Assembly (NCBI GenBank): GCA_965223005.1
Contig: CBDCVK010000010.1
Location: 1,120,001 to 1,184,000 of the forward strand
From: Terriglobia bacterium
GTDB taxonomy: Bacteria; Acidobacteriota; Terriglobia; JAJPHL01; JAPKYU01
Direction: 5' to 3'
Length of the DNA: 64,000 nt
The number at the start of each line of letters is the position of its first letter. Within the stretch, counting starts at the first letter, position 1. The position numbers and the translations under genes were made by a program. This document shows positions 1-64,000 of the stretch, piece by piece. The notes beneath the pieces are model-generated. The model had not been told where the DNA came from, did not search any database, and worked only from the letters and a program-made list of their open reading frames with translations.

Positions 1-1019
1 TGCACGGGTGGACTAGCTCGCCACAGACTCCAAACAGTGACCGCGGCCATGATCGCCAACAAGCCGCCCAGCATCCACGGAATTGCTCGCCGCCACGGCG
101 CAGGCTGTGCTGCACCGATCGTCACTTCGGCCGCCAGTTCGGCAGCCGCCAATGCCTCCGGCGGTTCGCTGAGCGCCTCCTCGATCTCGATCCGGGCGTC
201 TCCCATGTCGCGCAGGCGGCGTCGCGCATCCTTCTGGAAACAACGCCGCAGCAGGTTCCGAATTTGGGCAGGCGTAGTCTGAGGCAGCGCCTGCCAATCT
301 GGCTCGCGCTCCAGGATGGCGGCAATGGTGTCCGACACCGTGGCTCCGGCGAAGGCCCTCTGGCCGGTGAGCAGTTCATACAGCACGCAGCCGAACGCCC
401 AGATGTCAGTGCGCTTGTCTACGTCCTTGCCCCTGGCCTGATCCGGGCTCATGTAGCCGACAGTGCCCAGGATCGCTCCCGTCTCCATGCCGGCGGCGCT
501 CACCGTTCCGGCCTTGGAAAGATCGGTGCCCACTGGCTGCGCCTTGGCCAGGCCAAAGTCCAACACCTTCACCTGGCCCTCCGGCGTCACCTTGACGTTG
601 GCCGGCTTCAAGTCCCGGTGGATCACTCCCCGCTCATGGGCGGCCTCCAGAGCCTCGGCAATCTGGGCACAGACCCGCAGCGCCTCCGGCACCTCCAGCG
701 GCCCGGCCTTCAGCCGCTCGGCCAGGGTCTCCCCCGGCACCAGCTCCAGCACCAGGAAGCGCACCCCGTCGGACTCCTCCAGCGTGTGGATGGCCCCAAT
801 GTGAGGGTGGTTCAGCGAGGCCAGCAGCCGCGCTTCCCGCTCCAGGCGCGCCAGCCGCTCCGAGTCATGCGAAAACACCTCTGGCAGGACCTTGAGGGCC
901 ACGTCGCGACCCAACTTGCGGTCATGTGCCCGGTACACTTCTCCCATCCCGCCGGCGCCCAGCAAGGAAAGGATCTGGTAGGAACTGATTTGCTGGCCCA
1001 GCAGCCTCTGCTCACTCAT
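1..1019 (-). CDS. Hanks-type Ser/Thr protein kinase with transmembrane segment (3' end runs off window)
   Basis: Manual translation of the minus strand from ATG 1019: LGAGGMGEVY, VALKVL, HRDLKPANV, DFGLAK, GTVGYMSPDQ, DIWAFG, then hydrophobic IPWMLGGLLAIMAAVTVW; no stop before the window edge. Confidence 0.93.
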   Translation of the reverse strand, partial: MSEQRLLGQQISSYQILSLLGAGGMGEVYRAHDRKLGRDVALKVLPEVFSHDSERLARLEREARLLASLNHPHIGAIHTLEESDGVRFLVLELVPGETLAERLKAGPLEVPEALRVCAQIAEALEAAHERGVIHRDLKPANVKVTPEGQVKVLDFGLAKAQPVGTDLSKAGTVSAAGMETGAILGTVGYMSPDQARGKDVDKRTDIWAFGCVLYELLTGQRAFAGATVSDTIAAILEREPDWQALPQTTPAQIRNLLRRCFQKDARRRLRDMGDARIEIEEALSEPPEALAAAELAAEVTIGAAQPAPWRRAIPWMLGGLLAIMAAVTVWSLWRASPPV

Positions 1020-1213
1020 GGAGAAAGAGCCCCGTCTGTGCAGCCATGCTACGCCCCACCCACAGGCAAGTCAACGTGGCGACCCGGCCGGTTGCGCAAC
1101 GTCGCTAAACAGGGCAACGAGGGATCAGAAGAGAAGGTCGGTTACAAAGTAAGGAGCGACGACCCCTTGAACACAAGTCTGCAACGGCTCATTTAGGTGT
1201 CATAGTAAGAGGG

Positions 1214-2641
1214 CTAGATGTCGTAGTAGAGGGCGAATTCATAGGGGTGCGGGCGCAGCCGGACAGCCTGGGCTTCGTTCCTCATCTTGTAGTCCACCCA
1301 GGTCTGGATCAATTCCTCGGTGAAGACGTCGCCCTTCAGCAGGAACTGGTGGTCGTTCTCCAGTGCCTTCAACGCCTCCTCCAAGGAGCCGGGTAGCGCG
1401 GGGACATCGCGCAGCTCCTCGGGGGAAAGATCGTAAATATCTTTGTCCAGGGGTTCGCCCGGATGGATCTTGTTCTCGATCCCGTCCAGGCCGGCCATGA
1501 GCATGGCCACAAAGGCCAGGTAGGGATTCGCGGAGGGGTCCGGCGGACGGAACTCAATTCGCTTGCTCTCCGGGTTGACCGAGTACATCGGGATCCGGAC
1601 GGCCGCGCTGCGGTTCCGTCGGGAGTAGGCCAGATTCACCGGCGCTTCGAATCCGGGCACCCCCAACCGCTTGTAGGAATTGGTGGTGGGGGCGGCAAAG
1701 GCCGCCACGGCCGGCGCGTGCTTCAGCACCCCGCCGATGTACCATAGCGCCATCTGACTGAGCCCGGCGTAGCAATCTCCGGCAAACAACGGCTTGCCGT
1801 CTTTCCATAGGCTCTGGTGGGTGTGCATGCCGCTTCCGTTGTCCTGAAACAGCGGCTTGGGCATAAACGTGGCGGTCTTCCCATACTGGTTTGCCACCTG
1901 CCGCACGATGTACTTGTAGAGCATCATGAAGTCAGCCGCCCGCACCAGGGTATTGAATTTCTGGTCAATCTCCGCCTGGCCTCCGGTAGCCACCTCGTGG
2001 TGGTGGCATTCCACTTCCAGACCGCATTTCTCCATGGTGAGGGCCATCTCGCTGCGCAGGTCCTGGTAGTGGTCGGTGGGCGCCACCGGGAAATATCCTT
2101 CCTTGTAGCGCGGGCGGTAGCCGAGGTTGTCAGCTTCGCGGCCGGAATTCCAGCGGCCTTCTTCGGCGTCAATGAAATAGAAGCCGCAGTTCTCACGCTG
2201 GTCGAAGCGAATACTGTCAAAGACAAAGAACTGGGCCTCGGCGCCGAAGTAAACTGCGTCGGCGATCCCGGTGTAGCGCAGGTAGGCTTCGGCTTTATTG
2301 GCGATGTAGCGTGGGTCGCGCTCGTAATGCTGCTTGGTGATCGGGTCAATAATGTCTCCGATCATCACCAGCGTCGGCACGTCGGTAAACGAGTCCAGCA
2401 TGTACCAGCTTGGATCCGGGATCAGCAGCATGTCGCTTTCATGGATGGCGGCCCAGCCGCGGATGCTCGAGCCGTCAATCCCGAAGCCGTCTTCAAAACT
2501 GCGCTCACTCAGTTGCCGGATGGGGAACGAGACGTGGTGCCACAGGCCCGGCAGGTCGGTAAAGCGGATGTCCACAAACTTGACCTCGTTTTTGCGGGCG
2601 AATTGCAAGATCTCGCTGGGGTCTTTTCGCTCGACAGTCAT
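1214..2641 (-). CDS. glnA: Glutamine synthetase type I (GSI-beta)
   Basis: [52 protein letters not shown], adenylylation loop DKDIYDL; GGAGG RBS before ATG 2641. Confidence 0.97.
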
Positions 2642-3138
2642 GGGAACCTCCAAGGTGTCTTACGTCCGCGGCCTGCCAGCCAGCCTGGCCGGTCGCCTGG
2701 CCTGGGACCGAGTCGTCGCCCCCTGCACCGCACGGGCGAGTGAAGCCACAGTAGTCCACCCGTCACGGTAGTTCACCTAATAGTTCAGGTCAAGTCGTGG
2801 GGAAATTGAACGATTCGATGACGGATATCAAGAAAACCGATTGGACAATTGGACAAGGGGCAAAAGCAAACCGGGCATTTCCTTCAATGAAATAGCTCTG
2901 TGAGGCGGCGGGGAGAAATGTGAAGATTCCTCGTTCGGAACCAACGTTACTGGTCGCCCTGGCTCCTTCCTGTGTCGCTGGGCTGTGCCGCCGGGGCCAG
3001 CGCTGGCCGTCCAGCAAATTCCGTTGACGCTCCTAAGCGTTTCTGTTACGGTCAGTCGCGAAAAAATTCCCGCGGCCAGTGGTGTGTGTGAACCGGCAGG
3101 AAGCCGAGCTTTGCACAAGGAGGAAACCTAGGGGATAG

Positions 3139-3690
3139 ATGTTCGTCGCCAAAAAGATCTTCCTCACCAAGGGGGTCGGCAAACACCGGGAACGGCTGAC
3201 CAGCTTTGAATTGGCCCTCCGCAATGCCGGCATTGCCGCCTGTAATCTTGTCCGCGTATCCAGCATTTTTCCGCCACGATGCAAGCTGATCTCCCGCCCC
3301 AGCGGGCTGAAGTTACTGCGTCCCGGACAGGTGGTGTTTGCCGTGGTTGCGGAGAATGCTACCCGCGAAGCCCACCGGTTAGTCGCCGCCACTATCGGCC
3401 TGGCGCTGCCCACGGACCGCAATGCCTACGGCTACCTGGCCGAACACCACTCCTTTGGGGAAACCGAGGAGGTGGCGGGCGAGTACGCCGAGGAGTTGGC
3501 GGCAGAAATGCTGGCCACCACGCTGAACGTCGAGTTTGACCCGGACCGCAGTTGGGACGAGAAGAAAGAGATTTACCGCATTTCCAATAAGATCGTGCGG
3601 ACCATGAACAACACCCAGTCGGCTGTGGGCGATAAGCATGGCCGCTGGTCCACGGTGATCTCCTGCGCGATTCTGCTAGGGGATGACTGA
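3139..3690 (+). CDS. pdaD: Pyruvoyl-dependent arginine decarboxylase
   Basis: [25 protein letters not shown] motif with the Ser-Ser autocleavage site. Confidence 0.9.
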
Positions 3691-4798
3691 TTCTGTTCCC
3701 AAGGACCATAGAAAGGGCTCGAGCATGCACCACTCAACCGCTCTGAGGGGCGCCCAGGCCCGTCCCAGCAAGAAGGAGATTTTGTCCCATCCCACCCGGC
3801 CGGTGACGGTTGATGAAGACAAGACGGTGGCCGGGCTCCTGGAGAAGATGCGGGGCTCTTCCTTCCAGGGGAGAAACCTGGCCGACGCGTTTCAGATCTG
3901 GAAGAGCATGCTCCAGGACGAATGCACCATCATGATGGGCATGAGTGGCGCCATGATCCCGGCCGGGATGCGTCGCCTGCTGGTCTGGTTGATTCAGAAC
4001 CGGGCCATTGACTGCTTAGTCTCGACCGGCGCGCAGTTTTTCCACGACATTCACGAGTCTCTGGGACGGTTGCACTACCAGTCCTCTCCGGTGGTAGACG
4101 ACGTGCTGCTGGCCGAAAACCTGGTGGACCGCATGTACGACACACTGGCCGATGAGGCCGAGTTCCGTGAGGAAGATGAGTGGGTGGGCCAGTTCGCTTC
4201 ACGGCTGGATCAGTCTCGCGCCTATACGACGCGGGAGTTTCTCTATCTGCTGGGAGAAGAGGTTGCCAAGCACGCCAAAACGGAAGGAATGGTGACTGCC
4301 GCCTACAGAGCGGGCATCCCATTGTACTGCCCGGCGATCGCCGACTCCTCGATCGGCATTGGGATCGCCCAGAATCGCTACTTCGGCCGAAACTCCTTTA
4401 TGTTTGACGTGATCCAGGACGTGGTGGAAACCTCACTGATTACCGCGCGCTCGCCCAACACCGGGGTGGTCTATTTCGGAGGCGGCACCCCCAAGAACTT
4501 CATCCAGCAGGCGGAGGTCACCGCCATCATGATCCAGAGCGATGTGAGCGGGCACAAGTACGCCCTGCAGGTGGTGACGGACGCGCCGCACTGGGGGGGG
4601 TTGTCCGGCTGCACCTTCGAGGAGGCTCAGAGTTGGGGCAAGATTGCCAAGGATGCGCGGATGGTCAGTTGTCATTGCGATGCCACCATCGGCATGCCTC
4701 TGTTGGTCACGGCCCTGTCCCAGCACCCGGAGCTGTTCGAGAATCGCCGGCGGCCCTCGTTTCAGATGGGGCGAGACTTCGACGTGCGCTTCGAGTAG
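3683..4798 (+). CDS. Deoxyhypusine synthase-like protein (homospermidine/polyamine synthesis)
   Basis: [47 protein letters not shown] motifs; overlaps the pdaD stop. Confidence 0.88.
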
Positions 4799-4910
4799 GC
4801 ACAGCCGCGCACGCCCGTGGGCAGTAAGGTCGCGCACCGGGTGGAAAGCCGGGTGGAAAGTTAGATGAGATCGTGCCGGCAACTATGGTTGTGCACGCGG
4901 TTTTTCGGAC

Positions 4911-5096
4911 CTAGGTAGACACCGCCACCGGCTTGGATTCGGGCGCATCCGGCGCCAGAAAACGCTCCTGCTCCAGACACACCGAACAAAACTCGCCCTC
5001 GCCATGCTCGGGGCACATGTCGGCGCTGCACTCCACGCAGGTTTCCGGAGCTTCGCTGATCTTTCCTTGCTGGAAGCACAGGTCGCAGATGGTCAC
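4911..5096 (-). CDS. Small Cys-rich zinc-finger protein (B-box-like)
   Basis: CxxC...CxxC...CxxH...CxxC in 61 aa; GTGA overlap with the upstream gene and AAAGGA RBS. Confidence 0.65.
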   Translation of the reverse strand: MTICDLCFQQGKISEAPETCVECSADMCPEHGEGEFCSVCLEQERFLAPDAPESKPVAVST

Positions 5097-5398
5097 GGGC
5101 GAATTCCTTTCCGCGGCGGCTGGCAGCCGCCGGCAATGGAGGGGATCAACAGGACTTCATCCCCCTCGGCGAAGGTGTAGTTGGTGCCGCCGAGGAAGCG
5201 GATGTCCTCGTCATTCACGTAGACGTTGAGGAACGGGCGTGGCTGGCCCTGCTCGTCGCACAGGTTCTTCGTAAGCCCGGGGAACCGGCCCTCCAGCTCC
5301 TGGAACAATTGCGGCAGGTTCGCCGCCGTACAATTTACCTCCTCGACGCCCTGGGTGTGGCGGCGAAAGGGAGAACCCAGTCGAACTGTCACTGCCAT
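5093..5398 (-). CDS. MoaD/ThiS/CysO-family ubiquitin-like sulfur carrier protein
   Basis: FLNVYVNDEDIRFL...GDEVLLIPSIAGG, followed by a 10-aa extension. Confidence 0.9.
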   Translation of the reverse strand: MAVTVRLGSPFRRHTQGVEEVNCTAANLPQLFQELEGRFPGLTKNLCDEQGQPRPFLNVYVNDEDIRFLGGTNYTFAEGDEVLLIPSIAGGCQPPRKGIRP

Positions 5399-5472
5399 CT
5401 TTACTCCTCGGCCCACGAAGGGGCCTGAACTCGAAGTCTCCCGCTCTCCAGCGCGCCCGACCAGGTTGTCGC

Positions 5473-6747
5473 TCAGTTCGCCACGACGGCCTGGCCAACC
5501 GGTAGAGCAGCTTCCGAAGCGCTACCGAGTACCACGCGGTCAAACTCGGCCAGTTTGGGGGCAATGGTAAATTCCCGCCCGCCCACACCCGAGACCGCTT
5601 CGGTAGTCTTCAATCCGTTCCCAGTGATGCAGAGCACCGTGGTCTCGTCGGGCGCAATGCGACCTTCCCGGAGCAGCTTCTGAAAACAGGCCACAGTCAC
5701 TCCACCGGCCGTTTCGGCGAAGATGCCTTCGGTGGAAGCGAGCAGGTGGATTCCTTCGACGATTTCCTCATCGGAAACGTGCGCGCCCCAACCTCCCGAT
5801 TCGCGCATCGTCCGGGCGGCGAAGAAGCCGTCGGCCGGGTTGCCGATGGCCAGCGAGCGGGCGATGGTGTTCGGTTTCTCCGGCAAGATCTGCTCCCGGT
5901 GCTCCTCCACAGCTCGCGAGATCGGGGCACAGCCGCTGGCCTGCGCTCCAAAAATTTTCACCCGGCCCGGCTCAACCAGGCCCAACTGCCCCAGTTCACC
6001 AAAGGCCTTGTAAACTCGCCCAATCAGAGAGCCTCCGGCCATGGGAATGACGACAGCCTGGGGCAGTCGCCAGCCCAGCTGCTCGGCGATCTCGTAGCCC
6101 ACGGACTTGGAACCCTCGGCGTAAAACGGGCGCAGGTTCACGTTGACGAACGCCCAGCGCCTATGCTGCGACACCTGCGTGCACAGCCGGTTGACAGCAT
6201 CGTAGTTGCCGTTGACGCGCACGAGCGTGGCCCCGTAGATCCGGGTGTTCACCAGCTTGGCCTCTTCCAGCTCGGCCGGCACAAACACCACCGCTTTCAA
6301 ACCGGCAAAAGCCGCCTGCGCGGCCACGGCATTGGCCAGATTTCCCGTAGAGGAGCACGCAACGGTATCAAAGCCGAATTCGATGGCCTTGTTCAGCGCC
6401 ACCGCGACCACCCGGTCTTTGAAGGAGAGGGTGGGAAAGTTCACCGCGTCATTCTTGAGGTAGAGCGCGCGGTGCCCCAACGCCTGGCCCAGATGCTTGG
6501 CCGGCAGCAGGGGGGTGAAACCCACCGGTAGGGGGGCGGCGGGTGGGCTGCTCAGGGGTAGCAACTCTTGGTAGCGCCAGAGACTGTGGGGTCGTGACTC
6601 GAAGGCACGCGGCGAAAGCTGCTTCCGCAGTATCGCGTAGTCGTAGGTCGGCTCCAGAGGAGCGAAGCACTCTTCACAAATCGAGGCGGGCTCTGCGGCG
6701 ACTAAACGCCCGCATCCGCGGCAGGTGAGCCCCAGCAAGTAGCTCAT
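5473..6747 (-). CDS. Threonine synthase-like PLP enzyme (possibly O-phosphohomoserine sulfhydrylase)
   Basis: N-terminal CxxC..CxxC, PTLSFKDR PLP-lysine motif, SSTGNLA, EGIFAETAGG, ITGNGLK. Confidence 0.88.
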   Translation of the reverse strand: MSYLLGLTCRGCGRLVAAEPASICEECFAPLEPTYDYAILRKQLSPRAFESRPHSLWRYQELLPLSSPPAAPLPVGFTPLLPAKHLGQALGHRALYLKNDAVNFPTLSFKDRVVAVALNKAIEFGFDTVACSSTGNLANAVAAQAAFAGLKAVVFVPAELEEAKLVNTRIYGATLVRVNGNYDAVNRLCTQVSQHRRWAFVNVNLRPFYAEGSKSVGYEIAEQLGWRLPQAVVIPMAGGSLIGRVYKAFGELGQLGLVEPGRVKIFGAQASGCAPISRAVEEHREQILPEKPNTIARSLAIGNPADGFFAARTMRESGGWGAHVSDEEIVEGIHLLASTEGIFAETAGGVTVACFQKLLREGRIAPDETTVLCITGNGLKTTEAVSGVGGREFTIAPKLAEFDRVVLGSASEAALPVGQAVVAN

Positions 6748-6806
6748 CGTTCCTTCCTTACTGTCCCTGATCCGTACTTGCTAGGAGGTCGCCTTACTCG
6801 GCGGGC

Positions 6807-6837
6807 AACAAAAAACCCCTTCCGGGGCTGGAAGAGG
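6807..6837 (-). terminator. Intrinsic terminator, expression platform of the SAM riboswitch
   Basis: Minus strand CCTCTTCCAGCCCCGGAAGGGG hairpin followed by TTTTTTGTT. Confidence 0.75.
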
Positions 6838-6859
6838 TCATTTCACGACCTCGCCCCCT

Positions 6860-6982
6860 AACATCTTCCCCCGTGCCTTCACGGAGCAGGAGTTGGCACC
6901 TCGACCCCCCGCTCTTGAAAACCCAGCGGGGGCGGTTGCCGTGGCGTCTACGGGCCTGTTCCCTCAGCCACTCTGGATGATT
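6860..6982 (-). ncRNA. SAM-I (S-box) riboswitch
   Basis: Minus strand ATCATCCAGAG...GAGGGAACAGGCCCGTAGACGCCACGGCAACC...GGTGCCAACTCC...GGAAGATG matches S-box conserved blocks; lies upstream of a sulfur amino acid-type operon. Confidence 0.9.
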
Positions 6983-7147
6983 CAGGGACTGAATCAACTA
7001 TTCAATTGTCGAGCAAAATTGTAACCAGAGGGTGGGGAAGATGTCAACATGATTTTTCCTCCTCTTTCCAATGACCGGCCAAGCATCCGGATTGCAGCCT
7101 CCTACAGGGTGTTATCCGGTTATAATTATCGAGCAAGACGGCTGGTA

Positions 7148-7921
7148 ATGGAACGGGCTGCATCGCCTCTGGCATCGCCCCTGGCATCTCCTCTGCCATC
7201 TCCTCTGATTGTTGCGCTGGATTTTCCCTCGGCCGAGCCGGCCGTCCAGCTCGTCGAGTGCTTGCGGGCTGTTCCGGTGGGGTTGTTCAAGGTAGGCAAT
7301 GAGCTGTTTACGGCCGCCGGTCCTCAATTTGTGTCCGAGACCTTGCGACAGAAAAACCGGGCCGTATTTCTCGACCTGAAATTCCACGACATTCCCAACA
7401 CGGTAGCGGGCGCTGCGCGTGCCGCTGCCCGCCTGGGCGTATCGCTGCTTACGGTGCACGCAGCGGGCGGCCTAGCCATGATGCGTGCCGCCGCCGGCGC
7501 GGTCCGCGAGGTTTCTCCAGAAACCCGCCTGCTGGCCGTGACTCTGCTGACCAGCCTGGCCCAGGAGGACCTGGTGCGCGGAGGCGTGGTTGGTGAGCCC
7601 CAGGACCATGTGTTGCGCCTGGCGGAGATGGCCGTCCAGGCGGGGCTGGACGGCGTGGTGGCTTCTCCTGAGGAAGTTGCCGTGTTACGTCGGCACTTTC
7701 CCCGACCGTTTCTCTTGGTCACGCCCGGGATTCGTCCAACCTGGGCAACTCCACCTGCGACGGTCGCAGAGGACCAGCGGCGCGTGGCGACCCCCGCCGC
7801 CGCACTGGCTGCCGGCGCCGACTTGATCGTGGTCGGCCGCCCGATCACCTCCGCCCCCGATCCAGAGGAAGCAGCGAACAGAGTCTTGGAGGAACTGCAA
7901 GCGGGTACCAGACCCTTCTGA
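7148..7921 (+). CDS. pyrF: Orotidine-5'-phosphate decarboxylase
   Basis: LIVALD, FKVG, FLDLKFHDIPNTV, VTPGIR, VVGRPIT. Confidence 0.96.
   Translation: MERAASPLASPLASPLPSPLIVALDFPSAEPAVQLVECLRAVPVGLFKVGNELFTAAGPQFVSETLRQKNRAVFLDLKFHDIPNTVAGAARAAARLGVSLLTVHAAGGLAMMRAAAGAVREVSPETRLLAVTLLTSLAQEDLVRGGVVGEPQDHVLRLAEMAVQAGLDGVVASPEEVAVLRRHFPRPFLLVTPGIRPTWATPPATVAEDQRRVATPAAALAAGADLIVVGRPITSAPDPEEAANRVLEELQAGTRPF
7161..7207 (+). repeat. 12-bp tandem repeat (x4) encoding SPLA/SPLP at the PyrF N-terminus
   Basis: catcgcctctgg catcgcccctgg catctcctctgc catctcctctg. Confidence 0.7.
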
Positions 7922-8027
7922 TCTTTAGCCTTTCCTGGCGGTCTCTTGTCTCTTCCTTTGAGGTATACTGGCGATCAGCAGTAGGAGTTGTAGCGGGTAA
8001 CCACTCGGCCTAAAGGGGAGGGCGGAG

Positions 8028-9278
8028 ATGATTTGTCCTCACTGCGGATTTACCAACAAACCCGTAGCCACTCGCTGCGAATGCTGCCTGGGAGACTTGG
8101 CTGACGCGTCGGTAGCTCCCCTAATGGACACGCAGCCCGCTGCCGAAGCCGCCACGGAACCGGAGCCAGGTTCGCCGCTCCCACCTTCTGAGGTCCCACC
8201 ACCCGCCAGTCCCAGCGACATGGAGGAGCAGCCGGCCCCTGCCACCCTTGCTGAACCGAGCCGAGTGCCAGCCCTTTCGCCACACGTCCCAAGGGCTGCA
8301 ACCGCCGTCATTATTGGGCTGGTTGTGCTGGGCGCGCTGGGTGGTTTGTGGTTGATGAGGTCACGGCTGGGGTCGTCGCAACTGTTGAGCGAACGTTTGG
8401 GAATCTCGAGCAAGCCAGAGGCAGCGCAGCCCAGCGAACCCGCTGCGCCGGCATCGCCGACGGAAGTCGCGCCCACCGACCCCGCCACCGACGCGCTGGG
8501 CGAGCCGGAGGCCGAGCAGCCACCGTCCCCCCCGCTGTCCACCGAGACCGTCCCGGCGGTCTCCCCGGAGGATAAGGCTGCAGAGGCACGCTATCAGAGA
8601 GCCGTGAATTCCCTGAGTAAGGGACAGACTACCCAAGCGCGCCGGATGCTCCAGGAGATCATTCGGAAGTATCCTAACAACCGTTTTGCCGAGGATGCCC
8701 GCGATCTGCTGCAGCGGATACCCAAGCCGCGGCCTGCGCCGGCGAACAGACCAACCGTGGTGGCCCGAGCGACTCGTCCCTCTGCACGCACTCGACGCCA
8801 AGCACCCGGGCCTGTCGTTGACCCAAGCGAGAGCGCCAGCGAGGGTAAGCGTTCCGTCATTACTACAGATGACCTGCTCGAAGGCCGAAGTGGGGCGCGG
8901 ACTACCCGGCGCCGGAAGCAGACTTCAATTCCTCCTTCTCTACGAGCCGCCCAGGCACGCCCAGTCCAAGGCGCTAGCGCCGCTGCCCGGAACGACGTGC
9001 GACTGATCTCCGCAACGCGCCAGCCAGGGAAGGTGGTGCTGTTAGTCCAGTATCATCTAGTCAGCCGCCACCAGCGCCCGGTCCTTGTTGGGGCGTGGGC
9101 ACTTGGCGGAGGTTCGGCCCGGAACTTCGGCTACAGTGCTTCGCCCATCGCCCCGGGGCGGGGCACCACCACGGTGACCCTGTCCGGCGTCTCTCCCAAT
9201 TTATCCCGCCTGCGCATCGCTTTCATTGAACAAGGTGGGCAGCGCTTCTTCACCAAGGACCTGACTGTTCCCAAATGA
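8028..9278 (+). CDS. Membrane-anchored protein: zinc ribbon, Pro-rich linker, TM helix, TPR-like helix pair
   Basis: CPHCG...CECC N-terminus, hydrophobic VIIGLVVLGALGGLWL, TPR-like ARRMLQEIIRKYPNNRFAEDA; GGAG RBS. Confidence 0.7.
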   Translation: MICPHCGFTNKPVATRCECCLGDLADASVAPLMDTQPAAEAATEPEPGSPLPPSEVPPPASPSDMEEQPAPATLAEPSRVPALSPHVPRAATAVIIGLVVLGALGGLWLMRSRLGSSQLLSERLGISSKPEAAQPSEPAAPASPTEVAPTDPATDALGEPEAEQPPSPPLSTETVPAVSPEDKAAEARYQRAVNSLSKGQTTQARRMLQEIIRKYPNNRFAEDARDLLQRIPKPRPAPANRPTVVARATRPSARTRRQAPGPVVDPSESASEGKRSVITTDDLLEGRSGARTTRRRKQTSIPPSLRAAQARPVQGASAAARNDVRLISATRQPGKVVLLVQYHLVSRHQRPVLVGAWALGGGSARNFGYSASPIAPGRGTTTVTLSGVSPNLSRLRIAFIEQGGQRFFTKDLTVPK

Positions 9279-9491
9279 GTTGGTTGACATTGGTCCGCAG
9301 TCTGGCGTTCTGGACAACAGTTCTGCCTAAGTTGCCTAAGTTCCCTAAGATGATCGTTGTGACCTTGTCCTCCGGAAGATGGGCATTTCTCCGTGAGTGG
9401 CCGTCTGGGGAACGACCCTTGCTGAAGAGCCTTGAGGAATTCGGCGGACCGAGGTGAAAGAATCCGAAATCGTTAAGCCAGAAGGAGAATC

Positions 9492-10313
9492 ATGCTACGG
9501 GCTTTAAGTGGCGCAACCACCATGCAGGCCGACCTGCCGACCGATATTCAGGTGGCTCGACAGGCCGGATTTTCTCTGCTGGAGTTGAGCGCCCCCAAGC
9601 TGCGGAAATTTCTGCAATCGGGCACCGCGGTCCAGGTTGTGGAAATGCTGGAAGCCGCCCAGGTGCGCCCGCTGAGCATTGTCTCGGTGGAGGGCATCAC
9701 CTACGCGGGAGACCAGTGGGAACGTGTGGAGCACGAATACCGCCAGCTGGCTCGGCTGGCTGGTGAGATCGGCTGCGAAGTGCTGGTCGCCAGTCCGGGG
9801 GCACGCCCTGCCGGCGTCACCGATGGGGAAGTGAAGGAGGAATCGGTCAGCGTCCTGGAAGCGCTGGCTGACATTGCATCGGCCGACGGCGTCAAGCTCG
9901 GCGTCGAGTTTCTCTCTCACCGCTCCTGTTCGGTCCGTACCCTGGAGCAGGCCTCGGAAATCATCTCTGAACTCGACCGTCCCGATGTAGGCCTGGTGCT
10001 GGACACATTCCATTTCCATGCCGGCGGTTCCAACTGGGCTTCCCTGCGCCGAATGCAAGCAGCCAAGCTGTTCATCTTCCAGGTGAGCGACTGTGAAAGC
10101 CTGCCGCGAGCCCAACTGCAGGACCAGCACCGGCTGCTTCCCGGCGCCGGCGGTCTTCCCCTCGGCAAGATCTGGCAGGAACTGAATGCGATCGGCTATG
10201 ACCGCTTGGCCTCGGTCGAGGTGCCCCGCCCAGAATACTGGAAGCGTGACCCGCAAGAATTGGCCACCGAGGCTCGCCAAGCGCTGGAAACAACGCTGGG
10301 TCTGAAAAAGTGA
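9492..10313 (+). CDS. Sugar phosphate isomerase/epimerase (IolI-like TIM barrel)
   Basis: LGVEFL, VGLVLDTFHFH, RLLPGAG, SVEV motifs; AAGGAG RBS. Confidence 0.85.
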   Translation: MLRALSGATTMQADLPTDIQVARQAGFSLLELSAPKLRKFLQSGTAVQVVEMLEAAQVRPLSIVSVEGITYAGDQWERVEHEYRQLARLAGEIGCEVLVASPGARPAGVTDGEVKEESVSVLEALADIASADGVKLGVEFLSHRSCSVRTLEQASEIISELDRPDVGLVLDTFHFHAGGSNWASLRRMQAAKLFIFQVSDCESLPRAQLQDQHRLLPGAGGLPLGKIWQELNAIGYDRLASVEVPRPEYWKRDPQELATEARQALETTLGLKK

Positions 10314-11089
10314 ACGGCCGATATCCTCGTATGCAGCCATTGGCCGGTTCACCACTAACCAGATCTGGAGAAATCAATGAAGACGAGCTCTTGGGCGACG
10401 GTGGGTAGCCCGGCTCCCGACCTTGTCTACTCCAACCTGCAAGGCAAGACCATGCACCTGGCTGAGCTGTGGGCCAAGGGACCGGCGATGCTTGTCTGGC
10501 TTCGCCACTTCGGCTGACAGTTCTTTGTCGAGATACTGGCGCAGTTGCGCGAGAAGTTGGCTGAATTCGAAAGCCGTGGCGTGCGGGTGAGCTGTGTGGT
10601 CCAGGGCACCGCGGAAGAAGCCGCCCGATTCTGTGGAAGACACGAGCTGGCTGAGATCTGCATCGCCGACCCCTCCAAAGAGAGCTATCGGGCCATGAAC
10701 CTGGGACGGGCCTCCTGGCGGAACATCCTCTTCGCCTCTCCGGACTATCGCCGGCGCAGGGCCGAGGCCGGCCAAGCCGGCTGCCGCAACAGCCTAACCG
10801 GGGCGTTGCAGAAGTACAGTGCCGTGCTGCAATTGCCCGGCGCTGCGCTCGTCGCCCGGGGCGGCAACATCCTGTGGCTGCATCGTGGCTCTCATCCCGG
10901 CGATCTGCCCTCTGAGCCTGATCCGATTCAGTGGACGGTTTAGTTACGTTGGTTGAGTCTCTCTCTTTTTTCTTCCTTTCATGAACGCGATAATGGGTGT
11001 GGACGCTGTGGGAAACCGCGTTCTGTGCGGTTTTCCAAGTCACTCGTGGACGCGTTTTCCGCGTCCACAGGGACGGCAGCGTCCATGCC

Positions 11090-11947
11090 CTACGCCGCCA
11101 CGCGTCGCTCGAAGGCGGCCGGACTGATCTGGCCGAGCGTCGAGTGGCGCCGCCGCTGGTTATAGAACACTTCGATGTAGTCGAATAACTCCATCTTGGC
11201 CTCGCCGTTGCTGTCGAAGTGCTCGCGGAGTTCGCTCTTGACCGTCGAGAAGAAGCTTTCCATCACGGCATTGTCGTAGCAATTGCCCCGGCGGCTCATG
11301 CTACAGATGATACCGTGTGTGTCGAGCACGTCTTGGTAGTCCTCGCTCGCATAGGTGCCGCCCTGGTCGGAATGGTGCAGCAGACCGGCGTCGGGGCAGC
11401 GGCGCTTCAGCGCCATCTGGAGCGCCTTGATGGTCAGATGGCGGTCGTTGACGGCGCTCACGGCCCATCCCACGATGAACCGGGAGAACAGATCCAAGAT
11501 CGCCGCAAGGTAGAGCTTCCCGCTGCCGCCGATGACGAACTCCGTCGTGTCGCCGACCCACCGTTGATTCGGCGCGGCCGCCTCAAAGTGTCGGTCCAGG
11601 AGATTGGCCGCCACCGGTTGATCGTGATCACTCATCGTGGTGAGCTTGTACCGCTTGCGCCGCCGCGCCTTCAGCCCGTCTTTCTGCATCAGGCGCACGA
11701 CCCGTTTGCGGCTGACGTGCTCCTCCTGCTCAAGGAGATCCTCGTGAACGCGCGGGCTGCCGTAGCGCTGCTTGCTCGCCTCAAACGACGCCCGCACCAG
11801 CACGGTCAGCCGGCGATCCTCGCGTGCATGCGTTGATTCTGGACGCGCGCGCCAGGCGTAAAAGCCACTCCGCGTGACGTCGAGCCAGCGGCAGAGCTTC
11901 GTGAGCGGGTAGGTGGCCTTCTCCGCCTGGATCCACGCGAACTTCAC
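11090..11947 (-). CDS. IS3 transposase OrfB (DDE/rve domain)
   Basis: YGSPR, WVGDTT, HHSDQG, DNAVMESFF, YNQRRRHSTLG. Confidence 0.93.
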   Translation of the reverse strand: MKFAWIQAEKATYPLTKLCRWLDVTRSGFYAWRARPESTHAREDRRLTVLVRASFEASKQRYGSPRVHEDLLEQEEHVSRKRVVRLMQKDGLKARRRKRYKLTTMSDHDQPVAANLLDRHFEAAAPNQRWVGDTTEFVIGGSGKLYLAAILDLFSRFIVGWAVSAVNDRHLTIKALQMALKRRCPDAGLLHHSDQGGTYASEDYQDVLDTHGIICSMSRRGNCYDNAVMESFFSTVKSELREHFDSNGEAKMELFDYIEVFYNQRRRHSTLGQISPAAFERRVAA

Positions 11948-12261
11948 AGGTGGTCCTTCGCGAAGAAGGCCGTGGCTTTTTTTAGGACGTCGCGCTCCAT
12001 CCGCAGCTCGCGATTGTCTTTGCGTAGGCGCGCCAGCTCGGCGCGCTCCTCGGTCGTCAGCCCCGTCTTGCCCTTCGTCCGATCGGCACGTGCCTGCTTC
12101 ACCCACTGCGCCAGGGCCGATGGCGTCAGATCCAACTCGCGCGCGACGGCGCCGACCGTCTTGCCCGCATCCAAGACCAGCCGAACGGCTCCGATCCGGA
12201 ACTCCTCACTGAACTGTCGTCGCGCCCGTCTCCCTGCCTTCGTTGATCCCATTCTGGACAT
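11944..12261 (-). CDS. IS3 transposase OrfA (HTH)
   Basis: RRQFSEEFRIGAVRLV...VARELDL...LRMERDVLKKA. Confidence 0.9.
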   Translation of the reverse strand: MSRMGSTKAGRRARRQFSEEFRIGAVRLVLDAGKTVGAVARELDLTPSALAQWVKQARADRTKGKTGLTTEERAELARLRKDNRELRMERDVLKKATAFFAKDHL

Positions 12262-12462
12262 CGTATCCGCCTTTCGGAACGTGTCCACGAAACCGGATCA
12301 AGCCCACTCCGCCGAAGCGCTTCTCAAGGTAGTGGATCAACACTTGGAACGGCCTACAGCTTCGTCCTGAAGCTGGGTCGTCTTTGCTGCCTGCACCCTG
12401 CCGTGCCTTTGCTCCAAACCCCAAGGAGCAACACCAAATCTGCCACGTGTCATAATGGGGGG

Positions 12463-13971
12463 ATGTTGGTGCGCGTGCGCTTTGCACCCAGCCCGACCGG
12501 GCAACTGCACGTGGGCAACGCGCGTACGGCGCTGTTCAATTGGTTGTTTGCTCGGCAACAGGGCGGTGCGGTTATTGTACGCATTGAAGACACTGATGTC
12601 GAGCGCTCCGAGCCGGGCTCCGAGGCACAGTTAATCGGCGAGCTTCGCTGGCTGGGCCTGGATTGGGACGAAGGCCCCGACGTCGGTGGCCCGCACGGCC
12701 CCTACCGGCAGTCCGAGCGCCTTCCCCTTTACCGGAAATACGGCGGTCAGCTGATTGATACCGGCTCGGCCTACTACTGCTTCTGCAGCCCGGAGCAACT
12801 GGAGGCGGACCGGCGGGCGGCGCTGGCTGCGGGCCGCCAGCCGATGTATGCCGGACGCTGCCGCGACATCGCCCCGACCGAGGCCCGGGCGCGGCGAAGC
12901 CGGGGCGAGCCCGCCTCCATCCGGCTGAAGATTCCCCCGCGTCCCATCCGCTTCCACGACCTGGTTCACGGGGAGGTGGAATTTTCCCACGAAGTGATTG
13001 GCGACCCCATCCTGCTGCGCTCCGACGCCACGCCGGCCTACAACTACGCCGTCGTGGTGGATGACGCGCTGATGGCGATTACCCATGTGATCCGGGGCGA
13101 CGACCACCTGTCCAACACGCCGCGCCAGGTGGCCGTTTACCAGGCGCTGGGCTGGGGAGCACCGCAGTTTGCGCACCTCTCCACCATTCTGGGCAGCGAC
13201 CACACCCGGCTGAGCAAGCGCCACGGCGCCACCTCGGTCAGCCACTTTCACCAGCTCGGCATCCTGCCGGAGGCGCTGATGAACTACCTGTCGTTACTGG
13301 GCTGGTCGTCTGGCGAAAGCAATCGGGAAATCTTCTCGCCGTCGGAGCTGGTGGAAGCCTTCCGCCTGGACCAGGTGACGAAGGGCCCGGCAATGTTCAA
13401 TCCGGAGAAACTCTACTGGCTGAATCGTCATTACTTGAAACAGGCTGACGCGGAGCGAGTGCTGCAGCTGGCCATCGGCGTCTTCCAGCAGGCTGGGCTG
13501 GTCGGCGAAACGCCAGACCAGTCGACGCACGGCTGGCTGGGCAATGTGCTGGAAACGGTTCTGTCCTCGGTAGACCACCTGAGCCAGTTACCCGAGCGCA
13601 CCGAGTTGATCTTTGCCTATGAGGCGCGCACCGCACTGCACTTGCCGCCCAACCAGGAAGTGCTGGCCGCGCCGGGAGCCGCCGAAGTGCTGACCAGTTT
13701 CCTGAGCCACGTGCTGCCCGACGGAGAGTTGACCGGCGAGCTGACCGTGGAACGCTTTCGCCAGATCATGGACGCCGTGAAGCGAGAGACGCAGCAGAAA
13801 GGCAAACGCCTGTTCCACCCGGTGCGGGTGGCGATCACCGGCCATCCTTCGGGGCCCGAGCTGGACAAGCTGATTCCGCTGCTGGAAGCGGGCAGCCGCC
13901 TTCCTCTGCCTCGCCATGTGAAGAGTGCGAGGGAGCGCCTGGAGGAGTTCGCTCGCGAGTATCGCCGGTAG
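12463..13971 (+). CDS. gltX: Glutamate--tRNA ligase
   Basis: RFAPSPTGQLHVGN, RIEDTD, IRGDDH, RLSKRHG. Confidence 0.95.
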   Translation: MLVRVRFAPSPTGQLHVGNARTALFNWLFARQQGGAVIVRIEDTDVERSEPGSEAQLIGELRWLGLDWDEGPDVGGPHGPYRQSERLPLYRKYGGQLIDTGSAYYCFCSPEQLEADRRAALAAGRQPMYAGRCRDIAPTEARARRSRGEPASIRLKIPPRPIRFHDLVHGEVEFSHEVIGDPILLRSDATPAYNYAVVVDDALMAITHVIRGDDHLSNTPRQVAVYQALGWGAPQFAHLSTILGSDHTRLSKRHGATSVSHFHQLGILPEALMNYLSLLGWSSGESNREIFSPSELVEAFRLDQVTKGPAMFNPEKLYWLNRHYLKQADAERVLQLAIGVFQQAGLVGETPDQSTHGWLGNVLETVLSSVDHLSQLPERTELIFAYEARTALHLPPNQEVLAAPGAAEVLTSFLSHVLPDGELTGELTVERFRQIMDAVKRETQQKGKRLFHPVRVAITGHPSGPELDKLIPLLEAGSRLPLPRHVKSARERLEEFAREYRR

Positions 13972-14021
13972 CGGCACCCTTTAGGGTGCCACTTGGCCGG
14001 GCACGCCTATGACCACCGCTT

Positions 14022-14768
14022 ATGACCACCATCGCCGGTATCCACGCCGTTCGTGAAGCGTTGCGCGCCGGGCGCCCGCTCGAGCGCGTGCACGTGCAGG
14101 AGCAGCACAAGCCGTCTGCGCGGCTGCGCGAGATTCTGGAGCTGTGTCGCCGTGACGGGGTTCCCGTGCGTCGGGGAACGCGCGCGCAATTGGACCGCTT
14201 GGCGCCGGGAGCCGTGCACCAGGGCGTGCTGGCAATGGCCGGGGCGCACCCCTACGCGGAACTCGAGGCAGTCCTGGAACGGCTGGAGCATGCCGGGGCC
14301 AGCCATCGCGGCCTCCTGGTGGTGCTGGATGGCATAGAAGACCCGCACAACCTGGGCGCGATCATCCGCAGCGCCCACGCCGTCGGCGCCGATGCCGTGG
14401 TGATTCCCGAGCGACGCGCTGCGGGCCTGACTCCGGCGGCGGCCAAGGCTGCTGCCGGCGCCCTGGAGTATCTTCCGGTGGCGCGGGTCACCAACGTGGG
14501 ACGTGCGCTTGAGGATTTGAAACGTCGCGGCTTCTGGATCGTCGGCCTGGACGAGCACAGTCAGAAGAGCCTGCTCCAGATAGACCTGACTGTCCCGACC
14601 GTGCTTGTGCTGGGCGCCGAGGGACATGGCCTACACCAGCAGACGCGCCAGAAGTGCGATTTCCTGGCCTCGATTCCCGTCGTCGGCCGCCTGGCTACGC
14701 TGAACGTCTCGGTGGCTGCGGGGGTCGCTTTGTTCGAAGCCCTGCGCCAGCGCCGCCCTCCGGCCTAG
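14022..14768 (+). CDS. rlmB: 23S rRNA (Gm2251) methyltransferase, SpoU family
   Basis: HQGV, LDGIEDPHNLGAIIRS, GAEGHG, LNVSVAAG. Confidence 0.93.
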   Translation: MTTIAGIHAVREALRAGRPLERVHVQEQHKPSARLREILELCRRDGVPVRRGTRAQLDRLAPGAVHQGVLAMAGAHPYAELEAVLERLEHAGASHRGLLVVLDGIEDPHNLGAIIRSAHAVGADAVVIPERRAAGLTPAAAKAAAGALEYLPVARVTNVGRALEDLKRRGFWIVGLDEHSQKSLLQIDLTVPTVLVLGAEGHGLHQQTRQKCDFLASIPVVGRLATLNVSVAAGVALFEALRQRRPPA

Positions 14769-14906
14769 CGGCATGCCTCCACTCCTCCGGCATTAGATGA
14801 TCCTAGCCCTGCCATGTCATCCCGAGCGCAGCAAGGGAGATGCTTTTCAACGACAGCAAACGCTATCGCTGACAGGGGCAGTGAAGTCCACACTGGTTAA
14901 TTGAAG

Positions 14907-15953
<1,047 letters not shown>

Positions 15954-15981
15954 GCGAAAACCGCCGAATTCACCATTTCCT

Positions 15982-16776
15982 TCAGCCGAACTGTCGAAAA
16001 CCCTGCGTGGCGAAATATAGCAGTATGAACAAGGTGGTGTTGTACGCCAAGTGCATGAAATAGGGCGGGGCCAACGAGCCGGTCCGTCCGCGAGTCCAGG
16101 CGAGCACCAGGCCGATTCCGAAGATGGCCGCCACCTGCAGTGCCCCGCCACGGAGTTGGGGGACGTGGATGACAGCAAACAGCAGCGAGGTGCTCCAGAT
16201 TGCCACGCGCAGCCCCCCGGCCCGTTCGAACGCGGCGAACAGGAAGCCGCGGAAAAGCACCTCCTCCACCAGCGGCGCCACCAGAATGCCGAAGGCAGCC
16301 AGCAGGTAGGCCGCCTCCTGGTTGTGGAACAGTCGCTCGATCGGGAGTCTGGTTTCGTTGGGAAGCGAGAGGATCTGCACCAGCACAGCCAGAGCTGCCC
16401 CGGCAAGAACGAAGTTGGCCACGCCGGTGCCGGGAGCACGCGGCCAGCGCAGTCCGGCCCAGAACGGAAATCGGTGCTTGAACCGGATCACCGAATAGAT
16501 GTAGAGCATCAGCAGCAGATAAAGGAAGCTCTGCAGCAGTAACACGACCAGCACATTGGCCTTTGGTGCAGGCTCCTCCGGAGCGGGCAGCATGCCCAAG
16601 GCGGCCAGGAACAGCAGGAACAGCACGACGGGCAGGGCCTCTAGCAAACTCCAGGCGGGCTGTGCTCCTGCAGGCGCCGGCTCGGCCACACCGGCTGCCG
16701 TAGCGGGGGGACCACCGGGCGGCGGCCGGGCCGGGGCAGATTGCGGTTCCAGTTTCGAATTGCTGCTATCAGCCAT
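15982..16776 (-). CDS. CPBP (CAAX/Abi) intramembrane metalloprotease
   Basis: [17 protein letters not shown] motifs, multiple TM segments. Confidence 0.88.
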
Positions 16777-16844
16777 TGCCTCTCGTCTGGTTTAACCAGG
16801 CTGGCGAAGCGGCCAAGGTCTTGTTGCCGCCCCGCCCTGCCACT

Positions 16845-19649
<2,805 letters not shown>

Positions 19650-19867
19650 GCCCCTCAGCCAGACCTTGCAGCAGGCATGTCGCCACAGGTAGGAATTTCG
19701 GCGACTGCCTAACCCAGCAATGTTACTTCATGGCGGAAAGAAGGGTCAATTCTGAGACCAGCACATATTCTTAAAAGAAATATGAATCGTTCTATCTATA
19801 CGCCACATCTCATGCAGTGAATCCGATGATGATTCGAATGAGGCATCAACAAAGAGAAGGAGCAAGC

Positions 19868-20827
19868 ATGACTAAAACTGTCCTGATCACCGGCGCATCG
19901 ACTGGCTTTGGCCGCGACACTGCCGAAACTCTAGCCCGCGCTGGCCACAAAGTGTTTGCCTCGATGCGCGATCCGGAAGCCAAGAACCGTGCCCACGCGG
20001 ACGCACTCCGAGGCCAGAACATCGAAGTCGTCGAGCTCGATGTCACTGATTCCCAATCGGTCGATCGAGCTGTCGCCGCGGTTGTCGCGAAGGCAGGTCG
20101 CATCGATGTCCTGATTAACAATGCCGGCGTCGCAGCGGCCGGCGTGTCGGAAGCGTTCACGCCCGAGCAGGCGACCGCGCTGTTCGACGTCAACGTCATC
20201 GGCCTACATCGGGTAACCCGTGCGGTGCTGCCACACCTCCGTCGCCGCAATGACGGCCTGATCATCAACATCAGCTCGGTCCTCGGTCGCGTCACCTTCC
20301 CCTTTTTCGGGCTCTATAGCGCGAGCAAGTTCGCGGTCGAGGCTCTGACCGACAGTTTCCGCTACGAGGTCTCACAGCTCGGAGTCGACGTCGCTCTTGT
20401 GCAACCCAGCGCCTACCCCACACAGATGTATGCCAGCGCGATTCAACCGGCTGACAGCACCCGAGTGGCGGAGTACGGTGCCGTGGGGGAGATCCCCGGC
20501 GCCATGTTCCAGCATTTCACCACCATGTTGTCAGCGCCAGACGCGCCGAACCCTCACGATATCGCCGAAGCAATCGCCAAACTGATCGTCACCCCAAGGG
20601 GTGACCGACCAGCGCGCACCGTAGTGGGCGCCAGCTATGGCGCGGATACCCTGAACGACGCGACAGAACCAGTTCAGTCGAGCGCAGTCAAGGCACTCGG
20701 CCTCGGCCATCTTGCGACGGCACCGAGCGTGCTCACGAAAAGCGCATGGTTGCACGCGCCGGGCCGGCGACACAGCCGGCCCGGCGCATCTCGGGCTTTC
20801 AGCCTACAAGGAGAGAGCGCGCCATGA
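19868..20827 (+). CDS. Short-chain dehydrogenase/reductase
   Basis: TGASTGFG, NNAG, YSASK. Confidence 0.92.
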   Translation: MTKTVLITGASTGFGRDTAETLARAGHKVFASMRDPEAKNRAHADALRGQNIEVVELDVTDSQSVDRAVAAVVAKAGRIDVLINNAGVAAAGVSEAFTPEQATALFDVNVIGLHRVTRAVLPHLRRRNDGLIINISSVLGRVTFPFFGLYSASKFAVEALTDSFRYEVSQLGVDVALVQPSAYPTQMYASAIQPADSTRVAEYGAVGEIPGAMFQHFTTMLSAPDAPNPHDIAEAIAKLIVTPRGDRPARTVVGASYGADTLNDATEPVQSSAVKALGLGHLATAPSVLTKSAWLHAPGRRHSRPGASRAFSLQGESAP

Positions 20828-21219
20828 CCACTCCAGTTAAGCTTGTCCAGAAGTTCTATGCAGCACTCAGCAGCGGCGACATACCGACCATTTTGGCAGT
20901 CCTTGATCCCGACCTGAAGTGGACCGAGGCTGAGAGATTCCCCTACTACGGCGGAACCTGGCACAGTCCCCAGGCCGTCATCGATAATTTACTGGTCCCG
21001 CTTGGTCGCGACTGGGAGGGCTTTTCAGCCAAAGTCGACGATTTTATAGCCCAAGATAACCGCGTCGTGGCATTCGGAACTTACTCTGGAACGTACAAGC
21101 AGACAGGGCATTCTATGTCTTCGCCCTTTGCGCATTTGTGGGCAGCTTGTGATGGACGGCTGTCGCACTTTGCCCAGTACACCGACACGGCCAAGGTCCT
21201 GGAAGCGCTCCGACCCTGA
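20824..21219 (+). CDS. SnoaL/NTF2-like protein
   Basis: VQKFYAALSSGD...W...YTDTAK pattern; ATGA overlap with the SDR. Confidence 0.85.
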   Translation: MTTPVKLVQKFYAALSSGDIPTILAVLDPDLKWTEAERFPYYGGTWHSPQAVIDNLLVPLGRDWEGFSAKVDDFIAQDNRVVAFGTYSGTYKQTGHSMSSPFAHLWAACDGRLSHFAQYTDTAKVLEALRP

Positions 21220-21228
21220 GCAGCCCGC

Positions 21229-22458
21229 CTAGGCGGGCTTGCGGGCAAACTTGTCGGCCCAGCGGATGCGCCCCGTCAGTTGCATCACTACGAACAGAGT
21301 CAGGATCGAGCCGATGGTGATCGCCAACCCCGTAAAGCCTTTGAAGAAGAAGGCGTAGGAGAACAGGATCAGGTAGATCAACTGTGCCGTTCCTGCTTCC
21401 ACGGCCGCGAAACGCATCCCCACTACCAGGCGCAGGTAGCTCACGACCAGAAGAATGGAGACCGCCGAGCAGATGACGAATGCCGCGTGGATCGAGATGT
21501 GGTCCACCAGGTAAGCCAGCAACAGGTGAAACGAGAAGAAGGCGCACGCCAGAAAGAAGTAGTTCATCGGATGCAGGTCAATGGCCCGCAGGGTGGTGAT
21601 GATGAACAGCAGGAAAAAAAAGAAGAAGAGCGACACCGGCGCGAAAAAGCTGATACGCCCCGCCAGCGGCCCCGGCTGCAGCTTCTCCGGCATCGCCATG
21701 CCTATCTGAAGGCCCGAGACGAGGTTCTTGTACGCCCAGGTGAGCTCCCAGCCGTCGGCCGTTTCGCGCTTCTCCGAGGGTGAGAGCGTGTCCGGCGGGA
21801 AATCAATCTCCTTGAAGTTGGTGGCCATCTTCAGCTGGAAGTCACGCACCTGAGCCACCTCGCCGCCGAAGCTGTACTGCCAGGTGTCGAGCCCCTGGGA
21901 ACGGTAGCCAACCTGAAGCACCACCGTCTTCCCAGCGGGGACGCGAGTGGTAGCTCTGGCCGCGCCTTTCCGGTTCCTCACCACCAGCGGAACGCCATCC
22001 ACCAGGAACGACAGGTCATCGTAGATGGCCTGGGCGGCGGGAAAATCTAGCGAGAAGGCGACTTGCTCGTCCCGGCTACTGGTGTTCTGGAAGGTATAGG
22101 CGCCGGCGAAGACAACCTTGTACGTGCTGTGCCAGAGCAATCCCTTTCGCCGATGTTCCAGGTCCAATTGCACGTCCACCCGGCTGCTCAAAAGTGCCAG
22201 CGGGGTCACCACTCGCTCCTGTTCGGTGCGAAGGACCGTCTTACCCTGCTCCACGCGCTCGACCTTCCTGGAGAAGACCCGTTCATAGGAGGCCGCCGGC
22301 GGGGCCTGCTGCTGCGGCGCGCCCCAATTGGAAACCACCCGGCCGCGCAGCTCGGAGCGAGAAGCGTGGGTCCGGGAGAAGATGGTGGCGCCTAGAATCG
22401 CCCAGGCGACCGCGGTGCAGGCGAAGATGAAAACGATGGCGGCGATGCGCCGGGTCAT
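21229..22458 (-). CDS. CreD-like inner membrane protein
   Basis: N-terminal TM, periplasmic domain, LHPMNY motif, six C-terminal TMs. Confidence 0.7.
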   Translation of the reverse strand: MTRRIAAIVFIFACTAVAWAILGATIFSRTHASRSELRGRVVSNWGAPQQQAPPAASYERVFSRKVERVEQGKTVLRTEQERVVTPLALLSSRVDVQLDLEHRRKGLLWHSTYKVVFAGAYTFQNTSSRDEQVAFSLDFPAAQAIYDDLSFLVDGVPLVVRNRKGAARATTRVPAGKTVVLQVGYRSQGLDTWQYSFGGEVAQVRDFQLKMATNFKEIDFPPDTLSPSEKRETADGWELTWAYKNLVSGLQIGMAMPEKLQPGPLAGRISFFAPVSLFFFFFLLFIITTLRAIDLHPMNYFFLACAFFSFHLLLAYLVDHISIHAAFVICSAVSILLVVSYLRLVVGMRFAAVEAGTAQLIYLILFSYAFFFKGFTGLAITIGSILTLFVVMQLTGRIRWADKFARKPA

Positions 22459-22564
22459 AGGTACCTCCATTGCGCTGTAATATACTTTGCAGTACAAAGT
22501 AATCTATCATCGTACTCTTGTCAAGCCCTTTTTGACTGGTGTCCCTGCACCGCGGGAAGCGGAG

Positions 22565-23293
22565 TCAGTTTTCGGTCGAGGCGGGGAAACGAACAACGGG
22601 CCAGCCGCGCTCGGCGGCCAACTCGGCCAGCGCCGGCTCGGGTTCGACGGCCACGGGCAGCTGGGCCAGCTCCAGCATGGCCGAGTCGGAAAGCATGTTG
22701 CCCGCGGCCAGGTCGGGGTAGCGGCCGAGCCGCTGGCGAATGGCTTCGGCTTTGCCCGCGCCGAAGGGTACCGGGAGCAGAACCTCAGGGCTCAGCAGCC
22801 CATCGCGGATTACGGTTTCCACCGCCATCAGGCGTTGTTCGGGGATGCCGACCGCGCGGGCTCCGGCGGATACAATCCAGCGGTGGCTGCCCGACACCAG
22901 CCACACCTCGACGCCGGCTTCCTGCAGGCGGCGGGCCCAGGCCTGGGTTTCCGGCACAATCAGGTGGCGAATGTGGCGCTCGAAGAAGTTGCGAGCGTCG
23001 GCCTCCACCAGCTCTTCGGGCAATCCCCGCAGGCAAGTGGCGCAGAGGATAGCCAGCGCCAGGTCATTCAACTCGCCGCGGCAGTGCGCATCCCAGCCAT
23101 CGCGGGCTTCGCGCTCCGCCCTGGCCGGCAGGCGGCTGTTCTCGATCTGCCACAGGAGGAACCGGTTGCCCGCGTCCTCGCGCCACAGCACGCCGTCGGC
23201 GTCCAGCGTAACCAGCCCGGCGCCGCGCGCGCACAATTCGGCGACGACGGCTTCCACCCGGGCCCGGTCGGAGGCAGTTCCGTTACCTGACAC
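22565..23293 (-). CDS. HAD-superfamily phosphatase (SerB-like/HAD-IB)
   Basis: DADGVLW, VSGS, GKA, GNMLSD motifs. Confidence 0.8.
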   Translation of the reverse strand: MSGNGTASDRARVEAVVAELCARGAGLVTLDADGVLWREDAGNRFLLWQIENSRLPARAEREARDGWDAHCRGELNDLALAILCATCLRGLPEELVEADARNFFERHIRHLIVPETQAWARRLQEAGVEVWLVSGSHRWIVSAGARAVGIPEQRLMAVETVIRDGLLSPEVLLPVPFGAGKAEAIRQRLGRYPDLAAGNMLSDSAMLELAQLPVAVEPEPALAELAAERGWPVVRFPASTEN

Positions 23294-23309
23294 TGCGCTT
23301 CATCTCTTG

Positions 23310-23369
23310 GATTGGCTCGGACTGGCCTCGACTGGCTCGGACTGGCCACGGCTGGCTCGGACTGGCTTC
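23310..23369. repeat. 10-bp tandem repeat x6 (20-bp superperiod)
   Basis: gattggctcg gactggcctc gactggctcg gactggccac ggctggctcg gactggcttc. Confidence 0.85.
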
Positions 23370-23377
23370 ATGCTCCC

Positions 23378-23656
23378 TCATCCTCCCTCATCTAGGGTAA
23401 CGACATCCACGACGCCAACCACGGCCATGTCCACCGGCGACTGCGGGCGCTCGACACTGGCCCCTGCTGACCAGCCCTCCTGCACGACAAGCACCCGGTC
23501 GCCCACGCCGGCATCCACCGCGTCCAACGCCAGCGCAGGATCACCGTGGGCGCTGCCGTCTAACTGGAGCGGCTGTACCACAAGAATCTTCTGTCCTTTG
23601 TGGGATGCATGCTTCTGCGTGGCAACCACATTACCGAGGACCCGGGCGAGAATCAC
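23378..23656 (-). CDS. BMC vertex protein (BMC-P, EutN/CcmL)
   Basis: ILARVLGNVVATQK...ALDAVDAGVGDRVL...VVGVVD. Confidence 0.9.
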   Translation of the reverse strand: MILARVLGNVVATQKHASHKGQKILVVQPLQLDGSAHGDPALALDAVDAGVGDRVLVVQEGWSAGASVERPQSPVDMAVVGVVDVVTLDEGG

Positions 23657-23916
23657 GTGTGAACCTCGTCCACAATGCCTACCACGGCGGCCTCCACCGG
23701 CACCTCGGCAGGCAGCCAGGGGAAGGAAGCTTCGCGGCCGCGGCAGAAGTAGACCAGTTCGGCGGCGCCAGCGCCGACGGCGTCCAGGGCCACCAGCGGC
23801 TTGCCGCTCGCGCGGCCGTGCGGGTCCACCGGCTGGAGGACCAGCATCTTCTTGCCTTCCAGGGTATCGTTCTTCATGGTGGCCCAGACGCGGCCCACCA
23901 CACGCGCCAGCGTCAT
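23653..23916 (-). CDS. BMC vertex protein (BMC-P, EutN/CcmL)
   Basis: LARVVGRVWATMK...ALDAVGAG...VVGIVD. Confidence 0.9.
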   Translation of the reverse strand: MTLARVVGRVWATMKNDTLEGKKMLVLQPVDPHGRASGKPLVALDAVGAGAAELVYFCRGREASFPWLPAEVPVEAAVVGIVDEVHT

Positions 23917-24206
23917 TGCTTTCTCCCGGTCGCTTCCTCTTCGTCCATCTCGACCGTATCCACGATGCCGACAATGGCCGAGTCCACAGGAGTGTCCTTG
24001 AGGCCGCTGGCCATGCGGGCCGAACTGCCGGAGACGATCAGCACCGTCTCGCGAAATCCGGCGCCGACCGTGTCCACGGCCACCACATAGCCGGCTTCGT
24101 CCTTGCCCTGTGGGGAAATGAGTTTGGCCACCAGCAGCTTCTTCCCCTCCAGGCGGGGGTCCTTGCGGGTGGCCACGACGGTGCCGACAATCCGGGCCAG
24201 GATCAT
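23913..24206 (-). CDS. BMC vertex protein (BMC-P, EutN/CcmL)
   Basis: ILARIVGTVVATRK...AVDTVGAG...GSSAR...IVGIVD. Confidence 0.93.
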   Translation of the reverse strand: MILARIVGTVVATRKDPRLEGKKLLVAKLISPQGKDEAGYVVAVDTVGAGFRETVLIVSGSSARMASGLKDTPVDSAIVGIVDTVEMDEEEATGRKQ

Positions 24207-24212
24207 GCGCGC

Positions 24213-24512
24213 CTACCTGGCAGTGGCGGCCGGCTGCGACTTGCCGATGGGCAGCACGTCTTCCAGGCTGGGATGCGGGCGAGGGATCACGTGCACGCTG
24301 AGCAATTCGCCGACACGCCGGGCGGAGGCTGCACCGGCGTCGGTGGCCGACTTGACGGCCGCTACATCGCCGCGCACCAGCACCGTGACGTAGCCGGAAC
24401 CGATCTTTTCGTAGCCAACTATCGTCACCTTGGCCGCCTTCACCATGGCGTCGGCGGCCTCGATCATCGCCACCAATCCGCGCGTCTCGATCATTCCAAG
24501 GGCATCACCCAT
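24213..24512 (-). CDS. BMC hexamer shell protein (BMC-H, EutM/PduA-like)
   Basis: ALGMIETRG...AADAMVKAA...RGDVAAV...HVIPRPH. Confidence 0.96.
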
Positions 24513-24560
24513 AGATCCTCCTTGTTTCCGCTCCTCTTGGGTCGTGCGGCCCCAACTGAC

Positions 24561-25370
24561 CTAGCGGCTGGCCAAGGCCCGCGACTTGAGCAAGTCGTCC
24601 ACCAGGGCAAGCAATTCCTCCCGCGTGACGTAGAACCGCTGGCCGGATTGGTTTGCCTGAGGTAGCTCCGCCGGCGGCGCGTCGGACACCACCGGGCAGC
24701 TGGGGCCGGCCGACGGGGCCGACTCCAGCCCGAAATAGCGCTGGCGGGCCTGCATCAATTTCTCGACCTCAGCGCTGGTGAGCAGCACCTGCCGTCCCAA
24801 CATCTCGGTCACCAGCGATATCCGTGCAAAGTGCTCCACGGTCTCCATCTTGAAGTAAGCGCCCAGCAGGTCCCCGCCGTAGGTGACCACGCCATGATTG
24901 GCCATCAGGATGGCGTCGTAGCTGGGCACCAAGTCTTTCAAGGCGTCAGTCAGCTCCGGCGTTCCCGGTGTGCCGTAACGCGCCAGGGGCACGCATCCCA
25001 GCGACAGCACGATCTCGGAGATCAACGCCTTGTTCAACGAAAGCCCGGCGGCCGCATAGCCTGTGGCGGTGGCGGGATGGGCGTGCACCACGGCCTGGAC
25101 GTCGGGCCGCCGGCGGTAGATCAACAGGTGCATGGCCAGCTCGGAGGAAACGTTGCGCCGTCCCAACAACTTGTTTCCCTCCTGGTCCACAACGACCAAG
25201 TCGTCGGGGCGCATCATGCCCTTGCTGATCATGGTGGGTGTAGCCAGGATGTCGCCGCTGGGCAGGCGCACGCTCACGTTGCCGTCGGTGGCCGCCACAA
25301 AGTTCTTCTGATGAAGCAGCCTCCCGATTTCGCAAATGTCGTGGCGGTACTCGTTCTCGGTCTTGATCAC
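24561..25370 (-). CDS. Class II aldolase (FucA/AraD-like) with C-terminal putative encapsulation peptide
   Basis: DGNVSVR, SSELAMH, VVHAHP, ANHGVV; Pro-rich linker followed by amphipathic TREELLALVDDLLK. Confidence 0.88.
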   Translation of the reverse strand: MIKTENEYRHDICEIGRLLHQKNFVAATDGNVSVRLPSGDILATPTMISKGMMRPDDLVVVDQEGNKLLGRRNVSSELAMHLLIYRRRPDVQAVVHAHPATATGYAAAGLSLNKALISEIVLSLGCVPLARYGTPGTPELTDALKDLVPSYDAILMANHGVVTYGGDLLGAYFKMETVEHFARISLVTEMLGRQVLLTSAEVEKLMQARQRYFGLESAPSAGPSCPVVSDAPPAELPQANQSGQRFYVTREELLALVDDLLKSRALASR

Positions 25371-25548
25371 GGCAGTCGGCGCTGGGTGGCTGTCTCGACC
25401 GGCCCTGCCCACTCGAGGCTGACCCAGCCGGCGCGGGTCGTTTGGCCGAGTGCGCTATCGTACCGAAACCTACTACCCTTGTAAAGCGAACCGGCCCTGC
25501 AAAGCTTCTTGCCCAGAGAGCCTGGCTTCATGGCTCGAGGGTATAGCT

Positions 25549-26967
25549 TTATTGCCTTCGAAGCTCGATCTGTCCTTTGCGGGTGAAGTTGATGGACTCG
25601 CCAAGAATCCGCGCCGATTCCTGGGGAGCGTGAAAGCCCGTCGAATTTTCCGCCTCGATGAAGTCCAGCAGAAACTGCGCCTTGCGCTGAAAGTCGCGTG
25701 CCGTAGCCAGTTCGGGCTCTGTTCTGCCAGCCTGGCGGGCTACCTTGATGTCCTGGATCAGCTCGACCAGAGCATCCATGGCCAGGTTGCGTAGCCTGTG
25801 GGTCCTCTGCTGGATGGTCTCGACGCGGGCTTTCAGTTCGTCTTCCGGCCACTTGTGGCAGGTCTGGCAGGCCCGATTGATGTTCAACAGCGGGCTGCGG
25901 ACGTGGTGGTCGCTGATCTTCATTGCCCCCTCTCGTTTGTAGGGCATGTGACAGTCCACGCAGGCCACACCCGAGCGCGCATGAATCCCCTGGTTCCAGA
26001 GCTCAAACTCAGGATGTTGGGCCTTCAGAACGGGAGCGCCGCTGTCGGCGTGGATCCAGTCCCGGAAGCCGGAAGCGTCATAGTAGGCAAGAATGTTCTC
26101 CACCTTGAGCCCGTTGGCCCATGGGTAAACCAGGCGTTTATCCCGGCCCTTGAAATAGTACTCAACGTGACACTGGCCGCAGACAAAGCCGCGCATTTCC
26201 TGGTGCGTCGCCATGGTATTGACGTCGTAATCTTTCTCGCCCTGGGACGCTTTCAGGGCACGGATACCTTCGACAAACGCTGGCCGTGTCACCCGTAGCT
26301 GCATCGTGTCGGGGACATGGCAATCGATGCAGGCTACCGGATGAGTGACCAGCTTGCGCGCTTCACTGTAGGGCAACTGATTGATCCGTTCAAAGCCCTT
26401 GAACAGATCCCCGTCACCCAGTTTCTTGTAGGAAACATAGACGGAGGCATGGCAGTGCAGGCAAGTCCCGGGCTGTTTGGCCACAATCTGGCGCTCGGTG
26501 TAGGTCTGGTCCTCCAGCATGAAGGCGTGGCCGCGCTCCTCACGGAAGTCGGTGGCAAAGGCGTAGCCAGCCCACATCGCTTTTAGGCGTGGGTCTTCTT
26601 CTAGCTTCGACTGCGCGACGAGAGAGCGGGGATCGGCCCTGGTTGGCGTTCGCGGCACAGCCTCGCTTCCCCCAAACCTAGTCCGGACCTGGTCCACCGT
26701 CCGGCGATAGCCGTCGTATTGCATGGGGAAGTTCTTGCCCCACACGGCAGGGTCCTCCGTATCATCGTTGAGTTCCACGACCCGGTAGAACGGGTTGCGG
26801 GCCTCCTGCTTGCGCTCGAAGATACTTACCAGCAGCGCGGCGCCTCCCGTTGCTGCCAGCGCGGCAATGACCGCCGTCATCACAATGAGCAAAGCCCGGT
26901 TGCTTCCTGCCCCACCATTCCGGCCATCATTCCTGTTAGTCGAGCGACCCTCAGGAGTCTCAGTCAT
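25549..26967 (-). CDS. nrfA: Ammonia-forming cytochrome c nitrite reductase catalytic subunit
   Basis: Five heme motifs (CLHCH, CIDCH, CGQCH, CVDCH, CQTCH), CHVEYYF, LKAQHPEFE, ENSTGFHAP. Confidence 0.93.
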   Translation of the reverse strand: MTETPEGRSTNRNDGRNGGAGSNRALLIVMTAVIAALAATGGAALLVSIFERKQEARNPFYRVVELNDDTEDPAVWGKNFPMQYDGYRRTVDQVRTRFGGSEAVPRTPTRADPRSLVAQSKLEEDPRLKAMWAGYAFATDFREERGHAFMLEDQTYTERQIVAKQPGTCLHCHASVYVSYKKLGDGDLFKGFERINQLPYSEARKLVTHPVACIDCHVPDTMQLRVTRPAFVEGIRALKASQGEKDYDVNTMATHQEMRGFVCGQCHVEYYFKGRDKRLVYPWANGLKVENILAYYDASGFRDWIHADSGAPVLKAQHPEFELWNQGIHARSGVACVDCHMPYKREGAMKISDHHVRSPLLNINRACQTCHKWPEDELKARVETIQQRTHRLRNLAMDALVELIQDIKVARQAGRTEPELATARDFQRKAQFLLDFIEAENSTGFHAPQESARILGESINFTRKGQIELRRQ

Positions 26968-27003
26968 TGCGTTGCCTCCCTGATCGTTTGCCCGGCACGG
27001 CAA

Positions 27004-27468
27004 TCACCGAGGATGTCCCACCGAACCGTGACAACCAGCACACGACAGCGCGGCTCTCCCAAGATTGTGAGCCGCCATGTCGTCCACGATGTCCTGGTGG
27101 CATTTCCGGCAGGCCTCCTCGCTAATCTTCAGGTTGTGCGGTTTGATGCGCAATGGCTCCGGGAATTGCCCGGAGGTGAAGGCGACCGAGTGCCACAGCC
27201 CGTTGGAGGCTTTGGTGGCGTACTTCGCCGCAAAGCCTGAAGGGGTATGACAGTCATTGCAGACAGCCACGGCGCGGTGAGTGGACCTGATCCAGGCGTC
27301 GTAGTACTCGCGCATGATGTGACAGTTGGCGCACGCCGAGGGATCGTCCGTAAAATAGGAGCCTCCCTTTGCGTATGAGAAGGTGTAAAAGCCCACTCCG
27401 ACGGCCAAGCCTACCGCAGCAGCGAGGAGGATGTGTGCGAGCTCAGCCGTCCTCAGTGGAAGCTTCAA
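27004..27468 (-). CDS. nrfH: Cytochrome c nitrite reductase small subunit
   Basis: N-terminal TM and four CxxCH motifs, ending VGH; adjacent to nrfA. Confidence 0.92.
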   Translation of the reverse strand: MKLPLRTAELAHILLAAAVGLAVGVGFYTFSYAKGGSYFTDDPSACANCHIMREYYDAWIRSTHRAVAVCNDCHTPSGFAAKYATKASNGLWHSVAFTSGQFPEPLRIKPHNLKISEEACRKCHQDIVDDMAAHNLGRAALSCAGCHGSVGHPR

Positions 27469-27671
27469 GCCTCGTCTCCTCAGGGCCTAAACACAGCAAA
27501 CACCAGCGGGTGCGAATCATTGCTTGACCGCAGCGTCATGCTGACGTCCTTCAACCACTACCAAGCCTAACATTAGGCCGGGATCGATTCTTGGGGTCAG
27601 GTCAAATACTTCGGATGCGGCAACCCGCGAGCGTCAAGAAATGAGCGCGCGGGATCTTTGTCCGCCGTGGG

Positions 27672-28976
27672 CTAGCGGAGCACTTCCGGATTGACGCAAT
27701 ACTGGGGAGGGCGGTTCTCGAGCACCGCCACCATGTCGGTGGCCATGGAGCGGTAGATGCGATCCATAGCCAGGTCGCTGACCCCGAGCACGTGAGGCGC
27801 GCAAAGCACCCGAGGGTCTTTGAAAATCCGGTGGGAGGAATCAGGTGGCTCAGTCGGGAACACGTCCAGGCCCACGGCGCTTAACTGCCCCGTGTCCAGG
27901 GCCTCGGCCAACACGTCGAGGCTTTCGACGACCCTGCCCCGGGACGTGTTGATTAGGATCGCTCCCGGCTTCATCAGCTCAAGCCGTTCCTTGTTGATTA
28001 ACCCCTGAGTTTGCTCCATCAAGGGCACGTGCAGGGAGACAAAGTCGGAGCGGCGGAGAAGCTCCGGAAGCTCCACCATTTGAACCCAGGGCACCCCTGC
28101 TTTGTCACTGCTGAGGAATGGATCGTAGCCGAGGATGGTCATGCCGAAAGGTTGTGCGAGCTTCGCCAGATGCGCTCCGATCTTCCCCAGGCCGATAATC
28201 CCTAGAGCATGCTCGGCCAAATCGCCGGTTTTGAAATCATATCGCTTCTGCCACTGGCCAGTTTTCACGATGCTGTCGCAGAGAGGGATTTGCTTCACAA
28301 GCGCCAGCAGAAGCGCCAGAGCCCCCTCTGCTACGGCGAAGCCGCTGACCGGCGCGTTGATTACGGCAATCTTGCGCGCCGATGCCGCGTCAACATCCAC
28401 GCTATCGAACCCGGCGCCGGTACGCCCGATCACGCGCAGTGTCGGGCAGGCGTCAATCATTCCGCCGGTCACCCGGCCCTCGCCCCGGCAGACCAGAGCG
28501 ATGGTGCCTTTCAGCAAACCCATCAGCGTTTCTTCGTCAGTCGAGGGAGCGATCTCGACCGGCGCCACTTGCTGGAGGATTTCAATGGCAGTCGTGTCGA
28601 TGGGTGCGGTGGCGACGATTCGCTGGGAGGCCGTAGCTTCTGCGGATGGAAACCTAATTCCCCACAGATCTTTCGCGTCCCTTAGTTCCACACCGAATTC
28701 GAAATTGCCGCTCTCGTTCTTCTTGTCGTCGCACCAGACGACTTTACCCATCGCACTTCGCTCGTTTGCGAGGTTCGTAACAACAACCTCCTCACCCGCA
28801 TCGCAGGGCTGCTTGCACTCGATCCTGGCCCCGTACTGACTCAGCACGACCGTCCAGCCCTCCATCCCCTGAAAACTGCCGCTGGCGTCTTTGACCAGCC
28901 GCACGGCAAGCCGCATGGGCACACGAGTACCTCGCCGTGCCCCTAACGTTAAATCCTCCGGTCTGATCCTCGCCAT
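27672..28976 (-). CDS. PilZ-like domain fused to D-2-hydroxyacid (SerA-like) dehydrogenase
   Basis: N-terminal RRGTR...VLSQYGA...GKVVW...FGVEL...LWGIRFP; C-terminal GLGKIG, INTSRG, DVFPTEP, PH. Confidence 0.8.
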   Translation of the reverse strand: MARIRPEDLTLGARRGTRVPMRLAVRLVKDASGSFQGMEGWTVVLSQYGARIECKQPCDAGEEVVVTNLANERSAMGKVVWCDDKKNESGNFEFGVELRDAKDLWGIRFPSAEATASQRIVATAPIDTTAIEILQQVAPVEIAPSTDEETLMGLLKGTIALVCRGEGRVTGGMIDACPTLRVIGRTGAGFDSVDVDAASARKIAVINAPVSGFAVAEGALALLLALVKQIPLCDSIVKTGQWQKRYDFKTGDLAEHALGIIGLGKIGAHLAKLAQPFGMTILGYDPFLSSDKAGVPWVQMVELPELLRRSDFVSLHVPLMEQTQGLINKERLELMKPGAILINTSRGRVVESLDVLAEALDTGQLSAVGLDVFPTEPPDSSHRIFKDPRVLCAPHVLGVSDLAMDRIYRSMATDMVAVLENRPPQYCVNPEVLR

Positions 28977-29280
28977 TTCAGCTATCCATCATGTTTGGTT
29001 GCGGCTCCGGGTCCTGAATTCGGTCTCCTGCTGATCGCGCGGCAGCCGCCGTTGCAAGAGGCTGCGCGGGCCTCGGATTTGTTTAGTTTGTTGACAATTG
29101 CATCGGCCCATGCTAGCTCTCCGGCTGCCCGATAGTAAAGAGCAAACGGCAATCCGGGATCGGATAGGGGGGAGTGGCCCAAGGAGCAGATATTTCCCCG
29201 TTAGCTTTGTACGATAGTTCCATGTAAAATCGCCTGCGATTCGTGCACGTCATCAGCGCTCATTGGAGTTTGAATAGTTT

Positions 29281-30633
29281 ATGAACGCAGCCTCTCAACC
29301 GCCGCCTGCAATTCCTGCTGCCGATTCTGTCGAAGCCCGTACCATGAAAAAGATCGGCAGACGCCTTCTCCCCCTTGTCTTTACCCTTTACGCGGTGGCC
29401 TACCTCGATCGCGCGAATGTGGCGTATGCCAAGTTGACCATGACGGTGGATCTTGGTTTTTCTGAAGCTGTTTATGGCTTCGGTGCCGGATTATTTTTTG
29501 TGGGCTATTTGCTGCTGGAAATCCCCGGTGCGTTGATTGTGCACAGGTGGGGTGCGCGGCTGTGGATGTCGCGCATTCTCATTTCCTGGGGCTTTGTCAC
29601 GGTCATGACCGGCTTCGTCCGTAATGCGAACGACTTTTATATTGCGCGGTTTTTACTGGGTGTTGCCGAGGCAGGATTTATCCCGGGAGTCATCGTTTAC
29701 TTGAACCAATGGTTTCCCAGCCAGTATCGGGCCCGAGCCATGGCCAGATTGCTCATAGGCGGCACTTTTGCATTGGTCATTGGAGGGCCGATTGCTGGTG
29801 CCATTCTGAGGGTGGGGTGGCTGGGGCTTGAAGGCTGGCGGTGGGTGTTTATTCTGGAAGGGGTTCCGGCAGTCACTATGGGCGTTCTTGTTCTGTTCAT
29901 TATGACAGACCGGCCCGCGAAGGCGAACTGGTTGCGGCCTGATGAGCGCGAATGGGTCATCAACGAACTGGAAGCAGAAAAACAGAGAAAGGCCACCTCC
30001 GGCAAGGTCACGGTTTGGCAGGCCTTTCGGCACCCCGCCGTGCTCATTTTGGCTGCGCTCGAGGTCCTGGCCAACATGGGGAATATAGCGTTTGGTCTAT
30101 GGCTGCCCACAATGATTCAGCGAGCCTCTGGCCTGCCGCCCCATCTTGCAGCAGCAGTGTCGGCGCTTCCCTTCGTGACGGCTGTGATAGGCCAACTGAC
30201 CAGTAGCTGGTCCTCGGACCGCAGGCGGGAGCGCGTCTTTCACACCGCCATCCCTCTTTTTCTGGCCGGCATCATCTTCCCGATCACGACTCTTCCCGGC
30301 ATGTCCTTCGGCTGGCTGCTGTTCTGGCTTTGCATGTCGAGTGCAGCCATCTGGGCGCAAGGTCCGCCCTTCTGGACCCTGCCCACTGTAGTCCTTGGAG
30401 AGGCGCCGGCGGCAGCCGCGATTGGCTTTATCAACACCGTTGGACAAGTGGGAGGCTTCTTCGGGCCCACTTTGGTTGGGGTCATGCTCACGGCAGGCTA
30501 CTCTTTTGACGACACTACCCGCCTCCTGTCGCTGGGCTTCATCGCGTCCGGCATGATGGCGTTAGGTTTGCGGCGTTATGTCCCGGCTCGCGGATCGGAA
30601 ACGGCGCAGCCGGAACCCCCAGATGCGAGATAG
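29281..30633 (+). CDS. MFS transporter (ACS family)
   Basis: YLDRANV, LEIPG, RFLLGVAEAG, GWRWVFILEG. Confidence 0.93.
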   Translation: MNAASQPPPAIPAADSVEARTMKKIGRRLLPLVFTLYAVAYLDRANVAYAKLTMTVDLGFSEAVYGFGAGLFFVGYLLLEIPGALIVHRWGARLWMSRILISWGFVTVMTGFVRNANDFYIARFLLGVAEAGFIPGVIVYLNQWFPSQYRARAMARLLIGGTFALVIGGPIAGAILRVGWLGLEGWRWVFILEGVPAVTMGVLVLFIMTDRPAKANWLRPDEREWVINELEAEKQRKATSGKVTVWQAFRHPAVLILAALEVLANMGNIAFGLWLPTMIQRASGLPPHLAAAVSALPFVTAVIGQLTSSWSSDRRRERVFHTAIPLFLAGIIFPITTLPGMSFGWLLFWLCMSSAAIWAQGPPFWTLPTVVLGEAPAAAAIGFINTVGQVGGFFGPTLVGVMLTAGYSFDDTTRLLSLGFIASGMMALGLRRYVPARGSETAQPEPPDAR

Positions 30634-30667
30634 TCAGACGCGAGATAGTCAGATGCAAGGCAGTCAG
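30620..30667. repeat. 15-bp tandem repeat x3 spanning the MFS stop codon
   Basis: cagatgcgagatagt cagacgcgagatagt cagatgcaaggcagt. Confidence 0.7.
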
Positions 30668-30870
30668 CGGTCCCGGATGACAACGTCCGCCCGGATGGCA
30701 GCAATCCGCGAGGACGAAATCCTCGCGCTATGGCCCTTCGCTACCACCCCACGCAAGATTGGAAGATAATAGTAGGCGGACCTGAATAGGTACCTGGCAC
30801 TGAACCAGAAAATATCGCATCAGGAAAACAGTAGCCGCGGGAGTCGGCGGCACGGGAGGTTGGAGGCAAC

Positions 30871-31569
30871 GTGGACAAGACGGTTCGCAACGCAGACGAA
30901 GCGGTAGCCGATGTCTCCGATGGAGCGCTCATCATGATGGGAGGCTTCGGGCTGTGCGGCATCCCGGAGAATCTGATTGCCGCACTGCGCCGCAAGGGCA
31001 CCCGCAACCTGACCGTGGTCAGCAACAACGCAGGCGTGGACAATTTCGGCATCGGCCTGCTGCTCGAGACCCGGCAGGTGAAGAAGATGATCGCCACCTA
31101 TGTGGGCGAGAACAAATTGTTTGAGGCGCTGATGCTGAAGGGAGAGTTGGAAGCGGAGCTGAACCCGCAAGGCACACTGGCCGAGCGCATCCGGGCCGGT
31201 GGCGCCGGCATCCCTGCCTTCTATACGCCCACCGGCTACGGCACCGTGATCGGTGAAGGCAAGGAAGTGCGCGAGTTCAACGGTCGGACCTGCGTGATGG
31301 AGCGCGCCCTGCGCGCCGACTTTACCTTCATCAAGGCCTGGAAGGGCGACCCCTGGGGTAACCTCGTGTATCGGAAGACGGCGCGCAACTTCAACCCGGT
31401 GATGGCAACAGCGGCCCGGGTGACCATTGCGGAGGTGGAGGAGTTAACGGAGGTGGGGCGGCTGGACCCGGATCAGGTCCACACCCCTGGGGTTTTCGTG
31501 CATCGGATCTTTCAAGGGGAGAACTATGAAAAGCGAATCGAGAAGCGGACGGTCCGGCGGGCCGGCTGA
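30871..31569 (+). CDS. scoA: 3-oxoacid CoA-transferase subunit A
   Basis: [44 protein letters not shown]. Confidence 0.93.
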
Positions 31570-32251
31570 GGCGGCGGCAGACGCGAAGCGAGAAGCGGCC
31601 CGCAGGCGGGAGCGGATCGTGCGCCGCATTGCCCGGGAACTGCGCGACGGGTACTCCGTCAACCTGGGCATTGGCGTGCCCACGCTGGTGGCGAACTTCA
31701 TTCCCGCGGGCATGGACGTGATTCTGCAGTCGGAGAATGGGATGCTGGGGGTGGGGCCCTATCCGGAGGAGGGGCGCGAAGACCCGGACCTGATCAACGC
31801 GGGAAAGGAGACGGTCACCGAGCGGGCCGGAGCCAGCTATTTTTCCAGCGCCGACTCGTTTGGCATGATCCGCGGCGGGCATGTGGATCTGACGGTGCTG
31901 GGTTCCATGGAAGTGGACCAGCAGGGCAACCTGGCCAACTGGATGATTCCCGGCAAAGTGGTCAAGGGCATGGGCGGTGCGATGGACCTGGTGGCCGGGG
32001 CGCGGCGCGTCATTGTGGCCATGGAGCACACCACCAAGGACGGCGCGCCAAAGATTCTGCGCAAGTGTACGCTGCCGCTGACCGGGGTGGGAGTCGTGGA
32101 CACGATTGTCACCGAGCTGGGCCTCATTCAAGTTACCAAGGAGGGACTGGTGCTCGAAGAGGTGGCCGAAGGAGTTACGCCCGAGCAGGTGAAGCAGGCG
32201 ACAGAAGCGCCTTTGCAAGTCAGCCCGAATCTCAAGAAAATGGAGGGGTGA
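31526..32251 (+). CDS. scoB: 3-oxoacid CoA-transferase subunit B (start uncertain)
   Basis: [31 protein letters not shown]. Confidence 0.92.
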
Positions 32252-32261
32252 GGGAGGGAGC

Positions 32262-33446
32262 ATGGAACGGGCAGTGATTGTCGGGGCGGCGCGCACCGCG
32301 ATCGGCAATTTTGGCGGGGCGTTGAAGGAAGTCCCGGCGGTGGAGCTGGCGGCGCGGGTCGTGGAAGAAGCGCTGCGCCGGGCAGGGTTGGAGCCGGGCC
32401 AGGTGAATGAAGTCATCATGGGCCACGTGCTGCAGGCGGGCGTGGGAATGAATCTGGCGCGCCAGGCGGCGGTGAAGGCAGGCATCCCCATCGAGGTGCC
32501 CTCCTACACGGTGAACAAGGTGTGCGGCTCAGGACTGAAGGCGGTAACGCTGGCGGCGCAGGCGATTGCCTGCGGCGACGCCGAGGTGGTGGTAGCCGGC
32601 GGCGCGGAGTCTATGAGCGGGGCGCCCTATCTGCTGCAAGGGGGCCGATGGGGCTACCGGCTGGGCCACGGTGAGCTGCAGGATGCGTTGCTGGTGGACG
32701 GGCTGACCTGCGCGATGACTGACTCCTGCCACATGGGGGTGACGGCGGAGAATATCGCCGCCCGTTACAGCATCGGGCGCGAGGCCCAGGATGCCTTTGC
32801 GGCCTGCAGCCAGCAGCGAGCCGAGCAAGCCATTGCTGCCGGCAGGTTCACCGAGGAGATTGTGCCAGTGCCAGTGCCGGGCAAGAAGAAGGGGGAGGTG
32901 CGGCAGTTCGCCACCGACGAGTTTCCTCGCGCGGGTACGACGGCAGAAGGACTGGCGAAGCTGCGGCCGGCGTTTCAGAAGCAGGGCACGGTGACGGCCG
33001 GCAACGCCTCGGGGATCAACGACGGAGCGGCGGCGCTGGTGCTGGTCTCGGAGAAGCGTGCGGCCCAGTTGGGCAGCGAGCCGTTGGGCACCCTGCGGGC
33101 CTACGCGGCCGCTGGAGTGCCGCCGGAGGTGATGGGGCTGGGGCCCATCCCGGCGGTGCGCCAAGCGCTAGCGCGGGCGGGCTGGAACAAGGACGAGGTG
33201 GAGCTGTTCGAGCTGAACGAGGCCTTTGCCGTTCAGTCGCTGGCCGTGCTGCAGGAGCTGGAACTGGCGAGCGATCGGGTGAACGTCAACGGGGGCGCCA
33301 TCGCCCTGGGCCATCCCATCGGCGCCAGCGGCGCCCGCATCCTGACCACACTGCTGTATGAGATGCGCCGCCGGGCGGCCCGCCGTGGCCTGGCTGCCCT
33401 GTGCATCGGCGGCGGCCAGGGCATTGCCGCCCTCATCGAACGATAA
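32262..33446 (+). CDS. Acetyl-CoA C-acetyltransferase (thiolase)
   Basis: [27 protein letters not shown]. Confidence 0.96.
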
Positions 33447-33565
33447 GGAAGCTTCTGTGCGCTGCCAGCAAAGCTCTTGAATCCCCCCAGGAAACTTCCA
33501 TTGAAGTTCACGTGCCGGCTTCCGGGAGCACCCTTACAACCTTTTCGAGAGTTGGAAACACCGTG

Positions 33566-35272
33566 ATGCGCGTCGCCCTGGCAGCAATCATCGCGCTGCT
33601 GATTCTCCTCTGGCCTCTCGTCTTTCTCTCGGAAGGCATCCCGGGCGGGCTCTCGGAAGGCAGCTCCTGCGGGATTCATTTCGCCGATACCGCCCAGCAG
33701 GCCGGCATTCGGGCCCAGATGGTGTGCGGTGGGCCGGAGAAGAAATGGATTCCGGAGGCCAACGGCAGTGGCGCCGCGTGGCTGGACTACGATCGAGACG
33801 GGTGGATGGATCTGTTGATTGTCAACGGGTCCAGCATGGAGCGACTGCGGAAAGTTGTCTCGGGGAAAGCGCCTCCGCCTGCAAAGCACGGGGTTTATCT
33901 GTACCGCAACCTCGGCGAGGGCCGCTTTGAAGACGTCACAGCACGATCCGGGCTGGCCAATCCCTACTGGGGCACCGGCGCCAACGCCGCCGATTATGAC
34001 AACGATGGCGATCCCGACATCCTGGTCACCACGATCGGGTTGGACCTGCTGTTCCGGAACAATGGCGACGGCACCTTCACCGAGGTGGGCAAGGCCGCTG
34101 GCCTGAGCCGGGCCGTGGCTTGGCACACCGGCAGTGCCTTCGGCGATTACGACAATGATGGCCACCTGGACCTGTACGTGGTTGGCTATGTGGATATCGC
34201 GGCGCTTCTCAAAGCTGACGCGCCACCGGTCTGCCAGTGGAAAGGCCTGCCGGTGTTTTGCGGGCCCATGGGCCTGAAAGGCGAGCGCGATATCCTCTAC
34301 CGCAACAACGGCGACGGAACCTTCACCGATGTCACCCGGCGAGCCGGCGTTGAAGACTCGGGCGCGTTTCAGGGCTTCACGGCGGTTTTTGAGGACTTTA
34401 ACCAGGACGGGCGATTGGACATTTTTGTGGCCAATGACTCGGTCCCGAATTATCTGTATTTGAACCAGGAAAACGGCACTTTCCGGGAATCGGCCCTGGC
34501 GGCCGGTGTCGCGGTGGATGGAGATGGCGCATCCCAAGCGGACATGGGTGTCGCCGTTGGCGACTACGATAGCGACGGCAAAGTGGACCTGCTGACGACC
34601 ACCTTCGAGGACGGTTACTTCCCGCTGTTCAAACAAGGCCCGGCCGGCTTTTTCCTGGACGTTTCCTACCGGGTGGGACTCACCATACCGACGACTCCCC
34701 TTCTCGGCTGGGGATGCGGCTTTTCGGACCTGGATAACGATGGAGACAAGGATCTGTGGTTGGCTAGTGGGCATATCTATCCCGGGATCGAGCGTGTCTC
34801 CCATACCAGCTACTCCCAGCCATTTCTCGTGTTTGAGAACCGCGCGGGCAAGTTTGTCCAGGTGTTCAGTTTTCCCTCCAAGCTCGAGCACTCCCTCCGC
34901 GGCGCCAGTGCCGGGGACTTCGATAACGATGGGAAGACTGATATCGCGCTGCTGCCAGTCAGCGGCTCACCGGTCCTGCTGACAAATCGCACCGCCGGCG
35001 GATCGTCCTGGATCGGCTTCACGCTCAAAGGCAGGCAAAGCAACGGGGAAGCCATCGGTGCGCGCATTCGCCTGGAAGCATGCGGGCAGATCCAGTACGA
35101 CTCGATCCGCAATGCAACCGGCTACCTTTCCCGCGACGACCCACGGCCCCGGTTTGGCCTCGGCGACTGCACCAAGATTGGCAAGGTGGCCGTGACCTGG
35201 CCGCGGGGTCAAGTCCAGGTGCTCACCGATCTGCAGGTCAACCGATATATCAGCCTGGAAGAACCACACTGA
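33566..35272 (+). CDS. Secreted FG-GAP repeat / ASPIC-UnbV (CRTAC1-like) protein
   Basis: Signal peptide, repeated DxDxDGxxD motifs, C-terminal AIGARI...GYLS...FGLG...VTWP. Confidence 0.9.
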   Translation: MRVALAAIIALLILLWPLVFLSEGIPGGLSEGSSCGIHFADTAQQAGIRAQMVCGGPEKKWIPEANGSGAAWLDYDRDGWMDLLIVNGSSMERLRKVVSGKAPPPAKHGVYLYRNLGEGRFEDVTARSGLANPYWGTGANAADYDNDGDPDILVTTIGLDLLFRNNGDGTFTEVGKAAGLSRAVAWHTGSAFGDYDNDGHLDLYVVGYVDIAALLKADAPPVCQWKGLPVFCGPMGLKGERDILYRNNGDGTFTDVTRRAGVEDSGAFQGFTAVFEDFNQDGRLDIFVANDSVPNYLYLNQENGTFRESALAAGVAVDGDGASQADMGVAVGDYDSDGKVDLLTTTFEDGYFPLFKQGPAGFFLDVSYRVGLTIPTTPLLGWGCGFSDLDNDGDKDLWLASGHIYPGIERVSHTSYSQPFLVFENRAGKFVQVFSFPSKLEHSLRGASAGDFDNDGKTDIALLPVSGSPVLLTNRTAGGSSWIGFTLKGRQSNGEAIGARIRLEACGQIQYDSIRNATGYLSRDDPRPRFGLGDCTKIGKVAVTWPRGQVQVLTDLQVNRYISLEEPH

Positions 35273-35418
35273 TTTCCTGCGCTGCACGCTCCCTGCGCGT
35301 GCAGCGCAGCGGTTGGCGCGCCCCGACTCCGGCCCATGTCTGCTTCATGCCTCGAAATCATGGAGATTCCAGTAGCTGGTGGTGTACACTCGCTCCGATT
35401 TCTTCGCAGGAAAACAAT

Positions 35419-36384
35419 TTGAAAATCTTTCTCACTGGCGGAACCGGTCTCGTGGGTAGCAACGTCCTCAAAGTAGCGCGCGAAAAATACGATGTGGAGA
35501 TGGTCGCGTCTCTGTTCCAGCGGCGGCCGGAAGTCGACTGGGGTTGCGAGACGGTCCAGCTGGACCTCGAGGACTTCACCTCAATCCGCAAAGCCGTCGA
35601 GGCTCACAAACCGGATGCTGTGATCCACTGCGCCCAACCCCGAGATGAGGCCGGAATGGAGGTTGACCATGAGTGGAACTGGGCCCTGTTGGTCACAGCC
35701 ACTCGTGTCTTGGCCGAGGTCTGCCGCGATGTGGACGCCAAGCTCATATTTGTCTCGAGCGATTGGATCTTTGGAAATGGCGGCAAGCCGCCCTACCGCG
35801 AGGAAAGCGCACCCTGCCCGGCCTCCTACTTTGGCCTGTTGAAGATGGTCGGCGAGACCGTTGTTTCGACCGTCTGCCCGAACCACGCCGTTGCGCGCAC
35901 CTCGGGGGTCTACGGACCGATGTGGTCCTATCCCAACTACGAGCCCGAAGAAGAGGGATCCGGTTTCGGCTGGCTGCCCAACTACTATGTCTCTCGCTTG
36001 AAGCGAGGCAAACCGGTTGCGGCCTGGACCGACCACATCAACGTGTGGGCGAACCCGTCCTTGGCAAGCGACGTTGCGGATACTTTCTTGACGATCGCGC
36101 ACCAGGACCAACGCGGTACTTTCCATTGTTGTGGTCGGGAGGGAGCTAGCCGGCTAGAGCTGGCGAAGGCGGTTGCCGACGTTTTTGGTTTTGATCAGGA
36201 AATGGTGCGAGCAGCCTCATCCGAAGAAATGGACATCAGAAACATAGCGGGGCCTCCGGCTCCGCGAGACAGCAGGGTAGCCGTAGAGAGCACCGAGGCC
36301 CGGCTCCGACGCACGAACCTGGGGTTCGGCGAGGGGCTCAAACAATACCGGCACCAGCTAGAGGAGATCGGAACTTTAAGCTGA
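35419..36384 (+). CDS. RmlD-like extended SDR (NDP-sugar reductase family)
   Basis: TGGTGLVG, KPDAVIHCA, SSDWIFG, RDSR; TTG start with AGGA RBS. Confidence 0.8.
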   Translation: MKIFLTGGTGLVGSNVLKVAREKYDVEMVASLFQRRPEVDWGCETVQLDLEDFTSIRKAVEAHKPDAVIHCAQPRDEAGMEVDHEWNWALLVTATRVLAEVCRDVDAKLIFVSSDWIFGNGGKPPYREESAPCPASYFGLLKMVGETVVSTVCPNHAVARTSGVYGPMWSYPNYEPEEEGSGFGWLPNYYVSRLKRGKPVAAWTDHINVWANPSLASDVADTFLTIAHQDQRGTFHCCGREGASRLELAKAVADVFGFDQEMVRAASSEEMDIRNIAGPPAPRDSRVAVESTEARLRRTNLGFGEGLKQYRHQLEEIGTLS

Positions 36385-36443
36385 GAAATACTGAGGTCTT
36401 CGGCAGACCGCAAAATAGTTAGACGACTGGAGAAAACTTAACC

Positions 36444-37748
36444 ATGAAAAGCAAATTGGCGAAAGGCAAATTGGCAATCCATGGCGGCAAGCCTACCGTC
36501 CCAGAAGCGCTGAAGAAAAGATGGCCCCATATCACCCAGGAGGACAAGGACGCTGTTCTGGGTGTCCTGGAACGCAACGTCTTCACCGGCGAGGAGCATG
36601 GCCCTGAGACGGCGGCTCTGGAGCGGGAATGGGCCGAGTTCACCGGAAGTAAACATGCCATGGCTTTCAATACCGGCACGGCATCTATCCATACGGCGTT
36701 GTTCGCCGCTGGCGTACGCCCAGGCGATGAGGTCATCACCACCGCCTTCTCTTTCGGCGGAACATTCCAGCCCATTCTCCAGCAACATGCCATCCCCATC
36801 TTTGTGGATATCGACCCCCGCACCTACAACATCGACGCGAGCCAGATAGAGAGCAAGATTACCGACAAGACTAAGGTGCTACTGCCGGTCCACATGCACG
36901 GGCTCCCCGCGGATATGGACGAAATCCTGGCGCTGGCCAAGAAACACAACCTCATCGTGGTCGAGGACGCCTGCCAGGCTCACGGGGCTACCTACAAAGG
37001 GCGGATGGCCGGGACTATTGGCGATATTGGCTGCTTCAGCCTCAACGCAAGTAAGAACCTCCCCGCAGGTGAGGGTGGACTGTTCACTACACAGAAAGAG
37101 GAATTCGTCCAGCGGGCAAAGTTGCTCCGCACGTTTGGCGAGATAGTGGGGCGGGAAAAGGAAAAATTTCGTCCCTACTACTGCCACAGCATCGGTTGGA
37201 ACTACCGCTGCCAGGAGTTGCCGGCCGCCCTAACTCGCAGCCAGTTGAAGCGGTTGCCACACTATAACGCCATAGGCCAGCGCAACGCGCAGTATCTGGA
37301 CAAAGAACTGAGCAAGATCAAGGGGCTGATCCCGCCTCACGTCCCCGCCGACCGCACCACCGTGTACCACAAGTATCGGATCCGCTTCGACCCCAAGGTT
37401 CTGGGTCTGAGCATCCCGGCTACCGAATTTCGAGACAAGCTGGTGGACGCCCTGCGTGCGGAGGGAATGGCTGCCAACCTCTGGCACTACAAGCCGCTGC
37501 CCAGCTATCCCATCTTCCAAAAACTCGATGTGGGACTGGGTGACGGTTATCCTTGGAGCTCTCCTCTCTACGGAAGGAAGATCAGCTACAAGCCGGAAGA
37601 ATATCCACGGGCAACCGAACTCTTGAACATGTCTCTTGTCGTGAATGATGAGCGGAATCCCATCTTTGTCCAAGATATGGAGTTAATGGAGCACTACGTA
37701 GCTGCTTTCCGCAAAGTCTTTGAGAACTTGGATGAGGTGGTGGCCTGA
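36444..37748 (+). CDS. DegT/DnrJ/EryC1/StrS PLP aminotransferase
   Basis: PVHMHG, EDACQAHGA, SLNASKNLPAGEGG, GWNYR. Confidence 0.92.
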   Translation: MKSKLAKGKLAIHGGKPTVPEALKKRWPHITQEDKDAVLGVLERNVFTGEEHGPETAALEREWAEFTGSKHAMAFNTGTASIHTALFAAGVRPGDEVITTAFSFGGTFQPILQQHAIPIFVDIDPRTYNIDASQIESKITDKTKVLLPVHMHGLPADMDEILALAKKHNLIVVEDACQAHGATYKGRMAGTIGDIGCFSLNASKNLPAGEGGLFTTQKEEFVQRAKLLRTFGEIVGREKEKFRPYYCHSIGWNYRCQELPAALTRSQLKRLPHYNAIGQRNAQYLDKELSKIKGLIPPHVPADRTTVYHKYRIRFDPKVLGLSIPATEFRDKLVDALRAEGMAANLWHYKPLPSYPIFQKLDVGLGDGYPWSSPLYGRKISYKPEEYPRATELLNMSLVVNDERNPIFVQDMELMEHYVAAFRKVFENLDEVVA

Positions 37749-37822
37749 CTTCCCGATAAGGCCGTGTTCCTGTCTATCGTAAGCTCGGGCGCGAGGCGCG
37801 CTTCGGGTGGTAATATGGAGAC

Positions 37823-38209
37823 ATGGGACTCAAATTCGCTTCGACGCTGGGTATGCTGCTGCTGGTGCTGGCTGCCGGAGCTGCGGCCCACGAAAAACAT
37901 GCAAAGAAAAACGCCGCGGCGGAGCAGACGATCACCGGCGAGGTCATTGATACCTCCTGCTACCTCCAGCACGGCAACAGTACCGGCGAACCGCATCGCG
38001 CCTGCGCATTGGAATGCGCTAGGCAGGGCGTACCGTTGGGGCTGCTGACCTCTTCCGGAACCATCTACCTCCCGATTGCCATGACCCACAAGGATGCCTA
38101 TAACAAGCCTCTGCTGCCTTACGCTGGCAGGAAGGTCCGCGTCAAAGGACGCGTGCTCATCAAAGGAGGTTTTCGAGGCATCGTGATCAAGTCGGTCGAG
38201 TCGCTCTAA
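37823..38209 (+). CDS. Small exported hypothetical protein (conserved Cys/His, OB-fold-like)
   Basis: Signal peptide; GEVIDTSCY...HRACALEC...G.P.GL. Confidence 0.65.
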   Translation: MGLKFASTLGMLLLVLAAGAAAHEKHAKKNAAAEQTITGEVIDTSCYLQHGNSTGEPHRACALECARQGVPLGLLTSSGTIYLPIAMTHKDAYNKPLLPYAGRKVRVKGRVLIKGGFRGIVIKSVESL

Positions 38210-38291
38210 TAGGCTTCTGAAAGACTCCAAGCTTCGCCAGGCCATCCGGACTTTGCCAAGCCATCCAGACTTTGCAGGATAAGATGGGCCC

Positions 38292-39281
38292 GTGCGGAAA
38301 GTCCTGCTGGACGTGGACACAGGGGTTGACGACGCGCTGGCGTTAATCTTCGCGCTACGCTCACCGGAGTTGGACGTGCGAGCGATCACCACAGTGGCCG
38401 GCAACATCGAGGTGGACAGCGTGCTGCGCAACACGCTGCTGCTGCTGGACGTGCTCCAGGCCCCGCCCATCCCCGTGGCGCGAGGTGCCGATCAGCCGCT
38501 GGTTCGACCCCTGGTCACCGCCGAGGACGTGCATGGCGCCGACGGGTTGGGCAACGCCACTACGGTCTATCCGCCGCCGCGCCGCGGCCCGTGTAACCAA
38601 GACGCGACCGAATTGATCCTCTCCACCATCGCTGCCGAACGCGAGCAGCTCACCCTGGTGGCCACCGGGCCGCTTACCAACCTGGCACGCGCCCTGGAGG
38701 CCGACCCGGCCACCTTTCGCTTGCTGGGAAGACTAGTGGTGATGGGTGGGGCCTTCCGCACCGCAGGCAACACTGGTCCGGCAGCCGAGTTCAACTTCTT
38801 CTGCGATCCGGAAGCGGCCCGAGCGGTGTTTCAAGTGGGGCTGCAAGTAACCCTCGTTCCCCTGGACGTCAGCGAACGCGCCGTGTTGCCGCGCGCCACT
38901 CTGCGCGCGCTCAGTCAGCAACGCGACTCTTCGGTATTCCAGTTTGTCCGCGAATTCACCGTGCTGTGGTTTGACTACCATCGGGAAGTCGCCGGCATGG
39001 AGGGTGGCTACCTGCACGACCCTCTGGCGGTGGCTGCTGCCGCTCTCCCTGACCTGCTCCGTACCGTCCACACTCGCGTCAGCGTGGAGACGGCTGGCGA
39101 GTTCACCGCGGGCATGACGGTGGCCGACTTGCGCGGGCACAAACCGGGGCCGGAGGTGCTGGCGCGCTTCGGCGGCGAGGCGGCTCAGGGCGGACCCTAC
39201 GGGCCTCCGAATGCCCACGTAGCTATGGACGCCGACGTTCCGCGCTTCCTCGATTTATTCTACGAGCGCGTCTGCCGCTAA
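38292..39281 (+). CDS. Inosine/uridine-preferring nucleoside hydrolase
   Basis: DVDTGVDDA, GPLTNLA, MGG, AEFNFFCDPEAA, HDP. Confidence 0.94.
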   Translation: MRKVLLDVDTGVDDALALIFALRSPELDVRAITTVAGNIEVDSVLRNTLLLLDVLQAPPIPVARGADQPLVRPLVTAEDVHGADGLGNATTVYPPPRRGPCNQDATELILSTIAAEREQLTLVATGPLTNLARALEADPATFRLLGRLVVMGGAFRTAGNTGPAAEFNFFCDPEAARAVFQVGLQVTLVPLDVSERAVLPRATLRALSQQRDSSVFQFVREFTVLWFDYHREVAGMEGGYLHDPLAVAAAALPDLLRTVHTRVSVETAGEFTAGMTVADLRGHKPGPEVLARFGGEAAQGGPYGPPNAHVAMDADVPRFLDLFYERVCR

Positions 39282-39318
39282 TTCAAGCCGTGGGGAACAC
39301 AGGGACTGGGATTCAGAT

Positions 39319-41514
39319 TCAGTTCGTGCCTTTACCCTTCTTACGTGTGGTCACCATGGTTTGCTTGCCGGGACTAAGTTGCCAGAGGAGAAAGCCCAGC
39401 TCATCGGCGACGTCTTCAATGGTCTTGCTCACCGGGCGCCCGCCGGAATGGCCGGCCGTGGTCTCGTAGCGCAGCAGCACGGGCCGCTCCGAGCCAGTCG
39501 CCGCCTGAAGCAGCGCCGTCATTTTGCGGGCGTGCAGCGGATCCACGCGCGTGTCTCCATCCCCGGTAACGAACAGCACGGCCGGGTACTTCACGCCCGG
39601 CTTAACCCGGTGGTAAGGCGAGTAGGCGTGCAGGTACTTGAATTGCTCCGACTTGTCTGAGGAGCCATACTCAGAAACCCAGAAGCGGGCCACCAGGAAG
39701 TTTTGGTAGCGCACCATGTCCAGCAGCGGATAGCCGCACACCACGGCCTGGAACAGCTCTGGGCGCTGGGTGAGCGCCGCGCCCACCAGCAGCCCGCCGT
39801 TGCTGCGGCCGCCGATGGCCAACTTTGAGGGCCGCGTGTAGCCGTTGCGGATCAGCCACTCGGCGGCAGAGATGAAGTCGTCGAACACGTTCTGCTTCTT
39901 CTCGAGCATCCCCGCCTTGTGCCACTGCTCGCCAAATTCGCCGCCCCCGCGCAGGTTGGGCAATGCGTAGACGCCGCCATTCTCGGCCCACAGGACGGCG
40001 CTGGCGGAGAACCTCGGGGTACGGCTGATGTTGAACCCCCCGTAGCCGGTCAGCAATGTTGGATTCGACCCGTCGGGCTTGAGCCCCTTGGCGTGCAACA
40101 TAAACATCGGCACCCAGGTCTTATCCTTGGACTGGTACCAGACCTGGCGGAGTTCCAGTTTGTCGCTTTCCACCGGAATCTCGAGGCGCGCCCAGACCTC
40201 GCGCCGTAGTTTCCTGACGTCGTAGCGGTAAATGGTCGAAGGGATATGGAAGGAGCTGAAAGCAAAGAAGGCTTCCCGGCTTTCCCATCGGCCGCCAACC
40301 TCGCTAACGGAACCGACGGCGGGGAACGCAATGTCGGCGGTGTGCTCGCCATCGGGCTCAAAAACTTTCACACGTGACTTGACGTTCTCCAGGTAGTTGA
40401 CAAATACCTTTCCCCCGGCGAGAGAAACATCCTCAATGACCGCATCACTTTCCGGGATGATCTCGCGCCATCTCTCCCGCGCGGGATTTTTCAGCTCAAC
40501 CGCTAGAATCCGCCCCTTGGGTGCCTTCCAGTTGGTGTGCAGGAAGAGCTGTTCGCCACCGAGCTCCCCCCAAAACTTGGCGTCAATATCATTGACTACC
40601 GGCACGATGGGCCCCTGTTGGGCCGTGTCCTGCCCCTGTTGGACCAAGTCCTGGTAGTAAATTTCTGTCCGGAGCGCTGAGGAGCCGTGCACCACGTGAA
40701 TGAGCAGATGGCGCCCATCTTCGGAGAGAGTGGCGAAACTGATCTTTTCCGGCCCGTACCCCTTGCCGAAAATTTCCCGGTCGTCGGCCGGATCTTTCCC
40801 CATTGCGTGGTAGTAGACCCGCGGACCCTCGGCGCCGAAGCGCGTGTAATAAAAGCCGCTGTTGTCGGGCTTTAGTGCAACGCCGAAATAGCGTGCCTTC
40901 GGCAGCCGGTCCCGTAAGTCTTTTCGCGTCTCTACATCGAGCAGCTTGATGGCGATCTCATCCTCGCCGCCCTGCCGGACTCCGTATGCCAGCAGGGTGC
41001 CATCGCGAGAGACCGCCTCCAGATTCACGCTGGTTGTACGATCCGGGCTCATCGGGTGTGGGTCAATCAGCACCTGGTCTTCGCCCTTGAGCCCTTTCCT
41101 CATGTAAATGACAAACAGCTCCTGATCGGCCAGCCGTTTGGAGAAGAAATAGCGCCCGTTTCGCTCCCGGGGCGTGCGAAAGACGTCGACCTTCAGCAGT
41201 TCGGTGAGCCGTTGCATGCGCTGCTGCCTGCCCGGCAGCGAACGCAAGGTGGGTCGAGAGTACTCATTCTGCGCCGCAATCCAGGCGCGCGTCTCCGGGC
41301 TGTTTTGGTTTTCCAGCCAGCGGTAGGGGTCCACCAGCTCGATTCCGTGGAGCACCTCCCGGACGTTATCCCGGCGGGTCTTGGGCGGCTTCTTGAGGTC
41401 AGTCTGCTGCCCCCAGGCCATGTAAGCGAGCAGCACCGCCACAAGCGGCAATAGCCAAAGCTCGATGCCGAGCGAGCAAGCTGGAGCGATTCTCCTTCTG
41501 GCAACCTTGAGCAT
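39319..41514 (-). CDS. Prolyl oligopeptidase (S9A), probably exported
   Basis: DPYRWLE, GYGGF, RGGGEFG, GRSNGGLL, DTRVDP, GH. Confidence 0.95.
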   Translation of the reverse strand: MLKVARRRIAPACSLGIELWLLPLVAVLLAYMAWGQQTDLKKPPKTRRDNVREVLHGIELVDPYRWLENQNSPETRAWIAAQNEYSRPTLRSLPGRQQRMQRLTELLKVDVFRTPRERNGRYFFSKRLADQELFVIYMRKGLKGEDQVLIDPHPMSPDRTTSVNLEAVSRDGTLLAYGVRQGGEDEIAIKLLDVETRKDLRDRLPKARYFGVALKPDNSGFYYTRFGAEGPRVYYHAMGKDPADDREIFGKGYGPEKISFATLSEDGRHLLIHVVHGSSALRTEIYYQDLVQQGQDTAQQGPIVPVVNDIDAKFWGELGGEQLFLHTNWKAPKGRILAVELKNPARERWREIIPESDAVIEDVSLAGGKVFVNYLENVKSRVKVFEPDGEHTADIAFPAVGSVSEVGGRWESREAFFAFSSFHIPSTIYRYDVRKLRREVWARLEIPVESDKLELRQVWYQSKDKTWVPMFMLHAKGLKPDGSNPTLLTGYGGFNISRTPRFSASAVLWAENGGVYALPNLRGGGEFGEQWHKAGMLEKKQNVFDDFISAAEWLIRNGYTRPSKLAIGGRSNGGLLVGAALTQRPELFQAVVCGYPLLDMVRYQNFLVARFWVSEYGSSDKSEQFKYLHAYSPYHRVKPGVKYPAVLFVTGDGDTRVDPLHARKMTALLQAATGSERPVLLRYETTAGHSGGRPVSKTIEDVADELGFLLWQLSPGKQTMVTTRKKGKGTN

Positions 41515-41680
41515 TGCGACTCCGGTTTGGAACGTTTGGTCGGCAAGTAGAGCCTAACAGGCCGCTGGAGAATCGGCTACCTTGTCATTCCGGGCGAAGC
41601 AAGGAATCTGCTCTCAACCTTGGTTGCTTTCTGGCAAGCGGATTCCTCAGGGCCGACGTCCTTTGTCGGCCCAAGGAATA

Positions 41681-42799
41681 TCACGCGGCATTAGACCTAG
41701 GGCGCGCCATGCGGGCCATGTGCAACGTGAGCGGGCGCGGCTTGAGCGTCTCCAGTTGATAGGTGACCGTGCCAGCCGCCTCGGTGCGCACCAGTCGGTA
41801 GATCCCGGGCTCGACCTCAATGGTCTGCCGGCCACTGAGGTGGCGCAGAAAGGCCCGCACTTCCTTTGCAGTCGGCACCTTGTCTGGCACCCGGCCGGCG
41901 CGAATCGCTTCGACCAGGTAGGACTGCAGCAACTTGGCGCGGTAGCGTTCAAACAGCGCAGGGGAGGCGAACAGGTCGGCCCACACGGCCTGCCCATTCA
42001 CCGCGACCACTACCCCAACCGCCTCCCGTGGGATCTGCGGAAGGATCGCGCGGCTACCCCCGACCAGGTGGTCCTGCACTGGCCGAGCCTCCATGGTTCT
42101 GGCGTAGGAGGATTGGGCACGAAGGGCACCCGCGGCTCCCGCACGTCCGGTTGTGGGCGCCGCGGCCAGTGTATCTGCAACCGACTTGTTGGCCTGAGCG
42201 ACCTCGTTCCAGACCTTCTGCTGATCGCGCGCCTCGGTCACCTCGCGCCGCAGCTTCGGGTGCGCCATCGCCTTGGAGGCGGCAAACTGAGCCGACAAGC
42301 CATGCCAACGGCCCGGCTCCACGCAAAAGACACTGAGTGGGATCGGCTCGCTGTGGGGCGGCACGATGCGGTCCCGTCCCACCACGCGGTCCTGCTTGCC
42401 GCCGCGAACCACCTCTCCGGCCAGCAGCAGCAGAGGCCGGTCGGACAGGTTCTGGATGGCCAGCCCACTCACCCGTGCGCGGTCCTGCGGGACTGGACGC
42501 TGACGCTGGTGCCGGCGCTCCAGGGGGCGCACCATGCCAGCCCCGCGCAGGGTACCCAGTTCAGCCACCTTCACCACCCCTTTCGCCAGACCTTCGTCCA
42601 GCGTCAGGTAGAGGGAAGTCTTGGCCCGGCTCCCGTTGGAAACCGGGAAGATGGTGAGGTTGCCCTGCTGGATGGGATCATGGATCTTCAAGTCGGTAGA
42701 GTGCAACGTGGTTGGCTTATTGGCGCCGGCCACCAGAACCAGGCTTACGGTGCCCAGAACGAGACTTACGGCAAGAATTAAAGACAGAGTGCGCCACAT
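41681..42799 (-). CDS. Exported ARPP-1/DUF6569-like protein
   Basis: Signal peptide; LLLAGEVVRGGKQDR, VFCVEPGRW, QQKVW motifs. Confidence 0.7.
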   Translation of the reverse strand: MWRTLSLILAVSLVLGTVSLVLVAGANKPTTLHSTDLKIHDPIQQGNLTIFPVSNGSRAKTSLYLTLDEGLAKGVVKVAELGTLRGAGMVRPLERRHQRQRPVPQDRARVSGLAIQNLSDRPLLLLAGEVVRGGKQDRVVGRDRIVPPHSEPIPLSVFCVEPGRWHGLSAQFAASKAMAHPKLRREVTEARDQQKVWNEVAQANKSVADTLAAAPTTGRAGAAGALRAQSSYARTMEARPVQDHLVGGSRAILPQIPREAVGVVVAVNGQAVWADLFASPALFERYRAKLLQSYLVEAIRAGRVPDKVPTAKEVRAFLRHLSGRQTIEVEPGIYRLVRTEAAGTVTYQLETLKPRPLTLHMARMARPRSNAA

Positions 42800-43347
42800 C
42801 AGTTTTTTCTCTCCTTTGGCAGGTAGACATTAGAGTGACTTCGGCTGCACCGCCGGGAGGACCGATCAGCCAGATGCCCTCTATCCGCTTGAACGGAATT
42901 AGCTACTGTTTCTTGCAGGATTCAATCGCTACCGGGGAGCGATGGTGGTCTACTTCGGCAAACCACGGCAGGGCTCCTCATGAGCCCTTGGGGAGTCGTT
43001 GGGGAGCACTCGGGGAGGTTGCTGAAAAACGCACAGAACCACCGCTGGCCAACGGTCGGCGGCTCGGTAAGTTGTTCAAGCTACAGGGCCGCGGGCCTAA
43101 GTAAGCGGGCCAGGAGGGTCCTAAGCCACGACTTTTCAGTACGTTGGGAACATACTGCACCGCCGGCCTGCATTGCGGTTTTCTCTTGGCGAAACCACCG
43201 TCTCCTGGCATAATCGGGCTGCTGTTTAGGTTGTACTCATCCTGAAGTCGCACAGGGGTGAGGGGCTACAAGCAGCTTTGTGGCTCTTTTCTTTTTGGCG
43301 GTTGGGGATGGCCTGGCAGCGCAAAACTTAGATCAGGAGTTGAAGTA

Positions 43348-43551
43348 GTGAAAGAGAAAGGTATCGTCAAGTGGTTTAACGCTTCGAAAGGCTACGGCTT
43401 TATCCAGCGTTCGTCAGGGGAGGACGTCTTCGTCCATTACACGGCCATTCAAAACGAAGGCTATCGGACGCTGGACGAAGGCGCTGAGGTGGAGTTCGAG
43501 GTGACCCGCGGCCCCAAGGGCTGGCAGGCCGTACAGGTGGTCCAACTTTAA
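43348..43551 (+). CDS. cspA: Cold-shock protein
   Basis: GIVKWFNASKGYGFI, DVFVHY, VEFEV; AGGAG RBS. Confidence 0.95.
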   Translation: MKEKGIVKWFNASKGYGFIQRSSGEDVFVHYTAIQNEGYRTLDEGAEVEFEVTRGPKGWQAVQVVQL

Positions 43552-43584
43552 CCGATCGCCAACAAAACTCAGCTTGAGTGTGGC

Positions 43585-43620
43585 GCGGGCCCCGAGGCTT
43601 TCGGGGCCCGCAATTTTTTT
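43585..43620 (+). terminator. Rho-independent terminator after csp
   Basis: GCGGGCCCCGAG-GCT-TTCGGGGCCCGC hairpin followed by AATTTTTTT. Confidence 0.85.
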
Positions 43621-43719
43621 GGTGCCCGCCCGGGCGTACCACCGTGCTCGCTCGCCGTGCAGCTTTCGTTCGTGGGTCCCTATATAGGCAAAATCCAGGC
43701 GTTCGTGTATAACAGCCCC

Positions 43720-45276
43720 ATGCCAAAGAATGACCAGCAAGCGCCGCGCGCTTCTGCCAAAGGCGCAAAGGCCAGGGTGGCTGGCGCTGCCGAAAGCCAG
43801 AGAAGGGAGGCTGTTTTGCCTGCCAGTGAGGTTCGCGTTGAGACCGATACCATGGGTCCGGTGCACGTGCCCGCCGAGGCACACTACGGCGCGCAAACCC
43901 AGCGCGCGGTGGAGAACTTCCCCATCTCCGGTATCCGCTTTCCTCGCCGCTTCATCCGCGCCCTGGGACTGATCAAAGGCGCGGCCGCCCGGGTGAACAA
44001 AGATCTGGGCTTACTGGAGCCGCAGTACTCGGCCGCTATCCTCCAGGCGGCGCAGGAGGTGACCGAGGGCAAGTGGGACGACGAGTTTGTCCTGGATATA
44101 TTCCAGACAGGCTCAGGGACCTCGACCAACATGAATGCCAACGAGGTGATCTCCAGCCGGGCCAACGAGTTGCTGGGGGGCAAGAAGGGCGATCGCAAGC
44201 CAGTGCGGCCCAACGACGAGGTCAACAAGTGCCAGTCGTCGAACGACGTCATCCCTACGGCCATCCACCTGGCCGTGCTGGAGGCGCTCGAGCACGACCT
44301 GCGGCCGGCTCTGGAGGTGCTGGCCGCTGGGTTGGAAGCGAAGGCCGCCGAGTTCAAGGACGTGCTTAAGACAGGCCGGACGCACCTGCAGGACGCGGTG
44401 CCCATCACGTTGGGGCAGGAGTTTTCCGGCTACGCGTCGCAGGTGCGGCACGCCGTGACGCGGGTCCGGTCGGCGATGACGCACCTGGAAGAGGTGCCCA
44501 TCGGCGGCACGGCACTTGGCACCGGGCTGAATGCGCCGGTCGATTTCGGCAACCGGATGTGCGTGCTGCTGGCCAACACCACCGGCATCCAGCTGCGGGA
44601 AGCGGAGAACACGTTTGAAGCTATGGGTTCCCGCGACGCATTGGTTGAGGCGTCCGGGGCGTTGAAAGTGGTGGCGGTGAGCCTGGTCAAGATCGCCTCC
44701 GACATCCGCCTGCTTTCCTGCGGGCCACGTACCGGCATTGCCGAGATCGCTATCCCCGAGATGCAGCCAGGCAGCTCCATCATGCCGGGCAAGGTGAACC
44801 CGGTGATCCCCGAAATGCTGATTCAGGTGGGGGCGCAGGTGATCGGCAATGACGCGGCGGTGACTCTGGGCGGCGTCTTTGGCCAGTTGGACCTGAACGT
44901 GATGATGCCGCTGATGACCCATAACCTGCTCCAGTCCACCGCGTTGCTGAGCACCGGCGCGCGAGTGTTCAAAGAGCGCTGCGTGTCCAGCGGGCCGGAG
45001 ATGCCAGACAATCCGGACAACGTGAAGGGCATCGTGGCCAATCGCGAGCGCTGCCGCAGCCTTGTGGTGAACAGCCTGATGCCGGTGACCGCACTGGTGC
45101 CGCGGCTCGGTTACAAGGAAGCCGCCAACATCGCCCAAGAAGCGCACAAAACCGGCAAGACCGTGCGCGAGGTTGTCCTGGAGAAAAAGCTCATCCCGGA
45201 GCAGGAACTGGACGCCCTGCTGGATCTGACCGCCATGACCCGAACGGGCATCCGCAAAGGCGCCGGCGGCGGCTGA
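43720..45276 (+). CDS. fumC: Fumarate hydratase class II
   Basis: [39 protein letters not shown]. Confidence 0.93.
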
Positions 45277-45283
45277 CCTTCCC

Positions 45284-46341
45284 ATGCTGGTCAAGACGCG
45301 CAGCGCCGCGGTCTTCGGCATTGACGCCTACCTGGTGGACGTGGAAGTGGACCTGTCCAGCCGGGGCATGCACGATTTCCTGGTGGTAGGCCTGCCGGAC
45401 GCAGCGGTCAAGGAAAGCCACCATCGCGTCCGCGGCGCGCTGAAAAACTGCGGTTACTACTTCGGCCAGAGCGTCACCGTCAACCTTGCCCCAGCCGACA
45501 AGAGGAAGGAAGGCTCCGGCTTTGACCTTCCCATGGCCATGGGAATTCTCGGGGCTTTAGAGGTGGTTTCCTCTGAGCGGCTGGCCGAGTTCCTGTTCCT
45601 CGGCGAGCTGTCGCTGGACGGCTCGCTGCGCCCTATCCGCGGCACGCTGCCGGTGGCCGTGCTGGCCCGGGCATCCGGCATCCGGCACCTCGTGGTTCCA
45701 TCTGCCAACGCGCGAGAGGCGGCGGTCGTCGAGGGGGTCTGCGTCTTTGCGGTGAACTCGCTGGGGGAGGCGCTGGCCCTGGTGAACGATGCGCCCGGTT
45801 TCACCGCAACCCAGGTGGACCGCCAGCAGGCCTTGGAGCAAAGCAGCGTTTATAACGTGGACTTCAGCGAAGTGCGCGGGCAGAAGGCTACCAAACGCGC
45901 TCTGGAAGTGGCCGCCGCCGGCGCCCACAACATCCTGATGATTGGGCCGCCGGGTTCGGGCAAGACGATGCTGGCCCGGCGCCTGCCCACCGTCCTGCCC
46001 GGCCTGAGCTTTGACGAGGCCATCCAGACAACCAAGATTCACAGCGTGGCTGGAGTGCTGGACCCGGCGCAGGGCCTGCTCTGCACTCGACCCTTCCGCT
46101 CACCGCACCATACCATCTCGGACGCCGGCCTGGTAGGCGGCGGGACCATTCCTCATCCTGGCGAGGTGAGCCTGGCGCACAACGGGGTGCTGTTTCTGGA
46201 CGAGTTGCCGGAATTCCGGCGCAATGTGCTGGAGGTGATGCGCCAGCCTTTGGAGGATGGCGCGGTGACGATCGCCCGGGCCACCATGACCGTGGCCTTC
46301 CCCTCCTCCTTCATGCTCGCCGCCGCCATGAACCCTTGCCC
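45284..46341 (+). pseudogene. comM: comM/yifB Mg-chelatase-like AAA+ ATPase, 5' part (split by the integrated element)
   Basis: [38 protein letters not shown], ending AAMNPCP at the insertion site. Confidence 0.93.
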
Positions 46342-47831
46342 GTAGGGCTTATTTCATTGCGACACCTATCTGTAAGAATCGAAAGGCCTGCCACGCGGTA
46401 GTTGTGTACGTGGATTCCGGGGACAATCGCTTGCAGAAGCCTCCGTTTGTGGTCCCTCGATAAAAACTCCCACTCGTGGAAGGGTGCAAACACCTGCGCC
46501 AGTTCCGCCGCAGAAAAGGACATTTCTGGGGACTCCCGCATCAGCATTTGCCGGTACAGCGCCTGGTCCCGCTCGACGGCGGCCAGGCGGCGATCCCGCT
46601 CTTCCTGCGTGATCACTCCATCGAAGTAGGTCCCGAGAACCCGCTCCCGCTTTCCGGCGAGTGCCCGCAGTTCAGACTGCAACCGCACCACCTGATTATT
46701 CTCGCCATCACGACCATGTCGGTACTGTTCCATCAAGTCTTCGAGGAAATCACCGTCAGTCAACCGTTGCGCAAAGAGCGAATCCAGTGACGCTTCCAGA
46801 CGCTCGCGACGCATATAGCGGCTTTCGCACTTCCCGCTTAGCCGACGGTTCTTGCAGATGTAGTAATCACGCCCTCGATGGTGTGTGTAAATGATTTCAT
46901 TGCAGGCGGAGCAGTTAAGAAACCCGTTGTAGACAAAGCGATGCTCATAATCCAGACGCGACCGCCAATGCCGCTCCCGCTTCAGGTCAAGCAATCTCTG
47001 CAGATGAGAAAATTCGTCTTCGCTCAGAATACCGTCCATTACCTTGACGCGAATAACTTCTTCCGGCGTCCGGGCCACCTTGGGCCGATCCGCCTGCCGA
47101 CCGTCTTGTTTGGTACGTTTGGCTGCGGGCGAAGGGTCCCGCCGCTGAGAGTACACTCGCCAACCCGCGTAGATCGGGTTGCGCAGGATCACCCGTAGGT
47201 TAAAGGGGTCAATGCCAAGCTTCTCCCCCACAGCTCGGTAACTGGTTTCTCCCCCAAGAAAAAGGCGCACCGCTTCTCGCACCTTCTCGGCTTCCGCTTT
47301 GTAGTACCAGCCACGATGCTCGTCATACGCGACCCCGAACGGGAGAGTTATCCAAGATTGCGGGTGCTTGCCAGCGCGCCGGTTCTCTTCCTTTGCCGCC
47401 CACACGCGCTCCAAAATCTCGGTGCGCTCTAAGCCGGCGATGGCTGCCCGGATCGGTCCCATAAGCCGACCGGCCTTTGAAGACATATCAATCAGTCCGT
47501 CCGGGAGGTATAGCACCGTGCGCGTGTCAACGAAGGCTTGCAGCAGAGCGTAATCTGTAAAATTTTCTGGCCGCATCAGGCGCGAGAATTCCTTCGCCAC
47601 AACACCATGAATCTGCGGTGACTCCATCAGCCGAAGTAGTTCTTTCATCTCCGGCGCCATCAGAACCGCTGCTCCCGAAACGTCGGCCATCTCAATAGTG
47701 CGAACAATCTCAAGGCCGTACTGCTGGGCTGTGCGCCTGTTCGCCGCACGTTGGGCCGGGACGCCGGCGCGACCCTCGGCCGCTTGCCCCTCAGTTGACA
47801 CGCGGATGAGTTCGATCACCTTTTTGTTCAT
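46311..47831 (-). CDS. Large serine recombinase (integrase); 3' end crosses the left junction
   Basis: IRVSTEGQ catalytic Ser motif, [23 protein letters not shown], zinc ribbon CSAC...YYIC...C, coiled coil. Confidence 0.93.
46340..46366. other. Left hybrid attachment site (core CC 46340-46341 plus element arm)
   Basis: CC-GTAGGGC-TTATTTCATTGCGACACC; arm is an imperfect inverted repeat of the right-end arm. Confidence 0.85.
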
Positions 47832-48017
47832 CGTCCAACCCGCAGAGTTTTCTTGCCAGCCGCAATACTGTTGATTGGTCCCCGCTTTCGAGCGCTGCCC
47901 GAAGGCTGGCGAGAGTTTCGCGCCTTTTGCGCGAGATTTCAAGCGCCGCCTCCAGGATTCCTTTGGAATTGGTGGGCTTGATCCGGTTTCGTGGACACGT
48001 TCCGAAAGGCGGATACG

Positions 48018-48335
48018 ATGTCCAGAATGGGATCAACGAAGGCAGGGAGACGGGCGCGACGACAGTTCAGTGAGGAGTTCCGGATCGGAGCCGTTCGGCT
48101 GGTCTTGGATGCGGGCAAGACGGTCGGCGCCGTCGCGCGCGAGTTGGATCTGACGCCATCGGCCCTGGCGCAGTGGGTGAAGCAGGCACGTGCCGATCGG
48201 ACGAAGGGCAAGACGGGGCTGACGACCGAGGAGCGCGCCGAGCTGGCGCGCCTACGCAAAGACAATCGCGAGCTGCGGATGGAGCGCGACGTCCTAAAAA
48301 AAGCCACGGCCTTCTTCGCGAAGGACCACCTGTGA
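48018..48335 (+). CDS. IS3 transposase OrfA
   Basis: Same protein as copy 1 OrfA. Confidence 0.9.
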   Translation: MSRMGSTKAGRRARRQFSEEFRIGAVRLVLDAGKTVGAVARELDLTPSALAQWVKQARADRTKGKTGLTTEERAELARLRKDNRELRMERDVLKKATAFFAKDHL

Positions 48336-49189
48336 AGTTCGCGTGGATCCAGGCGGAGAAGGCCACCTACCCGCTCACGAAGCTCTGCCGCTGGCTCGAC
48401 GTCACGCGGAGTGGCTTTTACGCCTGGCGCGCGCGTCCAGAATCAACGCATGCACGCGAGGATCGCCGGCTGGCCGTGCTGGTGCGGGCGTCGTTTGAGG
48501 CGAGCAAGCAGCGCTACGGCAGCCCGCGCGTTCACGAGGATCTCCTTGAGCAGGAGGAGCACGTCAGCCGCAAACGGGTCGTGCGCCTGATGCAGAAAGA
48601 CGGGCTGAAGGCGCGGCGGCGCAAGCGGTACAAGCTCACCACGATGAGTGATCACGATCAACCGGTGGCGGCCAATCTCCTGGACCGACACTTTGAGGCG
48701 GCCGCGCCGAATCAACGGTGGGTCGGCGACACGACGGAGTTCGTCATCGGCGGCAGCGGGAAGCTCTACCTTGCGGCGATCTTGGATCTGTTCTCCCGGT
48801 TCATCGTGGGATGGGCCGTGAGCGCCGTCAACGACCGCCATCTGACCATCAAGGCGCTCCAGATGGCGCTGAAGCGCCGCTGCCCCGACGCCGGTCTGCT
48901 GCACCATTCCGACCAGGGCGGCACCTATGCGAGCGAGGACTACCAAGACGTGCTCGACACACACGGTATCATCTGTAGCATGAGCCGCCGGGGCAATTGC
49001 TACGACAATGCCGTGATGGAAAGCTTCTTCTCGACGGTCAAGAGCGAACTCCGCGAGCACTTCGACAGCAACGGCGAGGCCAAGATGGAGTTATTCGACT
49101 ACATCGAAGTGTTCTATAACCAGCGGCGGCGCCACTCGACGCTCGGCCAGATCAGTCCGGCCGCCTTCGAGCGACGCGTGGCGGCGTAG
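48332..49189 (+). CDS. IS3 transposase OrfB
   Basis: DDE motifs as in copy 1. Confidence 0.93.
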   Translation: MKFAWIQAEKATYPLTKLCRWLDVTRSGFYAWRARPESTHAREDRRLAVLVRASFEASKQRYGSPRVHEDLLEQEEHVSRKRVVRLMQKDGLKARRRKRYKLTTMSDHDQPVAANLLDRHFEAAAPNQRWVGDTTEFVIGGSGKLYLAAILDLFSRFIVGWAVSAVNDRHLTIKALQMALKRRCPDAGLLHHSDQGGTYASEDYQDVLDTHGIICSMSRRGNCYDNAVMESFFSTVKSELREHFDSNGEAKMELFDYIEVFYNQRRRHSTLGQISPAAFERRVAA

Positions 49190-49407
49190 GGCATGGACGC
49201 TGCCGTCCCTGTGGACGCGGAAAACGCGTCCACGAGTGACTTGGAAAACCGCACAGAACGCGGTTTCCCACAGCGTCCACACCCATTATCGCGTTCATGA
49301 AAGGAAGAAAAAAGAGAGAGACTCAACCAACGTAACTAAACCGTCCACTGAATCGGATCAGGCTCATGGGCGGCGTTCCGGGCTGTGGGTCGCGGCTCAT
49401 TCGTGGT

Positions 49408-49893
49408 TCAGAACGATGTACTCCGCAACTTTCGCAGCATGGCTTTGCTACCGGCATCTACGCCACACCGGCGGGCATGTTGCTCCTGCCGTTTCTTCCG
49501 CTGGACCCGTGCCGCCTCGATGCCCGGCAGGAGGCAATCGCAGCGCCGCACGGTGTTTTCATTAACCTGAATCCAGCCGCTCGTGTCGGCACAGTTCTCA
49601 CAAAATCTACCGGTGTCCTCCGGGTCGTAACTTTTCTGGCGCTGTGTCGTTTGTGCGGCCTTGCTGATGGCGGCCACACTGGGGAAGTAGTCGTAGTTCC
49701 TCAAGCACCACGCACAAGCCTCGGACAATAGTTCTGGCGACAAATGGGCCAGGCCCTCAGCGTAGACGGCAGCGTGCGGTTCAGTAATCTCCCGGTTCCA
49801 GGAGGCGCTGAACTGGAACAGCCAGTGTTTGAGTGCCGCCAGGAATTGCTCGTTCGAGCGCGGTAGCAGTTCGGATGATTTTTTGCTGTTCAT
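49408..49893 (-). CDS. Phage-type helicase loader/inhibitor-like protein with C-terminal Zn finger
   Basis: Y..L......AC...L....FPSVAAI pattern seen in phage replication accessory proteins; CENC...GW...RCDC; follows the rep gene. Confidence 0.55.
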   Translation of the reverse strand: MNSKKSSELLPRSNEQFLAALKHWLFQFSASWNREITEPHAAVYAEGLAHLSPELLSEACAWCLRNYDYFPSVAAISKAAQTTQRQKSYDPEDTGRFCENCADTSGWIQVNENTVRRCDCLLPGIEAARVQRKKRQEQHARRCGVDAGSKAMLRKLRSTSF

Positions 49894-50692
49894 AAGACAG
49901 GGTTCCCTTTAGTGGTTTTCCGAAGCGGTCTAGTGGTCCGCCAGCGTATTTCGCTAAATTTCTGAGCCAGAAGTGTGGCGGCTCGCTGTGATTTGCTTCG
50001 CTTGCGAATCGGTGTTGGAGGCACACCAAAATCTGCTCCGTGGTCCAGGAAGGGTTTTCGCGGAGGAACAGGGCGAGGTTTCGTCCTTCTGTCGGTCCCC
50101 AGGGGGCCGTCGGCACCCCAGGGTTGCGTTCGCGCCAACCTTGCTGGATTGCATTTCTGACTTCAGGGTGCCGGGTGTCAACTTCGCCCGTGGCCGGTGC
50201 TTTTGGACGTGCCACAAGGCCCTTCTCCTGGGTTCCCTTAACATGTGTACCCTTAAGCGGAAGGTGGTTCCGCTGGTTTCTGCTGTCATTTTCCGCTGGC
50301 TCTGCGCTTGTTTTCCGCTGGTGGCGGAACGTGGTTCCGCTGGCACCGGAATCTAATTCCGCTGGCGGGAGCCATTCGGACTTGTCAAGCAAATGGTAGA
50401 CGTTATTCAAAAACCCGCCGCTTTCGGCACGTCGGCGCTCCACCGCTATCAGGCGGAGGCGCTCCAAAAGGTGGAGGTATTTACGAACGCTACGGGCACT
50501 GATGCCATGTTGTTCGGCGATTCTTTGTTCGGAAGGAAAGCAGGACTCATTCCGGTCAACGTGCCGACATAGGCTCAAGTAGATAGCTGTGCCAATGGGT
50601 CCCAGCACCTTCGCGTAGCCATTCAGGTACAAGTCGTCTACCACGAAGTATCCCTTTCGCCTGCGGTCCCTGACCTGGAATCCTGCGTTCAC
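49781..50692 (-). CDS. Phage-like replication initiator (N-terminal winged HTH)
   Basis: IYLSLCRHVD...CFPSEQRIAEQHGISARSVRKYLHLLERLRLI...NVYHL; internal iteron array. Confidence 0.75.
   Translation of the reverse strand: MNAGFQVRDRRRKGYFVVDDLYLNGYAKVLGPIGTAIYLSLCRHVDRNESCFPSEQRIAEQHGISARSVRKYLHLLERLRLIAVERRRAESGGFLNNVYHLLDKSEWLPPAELDSGASGTTFRHQRKTSAEPAENDSRNQRNHLPLKGTHVKGTQEKGLVARPKAPATGEVDTRHPEVRNAIQQGWRERNPGVPTAPWGPTEGRNLALFLRENPSWTTEQILVCLQHRFASEANHSEPPHFWLRNLAKYAGGPLDRFGKPLKGTLSYEQQKIIRTATALERAIPGGTQTLAVPVQRLLEPGDY
50268..50365. repeat. Iteron-like array, TTCCGCTGG x5 (putative origin)
   Basis: Copies start at 50268, 50291, 50313, 50335, 50357 (spacing 23, 22, 22, 22). Confidence 0.8.
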
Positions 50693-51422
50693 CTCGTCGC
50701 CTCCAGGGTGACGCGCTTGCTAGCCCTCGCTGGGCGACGCACGTCATTTCCCATCCCGCCCGGTGGTTCTGCTGGATGGACTCTTTCCGCGAGCCAGGTA
50801 CACACAACTTCCGAATCCAGCCGAACCAGACGCCCCACCTTTACGAAAGTGATTTCTCGCAAAGAAACCGGGGGGCCTTTTCGTGGAAAAGCTCTATTTG
50901 GCAGTGTTCTGTGGGCGCACTGCCTTATCCTGGCATTTCTCGGCTTGCGGGGTTCCTATGTGGTTGGCGATCAGGTCGGCCCTGAACTCCATGGTTCTTC
51001 GTGAGCCGCCGGGAGCGACTAAACCGTCTAGCCTATTTGCAGCAGTGTGCCGTGACCCCCTACAGTCACCATCGCGCACGGGCGCCGAAACGGACTATTT
51101 TCTTTCCATCTCCGCGTGCACTTCCAACGTCTGTCCTGCCGCAATCGAAATCTTGCGCTCCCAATCCTTGAAACCCTGCTTTCGCAGCTTGGCGTTGTAC
51201 TTTCCCGGCGCCAACGTTTGGGACTGTGGACTGACTCCAGCGTAAGCTCCGTCGATTTCGACTTCAGCCCACGCAGGATCGGAAGTTATCTTCACGGCAC
51301 CTTTCTGCTCTTCGCTCGGTGGAACGTCTAGTTCGGCCTTTACACCTTTCTTAAACAGCCACTTCCGGTCCTTTTCATCAGCATAAATAGGCTTGCCTGT
51401 ATGGAATGTGAGGGCATCTAGG

Positions 51423-53082
51423 CCCGGATTTCCTTTATGAACTATCGGCGGCAACCTTCTGAATGACTCCAACGTCAGTATTGATGCGGGTTCCAGCATC
51501 AACATTGCCTTCCGGAGGTGTACACCGAATGGGTGAGAGCCAAAAACAGGCGTTTCAACTGTCATTCAACCGGTTTCTGCGGGTCACATTTCAGGGATCG
51601 CGAATCACTTCCGACGGCGGTCTGATTCTGGTGCGCGAGTTGGACGAACGTTTGGGGTTCGGCGAACTTATCGAACAGCACTTGATCGACTCTCGGGGGA
51701 AGAACACTCGGTTGCCCCTCGCTGACTTGCTGCGGCAGTCCATCTACAGCCGCTTGGCAGGATACGAAGACGTCAACGACGCCGAGCGGCTTTCCCAAGA
51801 TCCGACGTTCCGGCTGATCGGTTCGGAGAAGATCTGGGAACGTGGCGCAGCCCTGACTTCCCGGTTACAGTCGTTCGAGACAGAACTGCTGACGCAAGAC
51901 GAGAACCTTGCTGGTTTGGCAGCGATCAACCGGGATTTGATCGCCAGGGCGGAAGCTATGGATGCGCCGCGCCGGGTGGTGCTGGACATGGACAGCACCG
52001 AGATCCCGGTCTACGGCGAACAGGAGCAGAGCGCCTACAACGGGCATTTCGAGTCGAGTTGCTATCACCCGTTGTTGCTGTTCAGTCGCGAGGGTGACTG
52101 TCTGGCGGCCAAGCTGCGACCCGGCAACGTGCACAGCGCCGAGGATTGGGAAGAACTTCTCCTGCCAGAGATCGAACGGCAGCAGAAGCTGGGCAAGGAA
52201 GTGGTGTTTCGCGCCGACGCCGCCTTCGCCAAGCCGGAGATCTACGACGCACTGGAGGAGCGGGACGTGAAGTATGCGATTCGCATCCCGGCCAACGACA
52301 GTCTGGAGAGGGACATCGCGGAGTTGTTGACGCGGCCAGTGGGGCGACCGAGCCACAAGCCGGTGGTCTGGTACAAGAGCTTTCTCTACCAGGCAGCCAG
52401 TTGGAAAAAGGCGCGGCGGGTGGTGGCGAAGGTGGAGTTCCACTTTGGCGAACTGTTCCCTCGCGTGGGGTTCATCGTCACCAATCTGGAGACCGACAGC
52501 CGGGCGGTGGTCCGGTTCTACAACAAGCGGGGCACCGCAGAGCAATGGATCAAGGAAGGCAAGCAGGCGGTAAAGATGACCCGGCTGAGTTGCCATCGGT
52601 TTCGGTCGAACGAGGTGCGCCTATGGCTGAGCCTGATCGCCTACAACTTGGGAAACCTGTGGCGGCGGCTGGTGCTACCGAAGAGGATCAACAACTGGTC
52701 GCTGACGAGTTTGCAGCAGCGGCTGGTGAAAACGGGAGGACGGCTGGTGAAACATGCGCGATATTACTGGCTTTTGCTGGCCGAAGGGCACTTGAGCCGG
52801 AGGCTGTTCAGCAGCATGCTGCGAACGATCTCGGCACTGCCGCTGCCAGACGGCTAGCGACCCAGGAGAGAGGGTAATTTTAGGTGCTCAGAAGTGGTCG
52901 GGCCGGACAAGTGTCAGCGGCGAGGCAGGCTGGGCAGGCGAAACCCGCACAGCGACTCCGAAGAACAGCCAAAATGTGCCGCACTACGACCTCAAAGAGG
53001 CCCGGGCGATTTGCGATTGACACGACAGGGTAAGAGGCATAGGTTTTCGGGTGAAGGGGAAGCTCAAAATGGAAATTCCGGG
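51423..53082 (+). mobile_element. IS1380-family insertion sequence
   Basis: Left end CCCGGATTTCCTTTATGAAC; right end GCTCAAAATGGAAATTCCGGG; single DDE transposase. Confidence 0.88.
51529..52857 (+). CDS. IS1380-family transposase
   Basis: TSDGG, GYEDVND, LDMDST, YHPL, RPGN, RADAAF, YNKRGTAEQWIKEGK. Confidence 0.93.
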   Translation: MGESQKQAFQLSFNRFLRVTFQGSRITSDGGLILVRELDERLGFGELIEQHLIDSRGKNTRLPLADLLRQSIYSRLAGYEDVNDAERLSQDPTFRLIGSEKIWERGAALTSRLQSFETELLTQDENLAGLAAINRDLIARAEAMDAPRRVVLDMDSTEIPVYGEQEQSAYNGHFESSCYHPLLLFSREGDCLAAKLRPGNVHSAEDWEELLLPEIERQQKLGKEVVFRADAAFAKPEIYDALEERDVKYAIRIPANDSLERDIAELLTRPVGRPSHKPVVWYKSFLYQAASWKKARRVVAKVEFHFGELFPRVGFIVTNLETDSRAVVRFYNKRGTAEQWIKEGKQAVKMTRLSCHRFRSNEVRLWLSLIAYNLGNLWRRLVLPKRINNWSLTSLQQRLVKTGGRLVKHARYYWLLLAEGHLSRRLFSSMLRTISALPLPDG

Positions 53083-53142
53083 TAAGAGATTAGACCCTGT
53101 TTCACTTGACGGACTAAGTCCGCAAGCCAGAAGGGGTGAACC

Positions 53143-53952
53143 ATGAGTTTGTCGAAGATCGTTGCTCTGGGCACCGGGATTTACCATCACTACGGCCTGG
53201 AAGCTGCACTGAAAGGGATTCATCGGGCCGGGTGCGGCTATGTGGAGATGGCAGCCAACCCACCACATGCAGAACACGTTTCCCTCGACATGGACGACGC
53301 CGCAGTCGAGGCCCTGCTGGCCAAGCTTCAGCAGTACCGTCTCAAGGTCGTGGCTCTAAACGGCAACATCGGCATGATGAGGAAAGGCGACGTCGAGCGA
53401 TCCAAGAAACTCATCAGCCTTGCTCCAAAGCTTGGCGCCGGGGTTGTGGTGAATACACTCGGCGGAGCCGGCCTGGAAGAGGACTTACCCCCGTTTCTGG
53501 CCAACGTCGGGGAGGTGGCGGACCATGCCCGAAAAAACGGTGTCACGATTGGCCTGGAAGTGCACGGCAAGCACACTGCCAACGGCAAACTCGCTTTGGC
53601 CACGGTTCGCGCGGTCAATGACCCAAACGTTAAGATCAACTACGATACCGCCAACTGCATCTATTTCGGCGATACCTTGCCCTACGAAGACCTGCCGGTT
53701 GCTGTCCCCGAAATGGCGCACATCCATCTGAAGGATAAGATCGGCGGCAAGGGAGTATGGAACTTTCCGCCCATAGGAATGGGTGAAATTGACTTCGAAA
53801 GGGTGCTCAACATCTTGGACGACGGAGGCTATCGAGGTGCGCTGAGCGTGGAGATCGAGTTCGACGACCGGGGCTGGCCTCCTGTTGCCGAGGTGGACGA
53901 GGCTGCAAGCTCCGCCTATCGCACCCTCATGCGATTGCTGGAGACGCACTAG
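53143..53952 (+). CDS. Sugar phosphate isomerase/epimerase (passenger of the IS1380 unit)
   Basis: IGLEVH, INYDTAN, HIHLKD, GEIDF, SVEIE. Confidence 0.88.
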   Translation: MSLSKIVALGTGIYHHYGLEAALKGIHRAGCGYVEMAANPPHAEHVSLDMDDAAVEALLAKLQQYRLKVVALNGNIGMMRKGDVERSKKLISLAPKLGAGVVVNTLGGAGLEEDLPPFLANVGEVADHARKNGVTIGLEVHGKHTANGKLALATVRAVNDPNVKINYDTANCIYFGDTLPYEDLPVAVPEMAHIHLKDKIGGKGVWNFPPIGMGEIDFERVLNILDDGGYRGALSVEIEFDDRGWPPVAEVDEAASSAYRTLMRLLETH

Positions 53953-54906
53953 CAGGAGCTGAGGGTTTCTGCCCGCGGCCGTGTCAGGCGCTGAGGTTCT
54001 TGAACGACTCCTTCATCTTGCGAAACTCAGCTAGGATACCCTTGAATTGCTTCTTATGCGCTTTCATCTGCAAGCCACGCTCCCGATTTTGGTCGTCGGT
54101 CCATTCAACGAGAATGAGGTGCTGACGCGATTTGTGGAGGATTCCGACTAACGCAATTGGTGCTAGCAAGACACCAACCGCAACCCATTTGGCGACCCTC
54201 CTGGTCGTGGCCTGTCCATACGTCAGCCTTGTTACTCTGTCGACCGGAATTGTCACCGGCGGAATCACATCCTTCTTGAAGCCAAAGGTGACTTCCTTTT
54301 CGGTGACGTAGAGTCTGTTGTCCCAAGATTTGCGGACTTTCTTTATATCCTCATCCGCAAAACCGGCACCTCCAAGGTACTTGATGCCCTTCGGGAAATT
54401 TTCTCCATAGGCCGAAGGGAGTATCAAAGATACACAAAAAAGTGTCACGATCAGCTTCTTCGTACCTTCACGACGCGCACTGAGTTGAATCATCACTTGC
54501 CTCCTTTCGCGCGACCCGTCGGCGAGCCAAAGTAGTACCGTGTGCGGACGAACGGTCCAAACCCTCTTCCTTTGCCACCTGTGCCCCTCAAGGAGAACTG
54601 AGAACGCGGATGGTAAGTAGAGAAATCAATCCCCCTTGCCGATAACCTACGCTCCCCTCAGGAGCTAGTCAAGAACGGGCCAGTGTGGCCTTTATTAGAG
54701 GTCGGGGAGGGTGATCCTAGGCGACCTCACTCCGGGACTCGTGCTTCCTCTTTACTTAATGGTTTAATTCAAGCGGTAGGAATACGTTAGCAGTGGTGGT
54801 TACAAGGCCAGCCGTAGTCGAATGGTTGGCGATGCAACCACTTCAGGTCGCTCTCAAACGCCAACCTGCCTACGCCGCAAAGTCCAGCCGCAGGTATAAG
54901 TTGCGG

Positions 54907-54933
54907 GGCGCCGTAATGAGATAACCCGCAGCC
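54907..54933. other. Right hybrid attachment site (element arm plus core CC 54932-54933)
   Basis: GGCGCCGTAATGAGATAA-CCCGCAG-CC, then comM resumes. Confidence 0.85.
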
Positions 54934-55408
54934 CTGTGGTTTCTTCAACGATTCTACCCGCGAGTGCCACTGCACTCCGGGCGTGATCCAGCGTTACGTT
55001 TCAAAGATTTCCGGCCCGCTGCTGGACCGCATTGACATCCACGTTGATGTCCCGGCAGTGAAGTACCGCGAGCTGCGCTCCGAGCAGAGCGCGGAAGATT
55101 CGGCGGCGATTCGCGCCCGGGTGGAACGCGCCCGCGCCACGCAACTGGAGCGCTTCCGCAACGACGGCATCTACGCCAATGCCCAGATGAGCACCCGGCT
55201 CATGCGCCGCCATTGCCCGATTGACGAGGCTTCCGAGAAGCTGCTGGAGACCGCCATTAGCCGCATGGGGCTTTCCGCCCGCGCCCACGACCGCATCCTG
55301 AAGGTGGCCCGCACCATTGCCGACCTGGAAGGCTCTTCCGCGATCCAGTCCCGCCACATCGGTGAAGCCGTTCAGTACCGCTCGCTCGACCGCACCTACT
55401 GGGCCTAG
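54934..55408 (+). pseudogene. comM: comM/yifB 3' part
   Basis: [13 protein letters not shown]...[15 protein letters not shown]...SAR...KVARTIADL...EAVQYR. Confidence 0.93.
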
Positions 55409-55428
55409 TTTGGAACGGCCCTCCCGAA

Positions 55429-56073
55429 TTAGTTCTGGTCGTCTTGGAATTTGACATGCCAGTGCGTGCCGTCACAGAAAGGTTTGTTCTTGGATCCTCC
55501 GCATCGGCAGAGGGTGTACTGCTCCTCCGAGGCTCCCTCACCACGGATCACACCTGCGAGTTCAGGTCCGCCGGTGACAACGTAGGGGCCGTTCTTGGCG
55601 ACGGTGATTGCTGGCTCACGGTCCTGGTCCCGGTGTTCGACTCCTTCAAGGGAGTAACTAAGAGCCCCTGACGGACATTTCTTTATCGTCTTGACGATCT
55701 CTTCCGAAGTCGCGCCATCCGGGTCAATCCACGGTTCTTTTCCGTACAGGAAAACCTTTGGCAACCCCTCCGTGCAGAGCCCGGCATGCGCGCAGATTCC
55801 CCGGTTGTCGTGGATGGCGATTTCGGCTCCGACGTAGTTGTCTCGCTTGTCTTCAGCCGTGCCTTCGAGCTTGCCGTCGGAAAAACCGATCTTGGCATGG
55901 GTCCCGTCGCAGAACGGTTTTTTCGCCGAACCGCCACAGCGGCAGAGTGCGAATACTGGCTTGGTTTGGATCTGCTCGCCGCTAGAGTTGCGAAGCTTCT
56001 CAAGGCTGTTCACGACGTAGGGTCCGTTTGGAGCGGTCGTGATTTTAGATTTCTTTTGTTCACCCGAATCCAT
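55429..56073 (-). CDS. CDGSH iron-sulfur domain protein (two CDGSH plus central 4Fe-4S-type domain)
   Basis: Two LCRCGGS..KPFCDGTH; CAHAGLC and CPSGAL. Confidence 0.9.
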   Translation of the reverse strand: MDSGEQKKSKITTAPNGPYVVNSLEKLRNSSGEQIQTKPVFALCRCGGSAKKPFCDGTHAKIGFSDGKLEGTAEDKRDNYVGAEIAIHDNRGICAHAGLCTEGLPKVFLYGKEPWIDPDGATSEEIVKTIKKCPSGALSYSLEGVEHRDQDREPAITVAKNGPYVVTGGPELAGVIRGEGASEEQYTLCRCGGSKNKPFCDGTHWHVKFQDDQN

Positions 56074-56205
56074 AACGCTTCTCCTTGGTCTGTCAACCTA
56101 GAGTCTATCAACCTGGACGAGCGGCTGCAGGCGCTAGACAGAGCCCACTATTATCCAATGACAGAGGTTGGAAGAACACCCCTGGATCCAAAACGAGTCC
56201 GACTC

Positions 56206-57246
56206 TCAGAACGCGATGCCAAGCCCGGTGACCAAGCCGTAGTCGTTGCGCCGCACCTGGAGCGGTGGCTGGCTGTCGTAGTGGTTGAACAGGCTGAGGT
56301 TCCAGCTCAGCCGGCTCACCATAGGGATTCGCACTCCGCTGTCCAGTGTGACCCGGTAGCGGCCGGACTGGGTAAAGTTAGGCAGCACCGATAGCTCGGC
56401 TTCGAGTTTGACGCCGCTCGCGACCGTAGTCTCCCATTCGAGACCGGCCAGGCCTTCAACGCTTGTATGGGGGGGAACCGGATCACCCGGCTGTAGGCGA
56501 AACTGTTCGTTTTCGAAAGTGAATCCTCCGAGAAGCGACAAAGTGGTTCGGCCCGAGTGGATGATTTTCCGGCCCAATCCCCCTCCAAGATTGCTGCGCA
56601 GGTTTAGGCGCCTGCGGTCATCGCGCTCGAAGCGCGAGAGGCCGAAGACGAACGTATCGTCGTTAAGAAACCGGTCGTAGCGGAGGCTGGCCTGCTGTTG
56701 GCTGTTGGTGGGAGCGCCCGACTGGCTACTGAAGAGAGAGGAGGCGTTGGCCTGCACTTCGTATTTTGGCTTACGGTACCGGGTGTTGATCCTGAGTGAG
56801 GACTGGCTGTTATTAGAATTCCCTCTCGCGATGCTGTAGCCGAGGTCCACGGTGCCCTGAACCTGGTCCCAAAAGGTTTCCGGACGCGCTTCTTTAGCCG
56901 ACTTCATGCCGACAATGGCGGGCCGCGCCACCGTGACCGCTTTCTCTGCAGAAACGATCCGAAGCCCCTGGTCGGATTCCTCAATGCGCCCGCGCACACG
57001 CAGTCCGCTGTCCAGTTCCACTTCGACAGGCTGATCGGTCGAAATACCCTCGATCATTCTCCAATCAATCTTCACAACACCGGCATAGCTGGTTTCCAGC
57101 GAGAGGCTGCGCTGTTCCAGCTTTTGGATCTGCCCGCTGAGACGGTCTGCATTTTTCAGCTTCACCACGTCTGCCCGGCACGCCACGCCAACTGCCAGGA
57201 TCAGGCCGAAAACGAAAACAGCCATGCGGCTCTTGTGGAGGTTCAT
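56206..57246 (-). CDS. DUF481-like outer-membrane beta-barrel protein
   Basis: Signal peptide, DVVKLKNADRLSG, alternating beta strands, C-terminal Phe. Confidence 0.8.
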   Translation of the reverse strand: MNLHKSRMAVFVFGLILAVGVACRADVVKLKNADRLSGQIQKLEQRSLSLETSYAGVVKIDWRMIEGISTDQPVEVELDSGLRVRGRIEESDQGLRIVSAEKAVTVARPAIVGMKSAKEARPETFWDQVQGTVDLGYSIARGNSNNSQSSLRINTRYRKPKYEVQANASSLFSSQSGAPTNSQQQASLRYDRFLNDDTFVFGLSRFERDDRRRLNLRSNLGGGLGRKIIHSGRTTLSLLGGFTFENEQFRLQPGDPVPPHTSVEGLAGLEWETTVASGVKLEAELSVLPNFTQSGRYRVTLDSGVRIPMVSRLSWNLSLFNHYDSQPPLQVRRNDYGLVTGLGIAF

Positions 57247-57890
57247 GAGGAATCAGTCATTTCCTTTCTTGACTCAGAGGAGTGATAGGCGATGAGTGTC
57301 TCCGGAAAGAAGGTCACCCGGCAGCCAATGACGCGGCCCTTGGGAAACAGCCGGCGCAGATCGCGCCTACTGAGTGCCCGCAAGCTCGGATACGGCGTTT
57401 TCCCCAGTATCCGAACGAGACGCCGCTGCCAAGGTTCAGGCGCAAACTGGATGAAGGGCAAGTGGTAATGAGGCTCGATGGGATACCAGAAGTTGGGAGT
57501 GGTCACGAACCAGCTTCGTCCCACCCGAGACACTTCGCTGGCAAATCGCTGCTGCTCTTCCCACGTCGGCAAATGTTCCAAGACGGCGTTGCAATAGACG
57601 ATGTCAAACGACTGATCGGCAAAGGGCAGCGCGCACCCATCTAATGCCACCGCCTTTACAGTGGGAAAACTCCCGGCATAATCCTGAATGTCGGCGAGAG
57701 AGAGGCTTCCGCCGATCACGCGCTCGCAATGGGGATAGAAAGTTTCAAGCTGATCGGGCAAGCCAATCTGACTTCCAGTGGCACCAATGTTGAGGACCCG
57801 GCTTTCCGGTGTGGGGCGCAGCAACTGCCGGAATAGCTGATACTTTTTCTCGCGCGATTTGCGGTGAAGACGCGTGAAGAGTCGATTCAT
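57243..57890 (-). CDS. Class I SAM-dependent methyltransferase
   Basis: VLNIGA, LPFADQSFDIVYCNAVLEH, TPNFWYPIEPH. Confidence 0.85.
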   Translation of the reverse strand: MNRLFTRLHRKSREKKYQLFRQLLRPTPESRVLNIGATGSQIGLPDQLETFYPHCERVIGGSLSLADIQDYAGSFPTVKAVALDGCALPFADQSFDIVYCNAVLEHLPTWEEQQRFASEVSRVGRSWFVTTPNFWYPIEPHYHLPFIQFAPEPWQRRLVRILGKTPYPSLRALSRRDLRRLFPKGRVIGCRVTFFPETLIAYHSSESRKEMTDSS

Positions 57891-58094
57891 GTTAGATCGC
57901 CAAGGAACGCGAAAGAGGCGCCTTCCACCCCTACTCTATATGTATGCCATGCGTCGCCAGTCGAAAGCTAGGACCGCCTGCCGGCCACTACCATCGGCGG
58001 CCTTAGATGCCATTCTTGAGCTGGGGCGTTGGCAACTGCCGCCTTTAGGAAGGCCAGCAACAGTGTGCAACCGGTATATAATCCGAACAAAGCA

Positions 58095-59543
58095 ATGGGA
58101 CGGGACCGACTGGCCGCGCGGAGTTTCCTACTGTCCACCCTGCTGGTAGCGGTCGCATTTGGGGTAGCGGCTGCGGCGACGACGGAGACGCTGGCGCCTG
58201 TTGTTCAGGTCGCCGTGAACTATGCGCCCGGCAAGAGCACGATGATCAGCGGCTTTCTGGTCGGTGGCGGCCGCTTCGTCCTTACCCAAGCGAGCATCCT
58301 GCATGGGGCCTACGACACCGCCGTGGCCTTCACGAATACGGACGTCTTGGACCCGGTTCTGGAGCGCTTCGACGGCCGGTTGAATATCGCCGTGCTCCGG
58401 CTACCCAGGCCGGTGAGAGCCGAGTTCGCAGCAGTGGCCGAGCTACCGTCCGGCGAACTCCGGGCTACCATCGTTGGTGCGCCGACCGCCTTTGAGACCG
58501 GCAAGCTCTCAGTGTTTCTGAAGCCGTTGGCCGGCGGCCGGCGCTGGGAGATCGTGCCAGCCATTCCGCTCGCCTTCCGGGGCGCACCCATTCTGGATTC
58601 CGCAGGCAGGCTGTTGGGCATCGCCGTTGAGGAACCCGAGAGCACTTCTGTGGTGGGAATTCCGGTATCGGAACTTAGGGACTTGGTTCCTGATTTGGCG
58701 GTGCGGCGGTCGAGTGCGACGGTGGCGGCGCCGGCGCAGCCACCGGCGCGGGCTTCGCAATCCGCGGCAGTGCCGCCAGCCTCGGCGAGTAGCGCGGCAA
58801 GGCCGGCCGCGGAGCCAAAGGTGGAAGGAGAGCCAGCGCCGCCACCGGCTCGGGCTTCGCAATCCGCCGCGGTGCCACCAGTCTCAACGAGTAACGCGGT
58901 AGCGCCGGCCCCGGAGCCAAAGGCGGAAGGAGAGTCGGAGCTGCCTAAAACAGTCCTGGAACCAATCGAGCGGCCACTGGCTGGGGTTTCCGCTTCGGTT
59001 CCGGCAGCAAAGGTCGAAGTGCAGCCCCCTCCCGAACCTGCACCCACTGTGGCCGGCAGGCCACTTCCCGAAGAGGTGGAAGCCGAGGAAGGGGAGGCCC
59101 GGAAGTCGGCAGCCGGGTCGGAGACGGCAACGACCGGGCGCTCGTCAGCGAAGCAAGCCTCCTCTCCCCTTCCCACCGCCGCCGACCCGGGTGGCTGGGA
59201 AGTCCGGATCCGCCAGGATCCTGATGACATCCAGTTGCGCCTCCGCTACGCGGATGCGCTCCTGGGTGCCGGAGATTATCGACAGACGGTGGCGGTGCTT
59301 GAGAAAGCACAGCAACGGTTTCCCTTGGTGCCGCGTGTGTACTGGTACCTGGCTCACGCCTACTGGCACCAGTCCTTACACAAGCCAGACGGCGGCCGCC
59401 GGCGCTCCATGGAAAAGAAGGCATACCGCAAGAGTTTGGCCGCGTTTGAAACTTTCCTAGCTTTGGCTCCGGACGATCCCCGTGCCCCTGAAGCCCGCTA
59501 CCGCCTGAACCTGCTCAAGCAGGCGCAGTACGGGCGGCGATAG
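58095..59543 (+). CDS. Exported protein: degenerate trypsin-like domain, Pro/Ala linker, TPR domain
   Basis: SGFLV...VLT, IAVLRL, GAPILDSAGRLLGI; C-terminal TPR-like helices. Confidence 0.65.
   Translation: MGRDRLAARSFLLSTLLVAVAFGVAAAATTETLAPVVQVAVNYAPGKSTMISGFLVGGGRFVLTQASILHGAYDTAVAFTNTDVLDPVLERFDGRLNIAVLRLPRPVRAEFAAVAELPSGELRATIVGAPTAFETGKLSVFLKPLAGGRRWEIVPAIPLAFRGAPILDSAGRLLGIAVEEPESTSVVGIPVSELRDLVPDLAVRRSSATVAAPAQPPARASQSAAVPPASASSAARPAAEPKVEGEPAPPPARASQSAAVPPVSTSNAVAPAPEPKAEGESELPKTVLEPIERPLAGVSASVPAAKVEVQPPPEPAPTVAGRPLPEEVEAEEGEARKSAAGSETATTGRSSAKQASSPLPTAADPGGWEVRIRQDPDDIQLRLRYADALLGAGDYRQTVAVLEKAQQRFPLVPRVYWYLAHAYWHQSLHKPDGGRRRSMEKKAYRKSLAAFETFLALAPDDPRAPEARYRLNLLKQAQYGRR
58740..58934 (+). 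repeat. Intragenic duplication, 102-bp period (PPARASQSAAVPP...EPK.EGE x2)
   Basis: Copies start at 58740 and 58842. Confidence 0.8.
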
Positions 59544-59729
59544 CGCTGGGAGCCCGTCTAGACATATTAACGATCCGGGTCTTGTGCGAATTCCCGATTA
59601 AGTGGTCAGGCCGACTAACTCAGAGGAGGATTTCCGATTGTGCCTCTCCTCCCACCACGAGTATACCCCTCCTGCTTTCAGGTATGACGATTCTGGTTTT
59701 CGTTCTCATCTTGCACTCTGAACCGATCC

Positions 59730-61223
59730 TCAGCTGCGGAGGACCACCTGAAGAGATTGGCGCCAGGTGTGGTTGAGGCCGATGCGCCGCGCCGGAATTT
59801 CCGGCGACAGGTAGCGCAGCAGCAAGTCGGTCAGGGAGTGAAATTCAAACACCGGCGCCACCAACCACAGCAGGGGTGGCTCGGCGCGCAATTCGACGCC
59901 AGAGAAATAGCCCAGGCTGCGAAACTCGCCGCGTTCCTGGTGCCACTTGACACGCATCCAATAGTCGAGAGCCTGAAGGGGCAGGTTGGGGTCGGCGGAG
60001 GCTTTCAGCTCAATCACCACCAAGCGGCCCGTCCGGGTGAGGGCCAGCAGGTCAATGATGCCACGCTGCCGCCCCGCCACCGCCGGCACCTGGGAGTAGA
60101 CGAAGCGCGGGTCGAGGTCGCTCGAAAGCACGCCGATGTCGCGGACTAGCAGCGATTCCAACCACCGCTCCGCCTGCGTCGTGTAAAAAGGATGGCGGCG
60201 GTTGGTGGAATCGGCCGCGCGGATCCGCCCGATGTCCTGGGCCAAGCGCTCGGCCTGGGACAGCGATTCCGAAACAAGTGGCTGCCAGTGACTACCGCGG
60301 CCGAACGTCGCGCCATCGGGTCCGGCGCGGGCAAATTCCAAGCCGTTGATACGGCAGGTGAGGCCGGCGCCGGGCCGCACCGCCATCTCCACTCCCGATC
60401 TTCCGCCCAGGCGCCGCAAGAGTCCCAGCGCTTCCGCGGGTGCCGTTGCCGCTGGGCAGGGCATGGGCAGTTCGGTACGCAGATTGGCGTACTCACCCTC
60501 TTCGGCGCGACGGACGGTATCTTCGGGCGAGAAAGCGAACAGCTCGAATCCAGCTAATTCCTGGTTGAGATAGCGCCAGCGGAGCGCGGTCCTCTCGACA
60601 AAGCGCTCTGGCAGGAAAAGCTTTAATCCGGCCACCAAGCGCTTTGACCGCGCCGCGCTGTGCCGCAGAGAGTCCAGCCAGGCCAGCCCTTGGGTGAGCG
60701 CGGTGGCAGCCGCGGCTTCGCCCTCCTCCTCCGCGCAGCCGACCACCGCCCAGTCGCTCTTGCCGCGCGAGAGGACGGCTCGTGCCGTCTGCGAAGAAAG
60801 GGAGCGCTCCAGGTCTCGCTCCGCGGTCAGTTGTTTCAGCTTCCAGCCGGGGAAGGTGTGCGCCAGCAGCTTGCGCAAGCGCGCGGCGAAGCGGCTGCGC
60901 ACCGCCTCCCGCTCGAGTTCCGGCGCACCCTTGGCGGAGGCCACCAGTCGCACCAGTCCCTGCCCGGCGCCGAAGCGCTGGTAGGCCAGCACCAGTTCCC
61001 CAGGTTTTTGACGACGTACCTCGAGGATGCGGCGAACGATGCTGCGCGATTCATCCCAAACCTCAAGCAACACTTTGCCGCGCTGAGCCTCCACACTGAA
61101 GCGGCCCGGCTCCAGCGGCATCGTCTCGCCGCCCACTTCCTTCAGCACTGGACGCTGATTCTTGCACCCGGTGACAAAGGAGAGGATGCGATCGCGGAGT
61201 TCTTCGGGGGAGACGGCGGACAT
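59730..61223 (-). CDS. Hypothetical protein with C-terminal PD-(D/E)xK (NucS-like) nuclease domain
   Basis: ERWLES...IIDLLAL...LVVIELK...QALDY...LVAP. Confidence 0.7.
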   Translation of the reverse strand: MSAVSPEELRDRILSFVTGCKNQRPVLKEVGGETMPLEPGRFSVEAQRGKVLLEVWDESRSIVRRILEVRRQKPGELVLAYQRFGAGQGLVRLVASAKGAPELEREAVRSRFAARLRKLLAHTFPGWKLKQLTAERDLERSLSSQTARAVLSRGKSDWAVVGCAEEEGEAAAATALTQGLAWLDSLRHSAARSKRLVAGLKLFLPERFVERTALRWRYLNQELAGFELFAFSPEDTVRRAEEGEYANLRTELPMPCPAATAPAEALGLLRRLGGRSGVEMAVRPGAGLTCRINGLEFARAGPDGATFGRGSHWQPLVSESLSQAERLAQDIGRIRAADSTNRRHPFYTTQAERWLESLLVRDIGVLSSDLDPRFVYSQVPAVAGRQRGIIDLLALTRTGRLVVIELKASADPNLPLQALDYWMRVKWHQERGEFRSLGYFSGVELRAEPPLLWLVAPVFEFHSLTDLLLRYLSPEIPARRIGLNHTWRQSLQVVLRS

Positions 61224-61270
61224 GAGTTTGAGGCTGAGAGGAGAATTATGAGTTCATGACGGATGACTCT

Positions 61271-61951
61271 TCACTCTTCAACCAGCACGCCCTTGTCCAG
61301 GTGGCGTACGGTGCGGGCGTAGCGTGTGGCGCGAACATCGTGCGTAACCAGCACAATGGTTTTGCCGAAATCTCGATTCAGTCGTCCGAAAATTTCCAGC
61401 ACTTCCGAGGCGGACTGTGCGTCCAGGTCGCCGGTAGGCTCGTCGGCCAGCAGCAGGGTGGGGTCAGTGACGAAGGCACGTGCGATGGCCACTCGCTGCT
61501 CCTGTCCGCCGGAAAGCTGCCGCGGATAGTGCTCGGCGCGGTCGGAGAGGCCAACCAGCTTCAGTGCGGTCAGCACGTGCTGGCGGCGCTCGGCCCGCGA
61601 CAGTCGGGTCAGCAACAGCGGCAGCTCCACGTTTTCAAACGCCGTTAGCACCGGGATCAGGTTGAAGGTTTGGAACACGAATCCGATATGGTGGTTGCGC
61701 CAGCTCGCCAGCTCGCTCTCGGACATGCGGGTAGGCTCGGCATTCAGGACTGTCAGACCGCCGGAACTGGGTTGGTCGATGCCGGCGATCAGATTCAACA
61801 GCGTGGATTTTCCCGAACCGGACGGCCCCATCAGCACCAGGAAATCCCCCTGGGCCACGTCCAAGGTAATCCCGTCCAGCGCGCGCACCTCGATGGAATC
61901 GCGCCGGAATATTTTTTTCAACTGGTGCACTTCGATGAGCTTAGATGCCAT
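61271..61951 (-). CDS. ABC transporter ATP-binding protein (LolD/MacB-like)
   Basis: [28 protein letters not shown]. Confidence 0.95.
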
Positions 61952-62012
61952 GTGGATTAGATTTCCGAGCGCAGCTCCGGGATTGCAAGTTCTTGGCTTG
62001 GCTTGCCTGCGC

Positions 62013-63350
62013 CTACTGCCTACTGGGCGTCCGGACGCGCTGGCCGTCCTTTAAAGCTTCGGGATTGCTCACCACGACAACTTCGTCTCCGTTCAGCCCG
62101 GAGAGAATGCGGATGGAACCGCCGGTCTGGGAGCCCAAGCGGACCGTCTTGCGCGCCGTGCGTGAATTTTCCACTGCCAGCACCGTAGGCTGGCCTTCGG
62201 CCTGAAATACTGCGGCGCGCGGCACCATCAATTCCCTTTCGCGGACCTGGCCGCCCTCGGGATCTTCAAAGAACACTTTGGCGTTCATTTCCGGGCGCAG
62301 GTACTCGTCCGGACCCTCAACCTGCACCTTCACCTGCACGGTGGCCTTCTGCCGGTCCGCTTCCGGGGCGATCTCAGCGACCACGCCGCTGTAGCGCCGG
62401 TCGGGGAACGCATCGGGCACGACCCGACAGGACTGGCCCAGCGAGACGCGGGCGAACTCGCTCTGACTAATGTCTAACTCCACTTGCAGGTCGTTCAAGT
62501 CGGCCAGCGTCACCACTGACGATTTGGCGCCGCGCTCGCCCACGAACATGGTGGTCACCATTTCCCCCTGCTCCACAAGGCGCTCCAGAACAGTGCCGCT
62601 GACAGGGGACCGGATCCGGGTGGCCTCCAGTTGCGCTTCGGCGAACTGCAGGGTGCCGCGGGCCTGCTGCACCTGAGCGCGCGCCTGGTCAATTTCTTCC
62701 TGGCGGGGTCCCAGGCGGACCAGCTCGTACTGCTTTTCGGCCGCTTCTACCTGGGCCTTCACCATGTCGGATTGGGCGCGCGCGTTGTCCAGAGCTTCGC
62801 GGGAAACCACGCCCTCTTGCGACAGGCTCTCGGCACGTTCTAGGTTGAGTTTGGCGTTCCGCAGGTTTGCCTGCGCTTCTTCGAGCTGGGCCCGGGCACG
62901 TTCGATTTCCTGTGGCCGCGACCCAGCCTCCATCTGGCGCATGCGCGCCTCCGCAGCTTGCAGCGTCCCGCGTGCCTCTCCTACCTGAGCCCGGTACTCC
63001 CGGTCGTCGAGCCGCACCACCATCTGATTCTTCTGCACGGGGTCGCCCTTCTCCACTCCAATCCAGGTGACCCGTCCCATCACCTTGGTGCCGAGCTGGA
63101 TCTTGTGATGGGGCACGACGTAGCCGCCAGCCACCAGCACGGCCACGGGTTGGCTCATTTCCATCCCGGTCACGCGGGCCACCTGCACCAGCGGGGGGCG
63201 GGCGCCGAACCAGACTGCCAACGCCAACAGCCCCACGGCACCGACTGTGAGCGGAACAAGTACGCTGCGGGACAGACGTGGGCCTGGGGACGGCTTCGAC
63301 TCCCGGTCAATCCGTAGCGTCTCCAGTTCCTGCGAGAGGCGATCCTTCAT
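62013..63350 (-). CDS. Periplasmic adaptor / membrane fusion protein (HlyD/MacA-like)
   Basis: TM anchor, VEKGDPV, coiled coil, IRSPVSG, LRPEM. Confidence 0.9.
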
Positions 63351-63468
63351 TGGTACCCATCTCCCCTCGCTAGTTCATCAAGTTGTTGAAGAACATCTGG
63401 CATGGCCACTCGCTCACGGTCGCGGCTCGGTAGTGTCTGCCTTTCTGTCTTCCCTACCAGGCACGTTC

Positions 63469-64000
63469 TTACTCGCGCAGTCCCAGCACTGGCGGTTTCT
63501 GCGCCGCCAGTCGCGCTGGTAGCAGGCCGCCTACGACGCCCACCACCGCCGCAAACATCAGGCCCTGCCCCATCAATGGCGGCGTAATGCGAAATTGAAA
63601 CGCCAGTTCGGCGAAGGTGGAAAAATTCACGGTGCCGGTGGACAGGCCGTGAACGGGAAGTGCCAGCAGACAGCCCAGCACGCCCCCGGCCGTGGCCAGC
63701 AGCACCGATTCGACCAAGAGTGCCAGCATCACCAAGGCCCGCGAGAACCCCAGCACTCGAAGCGTGGCGACTTCCCGCGCCCGGTAGGCCACCGTGGCGT
63801 ACATCGCGTTCATAGCCGCAAAGCACGATCCGACGGCCATCACCAGGGCGATGAAGGTGCCCAGCACCTTGATCGGCGTCGAGGAACGTGTCTGATCGCG
63901 GTAGTAGGCCGGCTCGGGACGTGCCTGGAGGTGGAGCTGGCGGTCCTCGCTGATGCGACGGGAAAGTTCACCCACCGCAGCGGCGTTCTCGGCCCGCAGC
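63469..64000 (-). CDS. ABC transporter permease (FtsX/MacB-like), 5' end off window
   Basis: REVATLRVLGF...LVES...GGLLPARLAA. Confidence 0.88.
   Translation of the reverse strand, partial: LRAENAAAVGELSRRISEDRQLHLQARPEPAYYRDQTRSSTPIKVLGTFIALVMAVGSCFAAMNAMYATVAYRAREVATLRVLGFSRALVMLALLVESVLLATAGGVLGCLLALPVHGLSTGTVNFSTFAELAFQFRITPPLMGQGLMFAAVVGVVGGLLPARLAAQKPPVLGLRE

Follow-up and report, generated by a model that had tools for sequence, protein, structure and literature searches.

A comM-integrating serine integrase whose open reading frame crosses its attachment site and whose C-terminus differs between the integrated and excised states

Why would an integrase gene run through the very site at which its product recombines DNA, and what could the enzyme owe to the residues that are exchanged there? 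The question is raised by a locus of a Terriglobia bacterium, in which comM is interrupted by an 8.6-kb element with a 2-bp CC crossover. We analysed this locus in a window (the whole stretch of DNA under analysis, 64,000 nucleotides), in which all the coordinates and sequence strings of an earlier, sequence-only reading were found. The interrupted gene and its junctions are as follows.

45284..46341, plus strand: comM 5' fragment, 352 codons and the first two bases (CC) of a Pro codon (translation).
46340..46341, no strand: attL crossover dinucleotide CC (GG in the integrase sense), the sole register restoring the comM frame and the two-letter joint of a contig.
54932..54933, no strand: attR crossover dinucleotide CC (empty-site comparison and contig joint).
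54932..55408, plus strand: comM 3' fragment, which begins at the Pro codon in ..NPCPCGFF.. and runs through to the stop codon (translation and the intact comM of relatives).

The 5' fragment, 91% identical to intact comM of a same-genus genome, reads on into the element and meets a premature TAG at 46343-46345. The two halves can be joined in frame in a single register only, with a 2-bp overlap, CC, at 46340-46341 and 54932-54933. Uninterrupted comM of a same-genus genome (G003, locus L003) reads ATG AAC CCC TGC CCC TGC GGT at this point, and eight more relatives give the same empty-site reading. The sequence-only reading had advised a search for the intact comM junction and for the attP circle. 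In one metagenome contig (run X2) 46339 is joined to 54932 with 8592 bases left out, and exactly two letters fit both sides; this joint is weak evidence because its shorter side has only 28 letters at 90% likeness, and the contig may come from a strain that never carried the element. The circle junction was absent from the listed joints of the metagenome contigs (four runs; contigs, not raw reads). The switching of comM on and off that the sequence-only reading proposed, as by a prophage in active lysogeny, would be hypothetical on these joints. The empty-site comparison and the rebuilt attP described below establish that the element, its CC crossover and the serine-integrase geometry of its att sites are real. 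For catalysis of attP x attB recombination by the enzyme, the exact empty site of a relative and that of the one metagenome contig are indirect support.

The gene that faces the attL junction, together with the parts of it and of attP that lie at the two ends of the element, is listed here.

46311..47831, minus strand: large serine recombinase (LSR) gene, integrated isoform, 506 aa from the ATG at 47831 (translation, Pfam, homologue starts).
54870..54932, minus strand: stored tail exon, 20 codons and TAG (script rebuild, motif, codon usage).
46342..46364, minus strand: P arm of attP, within codons for ..CRNEISPT (arm symmetry).
54909..54931, minus strand: P' arm of attP, the first ~8 codons of the tail exon (symmetry with the P arm).

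The LSR open reading frame spans 46311-47942 on the minus strand; the ATG at 47831 is the probable true start, as supported by homologues that begin [11 protein letters not shown]. Pfam finds Resolvase (PF00239), Recombinase (PF07508) and Zn_ribbon_recom (PF13408) domains. Pfam and Foldseek both identify a serine recombinase, not a tyrosine recombinase, and the top Foldseek matches of LSR models are the SPbeta, Bxb1 and phiC31 integrases, SPbeta integrase structures being the best. AlphaFold2 models of natural episomal isoforms place long antiparallel helices at 377-435, fitting an inserted coiled coil. When integrated, the frame continues past the crossover to a C-terminus reading ...[12 protein letters not shown]; antisense comM supplies the TGA stop and the 9 codons before it (46311-46340). 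The stored tail exon completes the frame only in the excised circle. A script rebuild of that form returned the same 20-residue tail that had been read earlier, with its stop at 54870-54872. Window translation and rebuild thus agree with the earlier claim that the int frame crosses attP and that two states yield two C-termini; each integration or excision exchanges the last 9 to 20 residues of the enzyme.

The rebuilt attP displays the 13-bp inverted arms given in the sequence-only reading, with 11/13 matches and each arm 7 bp from the centre. When 30 nt per arm are compared, 18 positions match, and 0/10000 shuffles scored as high. Across 38 rebuilt attP sites the arm symmetry extends ~23 nt from the centre, which leaves the distal motif of the tail (below) outside the DNA site. 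Nine natural contigs were checked for the palindrome. Eight of them, six viral, carry such a site (14-18 of 23 positions), whose centre lies 58-64 nt ahead of the last base of the int stop; the remaining one, L104, has a weaker site, 12 of 23, at 83 nt. Together these comparisons show that one DNA stretch doubles as a putative protein-binding site, comprising both attP arms, and as coding sequence.

The remainder of the element is small. Its core of ~4.6 kb consists of the LSR, a replication-initiator-like gene and a few small ORFs, and it has received two later insertions.

47970..49366, plus strand: IS3-type insertion sequence, non-core; transposase ORF 48173-49189 (Pfam rve, HTH_21).
49781..50692, minus strand: replication-initiator-like protein (HTH_36), core (Pfam HTH_36; PHROG replication initiation families, best 1.9e-14).
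51418..54030, plus strand: second insertion of 2613 bp, non-core, with a DDE_Tnp_1_4 transposase (51463-52857) and a xylose-isomerase-like TIM-barrel gene (53143-53952) (Pfam).

The IS3-type insertion lies 138 nt upstream of the int start codon. Metagenome contigs in 4/4 runs join 47969 to 49367, skipping it, and contigs in 3/4 runs join 51417 to 54031, skipping the second insertion.

The window element is a member of a large Acidobacteriota family of comM-integrating elements and roughly 40-kb phages, found among soil-bacterial elements and phages. The LSR adjoins a comM fragment in 72 of 80 related genome loci; 52 of these have the arrangement of the window, 8 the opposite orientation, and 12 lie at a second site ~30 codons upstream. 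The comM-antisense tail occurs in 128 of 214 non-redundant homologues and the episomal tail in 46. We collected the episomal tail from 50 natural sequences, mostly phage-like contigs, and from 38 rebuilt elements (41 were processed and all gave a junction, three being dropped as their far comM piece was an intact gene). Genome loci, homologues and rebuilt elements alike show that the swap of C-termini is conserved across this large family. A locus with the opposite orientation in comM (L033) has a complementary central dinucleotide, as fits a crossover sequence that sets the orientation, together with the same half-sites and tail exon, and its integrated tail is unrelated in sequence to the comM-antisense tail. 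The same tail exon thus meets an unrelated replacement, which suggests that the loss of the episomal tail matters, and not what is put in its place. A more distant LSR, in genome G011, also reads into antisense comM.

Two parts make up the episomal tail: the P' arm, which takes the first ~8 codons, and a distal motif, [ILV][YFW][LI]P[LI]. In the window tail, codons 12-16 match this motif as L-Y-L-R-L, with Arg at a position where 32/37 relatives have Pro. The motif is present in 35 of the 38 rebuilt tails and missing in three. Within the motif, sequences differ pairwise by 0.40/0.10/0.63 at codon positions 1/2/3; in the attP-arm codons of the rebuilt tails, which display no codon periodicity, the values are a flat 0.40/0.41/0.36. 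The Pro codons of the motif are CCG (15), CCT (7), CCA (6) and CCC (4). Codon periodicity and synonymous codon use, as read from these alignments, show that the distal part of the tail is under coding selection.

These data bear on the simplest account, in which attP has come by chance to lie where int ends and both tails are without function. LSR genes commonly sit at the edge of their elements, the sprA stop of SPbeta being 24 nt from the annotated attachment site, and read-through into antisense comM recurs in the distant G011 enzyme. Such an accident would, however, leave unexplained the periodicity and synonymous codon use of the motif, its conservation between LSRs only ~50% identical, and the confident docking predicted for it (below), and we regard it as very improbable.

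We examined where the tail might lie on the enzyme using AlphaFold2 models of two natural episomal isoforms. In both, a linker of pLDDT below 50 leads to a strand, at residues 513-517 in one (block pLDDT 71) and 512-520 in the other (block pLDDT 87). Docking of the tail (494-523) on the body (1-493) scored 0.69, against 0.10 for the best of three controls; the docking mark is reached by 58/80 solved complexes and by 2/110 mismatched pairs. The runs share at least 71% of contacts, with partner pLDDT at least 44, and the predicted contacts fall on residues 480-489, 473-476, 347-373 and 440-441. The prediction puts the motif, as a strand, against the final hairpin of the zinc-ribbon domain (DBD2) and next to the coiled-coil hinges, although the docking score may stem from solved SPbeta-type integrases that the model has memorised.

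We favour, with a probability of roughly 0.55, a recombination-coupled isoform switch that changes the activity or directionality of the integrase. With the attP core ~20 codons before the int stop, recombination rewrites the enzyme's own C-terminus. The episomal gene would yield a full-length isoform, in which a disordered linker, encoded by DNA that is also the P' arm, leads to the hydrophobic strand [ILV][YFW][LI]P[LI]; this strand would dock on the last beta-hairpin of DBD2, near the segments flanking the coiled coil. The integrated gene would yield an isoform with the strand exchanged for ~9 arbitrary residues of antisense comM, and in relatives of opposite orientation the replacement residues would come from comM in another frame. 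We infer that the strand module is required only in the episomal, integration-competent state, and that its loss alters activity or directionality control, for example through the set of the coiled-coil hinge or the access of a directionality factor; the change would not be mainly one of half-life. Several observations count against this reading: the Arg in the window's own motif, the three rebuilt tails that lack the motif, and the polarity of the C-terminal element of SPbeta integrase (below), which is opposite to what the simplest form of the reading would have. A more ambitious version, which we hold only tentatively and consider doubtful, is a self-rewriting toggle: integration would remove the hinge-docking strand and excision restore it, each product enzyme being biased towards, or licensed for, the reverse or next step, so that the toggle would partly replace or gate a directionality factor in a large share of comM-targeting serine integrases.

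A change of half-life was the proposal of the sequence-only reading. It proposed that the ssrA-like Ala-Ala end could make the integrase unstable in the episome and more stable once integrated. In a wider form of this account, the tail would address the enzyme to ClpXP or another protease via Ala-Ala or a hydrophobic C-terminus, making it short-lived in the episome and stable after integration. The window tail, ..LDFAA, does resemble the host tmRNA tag ANNQLAYAA, and att-dependent ssrA-like tags are established for BPs-type phage repressors (PMC9934374, PMC6109161). Furthermore, AA is the commonest ending among rebuilt tails, and overall 10/88 tails end in AA where Ala content predicts ~1 (about ten times, in lineages that are not independent), an excess with which a degron role would be compatible; tails of the phage clade have a hydrophobic end, ..IPLNL. 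The expectation that relatives conserve a terminal AA nevertheless failed. Only 4/50 natural and 6/38 rebuilt tails have it, 78/88 lack it, and the resemblance to an ssrA tag therefore holds for the window and not for the family. Among natural tails 35/50 end in NL; rebuilt tails run on for 2 to 23 residues past the motif, many to polar or charged ends. What the tails conserve is an internal motif, for which the models predict burial as a docked strand and not exposure. These alignments do not support an ssrA-like degron as a family-wide mechanism, and we consider the degron account unlikely; terminal Ala-Ala may be a lineage-specific extra that adds proteolytic control.

Alternatively, the tail could be needed for full activity in every reaction. 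The integrated isoform would then be crippled, which would stabilise the integrated state and favour slow domestication, with no directionality logic. This is what attP-in-int of phage Mx8 brings to mind, where a new 3' end alters the enzyme without abolishing it (PMC6070905). The family is mostly found integrated (128/214 proteins, 72/80 genome loci), the window element has taken two insertions, and several integrated int genes are frameshifted or interrupted (e.g. L072, L078, L079, L083, L088, L093). Yet the tail exon keeps its frame and motif in 35/38 integrated elements, a pattern to be expected only of elements that regularly become episomal again, and episomal forms of the same clades occur on roughly 40-kb phage-like contigs. 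We rate simple attenuation as quite unlikely, and retain the isoform switch as our preferred reading.

How LSRs set their direction is under active structural study, and the enzymes are in demand for genome engineering. Should the episomal tail prove important, integrases recovered from integrated prophages bear an incorrect C-terminus in their annotation, antisense comM in the case of the window family, and may underperform in integration assays; comM is the most common LSR target. The family also offers a natural isoform pair, differing only in an element predicted to lie by the coiled-coil hinge, as a ready-made test of reaction direction. With this family the concept of a gene-internal attachment site, drawn from tyrosine recombinases and repressors, comes to include serine integrases.

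Our literature searches found no case of a serine integrase with a C-terminus swapped by recombination. Homologues of comM are the most enriched LSR target, with 12.4% of predicted site-specific integrases (Durrant et al. 2022, PMC10083194), and the window element is one more such case; the main text of that paper, in the parts drawn on here, makes no mention of att sites inside the recombinase ORF or of alternative C-termini. The closest precedent for the genetic arrangement is Mx8 IntP/IntX, in which the attachment site lies within int and, upon integration, a recombinant gene arises whose 3' end is new and whose enzyme is altered (PMC6070905). There too the crossover lies inside the int coding sequence, and integrated and episomal enzymes differ at the C-terminus. 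Mx8 Int, however, belongs to the tyrosine recombinases and differs in chemistry, in arm sites, in the control of directionality and in its tRNA-linked attB sites; the window family uses an LSR and a 2-bp crossover, and what it exchanges is a short strand whose predicted docking place is beside the coiled-coil hinges. In BPs/Brujita-type actinobacteriophages the attP core lies near the 3' end of a gene whose viral form is longer and whose prophage form is ended by host sequence, and, as here, the 3' remnant is retained at the other end of the prophage (PMC9934374, PMC6109161). Those phages, however, split their repressor gene, integrate by means of a tyrosine recombinase and are marked out by an ssrA-like AA tag at the terminus; in the window family it is the serine integrase gene itself that is split, and AA ends only 10/88 tails.

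The closest solved fold is that of SPbeta SprA, whose "extreme C-terminal element" has been described as a molecular toggle (Abe et al.). This region (aa 530-545, with F532) forms the lining of a DBD2 pocket that the pre-coiled-coil segment shields; it contacts the directionality factor and is required in one direction only, being necessary for excision and dispensable for integration (bioRxiv 10.1101/2025.01.03.631226). SprA has a short hydrophobic C-terminal element (it ends ..RFNFIFDL..) on DBD2 by the coiled-coil hinge, and the strand of the window family is predicted to take a similar place. In both systems the int gene points at the att site. The SprA frame, however, stops 24 nt from the annotated site, before the crossover, and gives the same protein in both states, whereas the window family's element is encoded across attP. 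The polarity also differs: the SprA element is needed for excision, while that of the window family is lost on integration and present in the integrating form.

The element divides comM at a single, well-defined crossover. The strings and coordinates on which the sequence-only reading was built are correct in the window, and the parts on which our analysis rests are the following.

45284-46341: comM 5' part, the first 352 codons, reading into a TAG at 46343-46345
46311-47942, minus strand: integrase (int) ORF with Resolvase, Recombinase and zinc-ribbon domains (Pfam)
47970-49366: IS3-type insertion sequence within the element, absent from otherwise matching metagenome contigs
51418-54030: second insertion, 2.6 kb, with a DDE_Tnp_1_4 transposase and a TIM-barrel gene, absent from otherwise matching contigs
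54870-54872: stop codon that int would use in the excised circle
54932-55408: comM 3' part, from where comM starts again to its end

The comM frame is restored from the two halves in one register only, and the bases they share are exactly CC, positions 1 and 2 of a proline codon. In G003, a genome of the same genus, comM is uninterrupted and 91% identical over the 5' part; there, as in eight further relatives, the site reads ATG AAC CCC TGC CCC TGC GGT. Sequencing data consisted of assembled contigs for 23 metagenome runs, four of which (X1, X2, X3 and X9) were compared with the window. In one contig of run X2, position 46339 is followed directly by 54932, so that 8592 bases are missing; two letters fit both sides, and the shorter side is 28 letters at 90% likeness. 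This contig lends weak support to the comM junction and is not counted as evidence of excision, because it possibly comes from a strain in which the element was never present. No circle (attP) joint was among those listed for the four runs, which has no bearing on excision since contigs drop rare variants. Other long joints near the site (46335 to 55013, 46339 to 55010 and 46341 to 55301) seem to derive from the comM of other organisms; they were set aside.

The int ORF crosses this crossover, so that its end depends on the state of the element. Translation probably starts at the ATG at 47831, where the N-termini of homologues begin, and yields 506 residues. In the integrated form GKGSWRRRA is appended, nine residues closed by a TGA; the whole addition is antisense of comM codons, the TGA being antisense of a conserved Phe-Met pair of comM. 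Rebuilding the excised circle by script returned the 20-residue tail that had been predicted, as well as an attP whose 13-bp arms match at 11 of 13 positions and lie 7 bp from the centre. With 30 nt taken per arm, 18 positions are symmetric, a level reached by none of 10000 shuffles.

Contigs of all four runs skip the IS3-type copy (47969 joined to 49367), and contigs of three skip the 2.6-kb piece (51417 joined to 54031); this leaves a core element of ~4.6 kb. Besides the integrase, the core encodes a replication-initiator-like protein (Pfam HTH_36; PHROG replication initiation families) and has a few small ORFs that matched nothing; it lacks phage structural genes. The IS3-type copy lies 138 nt upstream of the int start and may separate int from its promoter. 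A minimal element of ~2.1 kb in a related locus (L073, 8953-11614) carries only int and the stored tail exon between the comM halves.

comM is the most common target of large serine recombinases (LSRs) according to the available text of PMC10083194. Among the candidates scored, 955 were homologues of the window integrase at E <= 1e-20, the best 120 of which were listed; a sampling of 401 genomes of the class found the integrase in 11. Most of the genome loci (52 of 80) are arranged like the window, int and the comM 5' fragment lying on opposite strands with overlapping 3' ends. At eight of the 80, int reads in the opposite orientation into the comM 3' fragment, and at another eight no comM lies within the stretch examined. 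The remaining 12 use a second comM site ~30 codons upstream, in either orientation (L046, L057, L063, L064, L075, L080, L089 and L091; also L059, L062, L076 and L078), near residue 320-327 of the 5' fragment. Among 13 viral contigs, none has comM adjoining int. In tblastn against 50,697 phage records there was no close relative among cultured phages, the best match being the phiFC1 integrase at 23% identity. A more distant LSR (L150, G011:C41:34700-35628) splits comM a few bases earlier, after ATGAATCCCTG, and reads through the junction into antisense comM to the same comM-derived stop; the contig ends inside the gene. Judging by this LSR, an attP within int may be a design wider than the family of the window integrase.

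One relative sits in comM in the opposite orientation (L033, 2800-2900 and 11440-11570). In serine integrases the central dinucleotide sets the orientation of insertion. The attP half-sites and tail exon of L033 are of the window type, while its central dinucleotide, in integrase sense, is the complement (CC versus GG). This flip of orientation together with the dinucleotide confirms the mapped crossover. The integrated tail of L033 comes from sense comM in another frame and is unrelated in sequence, which suggests that what matters on integration is the loss of the episomal C-terminal segment, not its specific replacement.

Both C-termini are found in nature. Among 214 homologues, non-redundant over their last 32 residues and sorted by pattern into approximate classes, 128 end in a comM-antisense tail, 46 in an episomal-like tail and 40 otherwise. 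A second protein search, its query the episomal isoform that occurs naturally on viral contig L098, retrieved a clade on contigs of ~40-45 kb whose members nearly all end ..R[IL][FWY][IL]PLNL; in L098 a tail-fibre-like gene adjoins int. Of nine natural contigs checked, eight have a palindrome matching at 14-18 of 23 positions, its centre 58-64 nt ahead of where the int stop ends, and L104 has a weaker one (12 of 23, at 83 nt). Thus an episomal form with attP inside the ORF exists in nature. The attP-like sites of L095, L096 and L099 (centres 11527, 11554 and 11437) have the central dinucleotides CT, GC and TT in integrase sense, not CC or GG, and could reflect shifted crossovers, other targets or a one-base error in the symmetry search. 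Some phage-clade integrases (P0128, P0129, P0130, P0170 and P0173) carry the core-proximal tail segment, ..E[ST]R..A[GA]S..A[ED].., twice in tandem ahead of the final motif, as though by a duplication of the att region.

Episomal tails were also rebuilt from integrated elements. The comM 3' fragment was found in 43 of 45 genomes with window-type loci, and the adjoining 500 bases were taken at 40 places, three stretches reaching a contig end. The episomal ORF was rebuilt at 37 of these places, at three loci with both ends and in the window, and the junction was obtained in all 41. Three (L026, L051 and L060) were dropped because their far piece is an intact comM. The motif [ILV][YFW][LI]P[LI] is present in 35 of the 38 left, 9-12 codons past the crossover; L024 has a near-variant, and L022 and L025 have shorter tails in which arm and motif seem fused. 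The window's version is L-Y-L-R-L; its Arg takes the place of a Pro found in 32 of 37 relatives.

Constraint on the tail is that of the DNA site near the core and that of a peptide farther out. Arm symmetry is high from 2 to ~23 nt from the attP centre and at background level farther out. Both arms are coding: the P arm encodes conserved ..NE.. residues and the P' arm the first ~eight residues of the tail. Pairwise differences at codon positions 1, 2 and 3 are flat in the arm codons (0.40/0.41/0.36) and strongly uneven in the five motif codons (0.40/0.10/0.63). The motif proline is written CCG 15 times, CCT 7, CCA 6 and CCC 4, and leucine and isoleucine use many codons. This codon-position pattern and the free synonymous use show that the distal tail is preserved as peptide sequence in frame with the integrase, elements now in the integrated state included. 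This speaks for an episomal isoform that is produced and has a role, and for elements that cycle. Incidental read-through, by which int would merely happen to run across its own attachment site, is very improbable given the constraint on the motif.

The sequence-only reading had likened the window's ..LDFAA ending to an ssrA tag and suggested a state-dependent degron. The host tmRNA gene (G000, contig C5:187544-187897) encodes the tag ANNQLAYAA, which ..LDFAA resembles fairly well. That resemblance stands; a terminal AA as the rule of the family does not, since AA terminates just 4 of the 50 natural tails and 6 of the 38 rebuilt ones. NL closes 35 of the 50 natural tails, and rebuilt tails run 2-23 residues beyond the motif with frequent charged ends. 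AA ends nevertheless number 10 of 88, about ten times the expectation from Ala content (0.099) in lineages that are related, a mere hint that such ends arise repeatedly. We therefore consider it unlikely that the episomal tail serves as a proteolysis mark: a degron may supplement the tail in some lineages, the window included, and is not what the family conserves. Terminal hydrophobicity as a generic degron was set aside as the main explanation, many rebuilt tails ending in polar residues.

AlphaFold2 models of two natural episomal isoforms from different sub-lineages (mean pLDDT 82.9 and 89.4) both place a linker of pLDDT <50 before a strand formed by the motif (residues 513-517, block pLDDT 71; residues 512-520, block pLDDT 87). 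Docking of the tail (494-523) to the body (1-493) of the second protein scored 0.69, against 0.10 for the best of three controls, though it used an alignment that we supplied and the pass may reflect the model's memory of similar solved complexes. Of 80 solved complexes 58 attain the docking mark, against 2 of 110 mismatched pairs. At least 71% of the contacts recur between runs, and the pLDDT of the partner is 44 or higher. Confident contacts involve residues 473-476 and 480-489 in the last beta-hairpin, 347-373 in the helices immediately preceding the coiled coil, and 440-441 in the coiled-coil return loop, so that the tail strand is predicted to dock by the coiled-coil hinges. By phmmer a natural episomal isoform has no match among solved structures at E <= 0.001, and what a profile search of these returned was limited to the A118 integrase C-terminal domain, the TP901-1 catalytic domain and similar entries. 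Foldseek, on which the link to SPbeta therefore rests, gives SPbeta integrase complexes as the closest solved folds.

Together our computations establish the site, the two isoforms, their conservation across the family, the dual constraint as DNA and as peptide and, as a prediction, the docking at the coiled-coil hinges, confirming the original observation of attP within int and extending it to the family. We propose that the strand would be required in the episomal state alone: integrated isoforms do without it, and still the elements evidently go back to the episome. Strand loss would then change integrase activity or the control of directionality. An attenuation like that of Mx8, merely stabilising the integrated state, is quite unlikely given the peptide constraint on the episomal strand. 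The finding merits an experiment, since the family supplies natural isoform pairs for the question of directionality, and it also bears in practice on integrases mined from prophages.

Among known systems, SSV1 has attP inside its tyrosine integrase gene. In Streptomyces phage R4 the sre gene may overlap attP; the R4 record annotates the integrase (37594-39006) and no attP. A literature search, which covers subscription journals and supplements poorly, returned no description of attP inside a serine-integrase ORF. The accessible text of PMC6070905 places attP inside int of Mx8, whose enzyme is a tyrosine recombinase, whereas the window's attP-containing gene encodes a serine integrase. In BPs-type phages, according to the available parts of PMC9934374 and PMC6109161, attP lies inside a gene with a state-dependent C-terminus; that gene is the repressor, here it is the integrase. 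The closest solved fold is that of SPbeta. Its integrase SprA ends ..RFNFIFDL.. plus seven residues, the sprA stop lying 24 nt from the annotated attachment site. As far as the accessible text of 10.1101/2025.01.03.631226 goes, its extreme C-terminal residues 530-545 (F532 above all) form part of a pocket of the zinc-ribbon domain DBD2, shielded by the segment before the coiled coil; they contact the directionality factor and are essential for excision and largely dispensable for integration. The geometry is alike, but the SprA ORF ends short of the crossover, and the SPbeta element serves excision whereas the strand of the window's family is present in the form that integrates.
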